A stretch of DNA of 64,000 bases from Candidatus Binatia bacterium (GTDB taxonomy: Bacteria; Desulfobacterota; Binatia; Bin18): the NCBI GenBank assembly GCA_963664395.2, contig OY761159.2, positions 4,352,001 to 4,416,000 of the forward strand. Reading direction: 5' to 3'. The notes under the pieces were generated by a model. That model was not told where the DNA came from, ran no database searches, and was given only the letters and a program-made list of their open reading frames with translations. Positions 1-64,000 of the stretch are shown in pieces. Position numbers and translations under genes: made by a program. Positions within the stretch are counted from its first letter, which is position 1. Each line of letters opens with the position of its first letter.

Positions 1-242
1 CGCCGCCGTATCTTGCCTACCCGGTGACCGGGGGCATTACTTTCACCTTCGGCGGCCTCAAGTCCAACCCGAAAGCCCAAGTCATCCATTCTACGGGCCG
101 CGTCATTCCTGGCCTGTACGTCGCTGGCGAGCCTATGGGCGAGTTGTATTACTATAACTACATGGGCGCGACGTCGGTGTTGCGAGGAGCTGTGTTTGGG
201 CGCATTGCCGGCAGAGAAGCGGCTCGACAGGCTGCTGTATAG
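1..242 (+). CDS. C-terminal fragment of an FAD-binding dehydrogenase (TcuA/flavocytochrome c/ketosteroid dehydrogenase family); runs off the left edge
   Basis: GGITFTFGGL...VIPGLYVAGE...NYMGATSVLRGAVFGRIAG is the typical FAD_binding_2 C-terminus. Confidence 0.8.
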   Translation, partial: PPYLAYPVTGGITFTFGGLKSNPKAQVIHSTGRVIPGLYVAGEPMGELYYYNYMGATSVLRGAVFGRIAGREAARQAAV

Positions 243-256
243 AGCCCCTGTACCGC

Positions 257-712
257 TTACTGATAGTCTCTACCCGGGTTAAACCCGGCGGCGTCTTTGG
301 CCAACACACCCTTACCTGGAACGTAATTCACCTCGACCCGGATGCCGTCCGGGTCTTCAAATAAGACCGAGTAGTATCCCGGTGCCCACGGGCCTTCTTG
401 GGGCGGAGCAACGATTGTCGCGTTTAGCTCTTTCAGCAGGCCATAGACCTGATCCACATCTTCCATAGAACGTGCGCGAAAGCAGAAATGATGCAGCCCG
501 GTACGCGTTTGGACGAAACGCTCGTCTTGATGCGCAGGATCGCATCGCTGTATGCCAACCCCCGTCCGTGCGCCAACATGGTAACACATGTCTTCGCCGT
601 CAAAGACGAGCTGGAGGCCAAGAAACGGCAGCAGCTTCTTATAGAACGTCTGGCATTCTTCGAACCGACTGACAGTCAGAATAATATGCGCAATACCGTT
701 CACTTCAATCAT
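257..712 (-). CDS. VOC/glyoxalase family protein
   Basis: GIAHIILTV, GLHHFCF and YYSVLFEDPDGIRVE motifs. Confidence 0.9.
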   Translation of the reverse strand: MIEVNGIAHIILTVSRFEECQTFYKKLLPFLGLQLVFDGEDMCYHVGARTGVGIQRCDPAHQDERFVQTRTGLHHFCFRARSMEDVDQVYGLLKELNATIVAPPQEGPWAPGYYSVLFEDPDGIRVEVNYVPGKGVLAKDAAGFNPGRDYQ

Positions 713-721
713 GCTGACTTC

Positions 722-994
722 CTATCGGTCTTCACCCGGGACAGGGGCCAAGTGGGCTTCGGAGGCACGGATATGTTCTCCATGTGTTAAGGATTGTTGC
801 TTTTCACGACTGAGATAATAAAAACGCTGCGGACCGCCAGGACCTGTTTCGAGGAGTTGAGATATCACGGTATAGCGTGGAACAACAGGCTGCCGCGTTG
901 GCTCCAAGCAGCCCTTATGGGTGACGTATTGTCCGATGTGGTATTTGAATCCGAGATTATGTTTCGGCACCGGCTTCCTCCCATCTGGCCACAC
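722..994 (-). CDS. Hypothetical protein (90 aa)
   Basis: Fills the gap co-directionally with its neighbours; protein-like composition; no recognised motif. Confidence 0.5.
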   Translation of the reverse strand: MWPDGRKPVPKHNLGFKYHIGQYVTHKGCLEPTRQPVVPRYTVISQLLETGPGGPQRFYYLSREKQQSLTHGEHIRASEAHLAPVPGEDR

Positions 995-1040
995 TCTCTA
1001 GTGTAACCGGGTACGGAAGCAAGTACCGAACGCTTAGCGG

Positions 1041-1253
1041 TTACGCGGGGTGGGGCTGTGTGTCTCCTGCGAGACGTAAGTCCTCTAATTGACGAAGGGC
1101 GCGCTGGAACTGTTGCGTGGTGACCTGAAAGCGTTGGAACAATCGACGTGCATCGATCAGGTCATGTGGCTGGCGCAGTAGATGTTGGGCCAACCGTTCA
1201 GCAGGGTCCTCCTGCGTGCCCGAAGATGATAGAGGCTGGTCAGGGTCTGACAT
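1041..1253 (-). CDS. Hypothetical protein (70 aa)
   Basis: ATG preceded by GAAGGAG; helical-looking sequence. Confidence 0.6.
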   Translation of the reverse strand: MSDPDQPLSSSGTQEDPAERLAQHLLRQPHDLIDARRLFQRFQVTTQQFQRALRQLEDLRLAGDTQPHPA

Positions 1254-1427
1254 GCATTACTCCTTCTCTTTTTATTCCTTAATATCACCATGTACCTATT
1301 TCTACACAATCGGCAATCCCCCTATAAAATATCAGACCTCTCTATTCGATATACAATCGGAAAAGTCCCTGTTTTTCAAATCCTTAGAGGTTTTTCCGGA
1401 GGAACTACGGAAGAGGAATCGGTCTTC

Positions 1428-2588
1428 TTATTTCCCTGTATATTTCGACTTGAATACCTCGTCCGTATGCTCTCCCAGCTTCGGAGCGCGGGACCGAAAA
1501 TCAGGCCGTTGCCCATCAATCGAAAAGGGTAAACTCATGACCTCAAGAGCAGAGCCGGGCACCTGACGAATAATATCCATAGCCTTGGTTTGCGGCTGAG
1601 CAAGCACTTCAGGAATAGTCAGAATCGGGGCACACGGAACGCCTATGGCTTCCAGTCGCTCCAGCCATGTTTCCTTTGGCTCTTGCGCCATATGAGCGGC
1701 AATTTCTTGCATAAGATACTCTCGATGCTCCATGCGACCGGCATTCGTTTGATAGCGGGGATCGGTTGCCCACTCGTCGCGTCCGAGGGCTTTGGCGAGT
1801 TTCAGGAACAGACGACTATTGGCGACCCCCAGGACTAATGGACCGTTCTGCGTTTCGAACGCGCCAAAGGCGACCTGGCGTGGGCTGCCAGTTGCATGGC
1901 GAGAGGGAGCTTTTCCGGTCTTTTTATATTGGATCAGGGCTGTACTGACATAGAAGACCGCCGTCTCAAACAGTGAGGCTGTAATAACGCAGCCGCGGCC
2001 GGTTGCGTCCCGCTTGCGCAGAGCTGCCAGCGTGGCAATAGCTGTCCACATACCAGTCCCATAATCAACGACCGAGGTGCCCATACGTACTGGAGGGCCG
2101 TCTTCTTGTCCCGTCATGCTCATAAGCCCGCCAAACGCCTGGAGGAGAATTTCATAACCGGGCTTGTCTTTAAGCGGCCCGGTGTGCCCAAAGGCGGTCA
2201 CCGCACAGTAGATGAGTTTGGGGTTTCGAGAGAGGAGTCGGTCTGCTCCCAGTCCGACTTGCTCAGCAACCCCGGGACGTAAATTATGGAGAAAAATGTC
2301 GCTCTGTTCGATCAGTTGATACAGGCGTTGCATCTCCTCCGCGTCTTTGAAGTTGACCACGACGGACCGCTTGTTACGGTTCATATTATGAAAGGGCAGG
2401 GCCGTATCATCGACAAATGGCGGTCCCCAGGCCCGTGCATCATCTCCGGTCTCAGGCCGCTCGACCTTGATCACGTCAGCGCCCAGGTCGGCCAGAATGG
2501 CGCCGGCTAAGGGGCCGGCCAGGTTCAAGCCAACCTCAACAACTTTTACTCCCGAGAGCGGCATAATATTCTCCGTTTCGTTGCGCAC
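1428..2588 (-). CDS. CaiB/BaiF family III CoA-transferase (start may be 2564)
   Basis: PLSGVKVVE, LADLGADVIKVERP..GDDAR, NRNKRS, APKLGEHT. Confidence 0.95.
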   Translation of the reverse strand: MRNETENIMPLSGVKVVEVGLNLAGPLAGAILADLGADVIKVERPETGDDARAWGPPFVDDTALPFHNMNRNKRSVVVNFKDAEEMQRLYQLIEQSDIFLHNLRPGVAEQVGLGADRLLSRNPKLIYCAVTAFGHTGPLKDKPGYEILLQAFGGLMSMTGQEDGPPVRMGTSVVDYGTGMWTAIATLAALRKRDATGRGCVITASLFETAVFYVSTALIQYKKTGKAPSRHATGSPRQVAFGAFETQNGPLVLGVANSRLFLKLAKALGRDEWATDPRYQTNAGRMEHREYLMQEIAAHMAQEPKETWLERLEAIGVPCAPILTIPEVLAQPQTKAMDIIRQVPGSALEVMSLPFSIDGQRPDFRSRAPKLGEHTDEVFKSKYTGK

Positions 2589-2704
2589 GCAGAGAGCGAG
2601 GTGTGGCCGTTGTATGAGTTGTTCTGTACGAGGTCAAGGAAGCCGCTGGTGCTTGGTTCGGCGAAATAATGACGATCACTCATCGGACTCGCCAGTGTGG
2701 CGGA

Positions 2705-2992
2705 CTAAAGAAGGAGGCTCAACACAACGCAAACGCCAATAAAAAGCAGGCCGGCTATGATGAACAGACCACAGCCCAGGCTCCTGTGTGCTTCCTCCTG
2801 GGTAAATGACTGGTCCTGTTCCCCTTGTTGGTACTGTTGATCTTGCTGATCTTGGAGCTGCGCCAGGCTTGGGCGGGTTGGTTTTCCAGAGCGCAAATCA
2901 TAGCCGCAGAAGCGACACACTACTGCCCGTCTCTTAATGGCTTCGGCACAGTACGGACATGACTTGATGCTGAAGGAGAGAATTCTTCTCAT
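2705..2992 (-). CDS. Zinc-ribbon membrane protein
   Basis: CPYCAEAI...VCRFCG followed by a Q-rich linker and a C-terminal TM helix. Confidence 0.7.
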   Translation of the reverse strand: MRRILSFSIKSCPYCAEAIKRRAVVCRFCGYDLRSGKPTRPSLAQLQDQQDQQYQQGEQDQSFTQEEAHRSLGCGLFIIAGLLFIGVCVVLSLLL

Positions 2993-3032
2993 TCTTCTGC
3001 ATTCCCCTGTCTGTCGAATGCCGGGTTGCTAG

Positions 3033-3827
3033 TTAGCAACCCCGAAAATTTGGCTTACGCTTGGCCAGAAACGCAGCCACGCCTTCACGAAAATCCTCGC
3101 TCATATAGGCGCGGACAACCAAGTCTTCTCCCAAAATATCTTCGCCAATCGCGCGACGATGCTGTTGTAAGCGACGAATGGCCTCTTTGGTAACCTGGAG
3201 GGTAAGGGGGGCGTTCTGAGATATTTCTTCGGCTATCTGACGGACCTGTTGAGGAAGCTGATCAGCTTCAAAAATCTCATTCACCAAACCAAATTGCAGG
3301 GCCTCATTCGCCCCTACAAGTCTGGCACGAAACATCAGCTCTTTCGTCCTCGCCGGACCTATGGCGTCAACAATACGGGAATGGATAGCTACGGTCAGAC
3401 AGTTTCCCAAGGTCCGGGCAATGGGAAAACCAATCCGACTATCGGGTGTGCAATAGCGCAGGTCACTCACCAAAGCCAAAGCTGCACCGGCCCCGACGGC
3501 AAAGCCTTGAATCGCGGCAATAACCGGCTTTTTCACCGCTTCCAGGCGACTGATAAGCCGCTCGAGTTTGCGCTCGTATTCGATCGCGTCTTTGTTTTCC
3601 TTGAACGAGGTAAACTGGCTAATGTCCGTACCCGAGACAAAGGCTTTGTCTCCGGCGCCCTGAAGGATGAGCACTTTGATGGCATCGTCCTGGTCAACGA
3701 TGTCGCAGGCTTTTTCCAAGGCGGCGTACATGCCCCAGGTGAGGGCGTTGCGAGCCTCAGGTCGGTTAAAGGTCACTGTTGCAATCGATCCATCAGATCC
3801 ATTGTGATTGAAAAGGAGTTCGCTCAT
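3033..3827 (-). CDS. Enoyl-CoA hydratase/isomerase family protein
   Basis: TFNRPEARNAL, AFVSGTDI, KPVIAAIQG, SEDFREGVAAFLAKRKP; start reassigned to MSELL to avoid overlap with the upstream gene. Confidence 0.93.
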   Translation of the reverse strand: MSELLFNHNGSDGSIATVTFNRPEARNALTWGMYAALEKACDIVDQDDAIKVLILQGAGDKAFVSGTDISQFTSFKENKDAIEYERKLERLISRLEAVKKPVIAAIQGFAVGAGAALALVSDLRYCTPDSRIGFPIARTLGNCLTVAIHSRIVDAIGPARTKELMFRARLVGANEALQFGLVNEIFEADQLPQQVRQIAEEISQNAPLTLQVTKEAIRRLQQHRRAIGEDILGEDLVVRAYMSEDFREGVAAFLAKRKPNFRGC

Positions 3828-3885
3828 ACTGGCGGTCCGTCTCTTCCTCGGTTGCCTCTCTTGGGAGAAGAGAGGATTATCTGTG

Positions 3886-5505
3886 TCATGAAGGTGACTG
3901 AAGTGCCAATTGTTCGCCTTCACTCTTGGCGATAACCGTTGTGACCGCCAGGTCTCCTGTGACATTCACAGCCGTCCGGAACATATCGAGAATCCGGTCC
4001 ACGCCGAGGATTAACGCCAGACCCACAGTCGGAATTCCGGTCGAAGTCAAGACGAGTGCTAATGTAATAATCCCAGCCCCAGGAACTCCAGCAGCACCAA
4101 CTGAGGCCATGGTCGCGGCAAGAACAATGCTAAGTTGACTGCCGAAGGAAAGGTCGGTTTGAAAAACCTGCGCAATAAAAATTGCCGCGACACCTTGATA
4201 GAGGGCCGTGCCGTCCATATTCACGGTAGAGCCCAGGGGGAGGACAAAGCTCGCTACCGGATTACTCACACCGATATTCTTCTCCGCGCACTCTATGGAA
4301 ACGGGCAGGGTTGCTGACGAAGAAGAGGTTGAAAAAGCGATGAGTTGAGCCGGACGTACGGCACGCATAAACGAACCCCACGGCAGGCGACCTATGAGGC
4401 AAACCAAGCCGCCATACACAATGCCGGCATGAATGGCCAAGCCAAGTACGACCGTGCAGCCATACATGAGCAGGGCAGTCAGCACGCTAATACCACTCGT
4501 CCCCAGCACTTCTGCGATAAGGGCGGCAACGCCGTACGGTGCCAACTCCATCACCCAGCCTATGATGACGATCATGGCGTCCTGAAGCTTCTCAAAGAGC
4601 GTGACAACAATGCGGCCCTCCTCAGGGCCCAGAGCCGTGAGCGCGACACCCAAGACAATCGCGAAGAAAATAATTTGCAGCATATTCCCGCTGGTGAGCG
4701 AGTCGATTGGATTCGGCGGGATAATGTCGAGGAGGGTAGCGACCATAGAGGGTGCCACTGCTGCCGCGGACATCCGATCGCCAGCCGCAGCTCCGAACTG
4801 GGCAAGTAGTACGGTGCGGTCGGCCGGGTCAATAAATTGCCCCGGTTGTATGACATATGCGCAGGCAAGCCCTATGGAGACCGCAACCGCCGTTGTTCCA
4901 AGGTAGAGGCCAAACGTTCGGCTACCCAGGCGTCCAAGTTTGCGAATATCCCCAAGGCTCGCAACTCCGACGAGAAGTGAGGCGAAAACCAGGGGTACGA
5001 CGACCATTTTGATCAGCCGCATGAATACCTGACCTATGGGACGCAAGACGGTGATAACCTGCTCACCGAGCCAGCTGGTAGGCCGTGGGGAAAAAGTAAA
5101 GCCGCCGCCCTCCAACGGCGTCCTGGAAATCTGCAACCAGCCTTCCACCCGGCCTCCCGGCGTGATTGCGCCAAGTTGCTGACGGAGGTGGCCGGACTGG
5201 TCTGCGAGCGAGAGTCTTCGACTAAAAGGAAACTGGACTTTAGCCCAAACCGGGACTTCTCTTTCCTCTCCAAGAAGATCCTGATGGTGCTCGAGTCTGG
5301 TTTCGAGCACCATCATCTGGACTGGAACGCCAGCCGGAACCTGAACACGAGAGGCCGCATCGGATGGGTTGTGCTGAAAGACGATCTGCGAGGCATCGCG
5401 AATGTCATAGACATCGTGCGTCAGGAAGAGGGAATTCGGGCCGAGAAAGAGACCCAACACCGTACCAACCGCCATCCCGATGAGAATCTTGGTATAGACC
5501 TGCAT
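3886..5505 (-). CDS. Dicarboxylate/amino acid:cation symporter (DAACS, GltP/GltT-like) with a large N-terminal insertion
   Basis: FMRLIKMVVVPLVFASL, FSTSSSSATLP, NMDGT, GVDRILDMFRTAVNV; start reassigned to MQVYTKIL. Confidence 0.93.
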   Translation of the reverse strand: MQVYTKILIGMAVGTVLGLFLGPNSLFLTHDVYDIRDASQIVFQHNPSDAASRVQVPAGVPVQMMVLETRLEHHQDLLGEEREVPVWAKVQFPFSRRLSLADQSGHLRQQLGAITPGGRVEGWLQISRTPLEGGGFTFSPRPTSWLGEQVITVLRPIGQVFMRLIKMVVVPLVFASLLVGVASLGDIRKLGRLGSRTFGLYLGTTAVAVSIGLACAYVIQPGQFIDPADRTVLLAQFGAAAGDRMSAAAVAPSMVATLLDIIPPNPIDSLTSGNMLQIIFFAIVLGVALTALGPEEGRIVVTLFEKLQDAMIVIIGWVMELAPYGVAALIAEVLGTSGISVLTALLMYGCTVVLGLAIHAGIVYGGLVCLIGRLPWGSFMRAVRPAQLIAFSTSSSSATLPVSIECAEKNIGVSNPVASFVLPLGSTVNMDGTALYQGVAAIFIAQVFQTDLSFGSQLSIVLAATMASVGAAGVPGAGIITLALVLTSTGIPTVGLALILGVDRILDMFRTAVNVTGDLAVTTVIAKSEGEQLALQSPS

Positions 5506-5527
5506 ACGTTCTTCGATAGCTGTTCGG

Positions 5528-6436
5528 CTACGACTCGTTCGCGTCGTCCCAGGTGCCGCGTACGGTTGTCTCAGTCTGTTGTTCCAAGGCTTTGATAGTC
5601 GCCAACACGTCTTCCTGAGCAAACCCGCCCGACTGATACTCTTTGAGTAGCCCTTGTGCGGCTGAGGCCATCGTCAGGGGCACATCCAATTCCGTGCCAA
5701 GAGCAGTGGCGAGACCCATATCTTTACAGGCGAGATCAATCGTAAACGTTGGGGCGAGCCGATCGCGTAAAATGGCTCTGGTACCCGACTCCCAGATAAA
5801 ACTATTCCCGCTGCTGGCTTTCACGATTTTCCACAGCGCATTCGGATCGACGCCAGCCTTGGCTCCGAGGATGAGGGCTTCGGCAGCACCCATCATATGA
5901 ATAAAGGCCAACATATTGTTCGCCAGCTTGGCCACGTTGCCCGCGCCAATATCCCCAACATGAAATACATTGCTGCCCATACATTGCAGTGCGGGCTCAC
6001 ACGACTCGTACACAGCCTTTTCCCCTCCAACCATGATAGCCAGCGTCCCTTTGCGTGCGCCGCGCACCCCACCGCTGACCGGCGCATCAAGAAAATTCAC
6101 GCCCTGCGCATTGGCCTTTTCTGCCAGGCGTTTGACTACGGTGGGCGCATTCGTACTCATGTCAACAATGGTTTTTCCTGTGGCAATACCCGCCAAAGCG
6201 CCGTTGTCAGCCAGCACCACTTCTTCGACATGCGCCGGCATGGGTAAAGACAGAAAGACTGCTTCAACCCCTGTGGCCGCGGCTTTGGGACTCTCCACCC
6301 AGGTCGCACCATCTTCAATAAGGTTCTCCGCGGCTTCGCGTTTGACGTCATACACTTGAAGGGCATGGCCGGCCTTCAGAAGATTGAGCGCCATCGGGTT
6401 GCCCATATTTCCAACACCAACAAATCCCAGTTTCAT
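5528..6436 (-). CDS. 3-hydroxyisobutyrate dehydrogenase / tartronate semialdehyde reductase family oxidoreductase
   Basis: GFVGVGNMGNPMA, FLDAPVSGG, KLANN. Confidence 0.93.
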   Translation of the reverse strand: MKLGFVGVGNMGNPMALNLLKAGHALQVYDVKREAAENLIEDGATWVESPKAAATGVEAVFLSLPMPAHVEEVVLADNGALAGIATGKTIVDMSTNAPTVVKRLAEKANAQGVNFLDAPVSGGVRGARKGTLAIMVGGEKAVYESCEPALQCMGSNVFHVGDIGAGNVAKLANNMLAFIHMMGAAEALILGAKAGVDPNALWKIVKASSGNSFIWESGTRAILRDRLAPTFTIDLACKDMGLATALGTELDVPLTMASAAQGLLKEYQSGGFAQEDVLATIKALEQQTETTVRGTWDDANES

Positions 6437-7005
6437 TGTGTCCTCCTCTTATCGTGCGAAACAGATGCTGTGAGGTCTATATGAATATGTAAATCATCTG
6501 CAATACGGTCGAGCTGGTCTCTCAGGGTCGTTTCGGTAACGTTGCTCGGAACGGCGATAGTGATCCGCATATGATAGATCACGGTGCCGCTGCCCGGCTC
6601 TGGCTGGGCTGCGGTCTGCATTTGCACAATACTCACCCCCTGCTCGGCTAAGCAGCGTGCCACACGGGCAACAATGCCGGCTTTATCCACACCCGTCGCG
6701 ACAAGTTCATAGCCGCGTGTCTCGTGGTTGGCACCGTAGGACAGCGGCTCTTCTTCAAGCCGGCGAAAAAAGACGGTCAGCCGCTTTTCCCATTCGAGCC
6801 GCTTGCAGGCCGCTGACAGACGGTACTGGCAGTCCGGACTCTGGCCCGAGAGGAGCAGGAGCACGGCAAATTCGCCCCCAAGAATGGTCATGCTGGAATC
6901 TTCGAGGTTGCAATCACACTCGAAAATAAGTTCCGCCAAGTCGGCGACAATGCCGGGTCGATCTCGACCGATGGCAGATAATGCGAACCACTGTTTCACT
7001 GGCAA
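6433..7005 (-). CDS. ACT-domain protein, GcvR-like
   Basis: Two ACT domains: GRDRPGIV..NLEDSSM and GVDKAGIV. Confidence 0.88.
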   Translation of the reverse strand: MPVKQWFALSAIGRDRPGIVADLAELIFECDCNLEDSSMTILGGEFAVLLLLSGQSPDCQYRLSAACKRLEWEKRLTVFFRRLEEEPLSYGANHETRGYELVATGVDKAGIVARVARCLAEQGVSIVQMQTAAQPEPGSGTVIYHMRITIAVPSNVTETTLRDQLDRIADDLHIHIDLTASVSHDKRRTQ

Positions 7006-7032
7006 TTCCTTGGCGTCCGGGCGCGGTAAGGA

Positions 7033-7821
7033 TCAGGCGCGTTGCGCTTGTACGGCTTCAACCAACTGACTGAGGATGGAAGCTGATGAGCCGCGCAGGC
7101 TCAGCGTGCATAAGGGGGTTAATTCGCTTTCGTATAAATTCACCTCGATCAGCGTGCCGCCTTTCTGGCTGACCGCAATGGGGAAGGCGGCGGCCGGATA
7201 CACGGTGGCCGAGGTACCGGCGACGATCATACAGTCGCACAATTGCGTTTCGCTATAACATCGCTCAAGCGCATCCTGCGGAATGGGTTCGCCAAACGAG
7301 ACGGTATCGCTTTTGAGAATACCCGAACAGTTGGGACATTCCGGCGGGAGCTTGTGCAGGGGCACCTCGGCGCCCGGAAAGCGGGAGTTGCAGGCAATGC
7401 AGCGCACTAGGCTATAGTTGCCGTGGATTTCAATGAGGTTCCGGCTGCCGGCTCGGCGGTGCAGGTTGTCGACGTTTTGCGTAATCATGCTGCGCAAGAT
7501 GCCCATATTTTCCAGGTCAACGAATGCGCTGTGGCCCTCATTCGGCTCTGCCGTGCCCAGGGTCTGCCATATCTCCTTGCTCGGTCCTGAGGGCGACAGG
7601 CGCTCTTCCCAGGCCTTCTTCGGGTCCTGCAGAAACAACTCGTAGCCGTTCATGGGCGGCTCTCCGTACTTTGTCCACAACCCGCCCGGCCCACGAAACG
7701 GCGGAATCCCGCTTTCAACAGAGATGCCGGCGCCTGTCAGAGCCATGACATAGCTGGCCGACAGGAGGCGTTGCACGGCTTCCTGAATTATTTCGGGTTG
7801 GTTTGTTTCCGCCATATGCAC
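7033..7821 (-). CDS. cobB: Sir2-family NAD-dependent protein deacylase
   Basis: TGAGISVESGIPPFRG, TQNVDNLH, EIHG, two CxxC pairs, GTSATVYPAA. Confidence 0.92.
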   Translation of the reverse strand: MHMAETNQPEIIQEAVQRLLSASYVMALTGAGISVESGIPPFRGPGGLWTKYGEPPMNGYELFLQDPKKAWEERLSPSGPSKEIWQTLGTAEPNEGHSAFVDLENMGILRSMITQNVDNLHRRAGSRNLIEIHGNYSLVRCIACNSRFPGAEVPLHKLPPECPNCSGILKSDTVSFGEPIPQDALERCYSETQLCDCMIVAGTSATVYPAAAFPIAVSQKGGTLIEVNLYESELTPLCTLSLRGSSASILSQLVEAVQAQRA

Positions 7822-7857
7822 TCTCTTTTTGTTCAGCGCTGCGTGCCTCGTCGCCGC

Positions 7858-8616
7858 TCACTTGCCCTGCCAATTCGGCGTCCGTTTTTCAGCAAAGGCG
7901 AGGGCGCCTTCACGCGCATCTTCGGTCTCTTGCAGTTCACTATACAGCCTGCGTTCCAATTTGAGTCCTTCCTCAAGCGGCGCATCCAGACCGCGTAAGG
8001 AGGCTTGCTTGATATGCTGCACGGCCAGCGGCGCGCTTTTACAGATCTCTTCCGCGATCTCTTCACACTTGGGCATAAGCTGACGCATGGGGACGAGGTG
8101 GTCAACCAGACCGAGACGGTAGGCTTCTTCGGCGGAAATGCGAGCGCCGGTATACAGCAGTTCCAAGGCCCGCCCCAGAGGAATGATGCGGGGCAAGCGT
8201 TGCGTCCCGCCTGCGCCCGGCAGCCAGCCCAGGCGGACTTCACCAAACCCGAATTGAGCATGCTCCGCAGCCACGCGGATATCACACGCCAGGGCCTGCT
8301 CCAGACCACCGCCATTCGCGTGGCCGTTGATGGCCGCAATGATGGGTTTATACAGATCGAATAGAACCGGGAAGAGGTTGGTATTTTCGTTTTTTGGACG
8401 ATTGACGTAATTGGCTTTCACGTCACTCCCGGCACTAAACGCCCGCTCACCCGTTCCGGTCAGAATACCGACCCGTAAGTTCGGATCATCCCGAAATTCG
8501 GTCCAGATGTCCGCCAGCATATTATAGGTTTCAAAGTCGCAGGCGTTGAGGCGTTCCGGACGGTTAATCGTCACGTAGGCGATCTGGCCCTTTTTCTCAA
8601 AAAGCACTTTCGACAT
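7858..8616 (-). CDS. Enoyl-CoA hydratase/isomerase family protein
   Basis: INRPERLNA, AFSAGSD, GGGLEQALACD, GGTQRLPR. Confidence 0.94.
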   Translation of the reverse strand: MSKVLFEKKGQIAYVTINRPERLNACDFETYNMLADIWTEFRDDPNLRVGILTGTGERAFSAGSDVKANYVNRPKNENTNLFPVLFDLYKPIIAAINGHANGGGLEQALACDIRVAAEHAQFGFGEVRLGWLPGAGGTQRLPRIIPLGRALELLYTGARISAEEAYRLGLVDHLVPMRQLMPKCEEIAEEICKSAPLAVQHIKQASLRGLDAPLEEGLKLERRLYSELQETEDAREGALAFAEKRTPNWQGK

Positions 8617-8691
8617 ATAGCCCTCCTCAACCGTCAGCTATCAGGTGAAAGGTGAGGGAGGCAAGGGGAATAGGGGGGTGGAGACTGGGGA

Positions 8692-8721
8692 GCGGCCTTA
8701 CCATGTGGTAAGCCGGCCTAC
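8692..8721 (-). repeat. REP-like palindrome starting with GTAG
   Basis: Minus strand GTAGGCCGGCTTACC-ACAT-GGTAAGGCCGC hairpin in an intergenic space. Confidence 0.5.
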
Positions 8722-8762
8722 ATTGAGAGCATCCCAGATGATGGCGCAGGTATCTAAAACAA

Positions 8763-9313
8763 TCACTGCATAGCGTCCCATTGAGCATCTATCGGCGAGG
8801 TAACATCGTGAATCTTAGCGGTCTGAGATAGCCTTTTGAGCTTGGTTTTCGCTTGGCAGTATACAATTTCGCAGCTTTGGCGAGGCTCGTCGTACTCCCA
8901 AATTTCTACATCCTTTGGGATCAGGTGTGGATACGTTCGTATATAGTAGTGCGTAAGGGTTTCCTTTGTTTTTGGTCTCTCATGGCGGAGAACAAAGAAT
9001 ATCTTTCGATATTTTCTTGGGCTGCAATAGAAGTAATACATCGCTTCGTTCCAGCCTGTCATCTTGGCGCTAGGAACGTTCCCACTGGAAGTCCATTTAT
9101 GAGACTTGCATTCGACGAGCACAGGCGGTTCTTTAGAACCAAGGTCAAAAAATGAGATTTCTTTCTTATTTTTCTGCAGATGCCAACTTCTACAGGAAAA
9201 TTCTTTACAACGTGAATGCCCCTTTCCGCTAATGCAGCCATAGCTAATTGTTCAAAATGTCTGCCAACATGGGGGTTGCTGATTGAACCGATTCTTTGAA
9301 AATTCTCAGCCAT
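8763..9313 (-). pseudogene. Frameshifted PD-(D/E)XK-like nuclease-family gene, lower GC than neighbours
   Basis: ORFs 9059-9313 and 8763-9122 join into one protein (...KKSH/FDLGSKEPPVLVECKSHKW...) if one T is added to the T6 run near 9147-9152. Confidence 0.7.
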
Positions 9314-9317
9314 AATA

Positions 9318-10208
9318 TTAATCAGGCTCGTTCCGGGGCTCTTCGACCCGCTGCGCTTCCTGCTGTTCTTCCTTTAATTGCTTTTCTGACTTGACCTGAA
9401 TAGCCGCCGTCTCCGTTACCCGCCTGGCGACTATAATAAATCCCGTATGCGCGACCATACGATGTTCCGGGCGTATGGAGCGGTCCTTGACATGCCAAAA
9501 CCGGAGCATATTCTCCATGACCTCCACGCAGTCAAACCTGGGGTCCGCGTAGAGCGCATCCACCAGCGCTTTGACTTGCAGCACCGTAGGGAGATAGCCC
9601 ACGAGCACCCCTCCGGGCCGGACGACTTCTCGTGCGTGAGGCAAGACCTGCCACGGCTCGGGGAGATCGATCAGGATACGATCAACCTCCCGAACCGGTA
9701 AGCCCTGATACGCATCTGCTTGGGCTAATGTCCAGTTCGGCGTGGGGCCAATAAAACGCTTGACGTTGTTGCGTGCCATCTTGCAGTGGTCGGCCCGAAT
9801 ATCAACGGTGAGTAAATGTCCCTCTGGCCCTACGGCTCGCAGCAGGGCGATACTCAAAGCGCCTGGACCTGATCCAACCTCAAGCACCCGCGCGCCGGGG
9901 AATACATCCCCCCAGAGCAGGATAGGGCCCACATCCTTTGGATAGATGACCTGGGCTTGGCGCGGCAGGTTGGGAATCAATCGCGCATACGTTGGTCGCA
10001 AGATGCGGAATCTTTCGCTCTGACCAACCTGGACCAAGCTCCCTTCTGAAAGCCCAATGAATTGCTCAGCAGGAATATTCCCGCCGCGCAGCGCAATGAC
10101 ACTACCAGGGTGTAGTATCCGTATATATTCGCGCTCTTTATGGTCAATGAAGAGAACACTATCACCCGGCTGCAGGATCGTCCGCTCCGATGCAGACGGC
10201 GCCGTCAT
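9318..10208 (-). CDS. trmI: tRNA (adenine(58)-N1)-methyltransferase, TrmI/GCD14 family
   Basis: LPRQAQVIYPKD, VLEVGSGPGALS, IDLPEPW, RPEHRMVAHTGF; start reassigned to MTAPS. Confidence 0.93.
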   Translation of the reverse strand: MTAPSASERTILQPGDSVLFIDHKEREYIRILHPGSVIALRGGNIPAEQFIGLSEGSLVQVGQSERFRILRPTYARLIPNLPRQAQVIYPKDVGPILLWGDVFPGARVLEVGSGPGALSIALLRAVGPEGHLLTVDIRADHCKMARNNVKRFIGPTPNWTLAQADAYQGLPVREVDRILIDLPEPWQVLPHAREVVRPGGVLVGYLPTVLQVKALVDALYADPRFDCVEVMENMLRFWHVKDRSIRPEHRMVAHTGFIIVARRVTETAAIQVKSEKQLKEEQQEAQRVEEPRNEPD

Positions 10209-10273
10209 CCCTCCCTCACAGTATGGGATCGAAGGACCAATTCTGCTCGCTTGCGACAGGGGGTACACTTCAT
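10205..10273 (-). pseudogene. ttuA: 22-codon N-terminal remnant of a TtuA-like tRNA 2-thiolase
   Basis: MKCTPCRKRAELVLRSH resembles the Zn-finger N-terminus of TtuA as I recall it; lies directly after the ttuB-like relic; its stop overlaps the trmI start (ATGA). Confidence 0.6.
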
Positions 10274-10465
10274 ACGCCCCCCCAATAACTGAGCGAATTT
10301 CGATTTCGTTGTCCTCGTGTACGTGTTTTCTTTTGTTGAGAGGATGCTCCCACGAGCGGCCATAAGCGGCTCAGGCAGGAGGCTGAGTTTCTTGAGTAAG
10401 ACCCGCACAAGCATATTGCCAGGGAACGTAAACATCTGATTTTGCGGGAGAAGTTTGACCGCCAT
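10274..10465 (-). pseudogene. ttuB: Frameshifted ubiquitin-like sulfur carrier (TtuB/ThiS/MoaD family)
   Basis: MAVKLLPQNQ...LSLLPEPLMAARGSILST, then in another frame HVHEDNEIEIRSVIGG; no stop after the GG. Confidence 0.68.
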
Positions 10466-10514
10466 GGCGGTGACGGTACCACGCGTGTCATAGACTGACA
10501 AGAACCCTTAACCC

Positions 10515-10544
10515 TTGACAGCCAGGCAAAGGATCACCTATCCT
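10515..10544 (+). promoter_or_regulatory. Sigma70-type promoter for the 10606 gene pair
   Basis: TTGACA-18 bp-TATCCT. Confidence 0.55.
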
Positions 10545-10605
10545 AACATGGTCGCGTCGGCGGAGCCGATGCCTTACTAATGTTATTGATAGCGGAGGAA
10601 ATGAC

Positions 10606-10791
10606 ATGGCAAGGAAAGGGAAAACTGCACAGAAAGGAAAAGAGGCTGCCCTCTCACAACGAGCGTGCCCAACGTGTGGAGCTCACAGCCGGGTTGTCCA
10701 GTTTGCCGGGTTCGGGAAAAAAGGGTTCTACTGGGTGTGTGAAAAGAATGTGGAACATGTGGTCACAACACGCTCACTTCGGAGTCTGTAA
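10606..10791 (+). CDS. Small basic putative Zn-binding protein (61 aa)
   Basis: GGAGG RBS; CPTC...WVCE..H; abuts the next ORF (TAA-ATG). Confidence 0.7.
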   Translation: MARKGKTAQKGKEAALSQRACPTCGAHSRVVQFAGFGKKGFYWVCEKNVEHVVTTRSLRSL

Positions 10792-11124
10792 ATGCCGCGG
10801 GCGAAACAAGCACATGAGAAGCATGCACCAGGGCTCTTTGAGGAAGAGGAGCGAGGGGAGGACCTGGATGAAGAGGAACTTCCAAAAGATGAGGCTGGAC
10901 GACGCAAGATCAAAAGGCGCTATGCGGATCTCCTTGGAATTCGGGTCTCCAAGCTGCGTGGACGCGTGCTGAATCGAGAGCGGATCAATAAGACCATCGA
11001 GGGAATCTATTTCATTTGTGCCCACTGTTCTCAGATATGTCACAGCTTGGATGACGGCATCGTTGAAGATCCTGATAATATCGAGAATCTGTGTACGGCG
11101 TGCTCAACGATCAAGGCGCGCTAA
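10792..11124 (+). CDS. Hypothetical protein with C-terminal CxxC..CxxC zinc finger
   Basis: Acidic N-terminus; CAHC...CTAC; translationally adjacent to the previous ORF. Confidence 0.7.
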   Translation: MPRAKQAHEKHAPGLFEEEERGEDLDEEELPKDEAGRRKIKRRYADLLGIRVSKLRGRVLNRERINKTIEGIYFICAHCSQICHSLDDGIVEDPDNIENLCTACSTIKAR

Positions 11125-11382
11125 GCCAATCGTATGGGAGCAGGACCGCAGCGGAGATCGAGACCTGCCGTCGGCACGGTCGGCTCCTGACCGCCTCGCT
11201 CACGCACATGCTGCTCTACGTATCGGCGCAGACACATGTCCGTCATTGCCTCGCCGTTTGTCCCTTGCGCATCCCGGTGCAATAGACTAGCAAGAGGACA
11301 GCGACGACACGCGGCACACCGCCGGTGCCTTGCCTCTCGTGCACTCGCGCATGAGATTCTCCCCAAGACTCCAGGAGGTCGT

Positions 11383-12195
11383 ATGCGACAGCATCAGGCT
11401 CACCCATCCTTCCCGTTCCGGCCCCACTCATCTCGGTGTGGTCTTCTGGTTGCCCTGTCCGTTTTTGTTCCCCTTTTGCTTCTGCCTGGCCTCGCTCCGG
11501 CAGCGCCGGCCGTCCCCGTCCAGGTCCACCACGTTGGATTTGATCGCCAGGCACAGGCTCCTGTGGTGATTCTTGCGGACGCCGAGACAGCGCGTTTTCT
11601 GCCGATCTGGGTCGGCCCGTTTGAAGCCCGCGCCATTGCTCTGGCACTGGCAGGGACACCGGCTCCCCGTCCTCTGACGCATGACCTGATGAAGAATGTC
11701 CTTGACCATGTCGGTGTGCAGTTTCAAAAGGTTATTGTGAGCGCACTCAAGAACAATACGTATTTTGCACGGATTCATTTGCTCTTCACTGACCGACCGG
11801 TCGAGATCGACAGTCGCCCGAGTGATGCCATTGCGCTTGCCCTCAGGTTCGATCGGCCTATTTTTGTCGCCCAGGACGTCTTTGCCGAAAGTGGCCAGCG
11901 TTTGCCCGCACCACTCCAGCCCATCAGCGCAACGGTTATGGGGATTGAGGTGCAGAATCTGACTGTGGACCTTGCGGAGTATTTTCGGCTGCCGACTGCA
12001 GATGGCGTGCTGGTGACAAATTCCACTCAGAGTCGAGGAACACTGCAACGCGGCGATGTCATTCTTGCCCTGGAGGGCGAACTCATCCGCAATATCTCAG
12101 ACTTTCGGAAGAAAACTGGGCAAGAGAATCAGTCGGTGCGTCTCCTCGTCCGACGTTCCGGACAAGATATCGGCGTCATCCTTCCCCGCCGTTAG
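11383..12195 (+). CDS. Bifunctional nuclease (DUF151) domain protein with N-terminal signal/TM and C-terminal PDZ domain
   Basis: LPIWVGPFEARAIA, RPLTHDL, IDSRPSDAIALA; then MGIEVQNLT..GVLVT..LQRGDVILAL; GGAGG RBS before 11383. Confidence 0.88.
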   Translation: MRQHQAHPSFPFRPHSSRCGLLVALSVFVPLLLLPGLAPAAPAVPVQVHHVGFDRQAQAPVVILADAETARFLPIWVGPFEARAIALALAGTPAPRPLTHDLMKNVLDHVGVQFQKVIVSALKNNTYFARIHLLFTDRPVEIDSRPSDAIALALRFDRPIFVAQDVFAESGQRLPAPLQPISATVMGIEVQNLTVDLAEYFRLPTADGVLVTNSTQSRGTLQRGDVILALEGELIRNISDFRKKTGQENQSVRLLVRRSGQDIGVILPRR

Positions 12196-12410
12196 AGCCG
12201 GATGCCCCGCAGCAGCCGGTCCGGTCGCGTGTCCGCATGTTGTCCGACCGCATCGGTGAACAACTCCCCTCCACGGCACGGTCACGGCGTTTGCCTTTGA
12301 CCAGCGTTTTGCCGAACAAGGCTTCCGGCTCGTGTCGTAGCCCCTGCGGCCCACACCCGACATACACGAGAACCGAATCGTTACCCAAAAGATATAGTGC
12401 TGCCGTAGTC

Positions 12411-12463
12411 TTGACCTGGGCGGCCAAGCATTGGTATTACTTACCGCTCAGCGCAATAATACC
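12411..12463 (+). promoter_or_regulatory. Putative autoregulated vapBC promoter/operator
   Basis: TTGACC-18 bp-TATTAC overlapped by the inverted repeat GGTATTA(12433)...TAATACC(12463). Confidence 0.5.
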
Positions 12464-12474
12464 CCGGAGATGCA

Positions 12475-12714
12475 ATGAATACTATCTCGCTGAAGGTGCC
12501 CGAACCGCTTGCCATCAGGCTCAAGGATACAGCGCGGCAAAAAGGAGTGAGCAAGTCTGTGCTGATTCGCGATGCTCTGGAGGCGTACCTGCAAACGGAC
12601 AAGGCCGAACGACCCGAGTCTGCTCTGTCGCAGGTGGCCGACCTCGCAGGCATGCTGTCCGGCCCCGAAGACCTGTCCGTGAACAAGGACTACCTGCGGG
12701 ATTTCGGTCGGTGA
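12475..12714 (+). CDS. vapB: CopG/RHH antitoxin
   Basis: TISLKVPE..L...ARQKGVSKSVLIRDAL; GPEDLS; overlaps the PIN gene by GTGA. Confidence 0.85.
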   Translation: MNTISLKVPEPLAIRLKDTARQKGVSKSVLIRDALEAYLQTDKAERPESALSQVADLAGMLSGPEDLSVNKDYLRDFGR

Positions 12715-13130
12715 AAAACCACGTTATTCTCGATACCGGTCCACTAGTCGCCCTGCTGAATCGAGGCGACCGGCATCATCGCTGGGCAATGGACCAATGG
12801 GCGCAGATCGTACCGCCGCTGCTTACCTGCGAAGCGGTCCTGGCTGAAGCCTGCTTTCTGGTCCGCCGATTTCCCGGAGGACAGGCGGCCGTGCTTGATC
12901 TGGTCCAGCGCGGTGTCCTGGATGTATCGTTTCGCTTAATCGAAGAAACCGAAACCATCCTTCGGCTGCTGAGGAAATACCGGGATGTTCCCATGTCCCT
13001 CGCGGACGGTTGCCTTGTGCGGATGGCTGAACGGCGTGCGGCAGGGGTTGTCTTAACTCTGGACAGCGATTTTTCGATCTACCGAAAGAACGGGCGTCAG
13101 GTGATTCCGACCTTGGCGCCAGCTTCATGA
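12711..13130 (+). CDS. vapC: PIN-domain toxin
   Basis: VILDTGPLVA, TCEAVLAE, MSLADGCL, TLDSDF. Confidence 0.9.
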   Translation: MKNHVILDTGPLVALLNRGDRHHRWAMDQWAQIVPPLLTCEAVLAEACFLVRRFPGGQAAVLDLVQRGVLDVSFRLIEETETILRLLRKYRDVPMSLADGCLVRMAERRAAGVVLTLDSDFSIYRKNGRQVIPTLAPAS

Positions 13131-13227
13131 ACACATCCTCGACGGAGACATGGATACGCTTGCAGGCTGCCCACACGGACAGGGAGTGGGCCGCGGGCGC
13201 AAGTCTCAGGCCCGCGAGCGCGGCGAC

Positions 13228-13446
13228 ATGAGCACGGTCGGCCAACGGGAAATCCGCACACAGCAGCGCGTGATAGCGTTCTTCCGGGCTGCGCTTGGCT
13301 ACGCCTACCTCGGAGATTGGCGGGACCGCGCCGACAACGGCACGATCGAGAAGGGATTGCTGACCGACAGGCTCATGCCTCAGTGGCGCGTGTATAGGGA
13401 CGAACTCAACCGTGCGCCGCTCGCTCATGAAGACTGGCATTACTGA
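13228..13446 (+). pseudogene. hsdR: N-terminal fragment of a type I restriction HsdR
   Basis: MSTVGQREIRTQQRVIAFF...LGYAYLGDWRDRADN resembles HsdR N-termini; truncated after about 50 aa. Confidence 0.6.
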
Positions 13447-13601
13447 ATGGACCTACGATCCTGGAGGGAGTATGTGAGGCCCTGTCATGCCGTATCTTCC
13501 GAGACGCCACAACAGGAAAAAGGATGGAACAGAGGGGGAAGGGGGCAGTGTGATCATGGGTAAATAGGTATATAAGTCTCCAATAAAAAGGAGGAGTGGC
13601 T

Positions 13602-14009
13602 ATGAATTTTTTAGAGGATAAAGATGCTATTCGCGATTTAATGACGCGGTACTGCCTATCGATTGACGCTGGACGCTATGAGGACTGGGTTCAATGTTTT
13701 ACCGAGGATGGTACTTTTAACAGTCCGATTCTCGGTAAATGGCAAGGGCCGGAAAAGCTGCTGGCGTTTACCGCACGCTATAAAGAATGGACTGGAGACG
13801 CGCAGCCGCGTCACTGCGTCATGAATATTCTGATTGATCTCGCCGGCGATACTGCTACCGCAGAGAGCTATCTGCTGATGACGCACGCGGCGCAGGGAAA
13901 AACGGAACTCGTGGTTTCCGGACGCTATGAAGACCTGATTGAAAAAGTGGCGGGTCAGTGGCGTTTTAAGGAACGAAAGGTTTGCCCTGATACCTCGCCG
14001 GCAGGCTGA
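13602..14009 (+). CDS. SnoaL-like/NTF2 family protein
   Basis: LEDKDAIRDLMTRYCLSID, FTEDG, GRYED...WRFKER; AGGAGG RBS. Confidence 0.9.
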   Translation: MNFLEDKDAIRDLMTRYCLSIDAGRYEDWVQCFTEDGTFNSPILGKWQGPEKLLAFTARYKEWTGDAQPRHCVMNILIDLAGDTATAESYLLMTHAAQGKTELVVSGRYEDLIEKVAGQWRFKERKVCPDTSPAG

Positions 14010-14092
14010 AGAGGGTCGGTGCCCAAGCCTCTGTGACGCCTTTTCCCTCCCCCCTTTCAAAGTCGAAGAAAGCCGGATAAGACCGGCCCCAT

Positions 14093-14180
14093 GGAGGGAT
14101 GGCCGAGCGGTTGAAGGCGCCGGTCTTGAAAACCGGTAGAGTCCAAAAGGCTCTCGTGGGTTCGAATCCCACTCCCTCCG
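14093..14180 (+). tRNA. tRNA-Ser (anticodon TGA), long variable arm, CCA not encoded
   Basis: GGAGGGA/TCCCTCC acceptor stem, GGCCGAGCGGTTGAAGGC D-arm, CCGGT-CTTGAAA-ACCGG anticodon arm, GTGGG-TTCGAAT-CCCAC T-arm. Confidence 0.97.
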
Positions 14181-14461
14181 CTCTTTCCTGCTCCTCTCTC
14201 ATTCCCATCCGTTCCCCGATTATCATCGTAAACCCCGAATATACCAGGTTTTTCTCTCGCCGTCGGATCGTCGGCTGAGCGGTCCTATACGAGAAGTGAT
14301 CTTTTCGCTAAGCGAGAAGTTGAAGGAGTGAGGGAGATCGTGATAAAATTCCATAATCAGCCCCTGGTCAACCCCCAGCGTAGGAACTGACCGTTCTGCA
14401 AACCCCGTAGGCGACACGCCTCCCAGCTAGCCTCCCCGAGAGGCCCATTCCGGGGACAAGA

Positions 14462-16105
14462 ATGCCCGACAATCAACCGCTGGCCTATCATGAAATTCAA
14501 AAACATTTTCAGACTGTCCGGGAGAACGTCCACAGACTTCAGAGTGAAGCCGGAGCCCGTCGGCCTCGTGGCCGCGGGCGACGGGGGAGCGGCCAGCCGC
14601 CGCATAGTCGTATGGCGGAGCAGCACAGAGTCCCTCCCCACGACCTCGCGGCCGAACGGGCCGTCCTGGGCGGGATATTGATCGACAATACCGCGCTTGA
14701 TCGGGTGAACCTGGCGCCAGAGGACTTTTTCTATAGCGGGCACAAGCTGATTTTCCGGGCCATGCAGCACATAGCCGCGTTGGGTACCTCCATTGACCGC
14801 CTCACCCTGTACGACGTATTCAAAAAAGAGCCAGGGCACCCGCAGGCTGAGTACCTGGCTACGCTGGCGGATGCTACCCCCAGCGCAGCCAACATTGTGG
14901 AACCTGCCAAGATCGTCAGGGAGCATGCCGACCGACGGCGTCTGATCGACCTGATGGAGGACGTCTTGCAACGGGCGCATACCGGGGAGGCGGTCGCTCC
15001 GTTGTGTGAGAGTTTGCTCCAAGGTGTGGTCAACTTGGCCGACCAGCGCCCGGACGGATTCAAGAGCACGCCCTGGGCGGAACTCAAGTACACCTCCCAG
15101 GAGCAAGTGGGGTGGGTGGTAGACGGGCTGCTACGGCGGGGCGGGCTCTCCTTTCTCTTTGCCGCTCCCAAAGTGGGGAAATCCTCGACCGCCCGGACGC
15201 TGACGCGGGCAGTGGCGCTCGGGTTGCCGTGGCTCGGTCGAGACGTACAGCAGGGTGGAGTCGTCTATTTGGCACTGGAAGAAATGCCGGTGGACGTGCA
15301 AGATCATTTTCATCAGATGGACCTGCCAGAAACGGCCCCTGTGGAAATCGTGTTCGAGCGGGAACCAAGGGAGACGTTCAAGAAGCTAGAGCAGCTTATC
15401 GACAAGTTACAACCCAGCCTGGTCATTGTGGACACGTTGATTCAACTCGTCCAAATCGGGGACATCAACGACTACGCGCGCACCGTCCGGGCGCTGCAAC
15501 CGCTCCTCGCACTGACCCGACGGAGCAACGCGCATGTCCTCTGTCTGCACCATGCCCGAAAGAGCGGTGGTTCACACGGGGCGGAGGGACTGGGGAGTCA
15601 GGCGCTGAGTGGGACCGTTGACGTGATTCTCTCTCTCAAGCGGGAGGATCACTATCGGATCATTTCCTCCACCCAGCGACGGGGCCGCCCACTGGAAGAC
15701 TCCGTGCTGCGCCTGAACGAGGACACCGGCCTGGTCGAGTTGACGGGCACGAAAAAGGCCATGGACACCGAGCTCAAGGGGGAAGAGATCATTGCCTTCC
15801 TGGAGGAGCAAGAAGAGCCGGTGAGAACGGAGACTATTCAGGCGGAGTTAAAGGGCAGAAGGCAAACGCTGAACGACACGCTCCGGGCGCTAGTCGAGCA
15901 GGGTAAAATAGGGTGCGTCGGGAGCGGAAAAAGAGGCGATCCGTACCTCTATTTTGCTGTTCCCGAGGGGCCCAAAGAAGCGGCAGTTTCGGCAGCATGC
16001 CAGGAACAGCAACTGTCCAGCGATTCCAAAGGGTTAGACCTTGAAAAAGAAGCTGTTCCGCTGTTCCCGACCTATAATGGGGAACAGAAAGAACAGAAAA
16101 TATGA
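14462..16105 (+). CDS. Mobile-element replication protein: DnaB N-terminal-like domain + AAA_25/RepA-type helicase + putative HTH (start may be 14612)
   Basis: PPHDLAAERAVLGGILID (DnaB_N), AAPKVGKS Walker A, YLALEE, LVIVDTL Walker B, LHHARK. Confidence 0.85.
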   Translation: MPDNQPLAYHEIQKHFQTVRENVHRLQSEAGARRPRGRGRRGSGQPPHSRMAEQHRVPPHDLAAERAVLGGILIDNTALDRVNLAPEDFFYSGHKLIFRAMQHIAALGTSIDRLTLYDVFKKEPGHPQAEYLATLADATPSAANIVEPAKIVREHADRRRLIDLMEDVLQRAHTGEAVAPLCESLLQGVVNLADQRPDGFKSTPWAELKYTSQEQVGWVVDGLLRRGGLSFLFAAPKVGKSSTARTLTRAVALGLPWLGRDVQQGGVVYLALEEMPVDVQDHFHQMDLPETAPVEIVFEREPRETFKKLEQLIDKLQPSLVIVDTLIQLVQIGDINDYARTVRALQPLLALTRRSNAHVLCLHHARKSGGSHGAEGLGSQALSGTVDVILSLKREDHYRIISSTQRRGRPLEDSVLRLNEDTGLVELTGTKKAMDTELKGEEIIAFLEEQEEPVRTETIQAELKGRRQTLNDTLRALVEQGKIGCVGSGKRGDPYLYFAVPEGPKEAAVSAACQEQQLSSDSKGLDLEKEAVPLFPTYNGEQKEQKI

Positions 16106-16230
16106 CCATCTCAGACCATGTGGCCGGGCCGGTCAGCCCGGCCCGCAATGAGGCAACCGAACAGCTCGCTTTGGGGTAGTGACACTAACAGCTCACGGGC
16201 ATAACGGAAGCGGGAGCAGTGGGACGAACA

Positions 16231-16290
16231 GTCAGCGTTGCCGCGATTGTAGTAGACCCTGGCATCGGTCGGGTGCAGCTCGATGGCCCG
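16231..16290 (-). pseudogene. Isolated TPR-repeat fragment
   Basis: Translates as RAIELHPTDARVYYNRGNAD; in-frame stop just upstream. Confidence 0.55.
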
Positions 16291-16725
16291 GCCGGTCGCC
16301 CAATTGTGATCCGTCTCTCATGTCCACGGTCAGAATCCTCGCCGGCCGCTAGAGTGGCGCGCGGCCAAGCAGGATAGCAGACCCACGCAAAAACAGGTCG
16401 GAAGGGAGAGAAATATGTTCTCCCAGAGTCGATTTTTTGGCCGTTTTTTACCGGAATTTGTGCGATTAGAGAGCATAAAGTTAAATAGAAACGGGGATTT
16501 CCATGTGGAGGGGCCTTTTTGGGGGAAATGAGGCCGTTTTTTGGGCGCGCCTAGCGGGCTCGCGCAGCTCACGCTTGACCGTGGTCGCGGTCAGGTCGAG
16601 GGGGTAGGCAAGTCTATTATTGCCCTTGCATCCCCCTTGAAGGGGGACGGGAACCGGTTGGAAACTGTTATTTGAGATGAGGAGAGACAGAAATACATCG
16701 AAAAACACGTCAGAACAGAGACGCG

Positions 16726-17152
16726 CAGAGCCCCAGCCAGACCGGGAACGCCGTACCATACGTCAGACCGAGATCGTGGCGTACAGAGCAAATACGGACG
16801 CCGGATTCAGAGCCCCAGCCAGGCACACGCCAAATCGCACCAGAGACACGCACCGCCGCCAGACCTCGCACCGCCGCCAGACCCTCGCACCCTTGGCGAT
16901 CCTTGGCGCTTCTTGCCGACCATTCGCCCTCATTCGCCGTGTATTCGCTTCACCGCCAGTCAGGCAGACCGAGACAACGCCGGCAGCCACACACAACCAC
17001 ACGTCAGCCACCCCAGCACATGCCGCGCGGGCGCGCGTCGGACTGCCCAGGCCCGCAGACCGACCACACGCCCGCGCAGCCCCCGGCTTCGTGTTGAAGC
17101 AACACCAAGCCAACCCCACCAGGCACACGCCACGCCAGCAGGACACGCACCG
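16726..17152 (+). repeat. Cluster of short direct and tandem repeats
   Basis: CGCACCGCCGCCAGACC(C)T twice in tandem (16849-16885); CAGAGCCCCAGCCAG at 16726 and 16808; CCAGGCACACGCCA at 16819 and 17119. Confidence 0.75.
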
Positions 17153-17650
17153 ACGAGCTGGAAACCAGAGCCGCACCTACACCAGCATCGAGTCTGGCAC
17201 CCGACCAGGATGGCAACACACACGCACACACGATCCAGGCCGAGACCACCGGGCAACTCGGAGCGACCATCAGAAGGCACCCCACCAGCGCGTGCGCCTT
17301 GGCCCTTGTTGCTGGGCGAAGCGCCCGCTGTTTTTGTCCCGCCCACCCTGGGCGCGCGCGCTCCACCCCACCGAGGGACACTCGGACTCAACCAGCTCGA
17401 CACACACGCCCGGCCTCGCTTGCGCCGTGGACGAACCACCGCGCCCGTCAGAGGGACACGGCTGGTCGGGCTGTTTGCCGCTTTCCGCCCGGCTGTCGTC
17501 CCGGCGCTGGGGCAGGAGAAGCGCCGGGACGACAGCCTAAGCGGAAAAGCCGCAGTGGCCCGACGCTCTTCACCTTGAGACCCGACACGACAGCGCCGGC
17601 GGAGATCCTCACGCCCAACCAGGCCGTAGCGACACATCAGAATAGGGATG

Positions 17651-17732
17651 GGAGAACCAAGACAAAACAAGAGTTATCGTCCGCAAGCGGCTTCGGAGGA
17701 ACCCGATAACTGTTATTTTGTCTCAGTTCTCC
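17651..17732. repeat. 29-bp imperfect inverted repeat; each arm contains a dif-like GATAA-N6-TTTTGT core
   Basis: GGAGAACCAAGACAAAACAAGAGTTATCG ... CGATAACTGTTATTTTGTCTCAGTTCTCC (4 mismatches). Confidence 0.7.
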
Positions 17733-18162
17733 AAGGCACACTCTCGACCTTGCCAACCCCACCCCAGCCCAGCCAACCACAACCGGCCCCGTCCCCATCC
17801 TCTCTCCCTCTTGTCTGGCCCCTCAGCCGTTCGGTCTCCGTCCGACCGTCCTGCTCGTTCCCCGTCTTCCGCACGTCCCGCCTCTCCGACCCTCGCGGGA
17901 GCATCAAGCGCGGTGCCTCTCCCATCCTTCACCCCATCTTGCGCCTTCCCCGCCCGCCCTATTCGGGCGGGCCGCCTACGGCGTCGGGCGCGCTCGGACC
18001 CACCCCAGGAACCAGGACCGGAGGAGGAGGGACGGGACGGGGTCGTCTGCGAATGATAGGAGAGGTGAGGAGATAGAGAAGAACGTTCATCCGTTAGGAG
18101 GGTATTTGAAGAGTTGGAGTGAGGTGTGTGAAAAGGATACATGCATGGGATTGGAGAGAACG

Positions 18163-19101
18163 ATGGAGAATACAACAAACGTGATTTTGGCCTGCGATGA
18201 ATCTGGTGCGAAAGGCTATGCGAATCTACGAGAGCAATATGATGGTGAGGTTGGCGTGTTCGCAGGGATCCTGATCTCCCAAGAGATCGAAGCGAAAGCG
18301 CGACCTGAATTCCAGAAAATTTACAACCGGTATAAGCCAACAACCGGAAAGCTGCATATTGCTGATCTCCCACCAGATCAACAGCAAGCTCTCCGACAGG
18401 ATGTTCACACGGCTATTCGCAGACTGAACTTACCGTGCTTCTGGTACGCCATTCATGTGGAAGGATTTCACGCCTGGTACCTGAAAGAGAAAGAGCTTCT
18501 GGAGCATGCAAGACAAGAGGCACTAAAAGCTGATTCACAGCAGCGGATTAGACGGGGCAGTCCACGGGACGAACCACGCTCTCTGCATGAAGCACTGTTC
18601 GTAGGGCTGTATGGGCATCTCATCGCATTCCTGGAGGAAAAGCACCAAAAGGAGGTATCGATTGAAGTCCGAACAGACCAGATCGACACTCCGATCGTGA
18701 ACAACTTCGAGCGCATAGCCAGGGACTTGTTGAATGACGACCCGGACCTAAGTATGGTCTCAGGCTATGATATCGTGACAGACCTAGTTGTCAAAGGAGC
18801 CATCCAGATTACGGCCACACTGCCTTCCTCTCTGGATATCGAAATCATGGTAAGGAGCCTGAAGATCACTCCTATCCGTGATGGAGATGGGTATGTACTT
18901 GCAGCAGATGTCCTCGCGAACAGCCTGTACTACCTGTTCAAGAACCGGGATCAGTCCGAACTCTACAAGCCGTTGAACAAACCGACAGCCATCCGGGACC
19001 ACCCAATCGCAGATCACATCGAGGCGGTCTTTCGCGACTGGGGCTCTGGGGATCTGATTGGAGATGGACTGTTCCGCCACCCGAAAGGCATGAGGCTATG
19101 A
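18163..19101 (+). CDS. DUF3800-like (RNase H-fold) protein
   Basis: N-terminal ACDESG, KLHIADL, late LAADVLANS. Confidence 0.7.
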   Translation: MENTTNVILACDESGAKGYANLREQYDGEVGVFAGILISQEIEAKARPEFQKIYNRYKPTTGKLHIADLPPDQQQALRQDVHTAIRRLNLPCFWYAIHVEGFHAWYLKEKELLEHARQEALKADSQQRIRRGSPRDEPRSLHEALFVGLYGHLIAFLEEKHQKEVSIEVRTDQIDTPIVNNFERIARDLLNDDPDLSMVSGYDIVTDLVVKGAIQITATLPSSLDIEIMVRSLKITPIRDGDGYVLAADVLANSLYYLFKNRDQSELYKPLNKPTAIRDHPIADHIEAVFRDWGSGDLIGDGLFRHPKGMRL

Positions 19102-19217
19102 GCGATGTTCCGTAACTGTCCCATTGAGCACGGCAGTGACAACACGCGAGGTTTAATCCACCATCGCCCAGTAGAATAAGATCAGGGCGGAAGCGAGAGA
19201 GTCCATCTAATCGACAG

Positions 19218-20681
19218 ATGAGGACAGACATGTTCGAGCAAACTTTTAAGAATATTGACGACGTACTGTGGAAAGAGGCGGGCTGTTCGTCCGAGCTCGA
19301 CTACACCGAACAATCCTCGTGGATGCTGTTCCTTAAGTACCTGGATGACCTGGAACAGGAAAAGGCGATAGAAGCCGAGCTGGTCGGCAAGTCCTATGAC
19401 TTCATCATCAGTGCGCCGTATCAATGGTCACGCTGGGCAGCGCCCAAGAAAGCCGACGGCTCATTCGATCATGATACCGCGCTGACAGGCGATGATCTGA
19501 TCGCCTTCATTGATGACAAGCTGTTCCCCTACCTCAGAGGTTTCAAGCAACGCGCCTCCGGCCCCAATACGATCGAATACAAGATCGGGGAGATTTTTGG
19601 TGAGATCAAAAGCAAGTTCCGCAGCGGCTACAGCCTGCGCGATGCACTGGAACTGACCGACGCGCTCCGGTTCCGCTCCCAGCAAGAAAAATACGAGCTG
19701 TCGCATCTGTACGAAGCCAAGATCAAGAACATGGGCAATGCGGGCCGCAACGGTGGGGAGTATTACACCCCGCGTCCGCTGATTCGTGCCATGATCCAGG
19801 TGGTCAAGCCGACCATCGGCGAGCGTATCTATGACGGGGCAGCGGGCTCGGCGGGCTTCTTGTGTGAGGCGTATGACTATTTACGGCGCGGCGACCTCAC
19901 CACCAGCCAACTCCAGACCCTGCAAACCCAGACGTTCTACGGCAAAGAAAAGAAGAGCCTCGCCTATATCATCGCCATCATGAACATGATTCTGCATGGC
20001 ATCGAAGCGCCCAACATCCTCCACACCAACACCCTGGCCGAGAACATCAGCGACATTCAGGACAAAGACCGCTTCGATGTGATCTTTGCCAATCCGCCTT
20101 TTGGGGGCAAGGAGCGCAAGGAGGTCCAGCAAAACTTCCCCATCAAAACCGGCGAGACGGCTTTCTTGTTTCTGCAACACTTCATCAAATCACTGAAGGC
20201 AGGCGGCCGAGCAGGAGTGGTGATCAAGAACACCTTTCTGTCGAACTCTGACAATGCCTCGACGGTACTACGCAAAGAGTTGCTGGAAAGCTGCAACCTG
20301 CATACCGTGCTGGACTGCCCAGGCGGGACCTTTCTTGGGGCTGGGGTGAAGACGGTGGTGCTGTTCTTTGAGAAAGGCGCACCTACCCGCAAGGTGTGGT
20401 ATTACCAGCTCGATCCGGGGCGGAGCTTAGGCAAGACCAATTCTCTTAATGACGATGACCTGAAAGAGTTTGTCGAATTGCAGGCCAGTTTTGCGGAGTC
20501 GGAGAAGTCATGGTCAGTGGATGTAGCGGATATTGATCCGGTCAGCTTCGATCTGTCGGTGAAGAATCCCAACAAGGCTGAGGAAGCGCCGCTACGTGAA
20601 CCGGAGGAGATCATCGCGGAAATGGTGGTGCTTGATGCCGAGAGTGCGGAAGTGCTGGGGAACATCCAGGGGCTACTATGA
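19218..20681 (+). CDS. hsdM: Type I RM methyltransferase subunit
   Basis: GEYYTPRPL, YDGAAGSAGFL, ANPPFGG. Confidence 0.96.
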   Translation: MRTDMFEQTFKNIDDVLWKEAGCSSELDYTEQSSWMLFLKYLDDLEQEKAIEAELVGKSYDFIISAPYQWSRWAAPKKADGSFDHDTALTGDDLIAFIDDKLFPYLRGFKQRASGPNTIEYKIGEIFGEIKSKFRSGYSLRDALELTDALRFRSQQEKYELSHLYEAKIKNMGNAGRNGGEYYTPRPLIRAMIQVVKPTIGERIYDGAAGSAGFLCEAYDYLRRGDLTTSQLQTLQTQTFYGKEKKSLAYIIAIMNMILHGIEAPNILHTNTLAENISDIQDKDRFDVIFANPPFGGKERKEVQQNFPIKTGETAFLFLQHFIKSLKAGGRAGVVIKNTFLSNSDNASTVLRKELLESCNLHTVLDCPGGTFLGAGVKTVVLFFEKGAPTRKVWYYQLDPGRSLGKTNSLNDDDLKEFVELQASFAESEKSWSVDVADIDPVSFDLSVKNPNKAEEAPLREPEEIIAEMVVLDAESAEVLGNIQGLL

Positions 20682-21787
20682 CTGACGGCTGGCACACAAA
20701 GAACCTTGGTGACCTCTGCGATGTCCTCGACCACAAGAGGAAACCTATCACTAAGAAAGATCGCATTCCGGGGGATTATCCCTACTACGGGGCAACCGGT
20801 GTCTTGGGATATGTCGAAGGCTTCCTCTTTGATGAGAAACTAGTGTTGGTCGGGGAAGATGGTGCAAAGTGGGATTCTGGAGAGAACACAGCTTTTGCCG
20901 TAGAAGGTAAGATTTGGGTGAACAATCACGCGCACGTACTCAGACCACATCGCGCCAAGGTTCTCGATAATTGGCTGATCTATTTTTTAAACCACTCCGA
21001 CCTATCCAAATTTGTCTCCGGGCTGACCGTTCCGAAACTGAACCAAGGTAACCTTCGCGAGATTCCTATTCCGTTCCCCCCCCTGCCCGGACAAAAGCGC
21101 ATTGTCGCCATTCTCGATGAAGCGTTTGCGGGGATCGCGACGGCGGTCGCCAATACCGAGAAGAATCTCGCCAACGCCCGCGAGTTGTTTGAAAGCCAGC
21201 TCCACAGTGAACATGCTGACAAAGCGCTCCTCGGAGATTTAGTGAATATCAAAACCGGAAAGTTGGATGCAAATGCTGCGGTGGAAGGTGGGCAATATCC
21301 GTTCTTCACTTGTTCTAGGGATATTTCTGCCATCAACACTTACGCCTTTGATTGCGAAGCTATTCTCTTGGCTGGCAACAACGCCGTCGGTGATTTCAAT
21401 GTTAAGCACTACAAAGGAAAATTTAACGCTTACCAACGCACCTACGTGATAACGGTGGACGAAAAGAAGCGTCTGCTTCACCGGTTTCTCTATTTTCAGA
21501 TGCTCAAGGGTTTGAAGAAATTCAAAGCTCAATCGGTCGGCGCTGGGACGAAGTTCCTAAAATTGGGAATGATAAAGGATTTGGAAATTGCGGTACCGAG
21601 TCTCGATGAACAGCAGCGCATTGTTTCAAGGATAGACTCTGTCCGAGAAGAAACCCGACGCCTCGAATCCATCTACCAACACAAGCTCACCAACCTCGCC
21701 GAATTCAAGCAATCCCTCCTCCACAAAGCCTTCAGCGGCGAACTCACCGCCCAACCAGAGCGCACCCTGCAAGAGGCCGTGGCATGA
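20678..21787 (+). CDS. hsdS: Type I RM specificity subunit
   Basis: Two TRDs with conserved PLPGQKRIVAILD and PSLDEQQRIV...KQSLLHKAFSGEL. Confidence 0.95.
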   Translation: MTDGWHTKNLGDLCDVLDHKRKPITKKDRIPGDYPYYGATGVLGYVEGFLFDEKLVLVGEDGAKWDSGENTAFAVEGKIWVNNHAHVLRPHRAKVLDNWLIYFLNHSDLSKFVSGLTVPKLNQGNLREIPIPFPPLPGQKRIVAILDEAFAGIATAVANTEKNLANARELFESQLHSEHADKALLGDLVNIKTGKLDANAAVEGGQYPFFTCSRDISAINTYAFDCEAILLAGNNAVGDFNVKHYKGKFNAYQRTYVITVDEKKRLLHRFLYFQMLKGLKKFKAQSVGAGTKFLKLGMIKDLEIAVPSLDEQQRIVSRIDSVREETRRLESIYQHKLTNLAEFKQSLLHKAFSGELTAQPERTLQEAVA

Positions 21788-24114
21788 ACGAAGCCGAAAC
21801 CCGCGCCGAGCTGATCGACCCTGCCCTGAGAGACGCAGGCTGGGGCGTCGTCGCAGGCAGCCGTGTACGACGCGAAGTCATCACCCTCGGTCGCCTGCAA
21901 GGGGGAGGCAAGCGCGCCAAGCAGAACATTGCCGACTACGTGCTCACCTATCGCGGCCACAAGCTGGCCGTCATCGAAGCCAAGAAGCGCAGCCTGCCAG
22001 ACACCGAAGGCGTCGGCCAGGCCAAGAAATACGCCGGGAATCTACAAGCCCGCTTTGCCTACTCCACCAATGGGATCGGCATCTACCGCATCGACATGCA
22101 GACCGGCCAGGAAGGCTATATCAGCCAGTACCCCAGCCCGGATGAACTGTGGGCTGCGACCTTCCCCGAAGAAAACGCCTGGCGCAACCGCTTCGCCGAA
22201 GTCCCCTTCGAGGCCAAGAGCGGGACATGGGGGGCGCGCTATTACCAGCACAACGCCATTAACAAAACACTCGAAGCCATTGCCGCTGGCCAAGACCGCA
22301 TCCTGCTCACCATGGCGACCGGCACCGGCAAAACCTGCATCGCCTTTCAAATTGCCTGGAAACTGTTTCACAGCCGCTGGACCTTGGCCAAAGACGGCCA
22401 GCGCCGGCCCCGTATCCTGTTCCTTGCCGACCGCAATATTTTGGCGAATCAAGCCTTCCTTGATTTCACCGCCTTCCCGGACGACGCCCTGGTCCGTATC
22501 GATCCCGATGTGATCCGCAAGCACGGGCGCGTCCCAAAGAACGGCAGCATCTTCTTCACCATCTTCCAGACCTTCATGACCGGCCGTGATGCCGACGGCA
22601 ACCCCGCGCCGAACTTTGGCGACTACCCACCGGATTTCTTCGACTTCATCGTCATTGATGAATGTCACCGCGGCGGGGCACACGACGAAAGCAACTGGCG
22701 CGGCATTTTGGAATACTTCGCACCCGCCGTGCAGTTGGGCCTGACCGCCATTCCCAAGCGTACCCACAACGTTGACACCTACGCCTATTTCGGTGAACCC
22801 GTGTACGTCTACTCATTGAAGGAAGGCATCAACGACGGCTTCCTGACACCCTTCAAAGTCAAACAGATCGCCACCACGCTTGATGAATACGTCTATACCC
22901 CTGACGACGAACTGATCGATGGCGAGATAGAGGCAGACAGACGCTACACCGAGGAGAATTTCAACCGCATCATCGAAATCAAACAACGCGAGCAATACCG
23001 GGTGAAGCTCTTCATGCAGGCGATTGACCAGCACCAGAAGACCCTCGTCTTTTGTGCCACGCAAGCCCACGCGCTGGCCGTACGGGATCTGATCAACCAA
23101 ACGAAGACCGGCACAGACCCCAATTACTGCGTGCGGGTCACCGCCAATGAAGGCAAGCTCGGTGAGCAGCATCTGCGCACGTTCCAGGATAACGAGAAGA
23201 CCATCCCGACCATTCTCACCACCTCACAGAAGCTCTCAACCGGAGTGAATGCTCGTAATATCCGCAACATCGTCCTGATGCGGCCTATTAACTCGATGAT
23301 CGAATTCAAGCAGATTATCGGGCGTGGAACGCGACTGTTTGAGGGCAAGGACTATTTTACTATCTACGATTTTGTCAAAGCGTATGAGCACTTCAACGAC
23401 CCTGAATGGGACGGTGAACCGGCCGAGCCCGCCGAGCCCATCGTTGTGCCACCAACAGGAGAAACCCCAGAGCACCCCGACAACGGTACAGGCGACGAGT
23501 CAGCAGACGACGAACCGCAACGCCGCCGCATCATCAAAGTCAAGCTTGCCGACGGCAAAGAGCGCACCATCCAGCACCTGATGGCCACCACCTTCTGGAG
23601 TCCGGACGGCACGCCCATATCCGCCGCCCAGTTTGTCGAACGCCTGTTTGGCGAACTGCCCGAGTTGTTCAAAGACGAAGACGAATTACGCGCCCTGTGG
23701 GGGCGACCCGATACACGCAACGCCTTATTAGAGGGCCTGGCTGAAAAAGGCTATGGCGATGAGCAACTGACTGCAATCCGAGGCATGATTGATGCCGAGA
23801 ACAGCGACCTGTACGACGTGCTGGCTTACATTGCCTTTGCCCTCGCGCCGATCAGTCGAGCGGAAAGAGTCAGCACCCACAAGAGCCGCCTCTTCACCCT
23901 GTATGATGCAAAGCAACTGGAGTTTTTAGACTTTGTCTTAGCCCAGTACGTCAAAGAAGGCGTGGGGGAATTGGCCCCAACCAAATTACCCGACCTGCTT
24001 GCGTTGAAATATCATGGGACGAACGATGCCGTTGCAGAGCTGGGGAGTGTGGCAAAGATACGGGATGTGTTTATCGGGTTTCAGGAGCACCTGTATGCGC
24101 AGCAGGACGGATGA
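21784..24114 (+). CDS. hsdR: Type I RM restriction subunit (EcoAI/EcoEI-like)
   Basis: ADYVL..VIEAKK, MATGTGKT, DECHRG, FKQIIGRGTR. Confidence 0.95.
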   Translation: MNEAETRAELIDPALRDAGWGVVAGSRVRREVITLGRLQGGGKRAKQNIADYVLTYRGHKLAVIEAKKRSLPDTEGVGQAKKYAGNLQARFAYSTNGIGIYRIDMQTGQEGYISQYPSPDELWAATFPEENAWRNRFAEVPFEAKSGTWGARYYQHNAINKTLEAIAAGQDRILLTMATGTGKTCIAFQIAWKLFHSRWTLAKDGQRRPRILFLADRNILANQAFLDFTAFPDDALVRIDPDVIRKHGRVPKNGSIFFTIFQTFMTGRDADGNPAPNFGDYPPDFFDFIVIDECHRGGAHDESNWRGILEYFAPAVQLGLTAIPKRTHNVDTYAYFGEPVYVYSLKEGINDGFLTPFKVKQIATTLDEYVYTPDDELIDGEIEADRRYTEENFNRIIEIKQREQYRVKLFMQAIDQHQKTLVFCATQAHALAVRDLINQTKTGTDPNYCVRVTANEGKLGEQHLRTFQDNEKTIPTILTTSQKLSTGVNARNIRNIVLMRPINSMIEFKQIIGRGTRLFEGKDYFTIYDFVKAYEHFNDPEWDGEPAEPAEPIVVPPTGETPEHPDNGTGDESADDEPQRRRIIKVKLADGKERTIQHLMATTFWSPDGTPISAAQFVERLFGELPELFKDEDELRALWGRPDTRNALLEGLAEKGYGDEQLTAIRGMIDAENSDLYDVLAYIAFALAPISRAERVSTHKSRLFTLYDAKQLEFLDFVLAQYVKEGVGELAPTKLPDLLALKYHGTNDAVAELGSVAKIRDVFIGFQEHLYAQQDG

Positions 24115-26126
24115 GCGCGTGCGGTTGCAAAGTAGTCAGGGCAGAGATTCAAGGAGGGGATATGGTGGACATTCCTGGAACTTTACCAGAGGAATTCGCT
24201 GCGAAATTTGCGGCAAGCTTTACCGCAGAGCTTGCCAAAACGACATTCCAGGGCTTAAAGGGCTGGCTCAGCACAGAAGCCAAAAAGCACGACCTGTTCG
24301 GTACGGCTCTAAATGCCTACAAGGATGGGGTAGAGCGACGCTACGATTCGATGAAGATATTAGGCATGAGAGAGCCCACCCTACTCCGCGATATTTACGT
24401 TCGTGTCAATATTCTCGAAAAAATCTCTAGCACCCACCGCGTCACCACTGAGGGACTGGAAGAGTTCTTCCAACGAGATCAACGCGGCTTTGGCCAGGTG
24501 GAAGAAACCAAAGAAGGAGTTGCCGTCTTTAATGATCTCCAATCAGGAAAGCTTACGGTCCTCGGCAAGCCCGGAGCAGGGAAGACAACCTTTCTGAAGC
24601 ACCTCACACTACAGGCGCTCGATGGTACTCTGAGAGAGAACTATCTCCCTATTTTCGTCAGCCTCAAGGAATGGTCTGAGACGGAGATGTCACTGATGGA
24701 CTTCCTTGCTGATCAATTCGATATCTGTGGCCTTCCGGGAGCGAAGCCCTTCGTGGAACATCTCCTGACCGCAGGACGATGCCTCATCCTCCTTGATGGT
24801 CTCGATGAAGTCACGAGTGATGTCGATAGGACCATTCGAGCAATAAAAGATTTCTCGGACAAATATCATCGGAACCGGTTTGTCTTGAGCTGTCGGATTG
24901 CAGCTTATGATTACGTCTTCGAGCATTTTACCGAAGTCGAAATGGCTGACTTCAATGATGAGCAGATTCAGACCTTTATCGCCAACTGGTTCCGAGACGA
25001 GGAGGAGACGGCTCAGCAGTGTTGGAAGCAACTCAATACCGAAGAGCATGCCCCGATCAAAGAACTTGCCGCCACTCCGATTTTGCTGACACTGCTTTGC
25101 CTCACGTACCATGAGCAGCTAGACTTTCCACCCAATAGGGCGGAACTCTATAGGGAAGCAATTGATGTCTTGCTGAAAAAGTGGGACACTTCGCGCCGCA
25201 TCAGGCGGGACCAGGTCTACAGGCGTCTCACCTTGAAACGTAAAGAGTTGATGCTCAGTCAGATCGCCTTTCAGACCTTTATGCAAGGGCACTACTTCTT
25301 CCCCCGACAGCAGCTTGAGCGTGATATCGCAGCGTATATTGGAAATCTTCCCGATGCTCCGGAGGACTCAGTCGAGCTGGATAGTGAAGCCATTTTGAAA
25401 GCGATTGAAGCCCAGCATGGCTTGTTTGTTGAGCGCGCTAACGGGATATACTCCTTCTCCCATCTGTCATTCCAGGAATATTTTGTCGCGAAATACATTA
25501 CCGAGCACCGCAGCCATCCAACAGTGCAGGAGTTAGTTCAGGAGAGGATGTTTGATGAAGGCTGGAGGGAGGTCTGGCAGCTCGTTGTGGGAATGCGAGC
25601 GGAACCGGATGAGGTCGTGGTAGCGATGCGCGCCCACATAGCAAACCAATTAATGACGAAAAAGGAGCGCGATTTTATAAATTTGATTGGCGAGTTCGAG
25701 CGAAAAGTAGGCAGGCGACCAACAGAGGGAATAAGACCTCTAGAAATAACAAGATGGATGCTCGAAGTAGCTCGGCGCCGCGGAATCAATAAAACCGGCA
25801 ATATGATAGAGACACTCGCCAGAATCATGCACGATGATATACGAGACGGTCCCCTAACAAAGTGGGATGACGCAAGAACACTAGAGCAATATTATGGATT
25901 CCGACCGACCGCCGACGAGACTAAGGAATTCATCACCCAAATAGATGCGTTGCTAGACGCGAACGTAGAGCGCATCGGAAAGTATGCTACGGGCACGACT
26001 CTGTTATTGCAGTGTCTCCGTCCGGAGTTCGACGTATCCAAGCGCCTCTGTGAATCACTTCTTGAGGGGCTTATCCAAGAACCGTGGGAACCTCTTCCCC
26101 CCCCGTTCTCCTATAGCACAACCTAA
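24111..26126 (+). CDS. NACHT-domain (STAND) NTPase (start may be 24162)
   Basis: GKPGAGKTT, LILLDGLDEV, LSCR, TPILLTLLC, YSFSHLSFQEYF. Confidence 0.92.
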   Translation: MSACGCKVVRAEIQGGDMVDIPGTLPEEFAAKFAASFTAELAKTTFQGLKGWLSTEAKKHDLFGTALNAYKDGVERRYDSMKILGMREPTLLRDIYVRVNILEKISSTHRVTTEGLEEFFQRDQRGFGQVEETKEGVAVFNDLQSGKLTVLGKPGAGKTTFLKHLTLQALDGTLRENYLPIFVSLKEWSETEMSLMDFLADQFDICGLPGAKPFVEHLLTAGRCLILLDGLDEVTSDVDRTIRAIKDFSDKYHRNRFVLSCRIAAYDYVFEHFTEVEMADFNDEQIQTFIANWFRDEEETAQQCWKQLNTEEHAPIKELAATPILLTLLCLTYHEQLDFPPNRAELYREAIDVLLKKWDTSRRIRRDQVYRRLTLKRKELMLSQIAFQTFMQGHYFFPRQQLERDIAAYIGNLPDAPEDSVELDSEAILKAIEAQHGLFVERANGIYSFSHLSFQEYFVAKYITEHRSHPTVQELVQERMFDEGWREVWQLVVGMRAEPDEVVVAMRAHIANQLMTKKERDFINLIGEFERKVGRRPTEGIRPLEITRWMLEVARRRGINKTGNMIETLARIMHDDIRDGPLTKWDDARTLEQYYGFRPTADETKEFITQIDALLDANVERIGKYATGTTLLLQCLRPEFDVSKRLCESLLEGLIQEPWEPLPPPFSYSTT

Positions 26127-26395
26127 AAAGAGGGTTTTCGGCATTGTTTGACGCTCACTGTGTAGCCTGTAACGAAGATGCTGAGATAAGAGTCGCACAT
26201 CAAGCTGGAAACAGACATTATTCTATCATTCGGTTGCCTCTATGCACATAACTTGCAGGGGCGACATCCGCCTTTCAGAAGCTCGTTGCGGGGAGTATGG
26301 ACCCACATAGGCCCGTAATTAGAGTGGGTAAATTCGTGGGGAAAATAGAAGTGAGTTGTTAAAAGTATAGTAAAAACAAAATGTTGAGTTGGCTA

Positions 26396-26415
26396 TTCGA
26401 ATCCCACTCCCTCCG
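26396..26415 (+). repeat. attR: duplicated tRNA-Ser 3' end
   Basis: Exact copy of 14161-14180. Confidence 0.92.
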
Positions 26416-26649
26416 TATTTAATCCTAAGCGAGATAATCCCCCTCATTTTCCCACCCATTTCTGTTTAACATACAAGTCTAACAGAAATGATCTTATCGG
26501 GCGTGAATCGGGCGTTTTTGAAACAATCGCGTAAAGGGAATGGGTGGATCTGGCCGATTCTGAAGAAATCGTGGGTGAGGGGGCCGAACGGCCGAACAGT
26601 CAAAACTGGGTTTCTATGTGTTCGAGAACGCCATAAAATAAAGTAAGGA

Positions 26650-27105
26650 TTGAGCAGAGAGGAGAAGAGGATGGCTAACCAGTGGATTAGGGATTGTTAC
26701 GAATGCAACGTGGGGGAGATTTTTAGCGAGTTGGTCAAATTCGTTGAACAAGATGTCGAAGAGATGGAAAAGTTAAACAAGAATGAACAGCCAGACCCGT
26801 CTGTGGCTCTTCCGAGAGTCTTCCACACGAGTTGGTCAAACGACAATCTGACCATGTATGTAAAATTGGGAATCTTAGGAGGAAGTCCGAACACGTTATG
26901 CAGCATCTCTTTCAAGGACGACCATATCGCCATCGAGATTCTCATCGAGCTAGGGCAGTATGAAGCTGAGATTCGGCCGTCCTGGGATCTGGAACATGCT
27001 CAGTGCCTATTGTCCATTTCCGATAGGGAAGATCCCATCAGGCGTGATGATCTGTGGAAGGTCGTTCAGGGATTCTTGAAACCCGTTTTCTTTCCAGATC
27101 GATGA
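26650..27105 (+). CDS. Hypothetical protein (start probably 26671)
   Basis: 151-aa ORF, lower GC, GAGG RBS before ATG 26671. Confidence 0.65.
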   Translation: MSREEKRMANQWIRDCYECNVGEIFSELVKFVEQDVEEMEKLNKNEQPDPSVALPRVFHTSWSNDNLTMYVKLGILGGSPNTLCSISFKDDHIAIEILIELGQYEAEIRPSWDLEHAQCLLSISDREDPIRRDDLWKVVQGFLKPVFFPDR

Positions 27106-27290
27106 AAACCGGGCCTTTCATCATTGCCGTCTGCCTCCCACTTCTTGCTGTGGGCCTGGCGAAGGGCGAAAAGGTTTACAATACGGCCTTTTGCGCCAGT
27201 GTCGGGGGAGAGACGGAAAAGAAACACTACTACACCTATCCAACCGGCCGGAGCTATGTCCTGGCCGATTGCGAGACAAGTGACATGAGG
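27102..27290 (+). pseudogene. Probable truncated secreted protein
   Basis: ATGA overlap with the previous ORF; signal-like MKTGPFIIAVCLPLLAVGLA; the frame then runs on only as antisense to the SDR gene. Confidence 0.45.
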
Positions 27291-27317
27291 GAGAAGCGAG
27301 AGACGCCCTGTCCGGCA

Positions 27318-28043
27318 CTACAGCACGCCGAGGGGCGGCATGAGGTGAATCTCGTCGGTATGAATGCCGGCCGGCTGGGCAATGACGCTCAGCATGGCAT
27401 CTGCCACATCGTCTGGAGACAGCATCTTTGCCCGGTCCAGGTCTCCGCCGCTTTTGTCCCACAGGGGAGTATCGACCGCGCCGGGAATAACCGCGGTGAC
27501 TTTTATCCCTGCTGAACGGACCTCGGCCGCTAAGACCTTTGTCAGACCGAGGGCGCCGAATTTGGAGGCCGTATAGGCTGTTGAGCCAGGGAGGATCATG
27601 TGGCTGGCAATAGACAACACGTTGAGGATATGGCCACTTTTTCGGGGCAGCATATGTGTGAGGGCGCTTTTGCAGCAGAGATATGTCCCACGCAGATTGA
27701 CGTTCATGAGCATATCCCAGTCCTCGGTGCGGGATTCCATGATGGGACCAAAGGCCGCACCACCAGCGCTCGTCACCAGAATATCAAGCTGTCCAAATTC
27801 TTCGACCGCTCTATCCATCAGGCTTGCGATTGCATGCTCGTTAGTGACATCAGTGGGAACCGCAAGGGATCGGGCGCCGGACTGAGCACATTCTTGGACA
27901 ACTCCATCCAGAGTCGCCTGGGTCCGGGCAGCGAGCACGACCTGCACACCAGCCCGAGCGAGGGCGAGGGCGGTGGCGCGACCTAGGCCAGAACTCGCGC
28001 CGGTAACAACGGCAACCTGTCCGTGAAGCGTGGGGGATGACAT
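27318..28043 (-). CDS. Short-chain dehydrogenase/reductase
   Basis: TGASSGLG, YTASK, PGAVDT. Confidence 0.93.
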   Translation of the reverse strand: MSSPTLHGQVAVVTGASSGLGRATALALARAGVQVVLAARTQATLDGVVQECAQSGARSLAVPTDVTNEHAIASLMDRAVEEFGQLDILVTSAGGAAFGPIMESRTEDWDMLMNVNLRGTYLCCKSALTHMLPRKSGHILNVLSIASHMILPGSTAYTASKFGALGLTKVLAAEVRSAGIKVTAVIPGAVDTPLWDKSGGDLDRAKMLSPDDVADAMLSVIAQPAGIHTDEIHLMPPLGVL

Positions 28044-28066
28044 GCTGGATTCCTTACGCGGGGCTC

Positions 28067-28903
28067 TTAGGCGTGCTCTCCATGATATTCAAAGAAATTC
28101 TTCGGGGTTTCCCATAAACCAATACGCAATAGATGTGCGTCCAGGCGCGGTCTGAGCAGGTTCCAAATAACGTGAACAATGTTTTCTCCCGTGGGGTTCA
28201 GACTGCGAAATTCTTCTGTGTCACGATTGAGATGTGTATGATCAAAACGCTCGATCACTTCTTCTTGCACAACCTGCATAAGCTCGACCAAGTCAAAAAC
28301 CATACCGGTCTGCGGGTCGATAGAGCCCGTGACGGTCACTTCCAGTTCGTAATTATGCCCATGCCCATGCAGATTATTACACTTGCCAAAGATTTCTCTG
28401 TTCTGCTCGTCGGATAAGTGCGGACTATGGAGACGGTGAGCGGCGCTAAAGCTGAACGATTTTGTGAGTGCGGCCATAGTCTTTCCCTCTCCGCCCGACA
28501 CATCGGACCAGAGTGTTGGTTCTTCATACAGGCGAACGCGCAAGAGCTGGGCTGCAATCTGCTCCGCACGCAGGCGGTCTTCAAGATAGTCTCGCATATA
28601 GGCGGCGAGGTTTTCCGTCGTAGGAATGCGACGGCTAAAGGCCGGATGGTCGAGATTAATGAATTTATGGTCAAACTGGCTGGTGACCTCTTTGAGTAAG
28701 CGATCGAGTTCCTTGATATTAATCACCATCCCGGTTTGCGGGTCGCTCTCTCCGTGAACGGTCACACGCAAGACATAATTATGCCCATGGCCGTACGGAC
28801 TGACGCATTTGCCAAAGGTCCGATAATTTTTTTCCTCTGAAAAATCGGGATTCCAATAGCGGTGAGACGCCTCAAATTCAACAAAGCGGGTGAGATGATA
28901 CAT
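28067..28903 (-). CDS. Two-domain 6-pyruvoyl-tetrahydropterin synthase (PTPS) family protein
   Basis: Tandem domains, each with F.A.HR...FGKC.....HGHNY, DH...N and T.EN. Confidence 0.92.
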   Translation of the reverse strand: MYHLTRFVEFEASHRYWNPDFSEEKNYRTFGKCVSPYGHGHNYVLRVTVHGESDPQTGMVINIKELDRLLKEVTSQFDHKFINLDHPAFSRRIPTTENLAAYMRDYLEDRLRAEQIAAQLLRVRLYEEPTLWSDVSGGEGKTMAALTKSFSFSAAHRLHSPHLSDEQNREIFGKCNNLHGHGHNYELEVTVTGSIDPQTGMVFDLVELMQVVQEEVIERFDHTHLNRDTEEFRSLNPTGENIVHVIWNLLRPRLDAHLLRIGLWETPKNFFEYHGEHA

Positions 28904-29044
28904 GGCTGCCTCAGTAGGGTGATCTCCCTGAGGATGCAGTAATAGCCATAGGGGGTCAAGTAGGATAATCGCGCCGCTCGACGTGGCAAAATCCGGGGGG
29001 CGGACGTTGCACCAGGACCGCTCGGAAATGTCCGCCCTGTGCAG

Positions 29045-30328
29045 TTAGGCTCGACAGGTCAGGAGGGCGATCTCGCGTGGAGTGAAAAGACGGATACGCT
29101 GACCTGTGACGCCCAGGCCTCGATTTACATACAGAAAACAATCCTCAAGGCTATACTGACCACGCGGAAAGCGGGTAATAAAGCGGGCCAAATTGAACTG
29201 ATGCGACTGGAACGGCAATGCAAATTGACCGCCATGGGTATGGCCGGACAGGGTGAGATCAATACCGAGACTGGCCGCCGCGGGGAAGATGTCGGGACGG
29301 TGCGACAATAAAATAGTGGGCTCCTGGCTCGGGAGGTCTGCTCTGAGGTGGGTGAGGGTGGTATCCGCGTCGAGTCCTCTGGCCCAATCCTTCCCGCGGT
29401 CGTCCAGACCGATGAGATGGAGTGTCGTGCCGGCAATAGCAAGACGGACGACTTGGTCCCGCAGCAGCGTAATATGGGTATAGTCCGTGAGGCCGGCCGC
29501 AACAGCTTGCGCTCCCGCATATCCATCATGGTTGCCAAGGCAGGCAAAGACTCCGTGCCGGGCATGGAGCGCGTTCAGATACGGGAAGAAGTCCGGGATA
29601 TACGCAGGATTGGAATCGAGTATATCGCCGGTCAGGAGAATGAGGTCTGGCCGGAGTTCATTGACCCGCTGCACATAGGTTTCGAGTTCCTGGGCGGTGA
29701 GATTCGTCCCGATATGGAGATCACTGATATGTGCGATTGTGAGATGAGGACTTGTGGCTGGCCAATGGGCAAGGGGGAATTCTATCCTGGATACGCGGAG
29801 CTGGCGCTGGCCGCCAAGGTAGCCATAGATGAAAAGGCCGGTAATGAGCACGAGGCTCACACCGGTAAAGAGTTGAAAGCCCTGTGTCAGCACGGGCTGC
29901 ACCGACAGGTGCAGTTCTGCAAAGGGGAGGAAGAAGCCGCATACGGTGACGAGGAAAGAGAGCAGGGCCCAGAGCACTCCACATAATACGAGAAAAACGA
30001 AGCAAAAGGCGGCGATAAAAGCCGAGGCAAAATAAATCCGGAGAGGTAAACGGAGGGCTGTGGGCAGGGTGGGCAGGCGTCGAGAGAAGCGCAGGAGAAA
30101 GAGATTCAAGCAAAAAAGGATCGGCGGGGTAGCGATGGACGTGATCACTGAAGGGGGAGAGTAAATCGGCAGAAAAACGCTCAAAAACCACACGGGCACG
30201 ATCCATTGAGACAGGCTGATGGTCATCAAGAGGAGGGTGAAGAAGTGAGCGAAAAAGAAGCGCGAGATCCAATGTGGGGCTCTCGGCGATGGTTGGTGCT
30301 GTGTAGTTTCAGTCTGATCAGTTGACAC
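29045..30328 (-). CDS. Membrane-anchored metallophosphoesterase (YkuE-like)
   Basis: N-terminal TM helices; SDLH, TGD, GNHD, LSH, SGHTHGGQ. Confidence 0.93.
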   Translation of the reverse strand: MSTDQTETTQHQPSPRAPHWISRFFFAHFFTLLLMTISLSQWIVPVWFLSVFLPIYSPPSVITSIATPPILFCLNLFLLRFSRRLPTLPTALRLPLRIYFASAFIAAFCFVFLVLCGVLWALLSFLVTVCGFFLPFAELHLSVQPVLTQGFQLFTGVSLVLITGLFIYGYLGGQRQLRVSRIEFPLAHWPATSPHLTIAHISDLHIGTNLTAQELETYVQRVNELRPDLILLTGDILDSNPAYIPDFFPYLNALHARHGVFACLGNHDGYAGAQAVAAGLTDYTHITLLRDQVVRLAIAGTTLHLIGLDDRGKDWARGLDADTTLTHLRADLPSQEPTILLSHRPDIFPAAASLGIDLTLSGHTHGGQFALPFQSHQFNLARFITRFPRGQYSLEDCFLYVNRGLGVTGQRIRLFTPREIALLTCRA

Positions 30329-30433
30329 AGTGATGGTCCGTGGGCTTTGAGAGAAGGAACTCCAGTACTGAAAGCTAGAGTGGAGCTAAGCCGAAGTAAA
30401 GCCGGGCAGACCCAGTAGCGTCAGTCGTAGTTA

Positions 30434-31186
30434 TTAGGCAATGGGGTCGGCTAAGGCTTGCAGGATACGCATCAGACGTTGGATCTCCTCGGGTTTAACA
30501 TCCTCAGGCAGTTCCACTATTGCCCGACGGCCGGTACCGAGTGGGATCTCTTGTCTACACAGGGAAGCGTCGGTCATAGAGCGAAAGGTGGGAGGCGGTG
30601 GTTGGGAGGGAAGGGGAGGTTCGAGAGCCAGCGATTTTTCAGCGGGGGCATGGGCGGCTTGAGGCGGAAGGGGAGAAGAGACGATTTGGGTACGAAGAAT
30701 ACCTAAGCCGGCGAAACGGGATGAGTCCAAGAATGCACGAGAAACGACTCCTGCGTTTTTTTTCGTAAATCTCTGTTTGATTATAAGCTGATTTGTAAGA
30801 TTCATGTCTGAAGGTAGCCCAGTCTGTTCATATTGGGACAGAAGTCGTTGAAAGACCGTCGGTCGCCCGAGAGCTTCACGCAGGGCACGACAACGCTCCG
30901 TCTCGCCCGAGGCATGTTCAATCCGGACGAAAAGATCGCTTACCCGGAGATCCTTCCCGATAGCTTCGAGTAGGCCGTACTGACGTAAGCTGCTGAGTTT
31001 TCTATTAAAAGGGCCAGATTGAGGGGCCAGTGTAATGTGTTCAGCAATAGATTCTCGACTGGTTGAGACCTGGTTTTCAATACGAAACACCTTCCGCGTA
31101 TCCTCAAGACAGTCCTGGAGGCTGTAGGAAGGAGCATTCGGACTTTTAGCCCGTGTGGTTTTTACCTGGAGTGGCAGACTATCCAT
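30434..31186 (-). CDS. Hypothetical protein, putative winged-helix DNA-binding
   Basis: AGGAGG RBS; SPNAPSYSL...KLSSLRQYGLL...LPSD; Pro-rich linker and small C-terminal domain. Confidence 0.75.
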   Translation of the reverse strand: MDSLPLQVKTTRAKSPNAPSYSLQDCLEDTRKVFRIENQVSTSRESIAEHITLAPQSGPFNRKLSSLRQYGLLEAIGKDLRVSDLFVRIEHASGETERCRALREALGRPTVFQRLLSQYEQTGLPSDMNLTNQLIIKQRFTKKNAGVVSRAFLDSSRFAGLGILRTQIVSSPLPPQAAHAPAEKSLALEPPLPSQPPPPTFRSMTDASLCRQEIPLGTGRRAIVELPEDVKPEEIQRLMRILQALADPIA

Positions 31187-31207
31187 ACCTTACCTCCTAT
31201 AAAGCGG

Positions 31208-31237
31208 TTATCCACAGGAAACAAGAGATGTGGATAG
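31208..31237. promoter_or_regulatory. Two inverted DnaA-box-like 9-mers
   Basis: TTATCCACA (perfect) at 31208 and TGTGGATAG (1 mismatch) at 31229, beside an AT-rich intergenic region. Confidence 0.5.
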
Positions 31238-31760
31238 AGTAATATATTATTCGTAAAGTCATATTACTCACAAATAATGAGTAAACATTACTAAATAGAA
31301 GATATATTCAATACCAATGTTATGGAGCATCGGCATAGCCAGTTGAGTGCCGTATTACCTTGGGTAATGGATAGATTTGATGGTGTGAAGTCCGGTCCGC
31401 ATAAAAGGACCGGGACAAGAATAAATAGTAATATAAAGAGTAAACACTTCTTAGAATAATATACTATAGCTTGATACATTACTTTTTGATGGCTAAAAAT
31501 ATCATAGTAAATTTATTACTATAATTTGATGAAATAAACTTGAAAATATATATTTATTACTAATAGATCGATAATAGGAAGGGGATATTTCTTGACCCTC
31601 CGAGCGATAATTTTTATGCTTCCATACTGAGGAGAGGCTCGGTATAGAGGAAGAGGGTAGGATTGCGAGGCCGACACGAATTAGGTTGCGTCCAGTCGCC
31701 ATCAGCACCTATGGTGCTGATGGGGGCGAGACAACAAGGAGACCCACAAGTGGGGGCACT

Positions 31761-32480
31761 ATGACGAGTCAAAATCTCAGCAAAGGGGTGACAAAGAAGC
31801 GGCAGCCCAAGCCGGCGGAACATTCAAGTGGAAAGATCTCAATTGTTCTTGTCGACGACCATCCGATTTTTCTGTCCGGACTCCAGCAGTTGTTTCGAAA
31901 ACGGTCTGACTTTGAACTCCTTGGCGTAGCGGAAAATATCGCCGATCTTGAGAAGCTCCTCGAAAAGAAAAAGCCTCAGGTTATCCTTATGGATTTCGAG
32001 CTTCCCGAGGGGGATGGGATTAGTGCGACTGCCTTTGTCCACAAGCAGTCGCCGGAAACGAAGGTAGTCATGCTCACCGGCTATGACAACCCGGCTCTTA
32101 TCTTTCGCGCCCTGAAGGTTGGGGCAGTCGGTTACCTGCTCAAAAATACCCGCTCTAAAGAGATTCTTGAAACACTTCGAAAAGTCGCGGACGGAGAAGT
32201 TTTTTTGAACCCTGACTTAGCCAGCAAGTTCCTGCACGAGTTTCAACGTGATCAAGAGGTCGAAGAGCTGAGACGCCTGGTCCAAACACTCACGAATCGA
32301 GAGGAGGAAGTATTGCGCTTGGTAGCAACAGGCGCTTCGAATAAAGAAATCAGTCAGCAGCTCTTTATTAGTGAACTCACCGTCAAAATGCACCTTGCGA
32401 GTATTTTCCGAAAGTTGCAGGTGAATGACCGGACGAAGGCGGCGGTCCTGGCGCTGAAAGCCGGATTGGGGGACGAGTGA
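31761..32480 (+). CDS. NarL/LuxR-family response regulator
   Basis: VDDH, MDFELP, YLLK; LTNREEEVL..GASNKEI..TVKMH. Confidence 0.95.
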   Translation: MTSQNLSKGVTKKRQPKPAEHSSGKISIVLVDDHPIFLSGLQQLFRKRSDFELLGVAENIADLEKLLEKKKPQVILMDFELPEGDGISATAFVHKQSPETKVVMLTGYDNPALIFRALKVGAVGYLLKNTRSKEILETLRKVADGEVFLNPDLASKFLHEFQRDQEVEELRRLVQTLTNREEEVLRLVATGASNKEISQQLFISELTVKMHLASIFRKLQVNDRTKAAVLALKAGLGDE

Positions 32481-33934
32481 TACGGCTGGTCTCTATGATG
32501 CTGTGCGCGCTCTCCCTTGTGCTATTGGGAACGAGAGGCGCGGTTGCCGAAGCGGAGGAGGAGACGAGGGTACGGCAACTCCTGGCCGAGTGTCAGGCTG
32601 CCTATCATCGCCTTGTCGACTACCGCGGCACGTTACGGCACGAAGTATGGGAAAAGGGCGGTGTTCACCGGCAACACGATATTGAGGTAACCTTCCGCAA
32701 GCCAGCCTTTCTGCTCATGCAGTGGCAATCGGGCTTATACAACGGAACAACCTTGCTCACCAGGCCAACCCGGGCCATGGGAACAATTTTTATCAGACTA
32801 GGCGGCTGGTTTGATTATGTCAGGGTCAGTATTCCGCCCACGGAAATCAGTGACCCTTTTGCTCCCGCACTCAAAGATGTAAACGCGTGGTTATATGCGC
32901 TCAGAGCACTCTCTCAACGGCCGAGCGCTGACCGGAGCCTCCAGCTTGTCGCCCTTCAGCCGGGAGACCCAGAACTGGCCGAAGGGCGGGTGATTCTGTC
33001 AGTGCCTGCTTTTCTTATTCCGTTTCAAGACAATACGGTCGCTATGTATGAGTTTGTCATTGAGCGGGGAACAGGCCTGCCGCTCGAACTCATACTCCGA
33101 GGGGCATCCGGAGAGGTGCGCCAACGCTTGTCGTATATGGACCTGCAGGTCAATACGGGTATTTCACAGCAAGTCTTTGAGCGCGAATCCGCCACTTTCG
33201 GGAATCGCAGTGTGTTTCGACCGGGGACTGAGCTGGATGTACGCGGATTTACCCAAAATTGGTTGCGCCGCGCAGGCGAAATACAAGACTATACCGGTGT
33301 GTGGGTGACAGAAGCGCGGCAGGGGAGTCGCCTGAGCCGTCGGACGGCGACGTTCAAGTTTCGGAAACCGTTCGATGTGTATATAGCGTGGGAGGAGGAT
33401 AGTGGCGAGCTCAAAGAGGCGTTATTCCGAGCGGGCTGGAACAGGGAACGCGTGCGCGTGCGGGCTTCGCTGCTGGGTATACCAGTCATTGGTGACCTTG
33501 TGCCAGACGGCTCGTGGATGCAGCGGGAGTCACGCTATGCTCTCAAAGAATTCGGTTTTGGTCAGGTTGTCGAACGGCTGCAGACGCAACTCTTACAAGG
33601 ATGGCTGCGGGGCGAGTTGGAAGTGCAGTTCCGTGGTATTCAGGAACAGGACGGCCGCCCTTGCTATGTTTTGGAATTTATCTTTCCGAATAGTCAATGG
33701 CGGACCCATCCATACTATCGTATCGTGCTGCACTGGGATATTGTCTATCGAGTTCCGGTCAAACAAGAAGCCTATGATTGGAACAATCAGCTGGATACAC
33801 GCTACGGATTTCAGGACCTCCGCTTCAACGTCTCCCTGAATGACCACGACTTTAACTCAGCAAATCTAGAATATGGCTTTCTCTTATTCCGGCGCGTCCC
33901 GTGGCTTGATTGGTTCCTGACGGGACGGGAGTGA
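32477..33934 (+). CDS. Exported protein with two DUF1571/LolA-like domains
   Basis: Signal peptide; internal duplication (DYRG..FRKP..LSYMDLQVNTG / DYTG..FRKPF..YGFQDLRFNVSL..DF..N.EYGF). Confidence 0.7.
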   Translation: MIRLVSMMLCALSLVLLGTRGAVAEAEEETRVRQLLAECQAAYHRLVDYRGTLRHEVWEKGGVHRQHDIEVTFRKPAFLLMQWQSGLYNGTTLLTRPTRAMGTIFIRLGGWFDYVRVSIPPTEISDPFAPALKDVNAWLYALRALSQRPSADRSLQLVALQPGDPELAEGRVILSVPAFLIPFQDNTVAMYEFVIERGTGLPLELILRGASGEVRQRLSYMDLQVNTGISQQVFERESATFGNRSVFRPGTELDVRGFTQNWLRRAGEIQDYTGVWVTEARQGSRLSRRTATFKFRKPFDVYIAWEEDSGELKEALFRAGWNRERVRVRASLLGIPVIGDLVPDGSWMQRESRYALKEFGFGQVVERLQTQLLQGWLRGELEVQFRGIQEQDGRPCYVLEFIFPNSQWRTHPYYRIVLHWDIVYRVPVKQEAYDWNNQLDTRYGFQDLRFNVSLNDHDFNSANLEYGFLLFRRVPWLDWFLTGRE

Positions 33935-35439
33935 TGAGCCAGGCTAAGGCACTCATCACGCTTGAAGCTGGAACTGCTGGAGGCCTGTTGGGTCTCCTGT
34001 TGGCTGCGATTGGTTTAGTCGCGTTTAATCTCGGCTATCTTGATCTGTACCAAGCATTTGTTCCGCTGCTGTGCATAGGGGTGTTGTTGCGGGTCGAGGT
34101 GGGACAAGATTGGTTCTTATCTCTCTTACTCTTTGCTGTTACGAGCTCACTGCTGTATACGGTTGGGCTGTTTGCCTTGCCATTACTCCTCGGAGCAATA
34201 GTACTCAGTCTGCCGCTCGCTTTTGTGGTGAAATGGTGGGGCGTCGATGCGGTTCCACAAACCGTACGAGAGGATGTCCGCCCAGTCCGACGGATCCTTG
34301 AACTGTGTGGGCTGCTACAAATTGCGCTCTTTTCCCGGTATATCGTGTACCGTTCGAGCGGCGGCGACATTCCCATTCATATTGGAGAATTTGAAGAGCT
34401 GGCGCGATTCATATTAAGCGAAGCAAGCGGGTGGGCTGTTTTTGCCCTGGGCTATGGATTCCAGCACCGGGCGCGGTATGGAACACTCTATACGTCGGGG
34501 CTCGACTTTGCGGGAAGTTTCCCGACGCTGATGATTACGGGACTGCTTTTGGTCACGCCGTATAGTGCGATCATGACCCTTGGGGTCAATACGTTTGGGA
34601 TTGCGGGGCTATACTTGAGTGCCATTCCAGTTGGGGCGGCCCATGTGCTCATGCGGACACTCACGCAGCGCAGAAAAGAAATCGAACGTCAAAATACGCA
34701 GCTCCAACTGATGAACGTAGACATGGCCAGAAGCGAACGCATGGCGGCCATTGGACATATGTCATCTACGATTTCGCATCAGATTCTCCAAAAAATCGGC
34801 CTCTTAGGTCTTCAGTGCGACCTCTTACGAGACACGCTGGACGAGGTGCAACAGCCCACCCTCGAGACGCTGGAGGAGGCGTACCAACGGGTCGAACAAC
34901 TCGATGCCGCGATTACAGATTTGAATACCACGCTATCTGATCTGCTTGTCTTTTCCCGTGACTTTGCCGTCCATCTTGAGCGTGGGTTACTGAGCGAGCT
35001 CCTGCAAGAGGCCGGGCGAGAAATTCATGAGGCCGCTCGTACGCGAGGGGTTACGCTCCGTTATGAGCTGGAAGCGCAGAGCGAGGGACTCCTCGTTCCT
35101 TTTGATCGCATTAAGCTCAAGCAGGCCATCCTGAATCTCTTGACGAACGCGCTGGAAGCCTCACCGGGAGATGGACAGATTACGATGGGCGCGCGACAGA
35201 TACAGGATCGGGTGCAGGTCACAATCCGCGATACGGGCACGGGTATTCCTGAAGGAGTGCGCGAACAGATATTTGCCCCATTTGTTTCCACAAAGAAAAC
35301 TGGTGCCGGCTTAGGCTTGGCCTTCACGCAGAAAATCATTGAGCTCCATAATGGGACTATCTCCGCGCATAATAATGCAGATGGGGGTGCGACCTTTACC
35401 CTTGCTCTTCCACTCACGTGGCCAGCACAAAAGGGATAG
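33934..35439 (+). CDS. Membrane sensor histidine kinase with atypical H-box
   Basis: Multiple TM helices; ERMAAIG..ISHQI; NLLTNALEA, DTGTGI, FAPFVSTK, GAGLGL. Confidence 0.92.
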   Translation: MSQAKALITLEAGTAGGLLGLLLAAIGLVAFNLGYLDLYQAFVPLLCIGVLLRVEVGQDWFLSLLLFAVTSSLLYTVGLFALPLLLGAIVLSLPLAFVVKWWGVDAVPQTVREDVRPVRRILELCGLLQIALFSRYIVYRSSGGDIPIHIGEFEELARFILSEASGWAVFALGYGFQHRARYGTLYTSGLDFAGSFPTLMITGLLLVTPYSAIMTLGVNTFGIAGLYLSAIPVGAAHVLMRTLTQRRKEIERQNTQLQLMNVDMARSERMAAIGHMSSTISHQILQKIGLLGLQCDLLRDTLDEVQQPTLETLEEAYQRVEQLDAAITDLNTTLSDLLVFSRDFAVHLERGLLSELLQEAGREIHEAARTRGVTLRYELEAQSEGLLVPFDRIKLKQAILNLLTNALEASPGDGQITMGARQIQDRVQVTIRDTGTGIPEGVREQIFAPFVSTKKTGAGLGLAFTQKIIELHNGTISAHNNADGGATFTLALPLTWPAQKG

Positions 35440-35447
35440 CGAAGCGT

Positions 35448-36203
35448 ATGCAGTTACGTGCTTCACTGGCACTGGTGACAGGTGCCGGTCGCCGTATAGG
35501 ACGGGAGATTGCCGTTGCCTTAGCCCAAGGCGGCGCTGATCTGATCCTGCACGCCCATACATCGTCAGGAGAGGAGACGCAACGTGCGGTTCAGCAATGT
35601 GGCCGCCGCGCATGGATCGTACGTTGCGATTTGTCAAAACGGTGCGATGTGCAGCGTTTAGCCAGCGAAGCACTGGCAAAAACAGGTACAATTGACATTC
35701 TCATCAATAATGCGGCTGTTTTCTTTCCCACTCCCATAGCGACCCTGACGGCAAAGGATTGGCGCGTGTTGCGTCAGACGAATATGTCAGCGCCCTTCCT
35801 CTTATCGCTGCTCATCGGCAGGCGGATGTATCAGCAGGGGCGCGGCAAAATCGTATTTCTTGGTGATTGGAGCGGCCGGCGACCAAGTCGAGACTTTCTT
35901 CCCTACTGCGTATCCAAGGCTGGGGTACATACGCTGACGCAAGCGCTCGCAAAGGCATTTGCTCCCCATGTCCAGGTCAACGAAGTCGTCCCCGGCCCGG
36001 TCTTACTACCCGAAGACTATGGTCCAGGCCGGCAAGAAGAGCTTCGCGTGCACACGCCGCTGCAACGCTTGGGTAGCCCGCGCGACATTGCTCGTACAGT
36101 CCGCTTTCTTATGGAATCGGGTGGTTTTGTGACGGGTGCCAGCTACGTGGTTGATGGCGGTTGGCTGGCCAAGGGACCAGATGGCACTGAGACCTCGGTA
36201 TAA
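35448..36203 (+). CDS. Pteridine reductase (PTR1/FolM-like SDR)
   Basis: TGAGRRIG (Arg in the Gly-rich loop), INNAAVF, YCVSK, PGPVLLP. Confidence 0.85.
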   Translation: MQLRASLALVTGAGRRIGREIAVALAQGGADLILHAHTSSGEETQRAVQQCGRRAWIVRCDLSKRCDVQRLASEALAKTGTIDILINNAAVFFPTPIATLTAKDWRVLRQTNMSAPFLLSLLIGRRMYQQGRGKIVFLGDWSGRRPSRDFLPYCVSKAGVHTLTQALAKAFAPHVQVNEVVPGPVLLPEDYGPGRQEELRVHTPLQRLGSPRDIARTVRFLMESGGFVTGASYVVDGGWLAKGPDGTETSV

Positions 36204-36946
36204 TCCGTCTGGCACGGAGCTCCCGGGGCAAAATGGTACACAAATCGACGCTGCTGTGCAGAATACGCAAGCAGCGTCGAAGAACACGTGCCATAGCCAT
36301 CGAGGTGGATACACAGGCCGTTGCGCGGGTCTTCCGCCCGTGGGTCGAGCGGCGTGGCATGGTCGGCAAGTCGCTCATGGAGGAGGTGAAAAAGCTCTGC
36401 AATGGAAAAAGGCGACTCGGCTGCCGTTGCCATTTTTTTTGCCACCGCCTGAAAATGTTGAAAGGAGCGGGCGATCTTGGGACATTCGGGATCGTTCAGA
36501 TCCATATTGGTCAGCAAATGGACCCCAGGCTCAAGCTGCTGTACGCGGATGGTATGCTCAACTGGATGGAGGATGTAGGCTTCCTGGTCATCGACCAGGA
36601 GGAGGTTAAAGGGGTTATAGCGTTCGGCAGCTTGGTGCCGAACGGACGTGGCAGCCAGGCGGGCAGACTCTGACTGGAGGGCATCGAGGCTCAACAATCC
36701 ACGCGAACGCCGGTGTGGGTCAGCCGGTTGTGGTGTATGACGGTTTAACATACCAGCAATAAGCCCATGCTCGTTCACACCGAGCCAGGTTCCCCCGGCA
36801 ATGAGGTCTTTGCCGCCAAAAATCCAGGGCGTGTGTTGAAGCACTACGGGGGCGGCGGAGGGACGACTCAAGGTCTCATCCCGGTTTGCCGCCACAACCA
36901 CAGGATAGTCCAGAAAGACCTGAAAGTATAAGGCGAGCGTGCACAT
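36143..36946 (-). CDS. NRDE/TANGO2 family protein
   Basis: MCTL, ANRDE, GKDLIAGGTWLG, SRG, YNPFNL, YGTCSST. Confidence 0.93.
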   Translation of the reverse strand: MCTLALYFQVFLDYPVVVAANRDETLSRPSAAPVVLQHTPWIFGGKDLIAGGTWLGVNEHGLIAGMLNRHTPQPADPHRRSRGLLSLDALQSESARLAATSVRHQAAERYNPFNLLLVDDQEAYILHPVEHTIRVQQLEPGVHLLTNMDLNDPECPKIARSFQHFQAVAKKMATAAESPFSIAELFHLLHERLADHATPLDPRAEDPRNGLCIHLDGYGTCSSTLLAYSAQQRRFVYHFAPGAPCQTDYTEVSVPSGPLASQPPSTT

Positions 36947-37066
36947 AGCGCGCCGTAGTATAGGGTGGGGAGGGCTATGTGGCAAGGGGGAATGGGGTGG
37001 GTTCACGTTGTGTTTCAGCTACCCCTATGATAGGGTCTGCCGACACGTATCCACCGAGGGGGAAGA

Positions 37067-38038
37067 ATGTTCGAATCTGTTGATGACGTTATTTCAAGAT
37101 TCTCAGGCCAGAAATATATTTGCAACCGACAAATCGCGACCGTTGTCTATTTAGCCACTCAACTGCACAAGCCCATACTCGTCGAAGGACCCGCTGGCGT
37201 AGGGAAAACGGAACTGGCCAAAGTGGTGGCCGGTGCGCTGGACTGTGAATTGCTGCGCCTGCAGTGCTACGAGGGCCTTGATGAGGCCAAAGCCTTATAC
37301 GAATGGGAGTATGCCAAACAGCTGCTTTATACCCAGATTCTGAAGGACAAAATCAGTGAGGTGCTTGAAGGCACGACAACGTTGAAGGAGGCCGTTGAGC
37401 GCATTGGTAAGCAGGATAGTGTCTTCTTCTCGGAACGCTTTATTCTGCCCCGCCCCTTGTTGCAAGCGATATCCTCTGAGCATCAGCTGGTGTTACTGAT
37501 TGACGAGATCGATAAATCGGACAGTGAGTTTGAGGCATTTTTGCTTGAGGTCTTGAGTGACTTTCAGGTGAGTGTGCCAGAGCTTGGAACGATTCGAGCC
37601 AAGCAGCTTCCGGTTGTTGTCTTGACCAGTAATAATGTGCGTGAGATGTCGGACGCGCTCAAACGGCGCTGTCTACACCTGTTCATAGATTTCCCGAGCC
37701 AGGAGCAAGAGCTAGAGATTGTGAAGCTCAAGGTACCGGGGATCGCCGCGCAGTTAGCCAGTCAGGTGGTTGAAGTCGTCCAGTCGATCCGCAAACTTGA
37801 CCTCAAAAAAGCCCCAAGTATCAGCGAGACCCTGGATTGGGCGAAAGCGCTTACTTTGCTCAATGTGCACCGGCTCGAAGAATCTCAGGTCAATGAGACG
37901 CTCAACACGATCTTGAAGTATGAAGGGGATGTACGCAAGGCAGAGGCGGAGTTGAAAGAATATATCAGCCGTCAGAAGGCGAAGGCCGAGACAGGGACAG
38001 CGAGCCAGGCACAAGACGACAAAGACCTCCTCCACTAG
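37067..38038 (+). CDS. MoxR-family AAA+ ATPase (CoxD-like)
   Basis: EGPAGVGKT, LQCYEGLDE, LLIDEIDK, DALKRRC. Confidence 0.95.
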   Translation: MFESVDDVISRFSGQKYICNRQIATVVYLATQLHKPILVEGPAGVGKTELAKVVAGALDCELLRLQCYEGLDEAKALYEWEYAKQLLYTQILKDKISEVLEGTTTLKEAVERIGKQDSVFFSERFILPRPLLQAISSEHQLVLLIDEIDKSDSEFEAFLLEVLSDFQVSVPELGTIRAKQLPVVVLTSNNVREMSDALKRRCLHLFIDFPSQEQELEIVKLKVPGIAAQLASQVVEVVQSIRKLDLKKAPSISETLDWAKALTLLNVHRLEESQVNETLNTILKYEGDVRKAEAELKEYISRQKAKAETGTASQAQDDKDLLH

Positions 38039-38112
38039 AATGAATAAATGTGTCCTCAACAGACATGCCGATGATGTTGACACATTTATTCATCGGACCA
38101 GCGTGAGGCTGT

Positions 38113-39525
38113 ATGGACGATAAAATTATTGAATTTTCCCACCTCCTGCGAGAGAACGGCCTGAAAGTCTCTGCTGCAGAAAACATGGATACCTTTGCCG
38201 CTCTTGGGCTGATTGGGATCCGAGATAAACAGTTACTCAAAGATACGTTACGGGCGACCTTTGTCAAACGCCAAGTGGACATTTCGGTCTATGACGAACT
38301 GTTCGACATGTACTTCACCGGCCTTGGTGAGATCATCAAGGCGGCGGCGGCCGAAACCATGCAGGCGATGGACATGACCGAGGAAGAGTTTCAAGAATTC
38401 CTTGAACAGTTGGAAGCGTCGTTGCAGAACATGGGTGAAGACATGTCGGACTTGGCCCGCGCCTTATTGACTAATAATACCGGGCAGCTTGAGAAGATGC
38501 TTCAAGAAGCGGCTCAACAATCCAACCTGCAAGATATTCAGCGTTCTTTTCAGGAAGGGCAGTTTGCCAATGCGCTCGCCCAGATGATGGGCTTTGGTAA
38601 TATTCAGCAGGAATTGCAGAATCTCAAAGATGCCTTGCAACAGGCTGGCTTGAGTCCGGCACAAATTGAACAATTGTCTCAATATATTGATCGTCGCCTC
38701 CAAGACTTAGCCCATATGATTCGGAGCTATGTCCGAGCTGAGTTGGAGAAAAAGGACTCGGAACTCCGTGATCAGCAAAAGATGCGGAGTTTAGCGGACA
38801 AGAGTTTCTATTATTTATCCGAGGATGAAATCCGGAAAATGAAGGAAGCGGTCACCAAGCTGGCCCAGCGATTGAAACATATTATTGCGATTCGACGCAA
38901 ACGGGGTAAGCGGGGTCGATTGGATTTACAACGGACGCTACGGAAAAATATGCAATACGGCGGGGTACCATTTCACATTATTCTTAATGTGAAAAAGAAA
39001 GAAAAACCGCAAGTCGTCATCCTGTGTGACGTTTCTGACTCGGTCCGGAATGTCTCGCGTTTCATGTTACAGTTTGTCTACTCAGTGCAGGACCTCTATT
39101 CCAAGGTGCGTAGCTTTATTTTCGTGGCGGACATTGGCGACGTGACGAAGCTGTTCGAGGATAATGAGGTCCACCAAGCCATTGATTTGGCCTTACGGGG
39201 TAATTTTATTAATATCTACGCCCACTCGGATTTTGGTCGGGCGTTTAAGACGTTTCACCGGGATTTTCTCTCCATCATCAATAAGCGGACCACGGTACTG
39301 GTGCTTGGCGACGCACGCAATAATTATAATCTGCCGCACGACTGGGTCATTCGGGACTTGCAACAAAAGGCCAAGCAGGTGATTTGGCTGAACCCCGAAA
39401 GCCGGTTGACGTGGGGATTTGGAGATAGCGAAATGGACCGCTATGCGCCACACTGTGATCTGGTTGAAGAGTGTCGTAACCTCAATCAGCTTTACCGGGT
39501 GATTGATCACTTGGTGACCGCGTAG
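38113..39525 (+). CDS. VWA domain protein (CoxE-like)
   Basis: CDVSDSV MIDAS motif, LGDARNN, WLNPE, GDSEM. Confidence 0.93.
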   Translation: MDDKIIEFSHLLRENGLKVSAAENMDTFAALGLIGIRDKQLLKDTLRATFVKRQVDISVYDELFDMYFTGLGEIIKAAAAETMQAMDMTEEEFQEFLEQLEASLQNMGEDMSDLARALLTNNTGQLEKMLQEAAQQSNLQDIQRSFQEGQFANALAQMMGFGNIQQELQNLKDALQQAGLSPAQIEQLSQYIDRRLQDLAHMIRSYVRAELEKKDSELRDQQKMRSLADKSFYYLSEDEIRKMKEAVTKLAQRLKHIIAIRRKRGKRGRLDLQRTLRKNMQYGGVPFHIILNVKKKEKPQVVILCDVSDSVRNVSRFMLQFVYSVQDLYSKVRSFIFVADIGDVTKLFEDNEVHQAIDLALRGNFINIYAHSDFGRAFKTFHRDFLSIINKRTTVLVLGDARNNYNLPHDWVIRDLQQKAKQVIWLNPESRLTWGFGDSEMDRYAPHCDLVEECRNLNQLYRVIDHLVTA

Positions 39526-39594
39526 CGGTACGCCGGTTGGCAATCTGCCTTGAGGCTGCTAGCCTTTACTTGATCTCACGCGAATGGAGGCGGA

Positions 39595-40113
39595 ATGGAC
39601 CGCGAGGGTTTTATTGAAATGAAAGTCGGCGGGTTGACGCTTGACCCGGTGACCAAGACCCCAATAGTCATCCTGAAAGATGCTGAGAACAAGCTCAACC
39701 TGCCCATTTGGATTGGCCTGATGGAAGCGACCTCAATGGCGACCGAGCTGGAAGGGATCAAAATGGCACGGCCCATGACACATGATCTTCTCCACAATAT
39801 GATAGAAGAAGTAGGTGGTAGGGTTGAGGCTATTGAGGTGACGGATCTGCAGGACAACACGTATTATGCCGCGATTCGCATCAAGGTGGGGGAACGAGAC
39901 ATCTTGGTTGACTCCCGACCGAGTGATGCTATCTCACTCGCCCTTCGGACGAAGAGCCCAATCTTTGTTGCGGCCAAGGTGCTTGAATCGTCGAGTGTGT
40001 TACAACAGATGGAAGAAAATGAGGAGGAGGCCGATTTGTCGAGCGTCTCCCGAGATAAATGGGCAGATATCCTAGAGAAGATGTCCCCGGACGACTTTAA
40101 ATACAAGATGTAG
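39595..40113 (+). CDS. Bifunctional nuclease family protein (DUF151)
   Basis: LPIWIGLMEA, RPMTHDL, DSRPSDAISLA. Confidence 0.93.
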   Translation: MDREGFIEMKVGGLTLDPVTKTPIVILKDAENKLNLPIWIGLMEATSMATELEGIKMARPMTHDLLHNMIEEVGGRVEAIEVTDLQDNTYYAAIRIKVGERDILVDSRPSDAISLALRTKSPIFVAAKVLESSSVLQQMEENEEEADLSSVSRDKWADILEKMSPDDFKYKM

Positions 40114-40149
40114 TCTCTCTCTAGAGACACGTCGCACTCGGTACGGTCT

Positions 40150-40806
40150 ATGGCTGGTAGTCGTAAACAAGAGCTGTCTTCATCCTCATACCCCTCAGCA
40201 AGATTGATCGCATGGTTTCGGCAGCGATGGGAGGTTATCAAGCACTATAAACAGCAGCTTGCTGTTTATAGTGCCGCTGTCATCGTATGCGCGATATCTG
40301 GCATGTCATGGGCAGCCTGGACGGACTATCGTAATAGTCAAGGGCTTGCGCATTTTCGAGCTGGCTTACTCGCTATAGAATCGGAAGAGTATCCTTTGGC
40401 TATCGCGGAATTAACACACGCAGAAGATGTGCTTGGCGGCGAGAGTAGGGGGCTAGCGGCTTTGCACTTAGGGGAAGCGTTTGAGAAGAACAAGCAGTCG
40501 TCTGAGGCGAAGGCCGCGTACGAGCGAGCAGCCATGTCACATGATGCTGGATCGTATTTGAAACAAATTGCGCTATTACGTTTGGGTCAAGGCGCAGAGG
40601 AAGCTGAGGAACTCGCTACCGCGGCGCAGTGGTATGGTGAAGCTTCTCTATTAGATGGGCCAAGCAAGAGTGAAGCACTTCTTGCCCTCGGAGAAGCGTT
40701 AGAGCGAGAGGGGGGTGCAACAGTTCCCCAAGCTTATCTCGACTTGTTGGAATACTTCCCGGACTCTCCACTTGCCGATGTTGTACGTGCCAAGACAGGG
40801 AAGTGA
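40150..40806 (+). CDS. Membrane-anchored TPR protein (YfgM-like)
   Basis: One TM helix, then helical repeats ending in YFPDSP. Confidence 0.75.
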   Translation: MAGSRKQELSSSSYPSARLIAWFRQRWEVIKHYKQQLAVYSAAVIVCAISGMSWAAWTDYRNSQGLAHFRAGLLAIESEEYPLAIAELTHAEDVLGGESRGLAALHLGEAFEKNKQSSEAKAAYERAAMSHDAGSYLKQIALLRLGQGAEEAEELATAAQWYGEASLLDGPSKSEALLALGEALEREGGATVPQAYLDLLEYFPDSPLADVVRAKTGK

Positions 40807-40824
40807 TTTTTTATTATATATTTT

Positions 40825-40852
40825 ATGTCTGATAATATATATTTTGTTAAAT
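40825..40852 (+). other. dif: Probable chromosomal dif (XerCD) site
   Basis: ATGTCTGATAA-TATATA-TTTTGTTAAAT; right arm 10/11 to E. coli TTATGTTAAAT; KOPS orientation appears to flip here. Confidence 0.7.
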
Positions 40853-41025
40853 AATAAACTAGTGTTTCACGGATGTACGGTTTTTCAGGCTGATATAGCC
40901 TAGATAGTCGTCCGTGAATTGACCGCACAATCCGATCTGTGACAAACCCTAGAAGGTGTCTTTGCCCGTTTGTCTAATAACCGCTACTCGGACTTTACTG
41001 ATCCAGCAGTCCGCTGGCCGATAAA

Positions 41026-41150
41026 TTTCTTTACTCTCGTGTCCTCGCCGACAACTAGCGCAGTTTTCAGAGTGGCGTAGCGAGAGATGATAAGCACAGT
41101 GCTGGGGGGAAGCCCTGGAGGGCTGACCGAAGGGTCTCCTCGGGTGCTTA
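41026..41150. ncRNA. Candidate structured RNA (strand unknown)
   Basis: TAAGCAC/GTGCTTA closing stem encloses AGCCC-TGGA-GGGCT and GACC-GAAG-GGTC hairpins; adjacent CTCTCG/CGAGAG stem; GC-rich patch between AT-rich flanks. Confidence 0.35.
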
Positions 41151-41236
41151 CTACGGTGTAATCTGCTCATGGAACTTTTGTATCTGGGTGTGCCCTTCAC
41201 TGGTTATATTGCGAGGAATCAAGATAGTCCAAGTAT

Positions 41237-41367
41237 ATAGTAGACTATAGTCAAGAACATTATTTCCAATAAAATGTATATCATTATACAAATCATTTCT
41301 AGCGGGTCCAAAGGTTTATATATTCACATTTTATCTGGTATATTCGTTCTTGACTATAGTCTACTAT
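41237..41367. repeat. Perfect 22-bp inverted repeat around an 87-bp AT-rich spacer
   Basis: ATAGTAGACTATAGTCAAGAAC (41237-41258) and GTTCTTGACTATAGTCTACTAT (41346-41367). Confidence 0.9.
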
Positions 41368-41377
41368 TTTATAGGTT

Positions 41378-41406
41378 AAAAAAGGAGCCTCAAAACGAGG
41401 CTCCTT
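41378..41406 (-). terminator. Rho-independent terminator of the cytochrome operon
   Basis: AAGGAGCCTC-GTTTT-GAGGCTCCTT followed by a T run on the minus strand. Confidence 0.85.
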
Positions 41407-41424
41407 AACCATTCTATACCCAAT

Positions 41425-42147
41425 TCACGACTGCGATAGCTCTACAGCTACACTTGCTTCGCCACCAGATTCAACGGTGACCTTTTGCATCGTTTCACCC
41501 AGAGTCTCATGCCATATCTTAAGCTCATACTCACCAACTGGAACGTCTGTCATGCTAAACGCGCCGGCCTCATCAGTTACGGCATAATATGGATGGTCCA
41601 TAACAATAATCCAGCCCTTCATCCAGCCATGAGTATCACACTCGACTCGAACGACCTCAGGCTTCTCAAATTTCTTTTTGAGCTTTTTCTTAAATTTGGG
41701 CTGGGCCTGGTTAAAAGCCGCGTTCGCTTCACTATAGGTGTGTATATTGTGCAGAATGCCGTCGTTATTCAGGATCTCCAGGTCTGCTCCTGCCTGAGTC
41801 AGGACGATATGCGGCGTATACACGCAGTCTTTTTGATCTAGGGCCATTGCATCGCCAAAATCTTTCCCACTGGAAATATTCGCAATGGAGACAACCGTAT
41901 TTTTTATTCCCTTGTTATCACCAACAACGAGACTTTCATCATACTTCTGCAGCTTGGCACAAACCTTTGCATCTTTGGTTGCTTCAATAGGCGCAGCTTC
42001 AGGAGCATCTCCAGCAAAAGTAATTGTCCCACTAATGCTACCACCATTGCTGACAGCGCCGACATCGTAACCAAGGGCGACAGAAGCCAAAGGCAGACTC
42101 GCTCCTACTATGAGGGCGATCAAAGTCTTTCCATTCATAATACGCAT
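41425..42147 (-). CDS. Exported cupredoxin-like / carboxypeptidase-regulatory-like domain protein
   Basis: Signal peptide; LDQKDCVYTPH, LHNIH, CDTHGWM, HPYYAVTD, WHE.LG. Confidence 0.85.
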   Translation of the reverse strand: MRIMNGKTLIALIVGASLPLASVALGYDVGAVSNGGSISGTITFAGDAPEAAPIEATKDAKVCAKLQKYDESLVVGDNKGIKNTVVSIANISSGKDFGDAMALDQKDCVYTPHIVLTQAGADLEILNNDGILHNIHTYSEANAAFNQAQPKFKKKLKKKFEKPEVVRVECDTHGWMKGWIIVMDHPYYAVTDEAGAFSMTDVPVGEYELKIWHETLGETMQKVTVESGGEASVAVELSQS

Positions 42148-42185
42148 TCTTCCTCCTCCTCAGAGATGAACTATTTATATAGTCC

Positions 42186-44960
42186 TTACATATTTGTTTC
42201 GGCCGCTTCGGACTCTATTTCTTCGTCAGAAAGGGAGTTCAACTCTTCCATTCCAGCCACAGGATGAGCCGATTCATTGACTGCTGGACCTATCGTGCTC
42301 GCCCCTTTCCCGTTCACACCCGCAAACGGATTATCGATCCCGAGCAGCATGATGTAGTCACGCATGGCAAGGATTTGTTTGTCCTCGTCTCCGTCAAAGA
42401 TGTCGTCCGGGCCACCAGGGTAAAAAGTCGGCATATTCGTTCCTGGCATAAGTGCCTGTGGGTCTTTAATCCACTCAACGATCCAGTCCGGATTAAGCCG
42501 CTCTTTTGCCATACCGAGGTCAGGAGCCCAGCCGTCAGGCGGTCCTTCAGGCTTTTGATCGCCTTGTTGATGACAGGAGAAGCAGGAAAAATAATCGTTG
42601 GACATCAACATGTCACCAGCATGAACCATCTCAGGCGATGTTGCTGAGCGGTCAAAGTAGTTATATGGAATCTCCAGCTTACTTAACGCCTTGAAATAGT
42701 CGACTATACTGCTGGCCTCGTCATTTGCGAAATGAAAGGTCGGCATCCGCAGTTCTAACCATGGACGGATAGGAATAGGTTGCTTGAGAAAGCCATAGAA
42801 CCACTCAGGCTGCACTTTCTTCCCTTCGCCATTCAGGATGGGCGGAGCAAAGGAAGGATTGTCCAAATAGAGCGAGCGGATATCTCCACCGCCGCCTTCA
42901 ATAACGTGACAGCCCGTACAATTGTAGTACTGGACGAGACGCTGACCTTTGACAAGGTCTTCAGTCCAGTCACTGTGCGCAGTGTAGGCATGTGGCACAT
43001 GATGCCCTGTCCGACTCTTGAGAAAAACACGGACGGATAGAATATCCGCATCAGAGAGATTGAACCACGGCATGAGCTGTTCGATACGTTCCGTTGCATA
43101 GCCGCGTGGTGCATTGACCTTTTCATACGTCCAGTCGTTCCACGTATGCGGTACCTCGGTTCGATTCCCAAAGAAAAGTTCGGCAAGGCTTTTCTCCCCG
43201 AACGAAGTCAGCTCGACACCGATACGCGATTCTTTTTCCATCCCAGGAATGTCGTGGCAGCCGTGGCAGCCGTATTTTCTGACCAAGCCTGCTCCTTCGA
43301 GAACCAAGTCCGGGTCGTCCAGCTCGGCTCGAATGTCCGGGCGCTCCATCTCAGTCTTGAGCGTTAAGAGATAGGACACAATGGCCTGCGCTTCCTCATC
43401 ACTCAGACGCAAATCCGGCATGGCCGTATTCGGCGAGTAGCCACGAGGATTCTTAATCCAATGATACAACCAACGCGGGTTCGTTTTCTCCGCAACACGC
43501 GCTAAATTTGGCGCATGATTTTTGTTCTGCCCGACCATCGTGCCAGCCTGTTCCGCGTTGAATCCGTGGCAGGCTCGACACCCAAGGGAATTGACGAGGC
43601 GCTCGCCCTTTTGGACGAGTTCCGCATTATTCGGATCAATTCCTTCTGGCTCGGCATGGGATTCCAGCCAGGCTTGGCCTTCTTCCCTGCTCGCCTGTAG
43701 CAAATATGCCGTAACAGCTCGGCCTTGGCCTTCGTTGAAGAAAAAGTGGGGCATGCGCGTGTGCGGTCGAAATTCGTGCGGATTCGTGATCCATTCAACC
43801 ATCCAGGCCGGGTCGGATTTTACGGCGACGCGTCGTAGATAGGGACCTATTTTCTTCGCCTCACCATACCCCTCGACCACGTGACAGCCGGTACAGCCGA
43901 GTTGCATAAAGAGTTTTTCGCCACGGGCAATACTCTGACCAATCGAGTGTCTCGTTGCCACCGTCTGCATATCGGCGTGGCAGTTCAGACAATTCGCCTC
44001 AATTTTTGGGCCGAGCAGAAGCGGATGTTCCCAGAACTGCACATATCCATGCGCAATATCCACACTGCTAGTCGCAACCCCCTGACCGTTGTGACACGAG
44101 GTGCAGCCAAAGAGCTCAGGCGGGTGACTCCCCATCAGGAGATCAAATTGAGGGTGCGTTTTATGCGGATTGGGCTGATCTTCAAATCCACGTTTGTCTA
44201 TACCGACATGACAGGATTGACAGCGGTCAACGCGTGAGAGTGAGGTATCGAAATTACTCCGGTCGAACGCCGGTACGACGGCTTGGGTAATGGCTGGGAT
44301 ATTTGGAATGATGAGCCCCTTCACCGGCCGCATGACGTAATTATCGATACGTTGCGCCAGGAAATCCTTTTGTTCGTTCATTCCGCGTAGTGTTTCTCGT
44401 GCTTCAAGCACGCGCGCGTTGATTTCATTAATCTCATTTTCGATGCGGTCACGCTCAGATTGCTCGGTAAGAAAAAAATTTTCGAGTGCGACCGCGTCCG
44501 CTTCAAGCGCATCAAGATGAGCTTTCTCGTCTTTCGTCGAGTGTTCTAATTGGATCGCATGGTCATATTCATACCAGGCAGCCTCGATTTCACTCCGGAC
44601 GACGCGCAGGGCATTCTCCGCATCGTTGGTCCGAATATCCGCAGCGGCAAATACGGCCTGAAGAGAAGCCAGACGCTGGCCCCCCTCCCCGCCGGCGATG
44701 TCAATTTGCGCTGCTGCCAACGCGGCCAGCACTTCCTGATAGGCAGGGTCGGCAGCGAGGCGCTCGTCTTCGGCTTGGATCTCAGCCATCGTCTGGTTAT
44801 ACGCCAGCATCGAAAATTCAGCTTGGTATTTCTTCCATGGGCGCCGCGAAACGGCATCGTCCCAGACGGACCAGATCGATCCAATAAGCAGGAGTCCCAC
44901 TGCAAAGAGAAATACTCCGCTATACGATTTCTTTTCGTCGTCAACTTCTCTACGTGCCAT
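42186..44960 (-). CDS. Membrane-anchored octaheme cytochrome c with a coiled-coil stalk
   Basis: Eight CxxCH motifs (CQSCH, CTSCH, CLNCH, CTGCH, CRACH, CHGCH, CTGCH, CFSCH); N-terminal TM and long helical region. Confidence 0.95.
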   Translation of the reverse strand: MARREVDDEKKSYSGVFLFAVGLLLIGSIWSVWDDAVSRRPWKKYQAEFSMLAYNQTMAEIQAEDERLAADPAYQEVLAALAAAQIDIAGGEGGQRLASLQAVFAAADIRTNDAENALRVVRSEIEAAWYEYDHAIQLEHSTKDEKAHLDALEADAVALENFFLTEQSERDRIENEINEINARVLEARETLRGMNEQKDFLAQRIDNYVMRPVKGLIIPNIPAITQAVVPAFDRSNFDTSLSRVDRCQSCHVGIDKRGFEDQPNPHKTHPQFDLLMGSHPPELFGCTSCHNGQGVATSSVDIAHGYVQFWEHPLLLGPKIEANCLNCHADMQTVATRHSIGQSIARGEKLFMQLGCTGCHVVEGYGEAKKIGPYLRRVAVKSDPAWMVEWITNPHEFRPHTRMPHFFFNEGQGRAVTAYLLQASREEGQAWLESHAEPEGIDPNNAELVQKGERLVNSLGCRACHGFNAEQAGTMVGQNKNHAPNLARVAEKTNPRWLYHWIKNPRGYSPNTAMPDLRLSDEEAQAIVSYLLTLKTEMERPDIRAELDDPDLVLEGAGLVRKYGCHGCHDIPGMEKESRIGVELTSFGEKSLAELFFGNRTEVPHTWNDWTYEKVNAPRGYATERIEQLMPWFNLSDADILSVRVFLKSRTGHHVPHAYTAHSDWTEDLVKGQRLVQYYNCTGCHVIEGGGGDIRSLYLDNPSFAPPILNGEGKKVQPEWFYGFLKQPIPIRPWLELRMPTFHFANDEASSIVDYFKALSKLEIPYNYFDRSATSPEMVHAGDMLMSNDYFSCFSCHQQGDQKPEGPPDGWAPDLGMAKERLNPDWIVEWIKDPQALMPGTNMPTFYPGGPDDIFDGDEDKQILAMRDYIMLLGIDNPFAGVNGKGASTIGPAVNESAHPVAGMEELNSLSDEEIESEAAETNM

Positions 44961-44969
44961 AACAATCCA

Positions 44970-45056
44970 CTATGAGCCGGTTGCTCGCGTCTCAAGGAAG
45001 CGGCCGAGATAGAACACCACCACCCCAATCCCTAGTAGCCATAATTCTTTGCCCAT
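44970..45056 (-). CDS. Unannotated 28-aa single-TM peptide (MGKELWLLGIGVVVFYLGRFLETRATGS)
   Basis: ATG-TAG ORF in the operon orientation; purine-rich upstream; ends 9 bp before the octaheme start. Confidence 0.6.
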   Translation of the reverse strand: MGKELWLLGIGVVVFYLGRFLETRATGS

Positions 45057-45145
45057 GCTCTTTTCTTCAGTCAGACCAACAAGTAACGCGTATCCAACAT
45101 CGGCAATCCCGAATGCCTGAAGGCATTTCGCCAAGTAGAACGCCA

Positions 45146-45943
45146 TCAGACATTAATCCACGGCGTCACTAGAATATACTTCACATTCAGAATATGACGC
45201 AGCAGCATCTTAATGACCACGGCAATCATATTCAGCGTGAGAAATGACGTTAAGAAAAAACGGGCTGCGCCCCAGCGCTGCATGAATGCGCGTCCTTTGA
45301 GCCACACGACCCACCAATACATGGCAACCGTACCAAGCACAAAAAAACCGACAATGAGAGACAGTCCAAACGCAGCAGCCGTCCAGTAGTCCCGGATGCC
45401 AACCAAATAGGGCAAATCTTGGTTGGTCAAGGCCTCGACAAGGTGGGCATCCCACACTTCCCAGGGCCAAAACCAGTTCCAGCCAGGTCCTCTGACAAAT
45501 GTTCCAATAATAATGGTCGAAATCCATAATATATGGAAGCCAAAGATAAACGTCAGGATTTCATACTTGCGTTCCTTAAAGGTGTAATAGCCATTCCCCT
45601 TTGGATTAATATCAATAAAGGGAATAACCATCAGCCCCATAATGATAAAGCTGGGAGCCACAACTCCGGCGTGCCAGGGATCGAAGAAGACCAGGATTTC
45701 TTGCAGCCCAAGGAAATACCACGGTGCTTTGGAAGGGTTAGGCGTACTCCCAGGGTCAGCCGGCTCTTCGAGTGGAGCATCGACCAGGAGCGACCATAAT
45801 AACAGGAAGATAATCACAAAAAGGGTGCATAAGAATTCCGCTCGGACCAAATTTGGCCAGGTATGGACCTTATCGTCTCCGGGGCCGGTCGCTTTTTTGA
45901 GCGGGACTTCGACACGCGTGGCAGCTGAGCCCATTTCCGCCAT
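45146..45943 (-). CDS. Cytochrome b C-terminal subunit (subunit IV/PetD-like)
   Basis: TWPNL, PLEEPADPGSTPNPSKAPWYFLGLQE (APWY in place of PEWY). Confidence 0.9.
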   Translation of the reverse strand: MAEMGSAATRVEVPLKKATGPGDDKVHTWPNLVRAEFLCTLFVIIFLLLWSLLVDAPLEEPADPGSTPNPSKAPWYFLGLQEILVFFDPWHAGVVAPSFIIMGLMVIPFIDINPKGNGYYTFKERKYEILTFIFGFHILWISTIIIGTFVRGPGWNWFWPWEVWDAHLVEALTNQDLPYLVGIRDYWTAAAFGLSLIVGFFVLGTVAMYWWVVWLKGRAFMQRWGAARFFLTSFLTLNMIAVVIKMLLRHILNVKYILVTPWINV

Positions 45944-45957
45944 AACAACCCCCTTTT

Positions 45958-46053
45958 TTACTGGTCTTCAGAAGAAGACACTTTAGGCTTTGCTACCAGG
46001 TACAGCAGCCAGCACACGACCCCTATTAGAATAGGAATGACAAGCACGCGCAT
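45958..46053 (-). CDS. Unannotated 31-aa single-TM peptide (MRVLVIPILIGVVCWLLYLVAKPKVSSSEDQ)
   Basis: GAGG RBS 6 nt before ATG; fills the petB-petD gap almost exactly; hydrophobic helix followed by basic residues. Confidence 0.7.
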   Translation of the reverse strand: MRVLVIPILIGVVCWLLYLVAKPKVSSSEDQ

Positions 46054-46065
46054 AATATACCTCTG

Positions 46066-46839
46066 CTAGAGGGCTGGTCCTGAAAACCCATCACGCCGGA
46101 TACGCCAAAAATGAACCGCCAGAAACAAGCTGGTAACAAGCGGAATAAAGATACAATGGAGAATGTAAAAGCGGAGCAACGTATGGGCACCGATCTCACC
46201 ACCGCCAAAGAGAAAGGCACGCGCATCGTAAATAGGATTGACCCCCAGCACCTCAGCAAACGGCCCCTCGTTTCCAAGCAAGGGAGTTGCCCGCCCCATG
46301 TTTGACCCGACAGACACAGCCCAAATGGCGAGTTGATCCCACGGCAGCAGATAGCCTGTAAATGAGAGCAGCAAAGTCAACACTAAGAGAAGAACGCCCA
46401 CGACCCAATTGAACTCACGCGGTGGCTTATACGAGCCCGTCATGAAAACACGAAACATATGGAGCCACACGGCAATCACCATGCCGTGGGCGGCCCAACG
46501 ATGCATATTCCGCATCAGCATGCCAAACGGCATATCAAATTCAAGATACTTAATGTCGGCGTATGCATATTCCGCTACAGGACGGTAGTAAAACATGAGA
46601 TACACGCCGGTGACTACGGTGACCAGGTACATCAGAAAGGTGATGCCACCCATACACCAGGTGAAACGTAAACGCGTCGCATGCTTGCGGACTTTCGAGG
46701 GATGCAAATGGAGCCAGACATTGCCGGAAACCATTAATATCCGGTTGCGCGGCGTATCTTCGTAGCCGTGGCGAAAAATGGACTGCCAGACCTGCGACTC
46801 CATAACTTGACGTTTGAGTTCATCAAATTGGCTACTCAT
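46066..46839 (-). CDS. petB: Cytochrome b6-type N-terminal subunit
   Basis: WCMGG (heme ci Cys position), RNMHRWAAH, HMFRVF, TGYLLPWDQ, RFYILH..H. Confidence 0.92.
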   Translation of the reverse strand: MSSQFDELKRQVMESQVWQSIFRHGYEDTPRNRILMVSGNVWLHLHPSKVRKHATRLRFTWCMGGITFLMYLVTVVTGVYLMFYYRPVAEYAYADIKYLEFDMPFGMLMRNMHRWAAHGMVIAVWLHMFRVFMTGSYKPPREFNWVVGVLLLVLTLLLSFTGYLLPWDQLAIWAVSVGSNMGRATPLLGNEGPFAEVLGVNPIYDARAFLFGGGEIGAHTLLRFYILHCIFIPLVTSLFLAVHFWRIRRDGFSGPAL

Positions 46840-46877
46840 ACTATTTCCTTGCCTTTACGTCGCCCTTCTACTCACCG

Positions 46878-47480
46878 CTAAATACGTAAAATACTGTCTG
46901 GATGTTGTTTGTTCGGATCAACCCCAGGCTGCATCTTAAAGATTTTGCTCTTATCAACTAGGAGTTGTCCGTCATCGGCCAGCGACAGCTTAAATCGATC
47001 CATTGGACGTGGAGCTGGGCCTTCGAAATTATAGCCCGTGCGATAGTAGCCACTCCCATGACAGGGACATTTATATTTACTCTCAGTCGCTGACCAAAGC
47101 GGCGTACACCCCAAGTGGGTACATTTTGCAAAGATGGCGTAGAATCCCTGTGGTTCTCGGACGATCCAGGTACGCTGATCTGAGCGGTATTTCTCACTCA
47201 CCTCGCCAACAGGATAATCACCTGGAAAGCCAGCCTTAAAGGTCAACGGCGGAACGAAAAGAACGCGAGGGAAGGCAGAACGGACAAAGGCGAGCAGACT
47301 CACGAGAGAAACCAGACCGAAGCCGCCCCAGCTGAGGCGGCCGAAGAAATCACGCCGTGACCACAGGCCCCCTCTTTGAGCACGTTCACGGAGTCGTTTC
47401 TCACGCTCGGCCCGTTGCTCAACGCGACGGCGCTCTTCGTACTCTTGGATTTCTTCAGGAGAGGTTGGTTTTTTTGCCAT
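46878..47480 (-). CDS. petC: Rieske 2Fe-2S protein
   Basis: SRRDFF Tat-like motif, CTHLGC, CPCHGS, GPAPRP. Confidence 0.93.
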   Translation of the reverse strand: MAKKPTSPEEIQEYEERRRVEQRAEREKRLRERAQRGGLWSRRDFFGRLSWGGFGLVSLVSLLAFVRSAFPRVLFVPPLTFKAGFPGDYPVGEVSEKYRSDQRTWIVREPQGFYAIFAKCTHLGCTPLWSATESKYKCPCHGSGYYRTGYNFEGPAPRPMDRFKLSLADDGQLLVDKSKIFKMQPGVDPNKQHPDSILRI

Positions 47481-47538
47481 GGGGCTTACTCCTTATTGAT
47501 GCTGCACCACAGAGATCTTTGGCCCGTACATATGCTTT

Positions 47539-47898
47539 TTATTTTCTTCGGAACATGAGAGCTAACCAGCCCCCTACCCCCATCACAACAGCCAAAAACA
47601 ACATCACCAGTCCTACTGGGGCAAAGAGTGGAAGTAGAATAATACCAATAAGAAGAAATGGAATACTCAAAGCGACTGGACTGAAGGGAGAAGACGGCTC
47701 GGCCTGATCTTCCCCTACAGGCTCTTCCGTTCGTGTTGTTTCCGTTCCGCCCTGCAGCAGGCTTACTGCGTAGTCGCGTAATTCTTCACGCCCGTCAGTC
47801 CCAGCTTCGTTGATTAAGCGAGACAACTCCTCAGTCAGGGCCTCGATTTTATTTTCGACATCCTGACTAGGCACTGATTTGTGCGCTTTTTCTGCCAC
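47539..47898 (-). CDS. Hypothetical membrane protein (two C-terminal TM helices)
   Basis: Acidic helical N-terminus plus hydrophobic hairpin; directly upstream of the Rieske gene. Confidence 0.7.
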   Translation of the reverse strand: MAEKAHKSVPSQDVENKIEALTEELSRLINEAGTDGREELRDYAVSLLQGGTETTRTEEPVGEDQAEPSSPFSPVALSIPFLLIGIILLPLFAPVGLVMLFLAVVMGVGGWLALMFRRK

Positions 47899-48014
47899 AG
47901 AGTTTCGCCGTTTTCTTGGGCAAATTAGTAACGGGCTGCCCCTAAATCGTCAACTCCCCCTCCCCTCTCATCCACCTGGTTCAAGTCTCCTCCTCTCCTT
48001 CTCTAAGGAGTCGC

Positions 48015-49295
48015 TCATTGAGCCATCTCGATTTTCTCATGTCCCCCCATATAGGGGCGCAGGACGTCGGGCATGACAACGCTACCGTCCTCTTGCTGGT
48101 AATGTTCAAGAATTGCGATGACCACCCGTGGCAGGGCGAGTCCAGAGCCGTTCAGCGTGTGCACCAACTCAGGTTTTGCACCTGGTTCGGGCCGGTAACG
48201 TATTTTCGCTCGACGAGCCTGGAAATCACGAAAATTGGAGCACGAACTCACTTCGAGCCATTCTGCACAGCCTGGCGCCCACATTTCAACATCATATTTG
48301 CAGGCTGCAACGAAGCTGAGATCTCCCGTACACATCTGAACGATGCGATGGGGTATTTTGAGTTTTCGGCACACATCCTCAGCATTGTCGACCAGAGCGA
48401 GCAGCTCAGCATCTGATTGCGAGGGTTCAACAAACTTCACCATTTCCACCTTGTCGAACTGATGGCCGCGTTTAATGCCCCGGACGTCGCGGCCCGCAGA
48501 CATTTTCTCGCGGCGAAAGCACGGCGTATACGCCACATGATACAAAGGAAGCTGGCCAGATTCGATCACTTCTTCCCTATACAGGTTGGTAACTGGTACC
48601 TCTGCAGTAGGGATAAACCAAAAATCCTCTTCAATATCTCGGTAGAGATTATCCCCAAATTTTGGGAGGTTACCTGTCCCAACTAAACAATCCCGTTTAA
48701 CCATGACAGGCGGGTATATTTCGGTATAGCCGTGTTCATCTACATGCAGGTCCAGCATCCAATTAATCAGTGCTCGCTGGAGTCGTGCGCCAAGGCCCTT
48801 GAGGATGTAAAAGCGGCTGCCCGAAATTTTTACACCGCGCTCAAAATCAATAATTCCTAAGGCTTCGCCAAGTTCCCAGTGCGGGCGAGGTGAAAACGAG
48901 AAGGCCGGCAGTTCTCCCTCCGTTCGGATAATAATGTTTTCTTCTTCGTCTTTCCCAACCGGGACATCAGGATGGGGAAGGTTCGGCAACTCTAAGAGCC
49001 GCTGCTGAAAGTCCTCTTCCTGCTGAGCAAGCTGTTTCTCCAGTTGGCTCACCTGCTCTCCGAGCGCTCGCATAGGTCGGACAGCCTTGTCTCGTTCGTC
49101 AGGGTCGGAAATTTTTTGGATTTCTTTTGAACGTTTCGTGCGTTCAGCGCGAAGCGCCTCTACTTCGCCCATGCTGGCGCGCCGGACTCGATCAACATCA
49201 AGCAGGGCATCGACATCAGCTCCCGGAACACCGACCGTTGCGAGTTGCTCTTTTACCTGCTCAGGATTGTCTCGGATCAGTTTAATATCAAGCAT
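48015..49295 (-). CDS. serS: Serine--tRNA ligase
   Basis: [41 protein letters not shown]. Confidence 0.98.
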
Positions 49296-49310
49296 GCAGT
49301 TCTTCGCCTT

Positions 49311-49691
49311 TTATGCTGATGTTGGAAATTCAAATGCCTCTTTGATATGAGTCAGGTGCGCAGTGTCCCCTTCCCCAATAATCCCAATAACGTCAAATCG
49401 TATAGCCTGGTCGTGGAGCTGGAAACGCGAAACGTAATGGAGCGCAGTCATGGCGATTTGGCGCTGTTTCCGCTTATTGACTGAGGCTAATGGATCCCCA
49501 AATCTCCGAGAACGATGCGTCCGGACCTCAACGAATACGACCGTTTCCTGATCCTGAGCAACGAGGTCAATTTCTCCGCGTAGCCAGCGGTAATTGCGCT
49601 CAACTATCGCATAGCCGAGGCTACGTAAGAACTGCTCGGCACGCTGCTCGCCCTGTTGGCCGAACAGACGCCGCCGGTCGCCTTTCTCCAT
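49311..49691 (-). CDS. yraN: YraN (UPF0102) family protein
   Basis: GEQRA..L...GY.IVERNY, GEIDLVA, VFVEVR, RFDVI. Confidence 0.92.
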   Translation of the reverse strand: MEKGDRRRLFGQQGEQRAEQFLRSLGYAIVERNYRWLRGEIDLVAQDQETVVFVEVRTHRSRRFGDPLASVNKRKQRQIAMTALHYVSRFQLHDQAIRFDVIGIIGEGDTAHLTHIKEAFEFPTSA

Positions 49692-49773
49692 ATGCAGTAA
49701 GGTAGCTGACACGGCTTGCCTGGATCAAGAGCGTCCCCCCTGCAGAGCGCCTATTCCGTTGAATTGTCCGCTA

Positions 49774-49812
49774 CCCCTCTTTATCCTCCCTGTTAGGGGG
49801 GATAAAGAGGGG
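49774..49812. repeat. Intergenic palindrome (REP-like hairpin)
   Basis: CCCCTCTTTATCCTCCC-TGTTA-GGGGGGATAAAGAGGGG. Confidence 0.7.
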
Positions 49813-49841
49813 TGAGACGCTCGCAGAAGGAAGAAAAACAC

Positions 49842-50138
49842 ATGCGAATTACTCAAGATGAAGTTCGACAGGTTGCCGTATTGGCCCGCCTCTCATTTAC
49901 GGCTGAAGAACTCGCAGAGCTGACACAGCACTTTGATACCATATTGACCTATGTCGACAAATTAGGCGAATTGCAGACCGACGACGTTGAGCCGACCGCC
50001 CATGCAGTAGCGGTTTCGGCGCCATTGCGAGACGATGTTGTCACCAATACACCGAGTGATGCCAACACAGACGCTTTGTTGGCGAATGCCCCGAATCGCA
50101 AAACCCGCTTTTTTCGCGTTCCCAAGATTATCGAGTAG
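49842..50138 (+). CDS. gatC: Asp/Glu-tRNA amidotransferase subunit C
   Basis: EVRQVAVLARL, VEPTAH, LANAP, FRVPKIIE. Confidence 0.95.
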   Translation: MRITQDEVRQVAVLARLSFTAEELAELTQHFDTILTYVDKLGELQTDDVEPTAHAVAVSAPLRDDVVTNTPSDANTDALLANAPNRKTRFFRVPKIIE

Positions 50139-50203
50139 GTTTATCGAGTAGGTTTATCGAGTATATCGAGGTTTATAGGTTTATCGAGTAGGTTTATCGA
50201 GTA
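50128..50203 (+). repeat. 13-bp tandem repeat TTATCGAGTAGGT (about 5 units, one scrambled)
   Basis: Units at 50128, 50141, 50154 (partial), 50181 and 50194 (partial); the first unit includes the gatC stop codon. Confidence 0.92.
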
Positions 50204-50206
50204 AAC

Positions 50207-51667
50207 ATGTCGCACTACGCCCTTACCATTCATCAAGCCCAGCAGAAGCTACGCAGCCGAGAAGTCAGTGCCGTCGAACTGGCACAGTCCGTTCTGACCC
50301 GCATTCAGGAAACGGATGAACGCTTGCATTCATATCTGACCGTGTGTGCCGAAGAATCGCTCGCCCAAGCAGAAGCCGCAGACCGAACGCTTGCAAACGG
50401 AGCGACGCCCCCTCCACTGTGCGGTATTCCGGTTGCGCTCAAGGACGTCATCCTCGCCCAGGGCATTCGCTCAACCGCGGGTTCAAAAATTCTCGAACAA
50501 TTTATTGCGCCGTATGATGCAACCGTGACGCAACGCCTCAAGGAGGCCGGTGCGGTGATTATCGGCAAAGTCAACTGTGACGAGTTTGCCATGGGCTCGT
50601 CTAATGAGAATTCGGCTTTCACGCCATGTCGCAACCCCTGGGATACGGACCGGGTGCCGGGTGGCTCATCCGGCGGGTCTGCGGCATCAGTCGCGGCAGA
50701 CCAAGCCTGTGCGGCCTTAGGAACGGACACCGGCGGCTCCATTCGTCTGCCTGCCTCGTTCTGCGGCATTGTTGGTCTGAAACCAACCTATGGGCGGGTG
50801 AGTCGGTTTGGCGTTGTGGCTTATGCCTCGTCGTTGGACCAGGTCGGCCCCTGTACCAAAGATGTGCGGGACTGCGCAATTCTTCTGGATGTGATTGCCG
50901 GCTATGATCCCCGTGATTCAACCTCCGTCAACAGACCTGCGCCAGGCTATACAACCCACCTGGAGCAAGGAGTCAGCGGACTTCGCATTGGCATACCGCA
51001 ACAATACTTTGTTGAAGGTATGCAGCCGGAAGTGGAGACTGCGGTCAGAGACGCGATTGCGCAATTACAGGACCTGGGTGCAGAGGTTGGCCCCATCTCT
51101 CTCCCTCATACCGAATACGCGGTTGCCACCTATTATATTATTGCCATGGCCGAGGCGAGCTCAAACCTGGCCCGCTACGATGGGGTGCGCTATGGCTACC
51201 GGGCGACTGAGGTCGAAGACCTGGGAGACCTGTATCGGACGACCCGCGCCCAGGGATTCGGCAGCGAGGCCAAGCGGCGCATTATGCTCGGTACCTACGT
51301 CTTATCTGCCGGGTATTATGACGCCTATTATTTGAAGGCGCAGAAGGTGCGCACCCTTATTCGGCAGGATTTTCTGCACGCCTTTGAGGCCTGCGATATG
51401 ATTGCAACTCCGGTCGCTCCGACAACCGCGTTTCGGCTGGGAGAGAAACTGGCGGACCCGCTGACCATGTATCTCTCGGATATTTTTACCATAGCGGTCA
51501 ATTTGGCCGGCTTACCGGGACTGTCCGTGCCGTGCGGCTTTGATCAGCAAGGGCTGCCTATCGGGCTGCAGTTGATAGGGCCTCCCTTTGAGGAGGAGGT
51601 GTTGCTTCGGGCCGGTTACGCTTACGAGCAGGATCATGACTGGCGGACCCGTAAGCCGCCTCTCTAA
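50207..51667 (+). CDS. gatA: Amidotransferase subunit A
   Basis: [36 protein letters not shown]. Confidence 0.98.
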
Positions 51668-51693
51668 CAGCAGAAAATTCACAGAGTATCAGT

Positions 51694-53139
51694 ATGACCT
51701 ACGAATCCGTTATTGGCTTGGAAGTGCACGCGCAATTACTGACTGCGTCAAAAATTTTTTGTGGCTGTTCTACCCGATTTGGCGCGGCCCCCAACCAGCA
51801 TACCTGCCCGGTCTGCCTGGGCCTGCCCGGGGTCTTACCCGTGCTCAATAAGAAGGTCGTCGATTTCGCGCTCCGTGCCGCACTGGCAACGCACTGTGCC
51901 ATTACGCCCACGAGCCGCTGGGCACGGAAAAACTATTTTTATCCGGACCTGCCCAAGGGCTACCAGATTAGCATGTATGAGCTGCCCATTGCCGAACACG
52001 GCTCTGTTGAGGTCACCGTCCAAGGACACGCGAAAAAGGTGCGTTTAACGCGGATTCACATGGAGGAGGACGCGGGAAAGAGCATCCATGATGCTGAGGC
52101 CGGAGCGAGTCTTATCGACCTGAATCGCGCGGGTGTTCCCTTGTTAGAGATTGTCAGTGAACCGGATATCCGCTCTGCCGAGGAAGCTGGCAGTTATCTC
52201 CGGAATTTACGGGCTATTCTCCAATATATTGAGGTCTGTGATGGCAATATGGAAGAAGGCAGTCTGCGTTGCGACGCCAATGTGTCCATACGTCCGTACG
52301 GGGATACCGAGTTCGGCACCAGAGCGGAAATCAAGAATCTCAATTCGTTTCGTGCAGTAGAAAAGGCGATTGAGCACGAGATTCAGCGCCAGACCGAGGT
52401 CGTCGAGGCCGGCGGCCGGGTCGTCCAGGAAACCCGCTTGTGGGATGCGGACCGAGAAGTGACCCGTTCCATGCGTAGCAAGGAGTTTGCGCACGATTAC
52501 CGTTATTTTCCAGACCCGGATCTGCTCCCGCTTGTTGTGGATGAGGCATGGGTTCAGGCGGTCCAAACGGTCCTGCCCGAACTGCCAACAGAGCGTCGCA
52601 CGCGCCTCACCCAAGAATATGGTTTACCCGCCTACGATGCGGAAGTTCTCACCGCGCGAAAAGATGTCGCTGACTACTTTGAAGCCGCAGTCCGGGCGTA
52701 TCCGACTGATCCTAAAACGATCAGTAACTGGGTAATGGACAGCGTACTGCGCTTCGTTAAGGAAGAAAAACTGGACGCGGCGCTGAAGATCGAGACCTGG
52801 CCCTGCCCGCCCGAGCGCCTGGGCGAATTAATTGGGTTGATACAGGACGGCACCATCAGCACGACTATCGCCAAGACCGTTTACGAAGAAATGCGCCGAA
52901 CCGGACATTCCCCGGAGGAAATCATTGAGTCCAAGGGACTGCGTCAGGTCAGTGATACCGACACCTTACAGGCCGCCATTGCCGAGGTATTGACAGCCAA
53001 CCCGGATAAAGTGGACGCCTATCGTGGCGGAAAAGAAAAACTGCTCGGCTTCTTTGTCGGGCAGGTCATGCGCGCCACCCAGGGCAAGGCCAATCCCCAG
53101 ATGGTCAATACGCTCTTACGGCAAAAGCTCTCCCAATAG
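51694..53139 (+). CDS. gatB: Amidotransferase subunit B
   Basis: [34 protein letters not shown]. Confidence 0.98.
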
Positions 53140-53179
53140 CGTCGCCAGCGATTCGACCAGTTCAGTACAGGAGCCCAGC

Positions 53180-54361
53180 ATGGATTTTCATTTTACCCCA
53201 GCGCAGGATGCCTTTCGGCAGGAACTCCGCACCTGGCTCGCGGCCAACGTTCCACAAGACCATGGCCCGCTCCGTCACCTTCAGCCGCAGGCCTCAGCCG
53301 CAGACCTCACCTTCCTGAAAGACTGGCAGCGCACAGTCTTTGAAGGCGGCTGGACCGGGATTTCCTGGCCCAAAGAGTATGGCGGCCGAGGCGCTTCGCT
53401 GATTGAGCGAGTTATCTTTGATGAAGAAATGGCCAGCCACAAAGCGCCTGGGCTGCTTAATGTCCTGGGTCTGGAGATAGTCGGGCCGACGATTATTGTC
53501 TATGGGACGGAAGAACAGAAAAAAAAGCATCTCGCGGCTATCCTGAGTGGTGCGGATATCTGGAGCCAGGGCTATTCCGAGCCGAACTCGGGCTCAGACC
53601 TGGGCTCACTCCAGACACGCGCAGTTGACCAGGGCGATTATTTTTTAGTGAACGGCCAGAAAGTATGGACGAGTTTGGCCCGCTATGCCAATTGGTGCTT
53701 ACTCCTGGTGCGGACCGACCCTGACGCGCCCAAACATCACGGCCTGTCAGCCCTCCTGGTTGACATGCAGAGTCCGGGCATCACGGTGAAGCCGCTTCGG
53801 ACCATGACCGGCGAGAGCGAGTTTAACGAGGTCTTTTTCGAGAACGTCCAGGTCCCCAAGGCCAATCTTCTGGGAGAGATGAACCAGGGCTGGAAGGTCA
53901 TTATTACCTCGCTCATGTTTGAGCGGCAGGGGCTGGGCTTCTATTTTACCTTCGCCCAAAAACGGACCTACGAAGACCTGCGTGCCTGGTTGTGCAATTC
54001 CGGCCGGGTCTCAGGTCGGACGGACCGTCGGCTGCGCCAGAAAATGGCCCAGGCATATATGGATTGTGAGGTCTTGAAACTGAATAATTATCGCGCCCTA
54101 ACGCGGCTGCTGCGCGGTAACCCGGCCGGGCCGGAAGGCTCGATTGCCAAGCTACATTGGGCCGAAACCAACCAGCGCATGCAGGATCTCGCCGTCGAGC
54201 TGCAGGGAGCCGCCGGGCAACTCTATGACGCAGCCGAAGCGGAACATTATTGGCAGTACGGCTTTCTCCGAGCCCGAGCCAATACCATTGAAGGCGGCAC
54301 GTCCGAAATCCTGCGCAACATCATCGCCGAACGTGTCCTCCAACTGCCCAAGGGCCGCTAA
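53180..54361 (+). CDS. Acyl-CoA dehydrogenase
   Basis: WSQGYSEPNSGSDL, NGQKVWTS, FNEVFF, TIEGGTSEILRN. Confidence 0.95.
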   Translation: MDFHFTPAQDAFRQELRTWLAANVPQDHGPLRHLQPQASAADLTFLKDWQRTVFEGGWTGISWPKEYGGRGASLIERVIFDEEMASHKAPGLLNVLGLEIVGPTIIVYGTEEQKKKHLAAILSGADIWSQGYSEPNSGSDLGSLQTRAVDQGDYFLVNGQKVWTSLARYANWCLLLVRTDPDAPKHHGLSALLVDMQSPGITVKPLRTMTGESEFNEVFFENVQVPKANLLGEMNQGWKVIITSLMFERQGLGFYFTFAQKRTYEDLRAWLCNSGRVSGRTDRRLRQKMAQAYMDCEVLKLNNYRALTRLLRGNPAGPEGSIAKLHWAETNQRMQDLAVELQGAAGQLYDAAEAEHYWQYGFLRARANTIEGGTSEILRNIIAERVLQLPKGR

Positions 54362-54388
54362 AGATTCCTAGAGGAAAAAACTCTCGAA

Positions 54389-57235
54389 ATGGCAAAGTCC
54401 CAAAAAAATACAGCCAAGCAGACCCTCAGCTACCGCCATAGCGACAAGCGGAAGAACAACCCGCCTGTCGGCATGGTCGATACCGCCAGCGACGGAGTGG
54501 AGGGACAAACAACGTGGGCGTATGATCCGCATATTGACCCGACCCTCAACTTCGACACCGCCCGAGCCGGCATTGAAAAGCTGATTGATGAGGCCCTGGC
54601 CTCGGGTGACGAGGCGGTCATGCGCCAAGCTCTGGAACAGCTTAAACGGATGCACACGCCGTATCTCAACTGGACCGGCAAGGCTGAGCGGACCAGTTTT
54701 GAGGTCGATACGGTGTCGCTACACGTTCATGAACGTATTGACCCAGCCACGATTTTGGCTGCGGTACAGCAACGCCTGAAGGGAGCAAGAGGCAAGAGCA
54801 AGGTAGAATTCCAACCCGACCTGTTCGCCGCTCCGTTCGAGAACCTGCCGCTGCGGGAAGCCATCGAATTCTACAAGCACGAGCGCGATTGGGCCAACCG
54901 GCTCATTGCTGGTGATTCACTGCTGGTCATGAATTCGCTGTTGCAGAAGGAGAGCATGGCCGGACAGGTACAGATGATCTACATCGACCCGCCGTATGGC
55001 ATCAAATACGGCTCAAACTTCCAGCCGTTTACCAATAAGCGGGACGTGAAAGACCGGAAAGACGAGGACCTGACCCACGAGCCAGAGATGATTAAGGCGT
55101 TCCGGGATACGTGGGAGCTAGGTCTTCACTCCTATCTCACCTACTTACGTGACCGTTTGTTATTGGCGAGGGAACTGCTGAGCGAGTCGGGCAGTGTATT
55201 TGTGCAGATTGGGGATGAGAATGTGCATCGGGTACGGGCGTTGATGGATGAGGTGTTTGGTGATGAGAACTTCTGTGCTCAAATTAGTTATCGTACATCT
55301 GTACCGCTTACCTCTTCCGGTTTGCCAAGTGTCACAGATCACCTCCTTTGGTTTGCAAAAAATAAAGAGTCTTTCAAGTTTCGGGACCTTTTTGTCGGAC
55401 GCGAAACCGGCGACAAGTCGAGATACTCGAACGTCGAGTTGCCGAACGGAAGGCGAAGAGCCTTGGCCGCTGAGGAGAAGGCTGACTTAGGCCAATTGCC
55501 TTCTGGCAGCCGGCCGTTTTCAGATATGGACCTCGCGTCTAGTGGATATACTCCGTCGTGCACCTTTAGCTTTCCCTATCGAGGGAAAACTTACTCGACT
55601 AGTTCAGGCAAAAGTTGGAAAACCACTAGCTCTGGAATGGGAGTTTTGGGAAAGGCAGGGCGTATAACCGACAGTGGACATACAATCAGGTATGTCATTT
55701 TCCATGATGACTTTCCAGTAACTAAACTTGCGAATGCATGGCTGGATACAACTGGTGAGCTAAAGAAAAGCTATGTTGTTCAAACGCATACTAGAATCAT
55801 CGAACGTTGTCTTCTCATGACCACTGACCCCGGCGACTTGGTGCTAGACCCTACCTGCGGCTCTGGCACGACTGCCTTTGTTGCCGAGAAGTGGGGCCGA
55901 CGCTGGATTACAACTGATACCTCACGTGTGGCTGTCACTCTGGCCAAGCAACGGCTGATGACCGCGAGTTACGACTACTATGATCTCAAATATCCCCATG
56001 AAGGCTTGAAGGGTGGCTTTGTCTACAAGACCGTCCCGCATATCACCCTCAAGTCTATTGCCAATAATCCCGAGATTGATGAAATCTATGAGCGGATGCA
56101 TCCAGCGGTTGAGCAGGCGTTGGACGCCCTGAATCAGTCTCTTTCCTTGACAGGAGAGGAACTGAAAGAATGGGAAGTCCCGTTCGATTTCCCCGAAGAC
56201 TGGCCAGAGGCGGCCCGTGCCCCTTTCGATGCCTTCCACACCGCTCTCCAGGCCCTGCAGAAAAAGATGGACGAATCTATTGCCGCCCACGCCGACCAGG
56301 AAATTTTGTACGACCAGCCCCAGGTGTCTAAAAACAGACTCCGTATCACCGGCCCCTTCACCGTCGAAGCGGTGCCCTTCCCCACTGTATTGGGTCTGGA
56401 AGAAGCGGAGCAGCCGTCCAGCGCTGACATGACCGTTGCCCGCTCCGGCGAAACTGCCCGCCAAGGTCAATGGCGGGATGAACTACTCAAAGCCGGTATT
56501 CGTGGTAAAGGCGGTCAAAAGTTACAACTAGCCGACCTAGAACCGCTGCCGGACGCGCGCTACATTCACGCTGTCGGCACGGTGGCCGAAACCGGTGAGC
56601 GTGTCGCCGTCAGCTTTGGCCCCCAACACGCCGCACTCGAACAACGCCAAGTTGAAATCGCCATGCGTGAGGCTGGCGAACTCTTCCCCCTACCCAAAAT
56701 GCTGGTGTTCTGTGCTTTTACCTTCGACCCGGAAGCTGCCAAGGACATCGACAACATCAAGAGCATCACCACCGTCCTGAAAGCCCAGATGAACACCGAC
56801 CTGCTGACCGAAGACCTGAAAAAGGCCCGCACCAGCAACGAGTCGTTCTGGCTCATGGGGCAGCCTGATATCGAAATTCACCATCTGAAAGGCGGACAGT
56901 ATCAGGTCGAAGTCCACGGCTTTGACTACTTCGATACCAAGACCGGCGAGCTGAAGTCGGGTGGCAAAAACAATATCGCCATGTGGTCGCTGGATACCGA
57001 CTATGACGACCGCTCGCTTTTCCCCAGACAGGTCTTCTTGCCCATGTCGGGAGCCAAAGACGGTTGGAACAAGCTGAAAAAGGAAATCAAGGCCGAGCTG
57101 AACGAAGATTTACTCACTCAGTTTCGAGGCACAAAATCCCTCCCCTTCGAGCCTGGAGAGAATCAGCGTATCGCCGTCAAGATTGTCGATGATCGTGGCA
57201 TTGAAAGTCTCAAGGTGATGGACATCACAGATTGA
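54389..57235 (+). CDS. mod: Type III RM DNA methyltransferase
   Basis: YIDPPY, DPTCGSGTT, C-terminal AVKIVDDRG. Confidence 0.93.
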   Translation: MAKSQKNTAKQTLSYRHSDKRKNNPPVGMVDTASDGVEGQTTWAYDPHIDPTLNFDTARAGIEKLIDEALASGDEAVMRQALEQLKRMHTPYLNWTGKAERTSFEVDTVSLHVHERIDPATILAAVQQRLKGARGKSKVEFQPDLFAAPFENLPLREAIEFYKHERDWANRLIAGDSLLVMNSLLQKESMAGQVQMIYIDPPYGIKYGSNFQPFTNKRDVKDRKDEDLTHEPEMIKAFRDTWELGLHSYLTYLRDRLLLARELLSESGSVFVQIGDENVHRVRALMDEVFGDENFCAQISYRTSVPLTSSGLPSVTDHLLWFAKNKESFKFRDLFVGRETGDKSRYSNVELPNGRRRALAAEEKADLGQLPSGSRPFSDMDLASSGYTPSCTFSFPYRGKTYSTSSGKSWKTTSSGMGVLGKAGRITDSGHTIRYVIFHDDFPVTKLANAWLDTTGELKKSYVVQTHTRIIERCLLMTTDPGDLVLDPTCGSGTTAFVAEKWGRRWITTDTSRVAVTLAKQRLMTASYDYYDLKYPHEGLKGGFVYKTVPHITLKSIANNPEIDEIYERMHPAVEQALDALNQSLSLTGEELKEWEVPFDFPEDWPEAARAPFDAFHTALQALQKKMDESIAAHADQEILYDQPQVSKNRLRITGPFTVEAVPFPTVLGLEEAEQPSSADMTVARSGETARQGQWRDELLKAGIRGKGGQKLQLADLEPLPDARYIHAVGTVAETGERVAVSFGPQHAALEQRQVEIAMREAGELFPLPKMLVFCAFTFDPEAAKDIDNIKSITTVLKAQMNTDLLTEDLKKARTSNESFWLMGQPDIEIHHLKGGQYQVEVHGFDYFDTKTGELKSGGKNNIAMWSLDTDYDDRSLFPRQVFLPMSGAKDGWNKLKKEIKAELNEDLLTQFRGTKSLPFEPGENQRIAVKIVDDRGIESLKVMDITD

Positions 57236-57237
57236 GA

Positions 57238-57299
57238 CCCCCCACCCTAACACCCTTCGACTCGGCTCAGGACAGGCTCCCCATCAAGGGGAGAGGGAA
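57238..57299 (+). repeat. Composite REP-like element
   Basis: CCCACCCTAAC...TCCCCATCAAGGGGAGAGGG interrupted by CCCTTCGACTCGGCTCAGGACAGGC. Confidence 0.55.
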
Positions 57300-57310
57300 T
57301 TGGAGATGAC

Positions 57311-58729
57311 ATGAAATTCATATTCAAAAACCTAGGCCCTATAAACGAAGCCGAACTGGAACTCGGTGACCTGACGATTATTGCCGGGCGGAATAATACG
57401 GGTAAGACGTATGTGGCGTATGCGTTGTATGGGTTTCTTAGATCGTGGCAGGGTTGGCCTCGGTTCCCAGAATTCTTTCATAATGCGCTCCAAAAATATC
57501 TGTCTTTCGACCAGTCGCTCAATATCCCAACAATGGAAAAACTTGCTAAAGCAGTCTTACAAGAGGGACAAGCCAAATGGGCCGTAGATAGAGAAGAACT
57601 GAGACGGGCGAGGAAAACATTTCTGCGGGAAATAGCCCTGGGCTTCTCGGCAGGAGCCTTGCCACAAGTGTTTAGTGCTCCACCTGAGGACTTTGAAGGC
57701 ACTTCGCTTGAAGTCTCGACCGAGGAGACGTTTTTCGAAGATACGCCGAGTCCAACTTTCCGCCTCCCTACTGGGGACGAATTTACGATTACATATAGCG
57801 ACAATGAGGTATGTACGCGTAGAGTCAGGATAGGCGAGGAAGTTCCCCCTACCGATGTCGTTACCTTCCTTCTCTCAGATCTCTATCTTACGTTTTTTCT
57901 CCCCAAACTTCCCGGTCCGTTCATCCTCTCGGCGGAGCGTTTCGGCATATCGCTCTTCTATAAGGAACTCGACTTTACAAAGAATCGCTTGGTGGAGGCA
58001 CTTCAAGAAATCGGAAAAGACAGGGAAAGAGATAGGTTCCTTCCATTTTCGATAATCGACAAGATGGCCAGTCGATATGCTCTGCCGATCAAGCACAATA
58101 TCGACTACACCAGAAGCATTCCTGATTTGAAAAAGAACCGAAGTGAAATATACGATTCTAAATTGTTCAACGATATTAGAGATATGCTGGGAGGCTCTTA
58201 TGCCGCTTCCGGTGACGATATCCGCTTCAAGTCAAAGGCACGGAAAGGCGGCTTTGACATTCCTCTCCATCTTGCCTCTTCTTCGGCCCGTGGATTGTCC
58301 GACTTGTATTTTTTTCTACGCCACGTAGCGCGCAAAGGTCAGCTTCTTATCATCGACGAGCCGGAAAGCCATCTTGATACGGCCAACCAGATTCAATTCG
58401 CGCGTCTGTTAGCGCGAGCAGTCCACGCTGGTCTGAAAGTCCTGATTACGACCCACAGCGACTACATCGTCAAGGAAATCAACAACCTGCTCATGCTGAG
58501 CGAGCCTTTCGAGGAGAAGAGTGAGGTGCTGAAAGAACTCGGCTACTCAAAGCACGACTTCCTGAAACCCGACTCTGTCCGGGCATATGTAGCCGAAAAA
58601 AACAGTCTGACCCGGTGTACAATCGACCGTCACGGCATCAATATGCCGGTCTTTGACGAGACTATCGACTCAATCAACCGGGTTTCCAACGAACTTTCAG
58701 TCCGGCTGAAATACGAAGGAGAAGGATGA
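57311..58729 (+). CDS. ABC-type ATPase (AAA_15/AAA_21-like)
   Basis: KNLGPI, GRNNTGKT Walker A, ASSSARGL signature-like, IIDEPESHL, TTHS. Confidence 0.92.
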   Translation: MKFIFKNLGPINEAELELGDLTIIAGRNNTGKTYVAYALYGFLRSWQGWPRFPEFFHNALQKYLSFDQSLNIPTMEKLAKAVLQEGQAKWAVDREELRRARKTFLREIALGFSAGALPQVFSAPPEDFEGTSLEVSTEETFFEDTPSPTFRLPTGDEFTITYSDNEVCTRRVRIGEEVPPTDVVTFLLSDLYLTFFLPKLPGPFILSAERFGISLFYKELDFTKNRLVEALQEIGKDRERDRFLPFSIIDKMASRYALPIKHNIDYTRSIPDLKKNRSEIYDSKLFNDIRDMLGGSYAASGDDIRFKSKARKGGFDIPLHLASSSARGLSDLYFFLRHVARKGQLLIIDEPESHLDTANQIQFARLLARAVHAGLKVLITTHSDYIVKEINNLLMLSEPFEEKSEVLKELGYSKHDFLKPDSVRAYVAEKNSLTRCTIDRHGINMPVFDETIDSINRVSNELSVRLKYEGEG

Positions 58730-58730
58730 G

Positions 58731-59315
58731 GTGGCGTTGATTTCTCAATTGGGAACTATTCTGAGGGAAAAGTTTATTCAACAACGGAGAGCGCCACGTG
58801 GCTCTGTCACCCTTGAAGACAGCCAATCGGATATGGAGGTGAAGCTTATCCGTGTCCCCATGCCTTTTCTGGCCATCCCCATGAGTAGCGAGCCTATAAG
58901 AGGCAAGCGGACAAATCTCGACCCCTCACATCTGCCAGCTTTACAGGATCGTAGCGACTTGAAAAAAATATGTGACTATCTGTTGATTGGTCAATCGGAT
59001 GGCAACGATTACGCGATCTTTGTCGAATTGAAGAAGACGCTGCGAGAAGAAGAGGACAAGCCCAAGGAGCAGCTACGGCGCTCACTGCCGATCTTGGACT
59101 ATCTGCTTTCCGTGTGCGCCGTTGAATACGGCAGCCGGGGACATAATCTGACGATACGTTATATCCTGATTGCTGAACAGTCGATCAACACGCTCAATAA
59201 ACAAAGAGTTCAAGGCGAGGAAGCAGAAAAAGTGCAAGAGCAAACATACAAGTCCACACAGATAACGACCTTCGTAGGAACATCTATGCATTTTGCAACT
59301 TTGATAGGGAACTGA
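58731..59315 (+). CDS. Hypothetical protein, putative PD-(D/E)XK nuclease
   Basis: CDYLLI...IFVELK...EQL; starts 1 bp after the ATPase stop. Confidence 0.7.
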   Translation: MALISQLGTILREKFIQQRRAPRGSVTLEDSQSDMEVKLIRVPMPFLAIPMSSEPIRGKRTNLDPSHLPALQDRSDLKKICDYLLIGQSDGNDYAIFVELKKTLREEEDKPKEQLRRSLPILDYLLSVCAVEYGSRGHNLTIRYILIAEQSINTLNKQRVQGEEAEKVQEQTYKSTQITTFVGTSMHFATLIGN

Positions 59316-59350
59316 ACTACTCCTCGTTATTCCCCCCCCGAGACAACCCT

Positions 59351-62137
59351 ATGCCACGAAACTCCCTCATCATTAACTCACCCTACGACAAGCCACAGCA
59401 ACATTGGGCGCAGGACGAACGGGGACGAGTGTTAGAAGTCGTACCCGGCCGTCGTGAGGCTGGGTATGAGATCATTGATACACGCAACAACACCCGTCGC
59501 GTCGAAGAACTGGAGCTGGTCAACCGTATTCGTCCCCGTGTGGATGAATGGCGAGAGGCCGGCTATCCCGGTGTGACCAGCGTGTCTCGTCGCTTGCTCG
59601 AACATTGGCACGACCGCGAGGCACGCCAGTTGCCGTTCTACTTCTGCCAACTCGAAGCCATCGAAACGTTGATCTGGTGGGTAGAAGGACCACAGGAATA
59701 TCAGCAAGGCATTAACCTGCCCGGCGACGGCGGCCCCTGGGAGCGGATTTGCAATAAGATGGCAACCGGGTCCGGGAAGACCACGCTCATGGGCCTTATC
59801 ATTACCTGGCAAGTGTTGAATGCCCTGACCTATCCCAAGCGCAAAGAATTCTCCCAAACCATTTTCATTGTCGCACCGGGTCTGACCGTCAAGGAGCGCT
59901 TGCAAGTGCTCTATCCGGGCCATGAAAGGAATGTGTATGACGAGTTCCGTCTGTGTCCGAATGAGGCGTTGCGTCAGAAGGTCAATCAGGCCGTCCTGCT
60001 GGTGGAGAACTGGCACAGCCTCATGCCACTCAAGGAGCCGGACCGCTCCGTTGTCAAAAAGGGAGCGGAAAGCGATGAGGCTTTTACGCGGCGCGTATTA
60101 GGCAAGCTGGCCGGCTACAAGAATCTCGTGGTTATCAATGACGAAGCACACCATGCCTACCGCCAGCGGGCCGAGGTCAAAGTCAGTAAAAAAGAAGCCC
60201 AGGAATTCGGCATTGATCTGGAAGAAGCCACCCGCTGGATAGAAGGGCTCGACCGTATCCACAAGACCCGACAGATTCGCCGCTGCTTTGACCTCTCGGC
60301 GACCCCCTTTGCCCCAACCGGAAAGAAGTCCACAGAAAAGGGGCTGTTCGATTGGATCGTTTCCGACTTTGGTCTGAATGACGCCATCGAAGCAGGATTA
60401 GTCAAGACTCCGCGCGTGGTTGTCCGCGACGACGCGCTCGCCAATGCCCAAACTTATCGGAGCAAGCTCTATCACCTCTATAACGAAGCGGAAGTGAAGG
60501 AGGACCTCAATCGGAAGGCCGAACCGCACGAACCGTTACCCGATTTGGTACAGAAAGCCTATGCGCTTTTGGCTTACGATTGGCGTGAGATAGCCAAGGA
60601 CTGGAAGGAAGAGGGGCACGAGACACCACCGGTCCTACTGACGGTCTGCAACCGGACGGAGAGCGCCGCCCGTCTTGAGCGCTTCTTTAACGATGGGGAC
60701 TGCCTCATTACTGAGACGCAAAATCCTGAGAAGACTCTGCGGGTTGATTCTCGGGTGTTGGAAAAAGCCGAACGTGGTGAATCGATCACAAAAAATAAAG
60801 ACTATGCTGAACGGCTGGAGGCCATCCTAAATGCTTCCGGGTTGCCTGATGATAAACGCGAAGAGCTGTTACATGCCAAACAGGAAGAGCAGTTACGTGC
60901 CATCGTCGATAGTGTTGGCAAACGGGGGAAACCTGGACAGCAACTCCAGAATGTTATCTCTGTCGCCATGCTGTCGGAAGGCTGGGATGCGGCGAATGTG
61001 ACCCACATCATGGGACTGCGAGCTTTTACGAGTCAGTTGCTCTGCGAGCAGGTCATTGGCCGGGGGCTGCGGCGAGTGTCGTATGAGCGCGATGAAGACG
61101 GATTATTCTTGCCGGAATACGTCAATGTCTTTGGCGTGCCGTTGTCTATCTTTCAGGACGTTGGAGAAGGGGGAGTCGTCCCGCCCCCGCCAAAACCCAG
61201 CGTGCAGGTTGAAGTCGTTCCCGGACGTAATCAGTACGAAATCCGCTGGCCGAATGTGGCGCGTATAGAAACGGTGCTGCGTCCGACATTGGTCGTGGAT
61301 TGGGACACGGTAGAACCACTGACCTTAGACCCCATGCAAACACCCATCTCGGCGGAAGTAGCTCCGTCTCTCGCGGGTCAGGCGGACTTGTCCAAGGTGA
61401 GCGCTATTGACCTGGAACAGGCGGTTGAGGAGTTCCGACTGCAAAACCTGATCTTTCGGGCGGCCCGCAAGCTCTATGTTCAGAGTGCGGACACGTTCTC
61501 AGGGGATATGCAGTACTTGGCGGTGCAACTGATTCGGATCGTGGAAGCGTTTCTGAGCAGCAACAGGCTCCACATCCCCAGCCTGTGGCATCAAGACCCG
61601 GTGCGTCGTCGCATCCTGGTGGCGCTGAATATGGACACCGTGGTCGGCCATATCAGCCGCTTCATGCAAAAGCAGAATGCCGAGCAATTGCAGGTCTGCT
61701 TTGACCCGGACCAGGCGATTGGCTCAACCGCCTCTATGCGGACCTGGTACACCACAAAACCGTGCCAAGCCACGATGAGGTCGCACATCAGTCACGCCGT
61801 GTCCGACAGTGTGTGGGAGAAGGCGGTTGCGGATATATGTGAAAAAGAGCCGTCTATCTCGGCTTGGGTCAAGAATGACCATCTGGATTTTAAGGTCCGG
61901 TATCTGTATCGGGGCTCATCCCGCAACTTTGTGCCGGATTATTTGATCCGTCTGAATAATGGAAAGACCTTGGTGCTCGAAATCAAAGGCCAGGACAGCG
62001 AGCAGAACCGGGCGAAACGAGCGGCTATGGACACCTGGATTCAGGCGGTGAATGAGCAGGGCGGTTTTGGACAGTGGAGTTTTGCGGTGGTGTTCGAGCC
62101 GGCAAGGATTCGAGACGCGGTGATGGCGCATCTGTAG
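59351..62137 (+). CDS. res: Type III RM restriction endonuclease
   Basis: MATGSGKT, DEAHH, SATP, EGWD, QVIGRGLRR, PDYLI...LEIKG. Confidence 0.94.
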   Translation: MPRNSLIINSPYDKPQQHWAQDERGRVLEVVPGRREAGYEIIDTRNNTRRVEELELVNRIRPRVDEWREAGYPGVTSVSRRLLEHWHDREARQLPFYFCQLEAIETLIWWVEGPQEYQQGINLPGDGGPWERICNKMATGSGKTTLMGLIITWQVLNALTYPKRKEFSQTIFIVAPGLTVKERLQVLYPGHERNVYDEFRLCPNEALRQKVNQAVLLVENWHSLMPLKEPDRSVVKKGAESDEAFTRRVLGKLAGYKNLVVINDEAHHAYRQRAEVKVSKKEAQEFGIDLEEATRWIEGLDRIHKTRQIRRCFDLSATPFAPTGKKSTEKGLFDWIVSDFGLNDAIEAGLVKTPRVVVRDDALANAQTYRSKLYHLYNEAEVKEDLNRKAEPHEPLPDLVQKAYALLAYDWREIAKDWKEEGHETPPVLLTVCNRTESAARLERFFNDGDCLITETQNPEKTLRVDSRVLEKAERGESITKNKDYAERLEAILNASGLPDDKREELLHAKQEEQLRAIVDSVGKRGKPGQQLQNVISVAMLSEGWDAANVTHIMGLRAFTSQLLCEQVIGRGLRRVSYERDEDGLFLPEYVNVFGVPLSIFQDVGEGGVVPPPPKPSVQVEVVPGRNQYEIRWPNVARIETVLRPTLVVDWDTVEPLTLDPMQTPISAEVAPSLAGQADLSKVSAIDLEQAVEEFRLQNLIFRAARKLYVQSADTFSGDMQYLAVQLIRIVEAFLSSNRLHIPSLWHQDPVRRRILVALNMDTVVGHISRFMQKQNAEQLQVCFDPDQAIGSTASMRTWYTTKPCQATMRSHISHAVSDSVWEKAVADICEKEPSISAWVKNDHLDFKVRYLYRGSSRNFVPDYLIRLNNGKTLVLEIKGQDSEQNRAKRAAMDTWIQAVNEQGGFGQWSFAVVFEPARIRDAVMAHL

Positions 62138-62182
62138 GCGTCGTAAAGGATAGTGGCTTCAACGAGACAACATGTGGCATGC

Positions 62183-63391
62183 CTAGGTCGTATACGCCGA
62201 GTTGAAGTGGACGTAGCCGGTGGACAGGTCGGAGGTAACGACATGGGCGCGGCCCCGACCCAGGTGCAGGTGGATGTCTATGCTGAACTCGGCCTGCTGC
62301 ATGACCCGCGCAGCCCGTTTTTCGTTGCGCGGCCCGGTGCTCATGCCGTTGCGGCCGATGGGGACATCGCCAACACTGATAGCCAGCCGGTCCTGATCGA
62401 GTTGCGCGCCGGCATAGCCAACCGCACAGGCAATCCGGCCCCAATTCGGGTCGCCCCCGAAAAATGCCGTTTTTACCAGGGGTGAATAGGCAATGCTGCG
62501 GGCGACTCTTTCCGCGTCCGCAGTATTTTTTGCGCCGTTGACGTAGATATCGACAACCTTGGTAGCGCCCTCCCCGTCTTTCACGCACATGCGGGCCAGG
62601 CTGCACAGCACTTCGCGGACTGCGTCTCGAAAGGCTGCGTACCCGCGGCCGCGCGGCGTGAGTTCCCGGTTCCCGGCCTGACCATTGGCCAGTAACACCA
62701 AAGTATCGTTCGTACTGGTATCGCCGTCTACGGAAATTGCGTTAAAGGAGTCGGGTAAGGTCTCGTCAAGCACACGCTGGAGCGCCGACCGCTGCACGGC
62801 CGCATCCGTACACACGTAGCACAGCATAGTGGCCATATTGGGATTAATCATCCCCGCTCCTTTGGCCATGCCGGCAATCGAGATGGTTTTTCCGTTCAAC
62901 GCTACCCGCCTGGTCGCGACTTTGGGAAAGGCGTCGGTTGTCATGATTCCAGCCACAGCATTCCAAAAGCCGCGGGGCGACAGGCTGCCGGCCGCATGGC
63001 GAATACCGGTCTGTATATTCTTCCACTTGGGGAGAACGCCAATGACGCCGGTAGAGGAAGGCAGGACAAGCTGCGGGTCCATATTGAGTTCACGTCCAAC
63101 CAAGGCACATGTATCGTGCGCCAGCTTGAGCCCGGGCCGTGCAGTCGAAGCATTTGCATTTCCGCTATTGACCACAATGGCCTGCAAACGCCCGTTCCGG
63201 ATGCGCTCTTCACCGATGAGAACCGGCGCCGCTTTGACTTGGTTGGTGGTAAACGCGGCAACCGCTGTCGCCGGGACCTCAGACATGAGGAGCGACAAGT
63301 CTTTTTTGCCACTTGGCTTAAGCCCACACGCAACACCGGAAAATCGAAAGCCGGGAATAACGATGGGAGCCTTTTTGACTGTAACCCTCAT
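62183..63391 (-). CDS. argJ: Bifunctional ornithine acetyltransferase
   Basis: NSGNANA, IMTTD, KGAGMINPNMATML, DTSTND, DGEGATK. Confidence 0.97.
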   Translation of the reverse strand: MRVTVKKAPIVIPGFRFSGVACGLKPSGKKDLSLLMSEVPATAVAAFTTNQVKAAPVLIGEERIRNGRLQAIVVNSGNANASTARPGLKLAHDTCALVGRELNMDPQLVLPSSTGVIGVLPKWKNIQTGIRHAAGSLSPRGFWNAVAGIMTTDAFPKVATRRVALNGKTISIAGMAKGAGMINPNMATMLCYVCTDAAVQRSALQRVLDETLPDSFNAISVDGDTSTNDTLVLLANGQAGNRELTPRGRGYAAFRDAVREVLCSLARMCVKDGEGATKVVDIYVNGAKNTADAERVARSIAYSPLVKTAFFGGDPNWGRIACAVGYAGAQLDQDRLAISVGDVPIGRNGMSTGPRNEKRAARVMQQAEFSIDIHLHLGRGRAHVVTSDLSTGYVHFNSAYTT

Positions 63392-63418
63392 ATTGACGTT
63401 ACTGGATCATGCGGCCGT

Positions 63419-64000
63419 TCAGGCGCCATGACATTTTTTATACTTTTTGCCACTGCCGCACGGACAGGGATCATTCCGACCAACCTTGGGCGTATCCCGT
63501 ATGGCTTGGACGGGCTTTTCCGCCTGCGGTGGTGCGACCGGTCCCCCATGTTGCGCGTGTACGGGTCGCGTTGCCGTCTGTTGGAGCGCGACCGGGCCAG
63601 TATGATGCATCTGCATGGGCGGGTGTGAGGACTGCCCTTCCTCCAGCCGCTGTACATCTTCCTGGCGCGCCACCTGGACGCTATAGAGCTTTTCGACGAC
63701 ATCTTCCTGCATGCGACGGGAGAGGTCGTCGAAGAGAGCAAACGCCTCCTTCTTGTACTCTTGGAGGGGGTTTTTCTGACCGTAGCCGCGCAGACCAATC
63801 CCCTCCTTGAGGTGGTCCATGGCAAAGAGGTGATCTTTCCACAGACTGTCCATGGTTTGCAGCATAATCACCTTTTCGAGATAGCGCATAACCGGTGAGG
63901 TAAAAGCCTGCTCCCGCTCTTCATAGTGCTGCAGTGTCCGGTCTCGTACGAGCCCGTGGAGTTCTTCTGTCGTCAGCTCTTCTTGCTGTTCCTCACTCAA
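63419..64000 (-). CDS. secA: Preprotein translocase SecA, C-terminal part (runs off the right edge)
   Basis: [32 protein letters not shown]; SEC-C motif [19 protein letters not shown]. Confidence 0.98.

Follow-up and report, generated by a model that had tools for sequence, protein, structure and literature searches.

Two small membrane-protein genes packed into the cytochrome b6-type operon of Binatia encode candidate accessory subunits

Small single-span subunits are encoded within the operons of several respiratory complexes, as is the case for CydX of cytochrome bd and CcoQ of the cbb3 oxidase. Such subunits are often lineage restricted and overlooked or unnamed in annotation, and their status as subunits has been shown biochemically. 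In the cytochrome b6f complex, the passages of PMC7908018 that deal with the small subunits describe four single-helix proteins of about 3 to 4 kDa, PetG, PetL, PetM, and PetN, as a "picket fence" that is called unique and as late additions to a conserved core, with functions that are still undefined. An operon encoding a Rieske protein, a split cytochrome b6 and subunit IV, and an "atypical octaheme cytochrome c" has been reported for Nitrospina gracilis, "Candidatus Kuenenia stuttgartiensis," and "Candidatus Methylomirabilis oxyfera" (PMC3578206), and the section of that paper describing the operon type includes no small genes. Complexes with a split cytochrome b and an octaheme cytochrome c are found across many phyla of environmental importance; none has ever been purified, and their subunit lists come from annotation alone. 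A genome survey of the Binatota describes an electron transport chain with alternative complex III, and neither "Rieske" nor "cytochrome b" occurs in its main text (PMC8262859). No literature pairing "Binatia" with "Rieske" was found, and Binatota went unmentioned among the matches listed for Binatota, "cytochrome b6," and Rieske.

The window analyzed here, a stretch of 64,000 nucleotides from a "Candidatus Binatia bacterium" genome (contig OY761159.2, positions 4,352,001 to 4,416,000), contains an operon with the same four core genes, adjacent, co-oriented, and in the same order, as the Nitrospina-Kuenenia-Methylomirabilis type. On the minus strand the order is Rieske, cytochrome b6, s31, subunit IV, s58, and cytochrome c, where s31 and s58 are the names given here to a 31-aa and a 58-aa gene. 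The Rieske iron-sulfur subunit (200 aa; 47480 to 46878; Pfam Rieske, 6.9e-09) is followed by a PetB-like cytochrome b6 (257 aa; 46839 to 46066; Pfam Cytochrome_B, 3.1e-41), which matches the NCBIfam cytochrome b6 model PRK03735 at 3.6e-59, under the curated cutoff. The PetD-like subunit IV (45943 to 45146; Pfam Cytochrom_B_C, 7.3e-07) is long, with 265 aa and five predicted helices, and is 52 to 58% identical to the subunit IV of Nitrospinota loci. Its nearest solved relative is the subunit IV of cyanobacterial or plant b6f (E value, 4.3e-07), and no structure of its own clade was found among solved-structure sequences. The last core gene encodes a membrane-anchored octaheme cytochrome c of 924 aa (44960 to 42186; Pfam Cytochrom_C, 2.3e-34) with eight CXXCH motifs and one N-terminal anchor helix.

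The best NCBIfam matches of three of these proteins are to ExtP, ExtQ, and ExtS of the selenite/tellurite reduction operon (NF040969, NF040970, and NF040971), with E values of 1e-79 for cytochrome b6, 6.5e-14 for subunit IV, and 6.7e-22 for part of the cytochrome c. An assignment of the operon as an Ext equivalog was rejected, because all three scores fall under the curated cutoffs (267 versus 290, 52 versus 150, and 78 versus 100, respectively).

The gap between the cytochrome b6 and subunit IV genes (petB and petD) is filled by s31 (MRVLVIPILIGVVCWLLYLVAKPKVSSSEDQ; 46053 to 45958, minus strand). A Shine-Dalgarno-like GAGG (46060 to 46063, minus strand) lies 6 nt 5' of its ATG, and the product is one hydrophobic helix followed by the basic residues KPK, all exactly as a sequence-only reading of the window had described them. 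The same reading had placed a second single-helix protein of 28 aa at 45056 to 44970, ahead of the octaheme gene. This had to be corrected: the ATG at 45056 lies inside a larger frame, as codon 31 of a membrane-protein gene of 58 aa (s58; 45146 to 44970, minus strand), so that the 28-aa ORF is its C-terminal half, and the whole protein is predicted to form a two-helix hairpin. The true frame of s58 opens at the ATG at 45146, which shares its A with the TGA stop of subunit IV (TGATG, 45144 to 45148, minus strand), a translational-coupling arrangement. Spacing is tight throughout, with 12 nt between petB and s31, 14 nt between s31 and petD, the 1-nt overlap of petD and s58, and 9 nt between s58 and the cytochrome c gene. 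The wider claim, that two co-oriented small membrane-protein genes are packed into this operon, is borne out, and both genes prove genuine and conserved. That they are "hidden" holds in that they are unnamed or labeled "hypothetical protein"; it fails in that the exact sequences of both are already present in public predicted-protein collections. What they lack is annotation, not detection. For neither protein did Pfam or NCBIfam give a match at an E value of ≤0.01, neither profile found a relative among solved-structure sequences (b6f included), and in the ESM Atlas only unnamed hypothetical clusters were returned for s31 (0.80) and s58 (0.92).

The coding status of the two genes was assessed in 38 loci, comprising the subunit IV loci of 37 related genomes and the window's own, in which the small ORFs were located by tblastn (E value, ≤0.01) and ORF tracing. 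The s31 frame is intact in 30/38 loci, namely, all 24 from the window's genus plus 6 of the 14 outside it, and the s58 frame in all 24 genus loci and 11 of the 14 others (35/38 overall); no frame-breaking change was seen in either gene across the 24 genus loci. The three loci without s58 (L036 to L038) have a divergent subunit IV (43 to 52% identity). Pooled over the genus loci, dN/dS (Nei-Gojobori) is 0.150 for s31, with off-frames at 1.18 and 2.76, and 0.101 for s58, with off-frames at 1.33 and 2.17, in line with the ratio below 1 that the sequence-only reading had put forward as a check. Reference values for the same genus are 0.038 for petD and 0.010 for petB. Variable columns are dominated by the third codon position in both genes (14/8/28 for s31 and 28/15/53 for s58 at positions 1/2/3 in the 24 genus loci), and across families the amino acid identity of both remains at 40 to 60% while the DNA diverges. 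A GAGG or GGAGG upstream of s31 is retained in most of the 24 genus loci.

Given the intact frames, the low dN/dS, the off-frames above 1, and the third-position variation, s31 and s58 are, by every sequence criterion applied here, protein coding and under purifying selection, and both are almost certainly real genes. It is highly improbable that they are instead noncoding, that is, chance spacer ORFs conserved for RNA-level or translational-coupling reasons. Such an explanation would suit two very short ORFs located exactly at intergenic positions; it does not account for dN/dS values of 0.10 to 0.15 beside off-frames above 1, for the concentration of variation at third codon positions, or for protein identity that persists between families despite DNA divergence. 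Moreover, s58 stays intact in the 15 of 24 genus loci in which a spacer of 24 to 57 nt is present, and in genus g15 s31 is built into a longer protein. RNA libraries of two studies contain this stretch, with contigs that bridge petB-s31-petD (X1 record 2, 45349 to 46900; X5 record 9, 45774 to 46350) and petD-s58-cytochrome c (X1 record 1, 44900 to 45378; X6 record 12, 44900 to 45185). These contigs hint that s31 and s58 are transcribed; they could be carried-over DNA, could derive from several transcripts, and are silent on translation. Two RNA libraries of one study hold contigs of 915 to 917 nt at a depth of 368 to 540 that share just 31 nt (45709 to 45739) with the window, a stretch belonging to the PWYFLGLQE region, which is highly conserved in subunit IV; their presumable source is a relative that another organism expresses strongly.

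Within the Binatia, s31 occurs in three forms. In the window's genus and several families it has 26 to 31 aa, one helix, and a start of MRVL. In other Binatia it has 45 to 65 aa and is lengthened either by a further helix at the N terminus (...LVLLGITxVIPGG-RVLVLP...) or by an amphipathic stretch. The g15 version, with two helices, has no stop and runs in frame into the GPGDDKVHTWP start of subunit IV. Residues M1, R2, V3, P7, A21, and P23 are invariant in the family alignment. The fusion was present in all four g15 genomes that were read (L030, L119, L120, and L121); in a fifth, G491, the s31 and subunit IV matches share one open frame of 366 aa. An AF2 model of the L030 fusion, made with no alignment, had a mean pLDDT of 49.2, too low to judge helix packing. 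A seeming fusion of s31 with cytochrome b6 in L042 to L044 proved to be an off-frame artifact.

For s58, the first 30 residues, which the 28-aa reading frame left out, are conserved throughout the class, with F3, K7, Q10, G13, G18, and G24 invariant in the family alignment; dN/dS in the 24 genus loci is 0.087 for the N-terminal half versus 0.121 for the C-terminal half. An AF2 model with the family alignment confidently predicts a two-helix hairpin (mean pLDDT, 90.5; helices at residues 2 to 26 and 31 to 56). A Foldseek search of this model against the PDB gave nothing at an E value of ≤0.001; the top row, with an E value of 1.3, came from a small chain in the bcc-aa3 supercomplex of Corynebacterium and carries no significance for a hairpin so generic. 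When 1.84 billion representative proteins were searched with the s58 profile, 277 relatives were recovered at an E value of ≤0.001, nearly all of 44 to 90 aa. One longer match, P0189 (132 aa), carries an s58-like hairpin (E value, 4.5e-07) C-terminal to an unrelated part of about 75 aa and may be a different family architecture or an over-extended gene call. Among the long open frames and long profile matches no true s58 fusion was found: apparent fusions with subunit IV (open frames of 307 to 417 aa) reflect an off-frame that by chance has no stop, and P0089 (292 aa) is a frameshifted petD running into the s58 frame.

Taken as found in the searches made here, s31 and s58 are confined to the class Binatia and are additions to a wider operon type. 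A scan of named genome records with the subunit IV alignment returned 80 loci, 15 of them of the Binatia type (L039 to L053) and 65 from other phyla (Nitrospinota, Poribacteria, Acidobacteriota, Bacteroidota, Planctomycetota, Methylomirabilota, and others); the best of these loci is L039, at 95% identity. In HMM searches of six-frame translations, s58 was detected in 15/15 and s31 in 10/15 of the Binatia-type loci, and neither was detected in any of the 65 others (0/65 each). In those 65 loci the cytochrome c gene lies directly 3' of subunit IV, and a hydrophobic small ORF was found in neither gap, unlike in the Binatia operon with its two added genes. The published operon description, which is free of small genes in the section cited above, fits their absence from the Nitrospinota loci. 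Hence, the suggestion that such small proteins might be a general feature of b6-type complexes of nonphototrophs is contradicted. In the comparison of orthologous gaps that the sequence-only reading had proposed as its test, frames are intact in all 24 genus loci, the 65 loci of other phyla have no hydrophobic small ORF there, and several Binatia families have no s31. In Acidobacteriota loci (L087 to L115) the petB-petD gap is 200 to 350 nt long and repeatedly contains an ORF ending in a shared peptide of the form LWTGDNFGRFxRxxTTCRSWA. This ORF lacks hydrophobic character and has no relation to s31; either it is itself a conserved element, or subunit IV has a conserved N-terminal extension there of which the ORF is an off-frame.

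Genome tallies agree with this distribution. A search of 301 genomes from the phylum detected s58 in 7 of the 10 belonging to the class and in none of the 291 others. Among 251 Binatia genomes, including two flagged as unpublished (G486 and G513) on which no particular statement here depends, s58 was found in 170, always as a single match and in 19 of 20 families; a subunit IV of this type was found in 174, with per-family tallies nearly the same as those of s58; and s31 was found in 97. The best 40 s31 matches each have an s58 match on the same contig and strand, 808 to 934 nt downstream, a distance that corresponds to the subunit IV gene lying between them. Four families that keep the operon have no s31 (f4, 0/19; f5, 0/13; f107, 0/15; and f108, 0/5), and the petB-petD gap is just 7 to 55 nt in some loci. 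Because it is absent from several Binatia families that retain the operon, s31 is dispensable, and since both genes are absent from the 65 operons of the same type in other phyla, core function requires neither.

We consider it probable that s31 and s58 are stoichiometric accessory subunits of the mature quinol-oxidizing complex, a proposal drawn from gene content and arrangement. Both are conserved, co-oriented, and co-occurring with the catalytic genes, as operon-encoded small accessory subunits are. For s31 the indirect support is good, the best evidence being that genus g15 has it fused in frame with subunit IV; for s58, which is probably a subunit on weaker grounds, the support comes from strict synteny and co-occurrence with subunit IV and from the conserved stop/start overlap, which was present in 9 of the 24 genus loci and, for the distant family f107, in 7 of the 8 loci that were read. 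The earlier suggestion of undescribed subunits stands in these respects and changes in others: the second protein has 58 aa and two predicted helices, and neither protein is homologous to a Pet subunit. The resemblance to CydX and CcoQ lies in size and arrangement, since both membrane proteins are very short and their genes are co-oriented with the catalytic genes and closely spaced; the sequences are unrelated, the host complex is different, and s31 and s58 are known here from sequence.

In the model we propose, the class Binatia would have added s31 and s58 to the widespread operon of Rieske, cytochrome b6, long subunit IV, and octaheme cytochrome c. The single helix of s31 would sit against subunit IV on the N-terminal side of the latter, and the basic C terminus of s31 would be cytoplasmic; synthesis of the s58 hairpin would be coupled to that of subunit IV by the overlapping stop and start. 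In b6f the N terminus of subunit IV faces the n-side. Because s31 is fused to this terminus in g15, we infer by analogy that its KPK end is cytoplasmic. The role of both proteins would be structural or assembly stabilizing, like that of other small subunits of respiratory and photosynthetic complexes, and not catalytic. Translation in the host, presence in the mature complex, topology, and role are all inferred for both proteins. Complex prediction from the cytochrome b6, subunit IV, s31, and s58 alignments, with s58 as the partner, gave a score of 0.00 twice, which speaks neither for nor against binding.

A less likely explanation, though one to be taken seriously, is that s31 and s58 are assembly factors, insertion chaperones, or regulators that are not stoichiometrically retained in the mature complex; they could, for example, take part in heme or cofactor insertion or in the docking of the octaheme cytochrome or a partner oxidase. 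The operon-level evidence fits this explanation as well as it fits subunits, and the dispensability of s31 in several Binatia families and the absence of both genes from the same operon type elsewhere are in its favor. Against it stand the g15 fusion, which makes s31 a permanent part of a core subunit there, and the stop/start overlap of s58 and subunit IV, which suggests that s58 is produced together with a structural subunit.

The original comparison was with PetG, PetL, PetM, and PetN. Like these, s31 and s58 are small hydrophobic peptides tied to the genes of a cytochrome b6 and subunit IV core, and the s31 of the window, with 31 aa and one hydrophobic stretch, fits the layout of one helix and roughly 30 to 40 residues; s58, with 58 aa and two predicted helices, does not, and neither do the two-helix s31 forms of 45 to 65 aa in other Binatia. 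Common ancestry with the b6f small subunits, through extreme divergence, would be suggested by the b6-type core with its split cytochrome b and by the size and one-helix layout of s31, which are as described for b6f in the cited passages of PMC7908018, yet it is extremely improbable: the Pfam models of the Pet small subunits were matched by none of 25 s31 and none of 32 s58 members at an E value of ≤10, neither profile is related to solved-structure sequences with b6f included, s58 is predicted to have two helices, and the occurrence in one class, with absence from the same operon elsewhere, argues for a late, local origin. The setting also differs from that of b6f, since the host is a noncyanobacterial member of the Binatia, an octaheme cytochrome c replaces cytochrome f, and the s31 and s58 genes lie inside the core operon. 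A bolder version of the subunit proposal, which we regard as rather unlikely, is that the Binatia independently built a small peripheral helix lattice on a b6-type core, a convergent counterpart of the b6f "picket fence" made up of s31, s58, and perhaps a 119-aa protein encoded upstream. At its boldest, and by analogy with what has been proposed for PetG/L/M/N, these helices might bind pigment or lipid on the surface of the complex or serve to dock a partner complex. The genome survey reports that the Binatota carry genes for the biosynthesis of carotenoids and chlorophyll (PMC8262859).

If s31 and s58 are subunits, the probable parts list of the Binatia complex gains two protein families that match nothing in Pfam or NCBIfam, and the parts list varies between lineages that have a common core. 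The two are new small-protein families and a modest addition to the familiar theme of small operon-encoded subunits. The natural series of s31 (separate with one helix, separate with two helices, fused to subunit IV, and absent) offers a guide for structural and expression work and illustrates the gain, trimming, and fusion of accessory helices.

Several features of the surrounding DNA were also observed. In 15 of the 24 genus species the spacer of 24 to 57 nt that parts petD from s58 carries its own GGAGG, and the ORF is still intact. In most of these species the spacer is an element of about 50 nt ending in TAGGAGGACACGTTTACTCTTT (L004 to L017; oriented positions about 2298 to 2353); a second copy lies between s58 and the cytochrome c gene in L004, L006, and L010, where it alters the last four residues of s58, and no copy was found within the window. 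It resembles a small intergenic element that duplicates and supplies a ribosome-binding site of its own. Upstream, between the seryl-tRNA synthetase and Rieske genes, is the gene for the 119-aa membrane protein (47539 to 47898, minus strand). The N-terminal half of this protein is acidic, its C-terminal part is strongly hydrophobic, and it matches nothing in Pfam or NCBIfam. A tblastn match to it lies just 5' of the Rieske gene in 13 of the 15 Binatia-type loci, and the operon or the complex may thus have this protein as an additional member. Downstream, 3' of the octaheme gene, a 240-aa ORF (41425 to 42147, minus strand) encodes a signal-anchor-like N terminus and a CarboxypepD_reg-like C-terminal domain (Pfam), and its translation, read by eye, contains a type-1-copper-like ligand pattern, HNIH ... 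CDTHGWM.
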